This document shows positions 1 through 64,000 of a stretch of 64,000 nucleotides of DNA, one piece after another. A program made the position numbers and the translations under genes. The notes beneath the pieces were generated by a model. It was not told the DNA's origin and did not search any database. It saw only the letters and a program-made list of their open reading frames with translations. Source of the stretch: Escherichia coli (GTDB lineage: Bacteria; Pseudomonadota; Gammaproteobacteria; Enterobacterales; Enterobacteriaceae); the NCBI RefSeq assembly GCF_029227855.1, contig NZ_CP074356.1. One strand, given 5' to 3'. Position 1 is the stretch's first letter. Each line of letters starts with the position of its first letter.

Positions 1-766
1 TTTTTAAGCCGCGAGACGCATAGGATGACGCGAGAAATCCTTTTGACCACGGGGTGTCATCGCCATCGGTGAAAACAGGTTCTGTACCATAGACAGAAAT
101 TGTTTCGGCGTAACAGGTGTGGCCTAACATACCGAGTTTCAGTTCGGTGGCTTCTTCCAGTGAACACTGGGTCAAGACGCCCGGACGTCCCACCTGTGAG
201 CCGACCAGCAGGGCGATGGCGTTGAACGGGGCATAGCGAGCAACGGCAACGGTGGTTTCCTGTTCATCAAACCCGCGCCATGCGCCTTCAGCTGCGTCGG
301 CGGCAATTTGTACCGGGTTATCTTTGACGTTGGTGACGTGAGCCTGTTGTGATGGTGTTCGACGGGCGCGCATTTTCTGCATCGCCATCATCATCTCTAC
401 CACGTTCATCTGCGAAACAACTTCGACGATTTTTGCAGGCGTCATTGCTGTGGTAAGGGGAACGATATCGCTACGTTTGACATTTGGATCGCACAACATA
501 TTGGCAAGTTTTACCGAATCCATCGCGATGACTTCTTCTGCACGCGCGAGATTGATGCCGTAGCGGGCGATAAAGTGGTCGATCAGGTCAAACTGGCTGG
601 CGGGTTTTCCATCCAGTTCGGTAACGACGCCGTTAACAATTTTGATTGACGGTTTAGGATCGTTCGGGCTTTCCATCGCAATGAAGCCTTCTTCAATCCA
701 CTCTTTAACGAAACCGTCCTGGTTGACCGGGCGTTTTGCCAGTGCTTCAAATCTTTTCGATCTCAT
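1..766 (-). CDS. pduC: B12-dependent propanediol (diol) dehydratase large subunit, N-terminal part; truncated by window edge
   Basis: Minus-strand frame open to position 1; predicted N-terminus MRSKRFEALAKRPVNQDGFVKEWIEEGFIAMESPNDP from ATG at about 764-766; lies directly downstream of pduA-pduB. Confidence 0.85.
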   Translation of the reverse strand, partial: MRSKRFEALAKRPVNQDGFVKEWIEEGFIAMESPNDPKPSIKIVNGVVTELDGKPASQFDLIDHFIARYGINLARAEEVIAMDSVKLANMLCDPNVKRSDIVPLTTAMTPAKIVEVVSQMNVVEMMMAMQKMRARRTPSQQAHVTNVKDNPVQIAADAAEGAWRGFDEQETTVAVARYAPFNAIALLVGSQVGRPGVLTQCSLEEATELKLGMLGHTCYAETISVYGTEPVFTDGDDTPWSKGFLASSYASRGLK

Positions 767-784
767 AAATCTGCCTCAGAGAAT

Positions 785-1597
785 TCAGATGTAGGAAGGG
801 CGATCGTTTTTCGGTGTATCGCCGAGAGTCGAAAGCACGGTTTTACCGATTTCGCGTGCGGAGATGACCGCCTGGCGGACTGCGCCGGAGTCACCCGAGA
901 TAATCAGAATGACTTCATTGCTGTAGCTGGTGCCTTGAGCGGGGGAGCTGTATGCCACAACATCCACATTGGCGGACTTCAGCGCGGTGTCTGCCATCAG
1001 AACACCCACAGCAGCCGGAGCGCCGACAATAACGCCGCAAGCCCGTCCCAATGGTGCACCAAACGCTTTTTCCAGTGCATAGCTGGCGCGGGCGGTATAT
1101 TGCAGCTCAAGATGTCCGGCTTCGTTGGCATAGACATCGCCAAAGGTTCGATCGAGTTCTTTCAGGGCAACTTCAATACCGCGTTTCACGTCGGAAACAT
1201 CGTTGCCACCTAAGAGGATCAATGAGCCGTGTCCGGCACCGCCTTTAGTATCGCGAGGAAGTTCAATGCTAATAACTTCAGTGTTGGTGGCTTTTACCGC
1301 TTCATCAGCGGCCATAATGTGTGGACCTGCGCCAATACGCGCACCCAGAATGCCAATGGAACGATAGCGTTTTTCAAGTTTCATTGCGTCCAACAGGGCG
1401 CTATCAACGTTCGCAATGACCAGACCTACAGTGTCGCCAATAGCGGTGCCAACAAATTCTGTTAATGTGCAGCTTTTTTCTGCCATAGCCGTCTCTCGTA
1501 TTTGATGAGTGGTTTTCGGGAGAACCTCATGCTCTGGCGTCGCTACGCGAGCGATGACCTGCGCCATGATCTGTTCGACCAGTTCATTGCTGCTCAT
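785..1597 (-). CDS. pduB: Bacterial microcompartment shell protein PduB (tandem BMC domains)
   Basis: 270-aa ORF in track; 4-nt overlap with pduA stop; length and sequence typical of PduB. Confidence 0.9.
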
Positions 1598-1878
1598 GGG
1601 TTAATTCCCTTTGGTAAGATTTTTTCGACATCGGTATGTGGGCGGGGAATAACATGTACGGCTTTTACTTCGCCGACGTTACGCGCAGCTGCGGCACCTG
1701 CGTCTGTTGCCGCTTTTACCGCCCCGACATCACCACGAACGATGACGGTCACCAGCCCGGAACCTATTTTTTCGTAGCCGACCAGCAAAACATTTGCCGA
1801 CTTCACCATGGCGTCTGCGGCCTCTATGGCGGCAGTTAAGCCTTTGGTTTCTACCATTCCTAACGCTTCTTGTTGCAT
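1594..1878 (-). CDS. pduA: Bacterial microcompartment shell protein PduA (BMC-H)
   Basis: 94-aa ORF with canonical BMC motif ([23 protein letters not shown]...GDVGAVKAA). Confidence 0.9.
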
Positions 1879-2389
1879 AAAGACCTCGCCTGGATTTTTT
1901 TGACGATATGACTATAAAAAAAAGCGAGGAAAAAGAATGGCTGACTTAATCGGCTAATGAGAAAAATTAATAGAGAACAAATATTATAAAATTGCTTTTA
2001 TGAACTATATGTTGTTAATTTATTAGTTGTTTTGTGGATATTTCAATGTGAATTAATTGCGTTGGCTAGTGAGTTTAATCGCGAGTAATATTTCGTTGAG
2101 TTTAGTTCGAGGAAGGAACTGTGATATTTGTTTCAATTTTATTATATCATGATGGCAATTTTTTATTGTGAAAGTTTGACAGTAATTATTACTTTCAACA
2201 CTGATTAACGCTGTGTTGCATGATTCGGCAATGACAATAATTTGTTATGTTAGCACGATTTTTACACGAGTCTGTCATGCATGTTGGCAATATTTTCTGC
2301 AGAGCAATTTTTTATAGTTGCGCTCGGTATACACAACAATCAGCGCGTAGTTGGCTGATAAAGAAAAACTCCGTAAAGAAGGTGTCACT
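1879..2389. promoter_or_regulatory. AT-rich divergent control region between pduA and pduF-pocR
   Basis: About 500 bp of AT-rich non-coding DNA between divergently oriented operons; no ORF. Individual promoters and binding sites not resolved. Confidence 0.4.
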
Positions 2390-3199
2390 ATGAATGATTC
2401 ACTCAAGGCGCAATGCGTTGCCGAGTTTTTAGGCACCGGACTGTTCCTCTTTTTTGGCATTGGTTGTTTGTGCGCCCTGAAAGTTGCCGGGGCAAGTCTG
2501 GGACTGTGGGAAATTTGTATCATTTGGGGGTTAGGGATTTCGCTTGCTGTTTACCTTACGGCAGGTATTTCCGGCGCTCATCTCAACCCGGCAGTTACCA
2601 TTGCTCTGTGGCTGTTTGCCTCTTTCCCAGCCCGTAAAGTGCTGCCATTTTGTGTGGCGCAATTAGCGGGTGCTTTTGGTGGTGCGATTCTGGCATATTC
2701 TCTCTACAGCAGTTTATTTACCGATTTTGAATCTGCTCACAATATGGTGCGTGGTAGCGCAGAAAGTTTACAACTCGCCAGTATCTTCAGTACTTATCCG
2801 GCAGCGGCGATTAATGTATGGCAAGCTGCGTTGGTCGAAGTGGTCATAACGTCCATGTTAATGGGGTTGATTATGGCGTTGACCGATGACGGTAATGGCG
2901 TACCCAAAGGACCACTTGCGCCTTTACTTATTGGTATTCTGGTTGCTGTTATTGGTGCTTCTACCGGACCATTAACCGGTTTTGCCATGAATCCAGCGCG
3001 TGATTTTGGACCTAAGATTTTCACCTGGCTTGCGGGGTGGGGAGAAATTGCGATGACTGGTGGACGCAATATTCCTTATTTCATTGTACCCATTATTGCA
3101 CCGATCATTGGGGCATGTGTTGGTGCGGCGATTTATCGCTATCTCATTGCAAAGAATTTACCTGTCAATAGTGTAGCGCCTAAAGAAATTAGCGAATAA
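2390..3199 (+). CDS. pduF: Propanediol diffusion facilitator (MIP/GlpF-family channel)
   Basis: Track ORF 2351-3199 starts at TTG; ATG at 2390 gives MNDSLKAQCVAEFLGTGLF...; NPA motifs (HLNPAVT, NPARD) typical of aquaglyceroporins. Confidence 0.85.
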   Translation: MNDSLKAQCVAEFLGTGLFLFFGIGCLCALKVAGASLGLWEICIIWGLGISLAVYLTAGISGAHLNPAVTIALWLFASFPARKVLPFCVAQLAGAFGGAILAYSLYSSLFTDFESAHNMVRGSAESLQLASIFSTYPAAAINVWQAALVEVVITSMLMGLIMALTDDGNGVPKGPLAPLLIGILVAVIGASTGPLTGFAMNPARDFGPKIFTWLAGWGEIAMTGGRNIPYFIVPIIAPIIGACVGAAIYRYLIAKNLPVNSVAPKEISE

Positions 3200-3401
3200 C
3201 GAAATAATCTGGCAGTTATAAACGTTTATTTTTTTACTGTTTGTGATCTGCTTTCCGAACTTATTAAAAAGTCTCCCGCTTCATGGAGGCTTTTGTTATT
3301 GTCCTTTGTGCTTCTCGTCAGTAAATCATCAGGGATGATGTGAAGATTAAATGTAAAACAATTGTTTTGCTATAACAATAAATTAACTGGGAGGTTTTAT
3401 C

Positions 3402-4316
3402 ATGATTTCTGCGGCGACACTTAATTCAGAACTCATTAATAAAATCGCGCAGGATTTTGCGCAGGCGACCAGCCTTGCGGTTGTCGTGGTCAATATTCAC
3501 GGCGATGAAATTTCCGAGCTGTTTAACTTCACTCCATTTTGTCAGATGATGCGGCAACACCCTCAGCTAAGCACTCGATGTCGCATGAGCGATCGTTGTG
3601 GGGGCCTGGAAGCCTCTAAATCCGATCAGCCTTGTATTTATCGCTGTCATGCCGGATTAACCGATTTCTCTATTCCACTGGTAATCGCCGGGCATTTAGT
3701 CGGTTTTGTATTGTGCGGGCAAGTTCGTCTGCGTAATGATGATGTCGATTTGGTCGATATTCTGAATGTCGATGATTGCTGGCAGGCAGATCCCGAATTA
3801 CTTAATGAATTCCGCAAAGTTCCTGAGATGGATTACTCAAGAGTTATGGCCTCTGCTGATTTGTTGAAGTTGATTGTGGAAAATTGCCTCAAAAAACAAC
3901 TCAATTTTGTGGTTATTAAAGAGAACAAATTTCAGTCAGATTCGGTGCGCCAGACTCGTGCGCCTAATCCCCACGACAATAAAATGAAAAAAGCTTTACG
4001 CTATATTGATGCGCATTTATCAGACGATTTGCGTCTGGAAGATGTCGCCTCGCACGTTTATCTAAGTCCTTATTATTTCAGTAAGTTATTCAAGAAATAC
4101 CATGGAATCGGTTTTAATGCGTGGGTAAACCAACAACGGATGGCCAGCGCTCGTGAGTTACTGTGCCATAGTGACTGGAGCATCGCCAGTATTGCGCGTA
4201 ATTTAGGTTTTTCGCAAACCAGTTATTTTTGCAAAGTTTTCCGTCAGACTTATCAGGTTACGCCGCAGGTGTATCGACAGCAAGTGAGTGAAAATGCGGT
4301 GATGGAAACGGTATAG
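3402..4316 (+). CDS. pocR: AraC-family regulator of pdu/cob regulon
   Basis: 304-aa ORF; C-terminal AraC-type HTH (YLSPYYFSKLFKK...); position downstream of pduF as in Salmonella. Confidence 0.9.
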   Translation: MISAATLNSELINKIAQDFAQATSLAVVVVNIHGDEISELFNFTPFCQMMRQHPQLSTRCRMSDRCGGLEASKSDQPCIYRCHAGLTDFSIPLVIAGHLVGFVLCGQVRLRNDDVDLVDILNVDDCWQADPELLNEFRKVPEMDYSRVMASADLLKLIVENCLKKQLNFVVIKENKFQSDSVRQTRAPNPHDNKMKKALRYIDAHLSDDLRLEDVASHVYLSPYYFSKLFKKYHGIGFNAWVNQQRMASARELLCHSDWSIASIARNLGFSQTSYFCKVFRQTYQVTPQVYRQQVSENAVMETV

Positions 4317-4419
4317 AGTAAATGCCCCAAAAAAAGAGGACGGTTTAAATAAACTCTGCAATGAATAATTAACGTTATTTACCTGTTATGGGAAAAGTGA
4401 AATCAGCTCATAACATACG

Positions 4420-4700
4420 CTGACAGGTGTGGCACATTTGTGCCTGGGAAGAGGGTGAAAATCCCTCGCAGCCCCCGCTGCTGTAATGCTGACAAACCCG
4501 AAAATGCCACTGATCGCGAGATTGGGAAGGTCGGGAGAGGATGACGCTAAGCCAGAAGACCAGCCAGTCAGTCAATACCAACAACTTCGGTGGGAAGTGG
4601 GTTGCCCGGAAGCGTCCGGTAGAGTACCGGCGCGTCTTTATACCCCTACCACCCTGAAAGGATCAGGGTATGGCGGCATCATTTAGTTCTTTCATCGCAG
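4420..4700 (+). promoter_or_regulatory. Cobalamin (B12) riboswitch-like leader
   Basis: Conserved motifs GGTGAAAATCCC...GCAGCCCCCGCTGCTGTAA and a B12-box-like element AAGCCAGAAGACCAGCC, upstream of ORF 4801-5238 and cobUST. Confidence 0.6.
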
Positions 4701-4800
4701 TGCCGACAGGCACCAGGGCTGCACTTAAGGTGTGGCAATCTTGTTTCATGGCTCATCAACCAGACCGCCATTACAGGAAACTAAGTGGAGGGCGAGAGGC

Positions 4801-5238
4801 ATGAAAACGATAAAACCCGAATCGATAGCTCTTTTTTGCCTCTTATCTGGAGATGTGGATCTGGCGAAACATTTGGCTGAAATATTGCCAATAACTTGTT
4901 TTGTTGGTGAGGACTGGCAGCAAGATTTCCAGCCTCTTGACGGTGGGCCTGTGCAATCGTTATCAGATGTGTATGGCGATTATTCAGTGCTGCTATTGAT
5001 AGCAGCTGAAAGCGAGATATCCGTACCAGAATGGCTCGCTCATTCTGAAGGAACGACGGTAATTGTGATTGCAGAACACAATACCCGTTTGCTGACTGGT
5101 CCGGCTGGTGGGGCTGTAGCATTGATCCATTATCTGAATGAAATCTGTCATTCCAGAGAAACCGCTGTCAATGACGCATTTTGTCGTACGTTAACACGAG
5201 GAAGTCTGGCTATTCCGCAATGCCATCTTCTTTCGTAA
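4801..5238 (+). CDS. Hypothetical protein (145 aa) downstream of riboswitch-like leader
   Basis: ATG at 4801 preceded by GGAGG-like RBS (track ORF 4732-5238 starts at GTG); no family recognised by eye. Confidence 0.45.
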   Translation: MKTIKPESIALFCLLSGDVDLAKHLAEILPITCFVGEDWQQDFQPLDGGPVQSLSDVYGDYSVLLLIAAESEISVPEWLAHSEGTTVIVIAEHNTRLLTGPAGGAVALIHYLNEICHSRETAVNDAFCRTLTRGSLAIPQCHLLS

Positions 5239-5371
5239 TGGATTGAGAATGCTGGATTTTTAATTATATTACGCGCAGTATTAATCGCGTAAATGTTTTG
5301 CGGTCAGCAACGGTGGGGGATCCATTGTTCTGTTCAATGAATACCATCATACAATTGAATCAGGAGTCGGT

Positions 5372-5917
5372 ATGATGATTTTGGTGACAGGTGGAGCACG
5401 GAGCGGGAAGAGTCGCCACGCAGAGGCGCTTATTGGGGACTCTTCACAGGTTCTGTATATCGCCACCTCGCAAATCCTTGATGATGAGATGGCTGCACGG
5501 ATAGAACATCATCGGCAAGGCCGCCCGGCGCACTGGCGCACGGTGGAGCGCTGGCAACATCTTGATGAATTAATTCATGCAGACATTAACCCGCATGAAG
5601 CTGTGTTGCTGGAATGCGTTACAACAATGGTGACTAATCTGTTGTTTGATTATGGCGGCGATAAAGACCCTGATGAATGGGATTATCAGGCGATGGAACA
5701 GGCGATTAATGCTGAGATTCAGTCGTTGATTGCTGCCTGCCAACGTTGCCCCGCGAAGATTGTATTAGTGACTAACGAAGTGGGAATGGGGATTGTGCCG
5801 GAGAGTCGTCTGGCACGACATTTTCGTGATATTGCCGGGCGGGTAAATCAGCAGCTGGCCGCTGCGGCAAATGAAGTGTGGCTGGTGGTTTCGGGTATTG
5901 GAGTAAAAATCAAATGA
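5372..5917 (+). CDS. cobU: Adenosylcobinamide kinase / adenosylcobinamide-phosphate guanylyltransferase
   Basis: 181-aa ORF with P-loop GGARSGKS; overlaps cobS start. Confidence 0.9.
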
Positions 5918-6657
5918 GTAAATTATTTTGGGCGATGCTCTCTTTTATTACGCGTCTGCCTGTGCCGCGTCGCTGGTCCCAGGGACTGGATTTCGAGCAT
6001 TATTCTCGCGGTATTATTACTTTTCCTTTAATTGGTTTATTGCTTGGCGCGATTAGCGGGCTGGTCTTCATGGCGTTGCAGGCATGGTTTGGCGTACCAC
6101 TGGCGGCACTGTTTAGCGTGCTGGTGCTGGCGCTGATGACCGGGGGATTCCACCTGGACGGCCTCGCCGATACCTGTGATGGCGTATTTTCTGCACGTAG
6201 CCGCGATCGCATGTTGGAAATCATGCGTGATAGCCGTTTAGGCACCCACGGCGGTCTGGCATTGATTTTTGTTGTACTGGCAAAGATTCTGGTGTTAAGC
6301 GAGCTGGCTTTGCGTGGCGAACCGATCCTTGCATCGCTGGCGGCAGCATGCGCGGTCAGCCGCGGGACTGCCGCATTATTGATGTATCGTCATCGTTATG
6401 CCCGGGAAGAAGGACTTGGCAATGTGTTCATTGGCAAAATTGATGGGCGACAAACCTGCGTCACACTCGGCTTAGCCGCTATTTTTGCTGCCGTATTATT
6501 GCCGGGTATGCATGGTGTGGCTGCTATGGTGGTGACGATGGTGGCGATTTTCATCCTCGGTCAGCTTCTCAAACGTACGCTGGGCGGGCAAACCGGCGAT
6601 ACGCTGGGAGCAGCCATAGAGCTTGGTGAACTGGTCTTCCTGCTGGCACTGCTATAA
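5914..6657 (+). CDS. cobS: Cobalamin (5'-phosphate) synthase
   Basis: Integral membrane protein; internal ATG at 5914 ([16 protein letters not shown]...) gives 247 aa; ATGA overlap with cobU. Confidence 0.9.
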
Positions 6658-6668
6658 AGAGACGTGAC

Positions 6669-7748
6669 ATGCAAATACTTGCCGATTTACTGAATACGAT
6701 CCCAGCCATCGATCCTACCGCTATGTCGCGTGCACAACGGCATATTGACGGGTTACTCAAACCTGTTGGTAGCCTGGGAAAGCTGGAGGCGCTTGCCATA
6801 CAACTGGCGGGAATGCCGGGGTTGAATGGCATACCGCATGTGGGCAAAAAAGCGGTACTGGTTATGTGTGCCGATCACGGCGTCTGGGAGGAAGGGGTCG
6901 CTATTTCCCCAAAAGAAGTGACAGCCATTCAGGCTGAAAATATGACCCGCGGAACAACCGGCCTGTGTGTGCTGGCAGCACAAGCGGGCGCTAACGTCCA
7001 CGTAATTGATGTTGGTATTGATACTGCTGAGCCTATCCCCGGGCTTATCAACATGCGTGTCGCACGAGGTAGCGGCAATATTGCTTCAGCTCCGGCAATG
7101 AGTCGCCGTCAGGCTGAAAAGTTGTTTTTGGACGTCATATGTTATACGCGGGAGCTGGCAAAAAACGGTGTCACGCTGTTTGGTGTAGGTGAACTGGGGA
7201 TGGCAAACACGACACCGGCAGCGGCAATAGTCAGCACAATCACTGGCCGGGATCCTGAAGAAGTGGTTGGGATTGGCGCAAACCTGCCGACAGATAAACT
7301 GGCTAATAAAATTGATGTTGTGCGTCGGGCGATTACGTTGAATCAACCAAATCCTCAGGATGGTGTTGATGTCCTGGCAAAAGTGGGTGGATTTGATTTG
7401 GTCGGAATAGCTGGAGTGATGTTAGGTGCTGCTTCCTGCGGTTTACCCGTGTTGCTGGATGGATTTCTTTCTTATGCTGCTGCGCTCGCAGCCTGCCAGA
7501 TGTCTCCTGCAATCAAACCGTATCTCATTCCTTCTCACTTGTCGGCAGAAAAAGGCGCGCGTATAGCGCTGTCGCATTTGGGGCTGGAGCCTTATCTCAA
7601 TATGGATATGCGTTTAGGTGAGGGGAGTGGTGCAGCTCTGGCGATGCCCATCATCGAAGCTGCTTGTGCGATATACAACAACATGGGCGAACTTGCTGCC
7701 AGTAATATTGTTCTACCGGGGAATACGACTTCTGATTTGAACAGTTAA
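6669..7748 (+). CDS. cobT: Nicotinate-nucleotide--dimethylbenzimidazole phosphoribosyltransferase
   Basis: 359-aa ORF; cobU-cobS-cobT order. Confidence 0.9.
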
Positions 7749-7809
7749 AAACGAAAAGTCTGATAAAAGCTATACTTAACCGATAGCTTTCGCGACTTAG
7801 GAAAGGGAC

Positions 7810-8745
7810 ATGATGCGTCGTGTAAATATTTTTTGCTCATTTGCTCTACTTTTTGCCAGCCATAATAGCCTGGCGGTAACTTATCCATTACCTCCAGAGG
7901 GTAGCCGTTTAGTGGGACAGTCGCTTACTGTAACTGTTCCTGATCACAATACCCAGCCGCTGGAGACTTTTGCCGCACAATACGGGCAAGGGTTAAGTAA
8001 CATGCTGGAAGCGAATCCGGGCGCTGATATTTTCTTGCCGAAGTCAGGCTCGCAACTCACCATTCCGCAGCAACTGATTTTGCCCGCCACTATTCGTAAA
8101 GGGATTGTGGTTAACGTCGCTGAGATGCGTCTTTATTACTACCCACCAGACAGTAATTCTGTGGAAGTCTTTCCTATTGGTATCGGCCAGGCTGGGCGAG
8201 AAACCCCGCGTAACTGGGTGACTACCGTTGAACGTAAACAAGAAGCACCAACCTGGACGCCAACGCCGAACACCCGGCGCGAATATGCGAAACGAGGGGA
8301 GAGTTTGCCCGCATTTGTTCCTGCGGGGCCTGATAATCCCATGGGGCTGTATGCGATTTATATTGGCAGGCTATATGCCATCCACGGTACCAATGCCAAT
8401 TTTGGTATTGGGCTCCGGGTAAGTCAGGGCTGTATTCGTCTGCGCAATGACGATATCAAATATCTGTTTGATAATGTTCCTGTAGGTACTCGTGTACAAA
8501 TTATTGATCAGCCAGTGAAATACACAACGGAACCGGATGGATCAAAGTGGCTGGAAGTTCATGAGCCGCTGTCGCGCAATCGTGCTGAATATGAGTCTGA
8601 CCGAAAAGTGCCATTGCCGGTAACCCCATCTTTGCGGGCGTTTATCAACGGGCAAGAAGTTGATGTGAATCGCGCAAATGCTGCGTTGCAACGTCGATCG
8701 GGAATGCCTGTGCAAATTAGTTCTGGTTCAAGACAGATGTTTTAA
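7810..8745 (+). CDS. ldtA: L,D-transpeptidase (YkuD/ErfK domain)
   Basis: 311-aa ORF with signal peptide and catalytic motif [20 protein letters not shown]. Confidence 0.85.
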
Positions 8746-8764
8746 GAGCGTTGGTAATTAGAAA

Positions 8765-8797
8765 GCAAAAAGCCTGCTTGAAAGCAGGCTTTTTTGA
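8765..8797 (+). terminator. Rho-independent terminator after ldtA
   Basis: Hairpin AAAGCCTGCTT-GAAA-GCAGGCTTT followed by a T run. Confidence 0.5.
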
Positions 8798-8800
8798 ATT

Positions 8801-8876
8801 TGGCTCCTCTGACTGGACTCGAACCAGTGACATACGGATTAACAGTCCGCCGTTCTACCGACTGAACTACAGAGGA
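8801..8876 (-). tRNA. asnV: tRNA-Asn (GUU)
   Basis: Reverse complement reads TCCTCTGTAGTTCAGTCGGTAGAACGGCGGACTGTTAATCCG...GAGGAGCCA; one of four identical copies in the window. Confidence 0.9.
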
Positions 8877-9131
8877 ATCGTGTGAACGGGGCGCATATTA
8901 ATGGCAGTACATGGTGATGTCAAAGGGTGAAATGCATTTTTTTGTTTGTTTGCTGTCAATTTCAACAAAGTGGTGAGCTTTCAATCTTATTGGGCAATGA
9001 ACCATCGTGGTGCATACCCTCCTTTTATGGGGCAGGGGAACGCGACTGCTGATAAAAAGAACCTATGACGAATCTATCATAATCTCTTATTTGACAGTTG
9101 GTTAGCTTGTACATCAACGCCAAAATAAAAC

Positions 9132-9147
9132 TGGCAAGCATCTTGCA
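9132..9147 (+). promoter_or_regulatory. Sigma-54 (-24/-12) promoter of nac
   Basis: TGGCAAGCATCTTGCA (GG-N10-GC) about 55 bp upstream of nac ATG. Confidence 0.5.
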
Positions 9148-9202
9148 GTCTGGTTGTAAGTAATGGCGGCACTTGGGCCGATTCTTAAAAACCGGAGGCA
9201 AC

Positions 9203-10120
9203 ATGAACTTCAGACGCCTGAAATACTTCGTAAAAATTGTAGATATTGGTAGCCTGACCCAAGCTGCTGAAGTATTGCATATCGCACAACCAGCGCTCAG
9301 TCAGCAGGTTGCCACACTGGAAGGTGAGTTAAATCAACAACTTTTGATTCGCACAAAACGGGGCGTTACGCCAACTGACGCCGGAAAAATTCTCTATACC
9401 CATGCGCGGGCCATTTTACGTCAGTGTGAGCAGGCCCAACTGGCGGTGCATAACGTTGGTCAGGCATTATCGGGGCAAGTCTCGATTGGCTTTGCGCCAG
9501 GAACCGCTGCGTCATCCATCACCATGCCCTTATTACAGGCGGTTCGCGCTGAATTCCCGGAGGTCGTTATCTATCTTCATGAAAATAGCGGTGCAGTGCT
9601 TAACGAAAAACTGATAAATCACCAACTCGATATGGCGGTGATTTATGAGCATTCCCCTGTGGCTGGTGTATCCAGTCAGGCTTTACTGAAAGAAGATCTT
9701 TTTCTGGTAGGAACCCAAGATTGCCCGGGGCAAAGCGTTGATGTTAATGCTATTGCGCAAATGAACCTCTTTCTCCCAAGTGATTACAGTGCTATTAGAC
9801 TTCGTGTTGATGAGGCTTTTTCCCTACGGCGACTCACGGCAAAAGTCATTGGTGAAATTGAGTCTATTGCCACGCTTACCGCAGCGATTGCCAGCGGCAT
9901 GGGCGTTGCAGTATTACCCGAATCGGCCGCGCGTTCGTTATGTGGCGCAGTAAATGGTTGGATGTCACGCATTACCACTCCTTCCATGAGTCTCTCTTTG
10001 TCATTAAATTTACCCGCCAGAGCGAACTTATCGCCACAGGCACAGGCAGTGAAAGAGTTGTTAATGTCAGTGATGAGTTCTCCAGTGATGGAAAAAAGGC
10101 AGTGGCAATTGGTGAGCTAA
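9203..10120 (+). CDS. nac: Nitrogen assimilation control protein (LysR family)
   Basis: Internal ATG at 9203 gives 305 aa starting MNFRRLKYFVKIVDIGSLTQAAEVLHIAQPALSQQV. Confidence 0.9.
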   Translation: MNFRRLKYFVKIVDIGSLTQAAEVLHIAQPALSQQVATLEGELNQQLLIRTKRGVTPTDAGKILYTHARAILRQCEQAQLAVHNVGQALSGQVSIGFAPGTAASSITMPLLQAVRAEFPEVVIYLHENSGAVLNEKLINHQLDMAVIYEHSPVAGVSSQALLKEDLFLVGTQDCPGQSVDVNAIAQMNLFLPSDYSAIRLRVDEAFSLRRLTAKVIGEIESIATLTAAIASGMGVAVLPESAARSLCGAVNGWMSRITTPSMSLSLSLNLPARANLSPQAQAVKELLMSVMSSPVMEKRQWQLVS

Positions 10121-10221
10121 GCGTTATATCGGGATGGAATAAGATGCGGGTTTTTATTATTTGTTATGCCGGGCATTAGACTTTAACAATAACGGGATAT
10201 CTGAACTGCCCGGAGTTTACC

Positions 10222-11172
10222 GTGAATTTCCAACAACTAAAGATAATCCGCGAGGCTGCACGTCAGGATTACAACCTGACAGAGGTTGCGAATATGCTTT
10301 TTACCTCACAGTCAGGCGTCAGCCGTCACATTCGGGAACTGGAGGATGAACTTGGCATCGAAATATTTGTTCGACGAGGTAAGCGACTGCTGGGCATGAC
10401 TGAACCGGGCAAAGCATTACTGGTCATTGCAGAACGCATTCTTAATGAAGCCAGTAATGTTCGTCGGCTTGCAGACCTGTTTACCAACGATACGTCTGGC
10501 GTTCTCACTATTGCAACGACGCATACTCAGGCACGTTATAGCTTGCCTGAGGTCATTAAAGCTTTTCGCGAACTTTTCCCGGAGGTTCGGCTGGAGCTAA
10601 TCCAGGGTACACCACAGGAAATTGCGACGTTGTTGCAAAATGGCGAAGCTGATATTGGTATCGCCAGCGAGCGTTTGAGTAATGACCCGCAGCTCGTCGC
10701 CTTCCCGTGGTTTCGTTGGCACCATAGTTTGCTTGTTCCACTCGATCATCCCTTGACGCAAATTACACCGTTGACGCTGGAATCAATAGCGAAGTGGCCG
10801 TTAATTACTTACCGACAGGGGATTACGGGGCGCTCACGTATTGATGACGCATTTGTCCGCAAAGGTTTGCTGGCAGATATTGTATTAAGTGCGCAGGATT
10901 CTGATGTCATTAAAACCTATGTTGCTCTTGGGCTGGGGATCGGATTAGTTGCCGAACAATCCAGTGGTGAACAAGAGGAAAAGAATTTAATCCGTCTGGA
11001 TACGAGGCATCTTTTCGATGCTAATACTGTCTGGTTGGGACTGAAGCGAGGGCAACTTCAACGTAACTATGTCTGGCGCTTTCTGGAACTTTGTAATGCA
11101 GGACTGTCAGTTGAGGATATCAAGCGCCAGGTGATGGAGAATAGTGAAGAGGAAATTGATTATCAGATATAG
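10222..11172 (+). CDS. cbl: CysB-like LysR-family regulator
   Basis: 316-aa ORF, LysR HTH; adjacent to nac as in E. coli. Confidence 0.9.
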   Translation: MNFQQLKIIREAARQDYNLTEVANMLFTSQSGVSRHIRELEDELGIEIFVRRGKRLLGMTEPGKALLVIAERILNEASNVRRLADLFTNDTSGVLTIATTHTQARYSLPEVIKAFRELFPEVRLELIQGTPQEIATLLQNGEADIGIASERLSNDPQLVAFPWFRWHHSLLVPLDHPLTQITPLTLESIAKWPLITYRQGITGRSRIDDAFVRKGLLADIVLSAQDSDVIKTYVALGLGIGLVAEQSSGEQEEKNLIRLDTRHLFDANTVWLGLKRGQLQRNYVWRFLELCNAGLSVEDIKRQVMENSEEEIDYQI

Positions 11173-11209
11173 CAAAAAGCCCGCTATAAAAGCGGGCTTT
11201 TCAGAAATT

Positions 11210-11285
11210 TGGCTCCTCTGACTGGACTCGAACCAGTGACATACGGATTAACAGTCCGCCGTTCTACCGACTGAACTACAGAGGA
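11210..11285 (-). tRNA. asnU: tRNA-Asn (GUU)
   Basis: Identical 76-nt tRNA-Asn sequence on minus strand; preceded by hairpin terminator 11176-11203. Confidence 0.9.
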
Positions 11286-22755: not shown

Positions 22756-23358
22756 ATGAGGTATTTTCTCTTTATATTTATAACAATCCCCCTTATCTCT
22801 GGAGGTCATATGAGTAATGATAGCGAAAAGATAATATCAACATATTCGCTCAATTTTTTATCACCAGATGATGTGAGGAAAGAAGAACTTAAGGCATCAC
22901 AAGGTGATAGTGATGCTGCATTTAAATTGTACAAATATTACCTTTTTTGCGAGCCAAAATCATACAGAAAACAGCACGAATGGTTAATAATATCGGCAAA
23001 TAATGGAAATGCTATAGCTCAATATAACTTATCAAGAGAACTTGAGTCAGAAGGAAAAGTAGATGAATCAATACAATGGCTGAAAAAATCAGCGGAACAT
23101 GGTAATAATTATGCACAATATCAGATATCAAAATATTTATTAAAAATAGGTGATATTAGAGGATCGGAATATTATCTAAACTTATCTGCGGATAACGGAT
23201 GTGTATTTGCAATAAAAGATATTATCAAAAATATGATGGATAGTGGAAGGTACGATGACGCCCTCATTTGGGTTGAAAAATTGAAAAAATTGTATCCTGA
23301 CACAAATACCGAACTTTACATACAAAAAATAACGCAGAAAAAAAAGCAATCCAAATAA
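22756..23358 (+). CDS. Sel1-repeat protein; putative cognate immunity protein of the Rhs C-terminal toxin
   Basis: Starts 2 nt after the toxin stop; alternative start at 22807 has a strong GGAGG RBS; Sel1-like repeats (GNAIAQYNL..., GNNYAQYQIS...); AT-rich. Confidence 0.6.
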   Translation: MRYFLFIFITIPLISGGHMSNDSEKIISTYSLNFLSPDDVRKEELKASQGDSDAAFKLYKYYLFCEPKSYRKQHEWLIISANNGNAIAQYNLSRELESEGKVDESIQWLKKSAEHGNNYAQYQISKYLLKIGDIRGSEYYLNLSADNGCVFAIKDIIKNMMDSGRYDDALIWVEKLKKLYPDTNTELYIQKITQKKKQSK

Positions 23359-23646
23359 TAATTATATATAATTACTCGCACAGAGTTACAGTATTGCAAG
23401 AAATATATCTAGCATATAAAGTCGCCGCCAGTAAAGATAAAGTACTGTGTAATCCTTCCTCCCATATAGGGGTAAAAACTTAGCATCCAGTGCCCTCGAC
23501 TTAATTTTTAGTATTTTCTCTGTGAAGTGACACTTCGTAGGATTCAGTTCATGTTTACCAGAAAAAAGGTGGTCATTCTGGTGGTCTTGACAATCTCGAT
23601 TTTTTGTTTTAGCTTTCCAATCAGCCAATTAATGGCTACGGCGATC

Positions 23647-23666
23647 CCAGTCAGAGGAGCCAAATT
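23647..23666. repeat. attR-like direct repeat of tRNA-Asn 3' end
   Basis: CCAGTCAGAGGAGCCAAATT matches the asnW 3' end (about 13094-13113); marks distal island boundary. Confidence 0.6.
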
Positions 23667-24113
23667 TTAGTTTTGAGACATCTCTATGAGTCTCAAGACA
23701 GTTAAAAAATAAAAATTATTTTTACCCGGTTACCTTGTAAAAAAGTGACCGGGTTTTTTGATTTCTGTGTTTCGTGCGCTTAATCGAGTCTCACGCTTCA
23801 GTGAGCAAATTGCCCCCCAACAGACATCACGATTCGCAAGGTCAAAAACTTCGTTCCGTGAAGTACCGTACAAAGGTATAGAGAAAAATACCTTATGCTG
23901 GATGTCGCTGTCGCGTTTTTATCGGGAAACTATGCGTAATTGCCACTTTGCCTTCTGTAATCAGAAAAAGAAGAACTGGAATTTTAATAAATATTATTTC
24001 TCTGGGAATGGGGATTTTTTATAATCAATATGACGAGTTGAACATTATATTTTTATAATGATTATATGAGATTAAAGAAATCTGCTATAAAGACAGATTT
24101 CTTTAAAATATAA

Positions 24114-24830
24114 TTAGAGATTTGCGACGTTATGATAAACTTTTTGTACATCGTCGTCATCTTCAAGGGCATCAACAAGCCCTTCAAAGATTTCTAAATC
24201 TTCTGGGGAAAGCTCAACTTCAGATTGAGCAATCATTTCTAATTCTGTTGTTGAGAACTCAGTGATTCCAGCTGCTTTTAGAGCCGCGATTCCTTTATGA
24301 AGGTCAGTAGGTTCAGTATAAATAACAATATTACCTTCTTCTTCAGTTACATCACGAACATCAACTTCAGCTTCAAGTAAAATTTCAAAAATATGGTCAG
24401 GGTCTGTTCCTTTAAATACAATCACACCCGTATTGTCAAACATATAGCTGACAGAACCTGCCGCTCCGATATTGCCGCCTTTTTTATTGAAAATTGTGCG
24501 AACGTTAGCAATCGTACGGTTAACATTGGAAGTCAAGGTCTCAGCGATAATCATTGAGCCATTAGGACCAAAGCCTTCATAACGGCCCTGCACGAACGTT
24601 TCATCTCCGCCGCCTTTGGCTTTATCAATTGCTTTATCAATAACATGCTTTGGAACTTGTGCCTGCTTTGCTCGTTCAATAACGAATTTTAAAGATGTGT
24701 TTAATTCTGGATCGGGTTCACCTTGTTTGGCAGCGGCATAGATTTCTACACCGAATTTTGCATAAATTTTAGACGTCGCACCGTCTTTAGCCGTTTTTTT
24801 AGCAACAATATTGGCCCATTTACGTCCCAC
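24114..24830 (-). CDS. yeeN: YebC/PmpR-family probable transcriptional regulator
   Basis: 238-aa ORF, YebC-family sequence; hairpin terminator at about 24075-24110. Confidence 0.9.
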
Positions 24831-25172
24831 TGGAATGATCTCCTCGAAAATTTATTTACATTACTGGTAAATCGTTAACATGTGTTAATTCGGCATATTA
24901 TATCATAACAGGAAAAATCTCGTCTATTAGAAATAAAAATATTCTAAAGTCATAATCTTATATTTAATTTCATAAAAAATTATATTGTTGGCGGGATTTT
25001 TTATAATTGTGTTTTGAAAGCATACTTGCTTTTAATATGTGGGAATTATTAAGACGATAATAAAACTCGCATCTGTCCAAGAAAGCAAACAGCCCGCGTT
25101 TATTGCAGGCTATTTGCCAGATGTCTTACTTACTCCTTCACATCTATTTCTGATAAGAAGGTTCAGAACTTA

Positions 25173-26627
25173 TTATCGGAACGGCGGCTCATTAAAGGTT
25201 CGTAATTTACGTGAATGCAGTCGGTCGCCTTCTGCGCGCAGCAAATCGATCGCCCGAATGCCAATTTGCAGGTGTTCGGAAATAGCGCCTTCATAAAAAC
25301 GGTTAGCCTGACCGGGAAGTTTAATCTCACCATGTAATGGTTTATCTGAAACACACAGTAGTGTCCCGTATGGCACGCGGAAACGATATCCTTGCGCGGC
25401 AATGGTTGCACTTTCCATATCAATTGCTACGGCCCGGCTTAAGTTAAAACGAAGTGCAGAAGCTGAGTAACGTAATTCCCAGTTCCTGTCATCTGTGGTT
25501 ACCACAGTACCAGTACGTAGCCGCTGTTTGACTTCCTCACCGGGCCTGCCGCTGACTAACTTGGTGGCGTCATAAAGCGCACGTTGCACTTCAGCAATAC
25601 TCGGAATAGGAATATCGGGCGGCAGTACCGCATCAAGAACGTGGTCATCGCGTAAATAAGCGTGTGCAAGTACATAATCTCCAATGGCCTGGCTTTCACG
25701 TAAGCCACCACAGTGACCAATCATCAACCAGACATCCGGGCGCAGCACCGCCAGATGATCGCAGATGGTTTTAGCATTTGACGGTCCCACGCCAATATTC
25801 ACCAGAGTAATACCCTGACCATCGGCGGTAATTAAATGCCATGCGGGCATCTGGTGTTTTTTCCATGCAAGGTCGGAAATGGCTTCTTCTGGCGCTTCGG
25901 TTTCGGCGGTGATCCAGTTCCCGCCAGCACAAGAAAGGGCAATGTAGGGACTATCAGGATCGAGGATCTGGCTGCATCCCCAACGAACGAATTCATCCAC
26001 ATAACGTGTGTAGTTGGTAAACAAGACGAACGGCTGAAAATGTTCAACTGGCGTACCGGTATAATGGCGCAACCGCGCAAGGGAAAAATCGACGCGGCGC
26101 GCATCAAAATGCGATAGCGGGGAGAATTCCGTTGGATGATAAATGCCGTCTGCAGTTTCATCGCCAATTTGCGCCAGTTCTGTTGTCGGGAAATAGCGAG
26201 TTAACCCAGCGCTCATTGAGCGATCAAGTGTCAATTCAGAGCCATCGATGACATAAGGATAAGGGATTTCATGCTGCGAGGGTTGCACCGAGATATGCGC
26301 ACCATAATCCTGATACAGCAACGTAAGTTGTTCATTGAGATACGAACGAAAGAGAGTAGGGCGAGTAATCGTGGTGGTGTAGCTGCCTGCGTGGGTAAAA
26401 CGACCAAATGCGCGCGTTTTGGGGGGATTGGTTGTGCTACCGTCCCAGGTTACGGTCAGTGATGGATAGACAAAAAGACCTTGTTTGCGGGCGTTTTCAT
26501 CAGGTAATTCGCCACTTGTAATATATTTGCCAATGGCGTTGCGTAAAGCGACTACAGATTGCTCATACAGCGCGTCGAGTTTATCCAGTGCCTGAGCTGG
26601 GGTCAGACCGGAGCCCTTATTATTCAT
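25173..26627 (-). CDS. amn: AMP nucleosidase
   Basis: Track ORF 25173-26783; internal ATG at codon 53 gives the 484-aa Amn length (MNNKGSGLTPAQALDKL...). Confidence 0.9.
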   Translation of the reverse strand: MNNKGSGLTPAQALDKLDALYEQSVVALRNAIGKYITSGELPDENARKQGLFVYPSLTVTWDGSTTNPPKTRAFGRFTHAGSYTTTITRPTLFRSYLNEQLTLLYQDYGAHISVQPSQHEIPYPYVIDGSELTLDRSMSAGLTRYFPTTELAQIGDETADGIYHPTEFSPLSHFDARRVDFSLARLRHYTGTPVEHFQPFVLFTNYTRYVDEFVRWGCSQILDPDSPYIALSCAGGNWITAETEAPEEAISDLAWKKHQMPAWHLITADGQGITLVNIGVGPSNAKTICDHLAVLRPDVWLMIGHCGGLRESQAIGDYVLAHAYLRDDHVLDAVLPPDIPIPSIAEVQRALYDATKLVSGRPGEEVKQRLRTGTVVTTDDRNWELRYSASALRFNLSRAVAIDMESATIAAQGYRFRVPYGTLLCVSDKPLHGEIKLPGQANRFYEGAISEHLQIGIRAIDLLRAEGDRLHSRKLRTFNEPPFR

Positions 26628-26728
26628 GTGTGTCTCCTGTTCCATACAATTACCGCACATCCGATAGTATGTCACAGGAATGTGAAACAAAAGTGTAAGG
26701 CGAAGATCGGATGATCTTCGCCAGGCTA

Positions 26729-28045
26729 TTAAGCGCGTTGATTGTCTTTCATCAACAAAGCGGTCATTGCGGAAATCAGGCATCCAGCCAGCAAATAAAT
26801 AGCGACGCTATGCCAGTTCCCGGCAAAGTAAGTGATGAGTGCAGCGGCAATAAAAGGTGTAAATCCACCGCCAACCACACTGGCAACCTGATAACCGACT
26901 CCAGCGCCACTATAGCGATAACTGGCACCAAACATTTCGGTAAACATCGGTTGTTGTACACACACCACCATATCATGCGCAATGTTTGCCAGCATGATGG
27001 AGAAGAAAACTATCCAGAAAATAGATTGTGCTTCAAGCGCCATAAAGAAAGGAAATGCGCTCAACGTTCCGAATAACGCACCTGTGATATAAACCCTGCG
27101 GCGACCAAAACGATCGGCAAGCCAGGCAAAACAGGGAATTGTCAGGCAGCTTAATCCACCGACCAGCAAACCAATATTAAGGAAAAGTTCGCGCGGTAAC
27201 CCCATATTCTGGGTTGAATAATTAAGTGCAAAGGCAGTAACAATGTACATCGTCAGCAACTCGCACAGTCGTAGTGCAATAATCTTCAGGAAAGCACCGG
27301 GATGTCGTAACAGAGCTTCGATAACCGGGATGCGTTTTTTCGCGGCCGCTTGATTATGTTGCTGTTGTTCAAATTCCGCGGACTCCTCCATGCCATTGCG
27401 CACCCACAATGCTCCCAGTACCAGTACGATGCTAAACAGGAAAGGAATGCGCCAGCCCCAGCTTAAAAACTGTTCGTCAGTCGTCATCATACTGATCAAT
27501 GAAACCAGTCCGGTTGAAAGCAGTAAACCTACTCCGTAGCCAACTTGTACACCGCTACTGTAAAAGGCTTTTTTATTTTTCGGCGCACTTTCAACGGAAA
27601 GCAACGCTGCGCCTCCCCATTCGCCGCCGACGGCAAATCCCTGAATGGCACGCAGTGTCACCAGCAAAATAGGTGCCCACCACCCAATGGTCGAGAATGA
27701 AGGAAGAATACCAATCAAGGCTGTCGCGATGCCCATCATCCAGACGGTCAGCATTAACATGCGCTTACGTCCCAGTCGGTCGCCAAAGTGACCGAAAATG
27801 ACACCGCCTAGCGGTCGGAAAAGGAAGCCGACACCAAAGGTGGCAAATGCGGCGAGCGTTCCCATCGCCGGGCTTACTTGCGGGAAAAACTCGCGATTAA
27901 ACACCAGTGCGGCGGTAATGCCATAGAGTAAAAAATCATACCAGTCGACGACGGCACCAGCGAAACTGCCTAACGCAGCTCGTCGGGCGCGACTTAACGA
28001 AAGCGTCCCTTCATCGGGACGAGTGGAGATGAGCGTGGAGTCCAT
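26729..28045 (-). CDS. shiA: Shikimate transporter (MFS)
   Basis: 438-aa 12-TM MFS protein. Confidence 0.9.
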   Translation of the reverse strand: MDSTLISTRPDEGTLSLSRARRAALGSFAGAVVDWYDFLLYGITAALVFNREFFPQVSPAMGTLAAFATFGVGFLFRPLGGVIFGHFGDRLGRKRMLMLTVWMMGIATALIGILPSFSTIGWWAPILLVTLRAIQGFAVGGEWGGAALLSVESAPKNKKAFYSSGVQVGYGVGLLLSTGLVSLISMMTTDEQFLSWGWRIPFLFSIVLVLGALWVRNGMEESAEFEQQQHNQAAAKKRIPVIEALLRHPGAFLKIIALRLCELLTMYIVTAFALNYSTQNMGLPRELFLNIGLLVGGLSCLTIPCFAWLADRFGRRRVYITGALFGTLSAFPFFMALEAQSIFWIVFFSIMLANIAHDMVVCVQQPMFTEMFGASYRYSGAGVGYQVASVVGGGFTPFIAAALITYFAGNWHSVAIYLLAGCLISAMTALLMKDNQRA

Positions 28046-28359
28046 AATGATCCTGTTTGTACTGTCTTTTTATAATTAGTATGGAAAAGGTAACTCACAT
28101 TGCCGTCGATCTATAAACGAACCTTATGAGACTACCTCGACAGAGCGCATCTGCAAATGATTTTATGGCTGATTAGCGGCAACATGAAAAATTCGATGGA
28201 AGATGAAAGCACGGGCGTTGCTGGTGTTGTTTAAGGATTAAGCAGAGCACCCACAGGTTCGAGATATGAAACATAAAAGTCCGCATATGTACAAAATAGC
28301 ACCCTGATGAGTCTGATAGACTGCATTGCATTATAACCAGTAGGGAGGCGAGGTTAGGT

Positions 28360-29412
28360 ATGTTTTTAGCATCATTGTTGAGACGTATTGCATTTAGTTA
28401 CTACGATTATAAAGCTAATAATTTCAATATTGGAAAAACAGACTTTGTTGTCATCCATATTCCCGATCAAATTGGCGATGCTATGGCCATCTTTCCAGTT
28501 ATTCGGGCGATTGAAATGCATAAAATAAAGCATCTTTTAATTGTTACTTCGACTATTAATTTAGAAGTCTTTAATGCGCTCAAACTTGAACAGACTAAAT
28601 TAACATTAGTTACAATGACTATGCAGGATCACGCAACATTAAAAGAAATAAAAAATTTAGCGAAGAACATAACACTGCAATACGGTACGCCGGATCTTTG
28701 TATAGAGGCGATGCGTAAAAAGAACCTGAAAACGATGATATTTATCAGTCAGTTGAAAGCAAAAACGAATTTTCAGGTTGTTGGTTTAACCATGAAGTGC
28801 TATTCCCCTTTGTGTAAGGACGCGTCCCGGATGGATCAGAGTCTCCGGGCTCCCGTACCCATGACATGGGCATTTATGATGCGTGAGGCGGGTTTTCCAG
28901 CAGTCAGGCCAATATATGAATTGCCACTAAGTGAGGATGTACTCGATGAGGTGCGCGAGGAAATGCGATCGTTAGGAGCTTACATTGCGCTCAATTTAGA
29001 AGGTAGTGCACAGGAACGTACATTTTCATTATCGATAGCAGAAAATCTAATAGCAAAAATTCAAAGTGAAACAGATATGCCAATAGTGATCGTTCATGGA
29101 CCAAAAGGGGAAGATAAAGCCAGGGTATTAGTGGATTGTTATAATAATGTCTTCCGTTTATCCTTATCACCCTCGATTAAACGTTCGGCAGCAATCATAA
29201 AAGATGCTTATATCGCAATAACTCCTGACACCTCAATATTACATATGGCAAGTGCCTATAATACCCCCGTTGTTGCAATTTATGCTGATTACAAAACGCG
29301 ATGGCCCGCAATGGCCGATGTTTCGGAGTCAGTCGTCGTTGGGCAAAAAATTGACAATATAAGTCTGGATGAATTCGCAAAGGCATTAAAAAGTGTTTTG
29401 GCGAGAATATGA
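28360..29412 (+). CDS. yeeL: Glycosyltransferase family 9 (heptosyltransferase-like) protein, apparently intact
   Basis: 350-aa uninterrupted ORF in AT-rich DNA at the yeeL position between shiA and yeeJ. Confidence 0.7.
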   Translation: MFLASLLRRIAFSYYDYKANNFNIGKTDFVVIHIPDQIGDAMAIFPVIRAIEMHKIKHLLIVTSTINLEVFNALKLEQTKLTLVTMTMQDHATLKEIKNLAKNITLQYGTPDLCIEAMRKKNLKTMIFISQLKAKTNFQVVGLTMKCYSPLCKDASRMDQSLRAPVPMTWAFMMREAGFPAVRPIYELPLSEDVLDEVREEMRSLGAYIALNLEGSAQERTFSLSIAENLIAKIQSETDMPIVIVHGPKGEDKARVLVDCYNNVFRLSLSPSIKRSAAIIKDAYIAITPDTSILHMASAYNTPVVAIYADYKTRWPAMADVSESVVVGQKIDNISLDEFAKALKSVLARI

Positions 29413-29673
29413 GGCAGTATTTATGCATATTAATGCCGATCTGTTATGAACGGTGGTGTCATCAATACTCTGTGGCTGGTCAATCATTACAGAAAGCCAG
29501 TCTTTGGAGCAAAGCTGTACTCACCGGATACAACCATAGTCACACCGAACGCGAATCTGGCGGTATCGCATTTTTATTTATTCATTTTCTGTGAGAGAAG
29601 GGCAAGTTCTGTAGAGGGAATGTAAAAAAGAGTGCCCCGAATGGAGCACTCTTTAAGGAATTATAGCGGAAAA

Positions 29674-37656
<7,983 letters not shown>

Positions 37657-37968
37657 GCTTACCTTCCCTGAACGAGCTAACATAAATGCGCCCTTTCTAG
37701 CACAGCGAAAAAATATAAATCCTGATAGCAATATGATTGAAAATTAATAACTTTTCGTTAGGCAGTTTTGGGTGTGAGTTGCAAGAGGGGAGACTACTGA
37801 ATTACTCAAGTTTTATAATCGAGGGGAAAATGGTGATGGCGTCCATAGCAAAACGCCCTCAACCATAAAGGTCGAGGGCGCTTAAGATGTCAAAAACCCG
37901 CTATCCGTTAAAAAGCAATGCTCAACTAAGGTCAGTGACATTGCGCTAAAAAGCAAATTTTTAGAATT

Positions 37969-38044
37969 TGGCTCCTCTGACTGGACTCGAACCAGTGACA
38001 TACGGATTAACAGTCCGCCGTTCTACCGACTGAACTACAGAGGA
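37969..38044 (-). tRNA. asnT: tRNA-Asn (GUU)
   Basis: Identical 76-nt tRNA-Asn on minus strand. Confidence 0.9.
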
Positions 38045-38144
38045 ATCGTGTGAACGGGGCGCATATTACTTAGCGGTACCTTGTCTGTCAACACTAAATT
38101 TCATAAGTCATTTCAATTGGTTAATTAATCTGCAAAGTTGTTAA

Positions 38145-38942
38145 TTAATGAACATTCGTCGTCGAAAACGAGTCTGTATCATTAGCGTGGTGCAGTCTCT
38201 GCAAAGGATCTTGTTGATAAAATTGGCAGAAACGTTGCCACAATGAAGGGAAACGAGGAGCAAAAAGTTCTGGGGCGCTAAAGAAATATTCAGAAAGTAC
38301 GGCAAAACATTCAGCAGGATCACTGGCAGCATAAGCATCAATGCTCGCCGCATTCTCGCCAACCAATTCGATTTCTTCCTGAATGTTGTTCATTGCAGCA
38401 TGAAGATCGTATTCCCAGCCAGCAACCTCACGCAACGGAATAAAGGGAACTCCGCTGGCGCGATCGCCGTTACGGGTGTCCAGCTTATGAGCGACTTCAT
38501 GAATAATCAGGTTAAAACCAGAAGCATCAAAAGAATCTTGTATATCCAACCAGTTCAAAACGATAGGCCCTTGCTGCCAGCTCTGACCTGACTGAACAAT
38601 ACGTTGGTTATGCACCAGACCGATATCGTCTTCCCATTCATCATCGACCACAAATGGCGCAGGATAAATTAAGACTTCATGAAAACCATCCAGCCATTCC
38701 AGTCCTAACTCCAGAACGGGCAGGCAAAATAGAAGTGCTATCCGGCAGCTTCTTAATGAATCCAGTTCAAAGCCCTGTAAAGGAACAAGCCGCTTTTGCT
38801 GTAAAAAACGTTCGGCAAGAGTGACTAATTTGCTTTGTTCCTGTTCCGTCAGACACGTTAAAAGGGGGATCGATAGTGCTTCCTGCCAGGGAAGGGCAGT
38901 TTGATGTGCTGATTCTTGTACTTTCCAGGGCCACTTAATCAT
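38145..38942 (-). CDS. mtfA: Mlc titration factor A (zinc-dependent peptidase family)
   Basis: Internal ATG gives 265 aa starting [14 protein letters not shown]; HExxH motif ([10 protein letters not shown]). Confidence 0.85.
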
Positions 38943-39035
38943 CGTTTTGCTCGCAAACTCGTCACTTGAACAAAATTGCACGGACAGGGACTGTTAAAAT
39001 GCCAAATTTCCTGGCATCATGGCAACCATCTGAAC

Positions 39036-39125
39036 GGAGAGATGCCGGAGCGGCTGAACGGACCGGTCTCGAAAACCGGAGTAGGGGCAACTCTACCGGG
39101 GGTTCAAATCCCCCTCTCTCCGCCA
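39036..39125 (+). tRNA. serU: tRNA-Ser (CGA); prophage integration site
   Basis: GGAGAGATGCCGGAGCGGCTGAACGGACCGGTCTCGAAAACCGG...CTCTCCGCCA with long variable arm; integrase gene begins about 50 bp downstream. Confidence 0.9.
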
Positions 39126-39177
39126 AAATTCAATCACTTATACATCATTAAGTCAGTGACAAAAATCACACTTGGAA

Positions 39178-40203
39178 TTACTTGGAATATTTTCTTGGAA
39201 TATTTTCAGGTAACGGGACATCAAGTGTCGGTGAAACTTTAACCTTCCTGTCATAGATTAGCACTTGCCCCTCGGTTTTGTGACCAGAGAAAAGTTGCTT
39301 ATCCCGACTGCTTCCTTCATAGTCTGAAATTCCTTTCGCCTTCAGATCATGAAAGGTGAAGTCGGTTAAAATACCTGAAATTTTGCCTGCGCGATTTCTT
39401 GCTTCTACCCACATTTCGTTAAAGCCTTTGTACATATATCGGTTGCCGTACTGATTGCTGATTACATAGGCGGATGTTGGTAACTGTTTTGCTTTTTCGA
39501 TCGCCGCCTGTAATCGTGGACTCCATGCTTTTATCTGTTTTTTTCCTGTTTTCCCTTGCTGGATAAAGATCCCGTCGTTTCCAATCTGCTCCCATTTCAG
39601 CGATAACACATCGGAAACCCTCGCTGCACACAGATAGGCAATTTCCATTGCGATAAAAACAGGAAGAGGTGCAACGCTTAATACTGCCTGGTATTCTTTG
39701 TCGGTTACATATCGTTCGCGGTTTTTGGCCTTGAATTTACTTACACCTGCACATGGGTTAGCCTTCACGTACCCTCGCTCATACCCCCAACTGTAAACGC
39801 GGGACATACTGCTTTTTTCATGGTTGGCTTGCGTTTTACTCTGTTCCCCTCTCTTGTCCATGTATCGACGGATGTGTTCTGGTTTTATGGAATCTGCCGG
39901 CACCTTACCGAATACGGCAAGCAACTTTTTTTGATGTTGCAGATAATCTTTTTGTGTTCTTGGACTGAGGTCACTGTAATAGGCGCTGGCGAGGAATTTT
40001 TCCCACAAGCGACCGAATGTCATTGCACGATCGCGATTATTTACAGTTTCCTCATACTTTTTCCATAAAGCAGCTAAACCATCCTTGATGGCGGTTAGTG
40101 TTACAGATTCTCTGGATGTTGGTTTCCATACATAACTATATTTATTTGGGTATACATTTGGAGGTAATTTTTCGTGTTCAGGATTTTTCCTTCGTCTTCC
40201 CAT
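39178..40203 (-). CDS. int: Phage integrase (tyrosine recombinase)
   Basis: 341-aa ORF starting MGRRRKNPEHEKLPPNVY (lambda-Int-like N-terminus); adjacent to tRNA-Ser. Confidence 0.9.
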   Translation of the reverse strand: MGRRRKNPEHEKLPPNVYPNKYSYVWKPTSRESVTLTAIKDGLAALWKKYEETVNNRDRAMTFGRLWEKFLASAYYSDLSPRTQKDYLQHQKKLLAVFGKVPADSIKPEHIRRYMDKRGEQSKTQANHEKSSMSRVYSWGYERGYVKANPCAGVSKFKAKNRERYVTDKEYQAVLSVAPLPVFIAMEIAYLCAARVSDVLSLKWEQIGNDGIFIQQGKTGKKQIKAWSPRLQAAIEKAKQLPTSAYVISNQYGNRYMYKGFNEMWVEARNRAGKISGILTDFTFHDLKAKGISDYEGSSRDKQLFSGHKTEGQVLIYDRKVKVSPTLDVPLPENIPRKYSK

Positions 40204-40406
40204 CAGATCGCACCAAAATTCGGCTCTACCTCGCGTGGTGGTAAAGTTTTATTGCAGGTAAATAGATCCCGGCTGACAATCGGTTTGCCACTACGATTGG
40301 TATAGAACGGAAGCCCGTTTTCCATTAACCATTTTCGCTGGTGGCTTGCATATTTGCAGCCCGTTAATATTAGCAATTCATCTTCGGTTAAAAATAAGCT
40401 GCTCAT
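40203..40406 (-). CDS. xis: Excisionase-like protein
   Basis: 67-aa ORF immediately upstream of int and overlapping its start. Confidence 0.6.
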   Translation of the reverse strand: MSSLFLTEDELLILTGCKYASHQRKWLMENGLPFYTNRSGKPIVSRDLFTCNKTLPPREVEPNFGAI

Positions 40407-40464
40407 AGCTATATCTCATAACCGCCGCTAACTATATACGGTTAGCGGCAATTAGGGTTGAACA

Positions 40465-42906
40465 TTAAAAATCAGCCTGACTCGGGATCAGTTTTTGCCA
40501 GATAGCTGAAACGTATTTTGCCTGGTAACGAGCGTCATCAAGTGCATTATGGCGCTCACCTTCGAATGGAATAGCCGTTCTGGCATCGAAGTCTATGGCT
40601 TTCCCCAGCTCAACGATTGTGCGTACATCGCGATCGTTGTAGTAACGCCACGGGCAGGGGATCCCCTGCCGTTCGTATGAACGGCGCAAAATCGTGTTGT
40701 CGAAGTTGGCTCCATTTCCCCAGACCTGAACAAAAAATTCACCGGAGTTTTCGTCGATAAATTCCCGCAATTGTAACAGTGCATCATCTAACGGGATTTC
40801 ATCGGTCATAATGGCAGATTGCGCTTCGCGTGATTGCTTAAGCCACCATTTAATGGTGTCCCGATCAATGACTCCGCCAGCAGTTTCCAGATCGATAGTC
40901 TTACTAAATTCCGGTCCCATATCTCCGGTTTGCGGATCGAAAAATATTGCACCTATTGAGATGATCGGGGCATCAGGATTTTTTCCCATGGTTTCAAGGT
41001 CGATCATTAGATGGTCACACGTCCTGCTGGTGGATGTGATTTCGTGATGACCATTCACCGTAATTAAGGGATCTGCCGTCTCGCCAGTTTTACTATCGCT
41101 GGCGTGGTCCTGAGCGCTGCCAGCATTCTCCTTGTGTGGATGTTCAGCGCCTTCCATTTCCTCCGGATCATTTTCCTGAACTTCAACCTGATTCTCTTCA
41201 TCGAATGTTTTCTGGTATGTTGCGTCGCCCATCACCGCGCCACAATCAGGGCAGTTGCCGCCACCGCTCTGACCGCAGGCGGAGCAGACTTTTTCCGGTT
41301 CCTGTTGCGCTACTGGTTCGGATTGTTTCGTTTCTGGCTCGTTTTGTAACGCATTTGGGCTGTTTTGTTCCGCTTTTTGGTCGTTCCGTTCCGATTCATG
41401 CTGGTTCTGGTTCACAGAATCGCGAGTCTGGATCCCCTTGACCCATTTCGGATCATTAGGGTCGCTAATCCCCTCAACAAATTCACCACGCGATACAGCA
41501 AGTAACTTATCGGCGTCAGGCTGGCTGATATTGGCTGCCTGCATAATTTTGTTTACTTCGTCAGCGGTGACTTTTACTTGGTTAGCGGAACTCACCTGCG
41601 ACTGAGCATCCAGCGACTGCGCGTTCTGGCAATGTTCAGTTGTATCCGGTTCCATTGTTTCAGTTGTTGCCTGTTCACCTGCCATTGCGTCAGATGGTTG
41701 TGGTTTTTCTTCTTCTGTTTCACGCTCAGTAACCACCTCGCGGTTAATTTCTTCCAGGATATCTTTTTCCGGCGTATGCCGGGCAGCTGTGAGAGTTTCC
41801 TTGCTGGGGTTCTCGTGATCAGTTTCCGTCAAATAGGCGTTGATATACCCCTGAAGGCGTCCCGGGTAGTGATAAAATTCAGGGTGTGCGCTTCGGATAA
41901 GTGCAAAAATAGCGGCGCGGGAATAGTCCAGAATACCCGGGGTTGCACGAAGTGCTGCGGACCATTCTTTGAACGGACTTTCTTTTTTCAGGACTACTTC
42001 TTTTGCGCGACGATAAACGCTGCCCGGAATTTCATAAATATTAAAATCCATCGGAAGTGTGGCTGCTGCAATCTCCACATCCAGTGTGTCGAGGGTGTGT
42101 ACTAAATTCGGACTGCGATCGGTTTTGTTCCCACCGCCAGCATTAGCACCGGAAGCCGTGCGGGTGATGCGTGAAACACGATTTCCTTTCATCCACTCTT
42201 TTGTCAGCAGACCCCGATCAGTGTAGTCAGCGTCCAGGTATGCTTCGAAAAAAGCAGTTATTAGTCCCAGGTCTGAATTACCAGGATTAGGGAAAACTTT
42301 GTCAGTGTCACGAACCAGTTTGTGGAGGTCGCGAATCTCCAGCGAGTCGAGCAGACTGGTTTTATGCGAAATAGCCAGGGCAGTAACAGCCGGTAGTTCT
42401 TCAGCCCGTGCAATGTGTAATGCCTGGAGTTCGTCGCGTGAAACGTGCGTTACTGGTTTTTCGCTGCCGTGTTGAGCAAGCCAACGAATGGGCAGTTCCT
42501 GACCGGAGACAGGTAGAAGCATGCTCTCCTCAATCTCAGTCATGTCTTCGCCGTTGATGTTGGTATTATCAGTGCTGGCTGATTTGTCCTGAACAGAGGG
42601 GGAAGGGCCGATAAATGTCATTGTGATGCCATCTTTCCCGCCTTTTTCATAGCGGTTGCAGAATTCAGTATCAAACACGCCTTCTGGCGGAAGGTCGTCA
42701 ACAACGGGCAAATTGACGCGGACGGGTTTTTTAAAGTCGTCTTCATCATAATCGTTGTCATCCATTGCGGTAATGCAGCGGGAGATTGCAACAGATAATT
42801 TTTTTGCTGTAGTCCAGTAAAAACCACCTTTAATTCCTAGGCGTTTTCTTACTTTGTCATTTTTTGCTTCGCAATATAGTGCAAATTCTTCTTTATCAGT
42901 GCTCAT
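40465..42906 (-). CDS. Prophage exonuclease (813 aa) with C-terminal DEDD/DnaQ-like 3'-5' exonuclease domain
   Basis: C-terminal motifs MIDLETMG and HNALDDA; CxxC...CxxC zinc-ribbon-like motif (CSACG...CPDCG); long acidic low-complexity middle. Confidence 0.7.
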
Positions 42907-42999
42907 TATTGATAAACCTCATCACAGATTTAAGGGTGAACAAATCTCTGCCATTGCTGACATATAAGAATGAAACTGGATATTTATTACGGTGCTGTT

Positions 43000-43191
43000 T
43001 TAAAATCCTGCCGGGATTTCGTTATTATCCTGGTGAATAACTTTATCGACCGGATAACAGTTGCCTGGAATTTTCTGTTCGGTTGCTGCTGCCATACATT
43101 CCTGCATTGTTCTGTGAACACTGACTGCAATATCAACTGGCTCTCCGGAAACAAGAAAAACCGTCAGAATAAGTGCAAATACTGGATTCAT
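43000..43191 (-). CDS. ydfD: YdfD-like small lysis/membrane protein
   Basis: Internal start MNPVFALILTVFLVSGEPVDIAVSVHRTMQECM... (63 aa); start overlaps the dicB stop. Confidence 0.6.
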   Translation of the reverse strand: MNPVFALILTVFLVSGEPVDIAVSVHRTMQECMAAATEQKIPGNCYPVDKVIHQDNNEIPAGF

Positions 43192-43376
43192 TGTGCACAT
43201 CCTTTTGGCATCAGACGTAAACGGGCCAGCATTGAAACAATGCATACTTTATTTAATAACTCCCGTTCGTGTTTTCTTTTGTTAATGGCCTCTTCAGTAA
43301 ATACAGGATTACTGATAGTGACACCAATTTCAAAACAACCTTCAGACGTATTAACGTTTGGTAATAACGTTTTCAT
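43188..43376 (-). CDS. dicB: Cell-division inhibitor DicB
   Basis: 62-aa ORF MKTLLPNVNTSEGCFEIGVTISNPVFTEEAINKRK... essentially matches the Qin prophage DicB as recalled. Confidence 0.8.
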   Translation of the reverse strand: MKTLLPNVNTSEGCFEIGVTISNPVFTEEAINKRKHERELLNKVCIVSMLARLRLMPKGCAQ

Positions 43377-43544
43377 TATCGCGCCCCAACAATGAGTTTT
43401 GTGATGCGGTGCCTGGTGCCTCCAGGTGACGTTAACCAGTTAACAATTAACGCCGGATACAGAGAATCCACCCATAACACTGTTTTTGGTTTTAACTGTT
43501 CCGCGTGCGCTTAGCCGCATTCACCGCATCACAAAATTCACTTT

Positions 43545-43602
43545 AAAAAGGGCGGCAGAGCAGTCACGGAGTAAAACTGATACCGCCAAACGTCACCAGA
43601 AA
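43545..43602 (-). ncRNA. dicF: DicF small RNA (ftsZ-targeting antisense sRNA)
   Basis: Reverse complement reads TTTCTGGTGACGTTTGGCGGTATCAGTTTTACTCCGTGACTGCTCTGCCGCCCTTTTT, including a terminator hairpin; immediately upstream of dicB. Confidence 0.8.
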
Positions 43603-43943
43603 ATTGATAACAGAGGGCGTTGCAGCGGGGTTGTCACTTAAGCGTATGGTCAACCTGACAACCCGGTGTCCTCAACGGGGGAAGGAATAACCCCGCCATA
43701 CTTACCGCCGCGCCATTTCGCGGATTGCCACAACCGGAAGCGCACGGTCGACGAAAATTTAACGACAGGCTATCTATGAACCAGCTACCTCGCCGTGCGC
43801 TTTCGCGTTATGGTCTGACTTTTCAGGGAAATATCCTTTCAGTAAACTGTCAGTGCCGGATGCTCACCCGTGTCCGGCGCACGCACTCCACCTCACCCGT
43901 GGAGAACTCCTTAATTACTAACCTTAGCTTTGTTGATTAGCTA

Positions 43944-44162
43944 CTAACGCGGGTATGTAATCATTCTGGCAATGCTTAATGCCGCTGCTTTTTCCAGATT
44001 GGTGATATCCTGCTCCAGAGCGGACAGATTTTCAGCCTGCTTAGCCCTGGCTTCATTAGCCCATTTCAGATCCTGCGCTGCATTAATTTTCTGGCGCATC
44101 CACTCATAAAGTTCATCATCGGTATAGTCTGGCGCGATGATGACGGGTTCTCGTTTCTGCAC
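43944..44162 (-). CDS. ydfC: YdfC-like prophage protein
   Basis: 72-aa ORF in the ydfA-ydfB-ydfC-dicF-dicB arrangement. Confidence 0.55.
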   Translation of the reverse strand: MQKREPVIIAPDYTDDELYEWMRQKINAAQDLKWANEARAKQAENLSALEQDITNLEKAAALSIARMITYPR

Positions 44163-44191
44163 GCTGATTCCTCGCGGTGCTGTTTCGCTTA

Positions 44192-44320
44192 TCAGCCGTT
44201 AGATTTTGCCGAACTGGAAAGCGCCTGTTTAAATTCGCTGAAGCTGAGAGCTTCTTCGCCTTCGGCAAGGCCTTCGAAGTATTCTTCGTAAGCCTTTTCC
44301 ATGATTGTGTCGAAATCCAT
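44192..44320 (-). CDS. ydfB: YdfB-like small protein (42 aa)
   Basis: Hand-translated ORF MDFDTIMEKAYEEYFEGLAEGEEALSFSEFKQALSSSAKSNG; below track size cutoff. Confidence 0.55.
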   Translation of the reverse strand: MDFDTIMEKAYEEYFEGLAEGEEALSFSEFKQALSSSAKSNG

Positions 44321-44321
44321 A

Positions 44322-44477
44322 TCACCCACCTGAATTTCTTTCCAGCCAGCGACGCGCTCCAGATTCGGTTTTAAACGTTTTGCTTTTGGTATACGTCATT
44401 GCGGTGAAGGTGCCGTCCTGGTTGGGAAACACGCCGTACACCAGAGATTCGTTGTTGCCAAGATCGATAGTATCCAT
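44322..44477 (-). CDS. ydfA: YdfA-like small protein (DUF1391-like, 51 aa)
   Basis: Internal start MDTIDLGNNESLVYGVFPNQDGTFTAMTYTK within track ORF 44322-44558. Confidence 0.6.
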   Translation of the reverse strand: MDTIDLGNNESLVYGVFPNQDGTFTAMTYTKSKTFKTESGARRWLERNSGG

Positions 44478-44774
44478 GCTGACCTCATTTCCCCTTAACG
44501 CCGGGGTAGCGGAACAAAAACCTGCTGCATAGTTATTAAAGTTGAACCCTGCCGTCATGTTCTTACGCCTCGGGCTGGCTACTTAACCCCTGACCACTGC
44601 CTGGTAACTCGAAGTATTGCCCTGCATTCTGTGGGGCGGGGTGGGTGGTAGGTATATAATGTACTTTTCGTTCATTGTTGTAAAGTACTTTTAGTACATT
44701 TTGTGTGTAAAAAAATGAGATGGGATAAAGTGAAGCACAAACCCGGAGGAAGGCGCTACCGGATTTATGCTGGT

Positions 44775-45194
44775 TTAAGAGGCTTTTTGTTTTTTCTTTC
44801 GTGCTAACTCTTCGTAAATTGCATTGTACTTCTGTTTTTTCTCTTCAAGAGTTTTTAAAAGTTCATCTGTCTCACTGTCAGGGAGCTCGTCCAGAAGGTC
44901 AATGATGATTTTTTGTCTTGGATTTAACTCCTGATAGAAACGTACCTGTCCACTTTCTTCTGTATCCTCTCCCAAAAGATAGGTTGGTGTTGTTCCTATT
45001 AGTGTTGCTAATTCCCTTAATTTCTCCCGGCGAGGAATTGTTTCGCCATTAAACCATTTGCTAACCGCTTTTGGTGTTAATTTCATTCGACGGGCAATTT
45101 CTGCCTGCCTTCCATGTTGTTCATAACCAGCGTTTTCACAGGCTAGCGCAAGCCTACTGGCGAACTCTTTACGCGCTTTATCTTCATGAACCAT
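44775..45194 (-). CDS. Prophage repressor (XRE-family HTH; DicA/RacR/CI-like)
   Basis: 139-aa ORF with HTH (GRQAEIARRMKLTPKAVSKWFNGE); divergent from cro-like gene; same direction as the leftward dicB operon. Confidence 0.7.
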   Translation of the reverse strand: MVHEDKARKEFASRLALACENAGYEQHGRQAEIARRMKLTPKAVSKWFNGETIPRREKLRELATLIGTTPTYLLGEDTEESGQVRFYQELNPRQKIIIDLLDELPDSETDELLKTLEEKKQKYNAIYEELARKKKQKAS

Positions 45195-45273
45195 AAGTTC
45201 AATGATATTCGCTCTTGAATGTACTGTCAGTTCTGTTATAGCATGTACTCAAAGTTCACATTGTGAGGGTGAT
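45195..45273. promoter_or_regulatory. Putative immunity-region operator/promoter interval between repressor and cro-like genes
   Basis: Short divergent intergenic region with repeated ATGTACT(G/C) motifs. Confidence 0.4.
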
Positions 45274-45528
45274 ATGAACCAGAAAACACTTGAAGATGTA
45301 ATCAAAACTGTTCGCGTTGCTGTTGTGGCCGACGTTTGTGGTGTCAGCCAAAGAGCAATCTATAAATGGATGGATAACGGAAAATTGCCTCGCACAGAAT
45401 ATACCGGCGAAACAAATTACGCTGAAAAAATCGCTCTTGCATCAAACGGATTATTTTCTGCCGATGCAATTTTAACTATTGGCAGGAATAAAACTACTAC
45501 GAAAAAGCTGATGGGAGTTGATTCATGA
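45274..45528 (+). CDS. Cro/YdaS-like HTH protein
   Basis: Internal ATG (MNQKTLEDVIKTVRVAVVADVCGVSQRAIYKWMDNGKLP) within track ORF 45202-45528. Confidence 0.6.
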   Translation: MNQKTLEDVIKTVRVAVVADVCGVSQRAIYKWMDNGKLPRTEYTGETNYAEKIALASNGLFSADAILTIGRNKTTTKKLMGVDS

Positions 45529-45950
45529 AAATCAAGCATGAACACATCCGCATGGCGATGAATGCCTGGGCGCATCCGGACGGCGAAAAAGTACCGGCTG
45601 TGAAAATTACCAAAGCGTATTTCGAGCTGGGAATGACGTTCCCGGAACTGTATGACGACAGCCATCCGGAAGCCCTGGCTCGCAATACTCAGAAAATTTT
45701 CCGCTGGGTGGAGAAAGACACCCCTGATGCGGTTAAAAAAATTCAGGCGTTGTTACCAGCTATCGAAAAAGCAATGCCACCTCTGCTGGTGGCCCGAATG
45801 CGCAGTCATAGCTCAGCCTATTTTCGGGAACTAGTGGAGACGCGGGAACGACTGGTGAGAGACGCTGATGATTTTGTCGCAGTGGCGATCGCTGGTTTCA
45901 ACCAGATGAATCGTGGTGGCCCTGCAGGAAATATTGTGGCTGTGCATTGA
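45525..45950 (+). CDS. YdaT-like prophage protein
   Basis: 141-aa ORF translationally coupled to the cro-like gene, in the YdaS/YdaT arrangement of Rac-type prophages. Confidence 0.5.
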   Translation: MKIKHEHIRMAMNAWAHPDGEKVPAVKITKAYFELGMTFPELYDDSHPEALARNTQKIFRWVEKDTPDAVKKIQALLPAIEKAMPPLLVARMRSHSSAYFRELVETRERLVRDADDFVAVAIAGFNQMNRGGPAGNIVAVH

Positions 45951-46015
45951 CTCGCAATATTCATACCGGATCACTTCCGGCAATTTGTGAGTAAAAAGAT
46001 TCGGTATCAAAAGAG

Positions 46016-47104
46016 GTGAGTATGGCTAACGCCTGGCTCAGATTATGGCATGACATGCCAAATGACCCTAAGTGGCGAACAATTGCCAGGGTGTCAGGGC
46101 AGCCAATTGCAACAGTGATGGCAGTGTATATCCACCTCCTGGTGAGCGCGTCACGAAATGTCACGCGAGGTCACATTGATGTCACGACAGAAGATTTGGC
46201 AAGTGCGCTCGACGTGACAGAAGAGGTAATTGATTCAATTTTGCAGACGATGCAGGGGCGGGTACTTGATGGTGATTTAATCACTGGATGGGAAAAACGC
46301 CAGGTGCTTAAAGAGGACAACGGCAATATTTCGCAAACCGCAAAATCTCCTGCAGAGCGCAAGAGGGCGCAGCGAGAGAGGGAAAGAAAGCGGGAACAAA
46401 ATGGCGATTGTCACGGCGCGTCACGAAATGTCACGCACATGTCACGACGAGTCACGACAGATAAAGATACAGATAAAGATACAGATAAAGATACAGATCA
46501 AGAAGATCAAAACACTATGGTCCATGGCGTAAAAAACGCCACGAACCAGGCAGGGGATGTTCAGACCGTCAATCTTGGTCAGCCAGCAGGCACGACACCG
46601 GAAGCCGATTCAGCGTATGCGCTGAAAGCCGATTCGGGCGCTGTGCAGCAGGTGATGACCGCAAGGCCGGAGCAATCACACCAACTGCAGCAGCCCGAAG
46701 CCGATTCCGCCATTCAGCGGGAAGCCGATCGGGTAGTCCCGGAAAACACCGGGCAGTCTGTGGGACGAGTGGATTATCCGGATGTGTTCGAACAGGTCTG
46801 GCGGGAGTACCCGTTGCGTGCCGGAGCAAACCCGAAGAAATCCGCTTTCAGTGCCTGGAAGGCCAGATTACGCGAGGGGGTGCCACCAGAGGCCATGCTG
46901 GATGGCGTGAGGCGTTACGCAAGATACTTGGCGGCTACCGGGAAAACGGGAACGGAATTTGTTCAGCGAGCGACGACGTTTTTTGGACCGGACCGGAATT
47001 TTGAGAACCCCTGGTTGCTCCCGGTAAGCGGCACGAACAACCAGCGTTGTGTGAATCATATTTCTGAACCGGATAACGAAATTCCGCCGGGCTTCAGGGG
47101 GTAA
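46016..47104 (+). CDS. Putative phage replication initiation protein (O-like) containing internal iterons
   Basis: 362-aa ORF with N-terminal HTH-like region, low-complexity middle (DKDTDKDTDKDTD) and two clusters of GTCACG direct repeats inside the coding sequence. Confidence 0.55.
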   Translation: MSMANAWLRLWHDMPNDPKWRTIARVSGQPIATVMAVYIHLLVSASRNVTRGHIDVTTEDLASALDVTEEVIDSILQTMQGRVLDGDLITGWEKRQVLKEDNGNISQTAKSPAERKRAQRERERKREQNGDCHGASRNVTHMSRRVTTDKDTDKDTDKDTDQEDQNTMVHGVKNATNQAGDVQTVNLGQPAGTTPEADSAYALKADSGAVQQVMTARPEQSHQLQQPEADSAIQREADRVVPENTGQSVGRVDYPDVFEQVWREYPLRAGANPKKSAFSAWKARLREGVPPEAMLDGVRRYARYLAATGKTGTEFVQRATTFFGPDRNFENPWLLPVSGTNNQRCVNHISEPDNEIPPGFRG

Positions 47105-47144
47105 GTGTTAATTTCTGGTCATGAGGTAATTTTCAGGAGGGCTT

Positions 47145-47567
47145 GTGGCAAAAGTTTTTACACAAGAAGAGCGGGAAAAAATTAAAGGGCAGGTTGTTGA
47201 ACTCGTACGCCAGAGTGGGCGCGAGACGTTACGACAACTGGAAACTAAAACTGGGGCAACAAGATATCTGATGAGCGTTCTGGCCAGAGAGCTGGTTGCC
47301 AGTGGCGATGTATACAACTCTGGTTACGGGTTATTCCCGTCTGAACAGGCGCGTAAGGACTGGCAAAATGCCCGTAAAAAGCTCTCAAGGGCAAAGCCGA
47401 AGAAACCATCTGCGGTTGATCCGGACCTAATCTGGTCATTACCAGACGGAGAAATACGCCGCTACGACAGGCGCCTGAATATAATCTGTCGCGAGTGCCG
47501 GAAGAGCGAAGCTATGCAGCGTGTACTGGCTTTCTATCAGGGTAATTTTCAGGAGGCGGTACTGTGA
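47145..47567 (+). CDS. Hypothetical prophage protein (140 aa)
   Basis: Track ORF; good spacing after replication gene; no family recognised. Confidence 0.5.
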   Translation: MAKVFTQEEREKIKGQVVELVRQSGRETLRQLETKTGATRYLMSVLARELVASGDVYNSGYGLFPSEQARKDWQNARKKLSRAKPKKPSAVDPDLIWSLPDGEIRRYDRRLNIICRECRKSEAMQRVLAFYQGNFQEAVL

Positions 47568-48074
47568 GTGAAATTAGCTATCAGGCTTCAATTGCCGCTG
47601 GCATTCGCATCAAAGGAGAGGAGCATGGAAATAAAACCAGAGGATTAGTTAAGCAATATCGTTTTATTTCCGATAAAAGAGGATGACCCTCGTAATCAGG
47701 TTAATTTTCTTTATGAGCCATCGGAAAGACCATATTGCCATCACGCTTCTGTCCGGGTTGACGAAAAAGAGCGTCAGGTCCGCTGTAAAATCTGCGGTGC
47801 AGTTGTGGAGCCATTTGACTGGATGCTCTCTGTGGCGAAAAGAGAAACCAGACTGGCAGATGATGTAAGGCTCTTGCGCCAGGAGGAACGGGAAAGGCGA
47901 AAAAATATAGAAAAGCTAATTCAGATTGAGCGTAACGGGAAAGCGCGGATACGCAGGGTGACAAAATCCAAAACTGAATAATTAAATTTAGCACTGTTAA
48001 AAATTTAATCCTTAACCGGAGGGATTTCTGCACCCTCAGAACAGCAGGAGGCCACCCGAAAGGGCGGTAGTGAA

Positions 48075-48257
48075 ATGCGAAAGTTCAAAATAATTATTGA
48101 AACGGGAATGGCTGGTGGAGATTTCGAGGATGAATTCGAAGTGGATGCTGATGCGACGCCTGATGAAATACATGACGAAGCAAAAGATATTTTCTTTAAC
48201 TACTGCAATTACTCATATCACGAAATAAAAGACGAAGAGGAAGAGCAAAATGGCTGA
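48075..48257 (+). CDS. Small acidic hypothetical prophage protein (60 aa)
   Basis: Track ORF, highly acidic; followed by two further coupled small ORFs (about 48250-48425 and 48423-48533). Confidence 0.4.
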   Translation: MRKFKIIIETGMAGGDFEDEFEVDADATPDEIHDEAKDIFFNYCNYSYHEIKDEEEEQNG

Positions 48258-49401
48258 TTTTGGTTCAACTAAATACAACGTCAGTTTTGAAAAATGGCAT
48301 GAACTGTTAATGGACTATGCAGAGTTACGTGGTGGCAGTGCTGCTGATGCTGAAGCATGGCGTGATGATTATGAAGCAGGAAAAAATCCGGTCGAAGCAT
48401 ATTGTGATGAGTGGGGCGATGAATGAGCGAGATTAATTATCAGGAAGGGTATGAAACGGCGGGGCAAGCAAAACCAGTGGCATGGCGATATCGCTACGTG
48501 AAAAAAGGCGTTACGGACTTTCAGGAGAAGTAGTGGTCTGTTGACTGGAAATATGTACCGAAAAAAGAGGATTGTAACGACAGGCCGAACTATCAAATTC
48601 AGGCCTTATTCACTGCCTCACCAGCCCTGGTTACATCAGAAGAACTGGTTAAAGCTGTGCACTTTTATGAACAACTAAAACGCGAAAATCCACCAACATC
48701 CGGCAACTAGATTAATGGGTTAACTATGTCGGTTAAACGACCAGCCAACTGAAAAAGCGGAAACCTGATTATAGGTTGCCAGATAAGGCAATAAGCTACC
48801 TGGCGCGGAACGGACTGATAAGTATGGGGAATGTTTTACGATGAACCTTTAGACTAAAGAGTTTGTAACGCTATGTAAGTGATTTTTTCTAGTTTAGATA
48901 TTTATATGTCCGGCCAAATTGAGGTGTGTTTAAATGTAATTGCACATTGATTGTAGGAGGAATAATGAAAAACGCATTGCAGTTTTTGTTTGTTGCGTTC
49001 TGGTTGTTCGTATCATGTATGCCCATCATCTTCACAGCAAGGTATATGGAAAAAGTTGATGTTTTGATATTAATATTTGGATATATAAATGCCCTTTTTT
49101 TAGGGGTGTTCATGGCGGTCATGTGCATTGAATACTGGCGGTAAATACAGCGAACTCCATTGGTTTAGTTGGATATTTATTGTGCTGGACAAAAACGGTT
49201 TGCGGGGAAATCTTAGTTAAGTAGAATGACTGCGGGTGCTTGAGGCTATCTGCCTCGGGCATGAACACCAACGGCAGATAGAGAAAAGCCCCAGGTAACA
49301 TTACGCGTCCTGCAAGACGTTTAACATTAATCTGAGGCCATATCTATGCGACACATAGAGATTAGCCTCTTACGGACCGAAAGGTCAAGGAGAAGCAGGC
49401 T

Positions 49402-49557
49402 ATGAAGCAGCAAAAGGCGATGTTAATCGCCCTGATCGTCATCTGTTTAACCGTCATAGTGACGGCACTGGTAACGAGGAAAGACCTCTGCGAGGTACGA
49501 ATCCGAACCGGCCAGACGGAGGTCGCTGTCTTCACAGTTTACGAACCTGAGGAGTAA
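49402..49557 (+). CDS. hokD: Hok/Gef-family type I toxin (51 aa)
   Basis: Hand-translated MKQQKAMLIALIVICLTVIVTALVTRKDLCEVRIRTGQTEVAVFTVYEPEE; short upstream ORF ends at the hok ATG; terminator hairpin at about 49626-49650. Confidence 0.85.
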   Translation: MKQQKAMLIALIVICLTVIVTALVTRKDLCEVRIRTGQTEVAVFTVYEPEE

Positions 49558-50015
49558 GAGACCCGGCGAGGGAGAAATCCCTCGCCACCTCTGATGTGTC
49601 AGGCATCCTCAATGCACCCGCACTTAACCCGCTTCGGCGGGTTTATTTTATCTGTGAATATTTTTATAAAAATAATGCCCACACACAGCATAAAACAAAA
49701 AGTATCACAGATAAAAAAGGAGCGTAATGTGCAGATTTGTTGTTTTCCATATTTACTCACTTTAACATAATCAATATTGATATGGTTGTTGTTTCGGTGG
49801 TTTCAAACGAGATGTTATGATGATCTGGTAAAATTGCATAACATTAAAATTTAATTTATCTAATCGCTTTTAATAATAAGCGTTGTGTTTATCCCAACAA
49901 TCTGTTGTTTGACTTTTATTCCATTAATGTAGGGGCTTTACACTGGAACCAGTTTATTTATACTTTATACGCCAGCCTGAACAACTGGCACCTGCTGCGC
50001 CAGCAGAGACAACCG

Positions 50016-50294
50016 ATGGCGCACGATACCAAATTACACAATTCTGATGATTCTGCCGTCTTTGCCAGCAGGTGCGGACGGCGTTTTCATGCATTCAAAT
50101 CGGACTGGTTCCAGCATCCACCATGCACTGAAGAGCAGGCTGAATGGATAATTCAGTGTTACCGCAGGCGCGGATACGAGGTTAAAAAAGCCCTTAGCCT
50201 CGACTACCGTCACTGGATAATCTCAGTCAGATTGCCTTACTCCGAACGCCCACCGCGTCCATCCCGCACATTCCAGCAACGCATCTGGAGGTAA
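50016..50294 (+). CDS. Hypothetical prophage protein (92 aa)
   Basis: Internal ATG within track ORF 49905-50294 (which starts at TTG); ends 1 nt before the DUF968 gene. Confidence 0.4.
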   Translation: MAHDTKLHNSDDSAVFASRCGRRFHAFKSDWFQHPPCTEEQAEWIIQCYRRRGYEVKKALSLDYRHWIISVRLPYSERPPRPSRTFQQRIWR

Positions 50295-50295
50295 C

Positions 50296-62802: not shown

Positions 62803-64000
62803 TCTCCCGCATATTGCCAGCATGGCCTTTAATGAGCCGCTGATGCTTGAACCCGCCTATGCGCGGGTTTTCTTTTGTGCGCTTGCAGGCCAGCTTGGGA
62901 TCAGCCGCCTGACGGATGCGGTGTCCGGCGACAGCCTGACTGCCCAGGAGGCACTCGCGACGCTGGCATTATCCGGTGATGATGACGGACCACGACAGGC
63001 CCGCAGTTATCAGGTCATGAACGGCATCGCCGTGCTGCCGGTGTCCGGCACGCTGGTCAGCCGGACGCGGGCGCTGCAGCCGTACTCGGGGATGACCGGT
63101 TACAACGGCATTATCGCCCGTCTGCAACAGGCTGCCAGCGATCCGATGGTGGACGGCATTCTGCTCGATATGGACACGCCCGGCGGGATGGTGGCGGGGG
63201 CATTTGACTGCGCTGACATCATCGCCCGTGTGCGTGACATAAAACCGGTATGGGCGCTTGCCAACGACATGAACTGCAGTGCAGGTCAGTTGCTTGCCAG
63301 TGCCGCCTCCCGGCGTCTGGTCACGCAGACCGCCCGGACAGGCTCCATCGGCGTCATGATGGCTCACAGTAATTACGGTGCTGCGCTGGAGAAACAGGGT
63401 GTGGAAATCACGCTGATTTACAGCGGCAGCCATAAGGTGGATGGCAACCCCTACAGCCATCTTCCGGATGACGTCCGGGAGACACTGCAGTACCGGATGG
63501 ACGCAACCCGCCAGATGTTTGCGCAGAAGGTGTCGGCATATACCGGCCTGTCCGTGCAGGCTGTGCTGGATACCGAGGCTGCAGTGTACAGCGGTCAGGA
63601 GGCCATTGATGCCGGACTGGCTGATGAACTTGTTAACAGCACCGATGCGATCACCGTCATGCGTGATGCACTGGATGCACGTAAATCCCGTCTCTCAGGA
63701 GGGCGAATGACCAAAGAGACTCAATCAACAACTGTTTCAGCCACTGCTTCGCAGGCTGACGTTACTGACGTGGTGCCAGCGACGGAGGGCGAAAACGCCA
63801 GCGCGGCGCAGCCGGACGTGAACGCGCAGATCACCGCAGCGGTTGCGGCAGAAAACAGCCGCATTATGGGGATCCTCAACTGTGAGGAGGCTCACGGACG
63901 CGAAGAACAGGCGCGCGTTCTGGCAGAAACCCCCGGTATGACCGTGGAAACGGCCCGCCGCATTCTGGCCGCAGCACCACAGAGTGCACAGGCGCGCAGT
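62783..64000 (+). CDS. C: Head protease / scaffold gene C (S49 family), partial; in-frame Nu3 start expected near 63497
   Basis: GTG start at 62783 reading VTAELRNLPHIASMAFNEPLMLEPAYARVF; frame open to window end. Confidence 0.85.

Follow-up and report, generated by a model that had tools for sequence, protein, structure and literature searches.

Genes and features of the locus

The window, a stretch of 64,000 nucleotides of Escherichia coli DNA, carries a hok toxin gene that is preceded by a short mok leader frame and followed by an intrinsic terminator, with a predicted Sok antisense RNA on the opposite strand. Taken together, these features very probably form a complete hok/mok/sok type I toxin-antitoxin module of the hokD/hokW subgroup, a small cassette in a Qin-like lambdoid prophage. 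The functional locus extends over about 49200-49650. The initial annotation, which had set it at 49300-49660, located the locus itself correctly, with a left edge that leaves out the hok promoter together with 66 nt at the 5′ end of the hok mRNA and thereby cuts off three parts of this mRNA, namely tac, the metastable hairpin and ucb. The coding features and their translation signals are the following:

49334-49338, plus strand: Shine-Dalgarno sequence of mok, GAGGC, 7 nt 5′ of the mok ATG
49346-49405, plus strand: mok, a leader frame of 19 codons, MRHIEISLLRTERSRRSRL, identified by translation and by a start homologous to other mok starts
49388-49392, plus strand: Shine-Dalgarno sequence of hok, AGGAG, 9 nt 5′ of the hok ATG and invariant in all relatives
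49402-49557, plus strand: hok toxin gene, 51 aa, HokD-type by its Pfam HOK_GEF match and its identity to HokD
49540-49545, plus strand: Tyr47 codon within TACGAA, a candidate site of TadA A-to-I recoding (Tyr to Cys)

The hok product corresponds to the toxins of the Hok/Gef family, which are about 50 residues long, carry a transmembrane helix at the N-terminus and bear the Hok/Gef signature. The initial annotation had likewise assigned the frame of 51 codons to this family, and Pfam HOK_GEF (PF01848) covers residues 6-47 (E = 2.6e-22, 78.6 bits against a cut-off of 22). The Hok family models of NCBIfam reached a sub-threshold level only (45 bits against a cut-off of 73) and gave no help with naming. 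A chance reading frame, also considered, is ruled out by the Pfam score and by the Rfam score of the leader described below. The toxin is identical to K-12 HokD in 50 of 51 residues, to HokW in 47 of 51 and to the Hok protein of plasmid R1 in 40%; identical DNA is annotated as hokD (WP_000813256.1).

The hexamer TACGAA at Tyr47 is invariant across 84 related loci. This is consistent with the TadA A-to-I recoding of hokD mRNA, the editing having been reported at this cysteine position (bioRxiv 10.1101/2025.08.07.668861). A tRNA-like hairpin around the TACG of Tyr47 was considered as support for editing and was rejected, as it folds no better than shuffled sequences do (z = 0.02).

The short upstream frame that had been noted as ending at the toxin ATG is mok, whose TGA at 49403-49405 overlaps the hok ATG in the form ATGA. 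By alignment, R1, hokC and Sp5 have mok starts homologous to its own. The frame therefore reaches the hok start, an arrangement from which translational coupling of hok to mok would be predicted.

The hok mRNA and its predicted folds

The hok mRNA is defined by the following elements, most of which were located through folding of the RNA and through the Rfam consensus:

49200-49205, plus strand: −35 element of the hok promoter, TTGCGG, assigned by its position 16 nt 5′ of the −10 element
49222-49227, plus strand: −10 element of the hok promoter, TAGAAT, ending 7 nt before the mRNA 5′ end
49234-49650, plus strand: full-length hok mRNA of about 417 nt, with the 5′ end taken from Rfam and the 3′ end from the intrinsic terminator
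49234-49245, plus strand: tac, the translational activator element, GGGUGCUUGAGG, located by folding and invariant in 84 related loci
49252-49262, plus strand: 3′ arm of the metastable 5′ hairpin, with 49236-49246 as its partner in the nascent transcript
49286-49296, plus strand: ucb, the anti-Shine-Dalgarno element of mok, AAGCCCCAGGU, located by folding and the Rfam consensus
49365-49369, plus strand: dcb, GCCUC, predicted to pair with the mok Shine-Dalgarno sequence in the truncated-mRNA conformation (constrained fold and Rfam consensus helix)
49607-49619, plus strand: fbi, the fold-back inhibitory element, CCUCAAUGCACCC, pairing with tac in the minimum-energy fold
49626-49650, plus strand: intrinsic terminator of the hok mRNA, a stem of 7 bp (49626-49643) with a loop of 4 nt followed by TATTTTAT

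Both promoter elements show signs of conservation: among 49 unique upstream variants of related loci the TTG of the −35 element is kept throughout and the −10 element is conserved in nearly all, and a −10-like hexamer stands at equal distance in R1 hok, K-12 hokB and K-12 hokC. The terminator hairpin of the initial annotation, with its stem at 49626-49643 and a T run behind it, was recovered as the sole terminator-like site within 49100-49800.

The 5′ end of the mRNA was taken as position 1 of the match to Rfam family RF01794, which aligns with the start of the R1 mRNA, for which the numbering G4, C5 and T6 is given in PMC9841398. The Rfam scan, by which the locus had been proposed for checking, matched RF01794 from end to end to 49234-49404 (100.8 bits, E = 1.2e-21, gathering score 59), that is, to a structured hok leader which ends at the hok AUG. 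Although RF01794 bears the name “sok”, in K-12 it matches the toxin strand of hokC and hokB, opposite the annotated sokC and sokB. Because the model thus lies on the hok sense strand, its match in the window is read as the hok mRNA leader with the target of Sok and not as a map of Sok itself.

For the first 35-45 nt of the nascent transcript the predicted structure is a hairpin of 49236-49246 with 49252-49262 (−18.8 to −19.0 kcal/mol). In the minimum-energy fold of 49234-49652, tac (49234-49245) pairs instead with fbi (49607-49619) in a duplex of 12 bp with one bulge (−21.1 kcal/mol), and the region of the mok Shine-Dalgarno sequence (49330-49338) is paired to ucb (49288-49296). In the fold of the leader alone, tac (49234-49241) is paired to ucb (49286-49292). 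Enforcing this tac/ucb pairing on the trimmed mRNA cost 2 kcal/mol and left the mok Shine-Dalgarno sequence (49334-49338) to pair with dcb (49365-49369); left unconstrained, the 3′-trimmed mRNA did not adopt tac/ucb spontaneously, the minimum being lower by these 2 kcal/mol. The predicted folds enclose the hok AUG in a long-range helix.

The closure of tac on fbi, the alternative pairing of tac with ucb and the metastable 5′ hairpin are thus all found in the predicted folds and are accompanied by covariation. In hokB, a change of tac U7 to C goes together with changes of A to G in both ucb and fbi, and a change of tac G12 to A with a change of C to U in fbi. The counterpart pairing in R1 is GGCGCUU/AAGCGCC, and fbi lies 47-54 nt past the stop codon in all six loci compared except K-12 hokC. 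These structures correspond to the model of R1, in which tac/fbi closure, sequestration of the mok Shine-Dalgarno sequence by ucb and a metastable hairpin in the nascent 5′ end are followed, after 3′ trimming, by a switch to the tac/ucb and Shine-Dalgarno/dcb pairings (PMC9841398). All regulatory RNA elements of the hok/sok system of plasmid R1 are recovered at the window locus, as judged from its sequence and modelled folds.

The predicted Sok antisense RNA and its promoter

Three features are assigned to the minus strand:

49278-49352, minus strand: predicted Sok antisense RNA of 75 nt, with its 5′ end at 49352 and its 3′ end at 49278
49359-49364, minus strand: −10 element of the sok promoter, TAATCT, aligning with TAACCT of sokW and TATCCT of R1
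49383-49388, minus strand: −35 element of the sok promoter, TTGACC, with a spacer of 18 nt to the −10 element

The initial annotation had expected a sok-like RNA. It can now be placed by homology, reading from 49352 to 49278, since its ends were carried over by alignment from the annotated sokC of K-12. This placement makes use of the fact that the K-12 sokB and sokC RNAs start 8-10 nt inside mok. The predicted RNA spans the mok Shine-Dalgarno sequence, the first two mok codons and one base of the third, and would fold into a long hairpin followed by GGGGCUUUUCU (−26.1 kcal/mol, z = −3.9). There are 33 Sok alleles among the 84 unique related loci; the hairpin is kept in all of them, and each of the 33 folds better as the antisense than as the sense strand, by 6-14 kcal/mol. 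The hairpin of the window is somewhat weaker than that of most alleles (−26.1 against about −32 kcal/mol).

The promoter of this RNA, Psok, aligns with the R1, hokB, hokC and Sp5 sequences, and its −10 element also aligns with the promoters that the K-12 annotation of sokB and sokC implies. None of the six aligned family members and none of the 84 related loci deviates in the TTG of the Psok −35 element. In phage Sp5, a change of the sokW −10 element from TAACCT to GAGCCG (primers YO-421/422, the “pro-less” construct) led to a loss of antitoxin activity (PMC8621323), and the −10 element of the window sits exactly at this experimentally mutated site. The dcb element overlaps Psok, as that of R1 likewise does (PMC9841398).

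Promoter prediction on the antisense strand at 49330-49410, which had been proposed as a check, gave a divided answer. A generic sigma-70 scan of 49100-49800 reported no antisense promoter, yet the conserved Psok lies by alignment inside this interval. The scan missed it because the site agrees with the consensus at 8 of 12 positions and the threshold of the tool is 9. The miss was therefore rejected as proof of absence, as a conserved site just under the threshold coincides with a validated homologue. At the level of sequence, the locus thus has a cis-encoded antisense Sok with a promoter of its own, directed against the mok initiation region. The findings that would have spoken against the initial annotation, a missing antisense promoter or RNA structure and a disrupted toxin frame, were not made: promoter and structure are both predicted here, and the toxin frame is intact.

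The prophage context

The element that carries the cassette is a Qin-like lambdoid prophage at tRNA-Ser, in agreement with the prophage setting given initially. It adjoins the tRNA-Ser(cga) gene at 39036-39125, beside mtfA. An annotated twin locus (L001) is 99.7% identical to the window over 37189-50985 and 99.5% over 50980-59553, and the gene order given here is the annotation of L001 transferred through that match. From the left, it runs from tRNA-Ser through an integrase and an exonuclease, dicB and ydfABC, and a repressor pair with the replication genes to hokD; to the right of hokD follow DUF968, rusA and Q, two prophage tRNAs, the lysis genes and the terminase. The cassette therefore has the replication genes on one side and DUF968-rusA-Q on the other, and hok is co-oriented with the genes from replication to Q.

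Several further features were observed in the prophage. The antisense sRNA DicF lies at 43550-43601 on the minus strand (Rfam, 76.7 bits), beside the homologues of dicB and ydfABC, and this neighbourhood confirms the Qin-type character of the element. The two prophage tRNAs are Ile and Arg in the annotation of L001 and Met(cat) and Arg(tct) according to ARAGORN on the window, where they are found at 52694 and 52875, respectively; a match to the sRNA STnc100 (53648-53837, plus strand, 132 bits) lies downstream of them and of the Q antiterminator gene. Just 5′ of the hok promoter there is a strongly hydrophobic reading frame of 59 aa, beginning MKNALQFLFVAFWLF, at 48966-49144 on the plus strand; it has no match in Pfam and is unannotated in the twin genome record. 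In strain WP8-S18-ESBL-07 (L001, 13888-15854), the DUF968 gene of the otherwise 99.5-99.7% identical prophage is split by the IS21-family element ISEc62; in the window, this gene is uninterrupted at the corresponding place (about 50985).

Elsewhere in the window, four tRNA-Asn genes were found at 8801-8876, 11210-11285, 13034-13109 and 37969-38044. Among the tRNA-Asn genes lie matches to EFASI RNA (16543-16670, minus strand, 100.8 bits) and to the C4 antisense RNA (18104-18192, minus strand, 62.2 bits), a sign that there may be a further mobile element apart from the prophage. A cobalamin riboswitch is located at 4408-4582 on the plus strand (109 bits).

Variation among related loci and alternative readings

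Related loci are found in Stx phages, P1-like phage-plasmids (~90%) and other lambdoid phages. Across 84 unique aligned loci nearly all columns are conserved and average about 0.1 bit, except in a hypervariable patch of 18 nt at 49340-49357. This patch reaches 0.6-0.95 bit and takes in the opening codons of mok, the Sok 5′ tail and the bases that separate the Psok −10 element from the Sok start. About eight discrete alleles of it exist, that of the window being present in 16 of 120 loci. Together with an indel of 1 nt near 49385, the patch alleles set the state of the mok frame, for which three forms exist among the close relatives: a frame of 70 aa fused in frame with hok (“MokW”), which is the majority form and includes Sp5; the frame of 19 codons stopping on the hok ATG, as in the window; and a +1 frame of 68 codons in P1-like loci. 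The short form is a minority, with about 13% of related phage loci.

Discrete alleles at such a site could be taken for selected specificity cassettes, which would prevent the Sok RNAs of co-resident prophages from cross-regulating each other's hok mRNAs. This seems unlikely. In 10 genomes with two or three locus-bearing phage contigs, a small sample that possibly includes duplicated prophages, 7 of the 14 within-genome pairs share an allele compared with 10% of random pairs, and an avoidance of identical alleles is therefore not supported.

The conservation of the remaining columns bears on the question of whether the locus does anything at all. It might be structurally intact and functionally silent, a decaying passenger which neither kills nor serves the life cycle of the prophage. 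Such silence would fit with the lack of post-segregational killing by the chromosomal hokA, hokB and hokC (bioRxiv 10.1101/2025.08.07.668861), with two weakening substitutions in the Sok hairpin of the window, and with the K-12 copy of the same gene, from which the entire 5′ control region is absent. Against this, all known control elements are present and in register, the reading frame is intact, and the close homologue hokW-sokW is active (PMC8621323). Coding and regulatory columns alike are nearly invariant in the 84 unique phage loci, which indicates purifying selection. A silent locus seems quite improbable.

That hok owes its expression solely to the early-right operon, as a passenger comparable to K-12 hokD in the relBE operon, and has no dedicated control by Sok is scarcely credible. 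Although hok has the orientation of the replication-to-Q genes and K-12 hokD has no Sok of its own, the window copy still has a promoter of its own besides tac, ucb, mok and the Psok/Sok region, and RF01794 matches in the window and not at the K-12 hokD locus.

Proposed mechanism and role

For a complete and controlled hok/mok/sok module, the preferred reading of the locus, the following course of events can be proposed. Sequence elements and folds suggest that the weak promoter TTGCGG-16-TAGAAT would give the hok mRNA of about 417 nt, that tac would first close on itself in the metastable hairpin of the nascent transcript, and that in the finished transcript tac would pair with fbi and the mok Shine-Dalgarno sequence would be held by ucb, leaving the mRNA inert. 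By analogy with R1 and hokW-sokW, this closed mRNA would be stable and would accumulate, and slow trimming of the 3′ end would then remove fbi, so that tac could move to ucb, the mok Shine-Dalgarno sequence would be freed and mok translated. Ribosomes stopping at the UGA that overlaps the hok AUG would open the helix in which this AUG is buried, and hok would thereby be coupled to mok. Hok would enter the inner membrane and depolarise or lyse the cell. The unstable Sok of 75 nt would counteract this by pairing with the mok initiation region, blocking its translation and triggering cleavage of the duplex, so that Hok would be made only once the synthesis of Sok stops. The 3′ processing of hok mRNA, the cleavage of the duplex by RNase III and the toxicity of Hok have been shown for homologues only (PMC8621323, PMC9841398).

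The most likely role of the module, by analogy with its closest characterised relative, is to aid host lysis and phage release after induction of the prophage. The hokW-sokW system assists lysis and brings about a doubling of the phage released upon mitomycin C treatment, and the sokW RNA vanishes on induction (PMC8621323). Since hok points the same way as the early-right operon, one may speculate that transcription of this operon, once induced, could disturb the sok promoter, which is convergent with it. Alternatively, the module may serve to retain the prophage or to keep other phages out. In earlier tests, chromosomal hokA, hokB and hokC caused no post-segregational killing (summarised in bioRxiv 10.1101/2025.08.07.668861).

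Occurrence and annotation in public genomes

The hokD-type locus of the window is already known. The DNA at 49200-49680 is 100% identical to hokD-annotated DNA in at least 10 complete E. coli genomes, and at least 80% of this segment is found in 3904 of 5426 genomes. As identical copies in public genomes already carry the hokD annotation, the locus is an ordinary, textbook module of an already characterised subgroup. The RefSeq records with identical DNA list the hokD coding sequence only, leaving Sok, mok and the control elements of the mRNA unannotated. New here are the coordinates of the Sok RNA, the mok frame and the mRNA control elements, the value of which lies mostly in annotation; they may be useful to students of prophage-borne hok/sok modules, whose role there is only partly settled.

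Comparison with known systems

The archetype of the family is hok/sok (parB) of plasmid R1, which has the same order of tac, metastable hairpin, ucb, mok Shine-Dalgarno sequence, mok, dcb/Psok, hok, fbi and terminator, and the same offset of fbi past the stop codon as the window. It differs in the Hok protein itself, at only 40% identity, in a shorter Sok, and in a long mok that overlaps hok in another frame; R1 hok/sok is moreover a plasmid stabilisation cassette and not a prophage gene. The K-12 loci hokB/sokB and hokC/sokC have the same Rfam leader match as the window. Their toxins belong to different subgroups, their Sok hairpins are shorter, and they are located in the core chromosome rather than in a prophage.

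Much closer is hokW-sokW of the Stx2 prophage Sp5 (VT2-Sakai; PMC8621323), with 90.7% DNA identity over the locus, identical 5′ 50 nt, the same position of Psok and a toxin matching at 47 of 51 positions. Both Sok hairpins share an extension of 16 nt relative to the Rfam consensus. The two loci differ in the mok frame, which in Sp5 starts in frame with hok to give the 70-aa MokW and in the window stops on the hok ATG after 19 codons, and in the sequence of the Sok 5′ tail. No terminator can be recognised at the homologous place in Sp5, whose copy lies near the right prophage end, whereas the window copy lies in a nin-like region.

The toxin gene itself is closest to hokD (relF) of the cryptic prophage Qin of K-12, whose product differs at a single one of the 51 residues. 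Beginning about 9 nt 5′ of the hok Shine-Dalgarno sequence and continuing across fbi and the terminator, the DNA is the same; identity amounts to 98.4% for the 3′ half of the locus and to 85% for the DUF968 gene that follows. Each copy is followed by a DUF968 (ydfU)-Q block, and each resides in a Qin-type prophage that has dicB and DicF. The K-12 locus lacks the promoter, tac, ucb, mok and sok, the end of relE standing upstream in their place, and a search of it with RF01794 gave no match, unlike in the window. These 5′ control elements are missing because the relBE operon, of which K-12 hokD is the third gene, abuts the hok Shine-Dalgarno sequence. In the window there is no relBE; the initial annotation had seen no such pair next to the toxin, and the relBE DNA of K-12 has no match anywhere in the window. 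If hokD is understood as a K-12-type, near-identical toxin at the syntenic Qin-type position, the window locus is hokD; if it is understood as a truncated, relBE-fused locus without mok and sok, it is not. Having a full leader and no relBE DNA, the window copy is regarded as the untruncated, intact hokD, and it shows the hokD (relF) locus of K-12 as it was before relBE displaced its control region.
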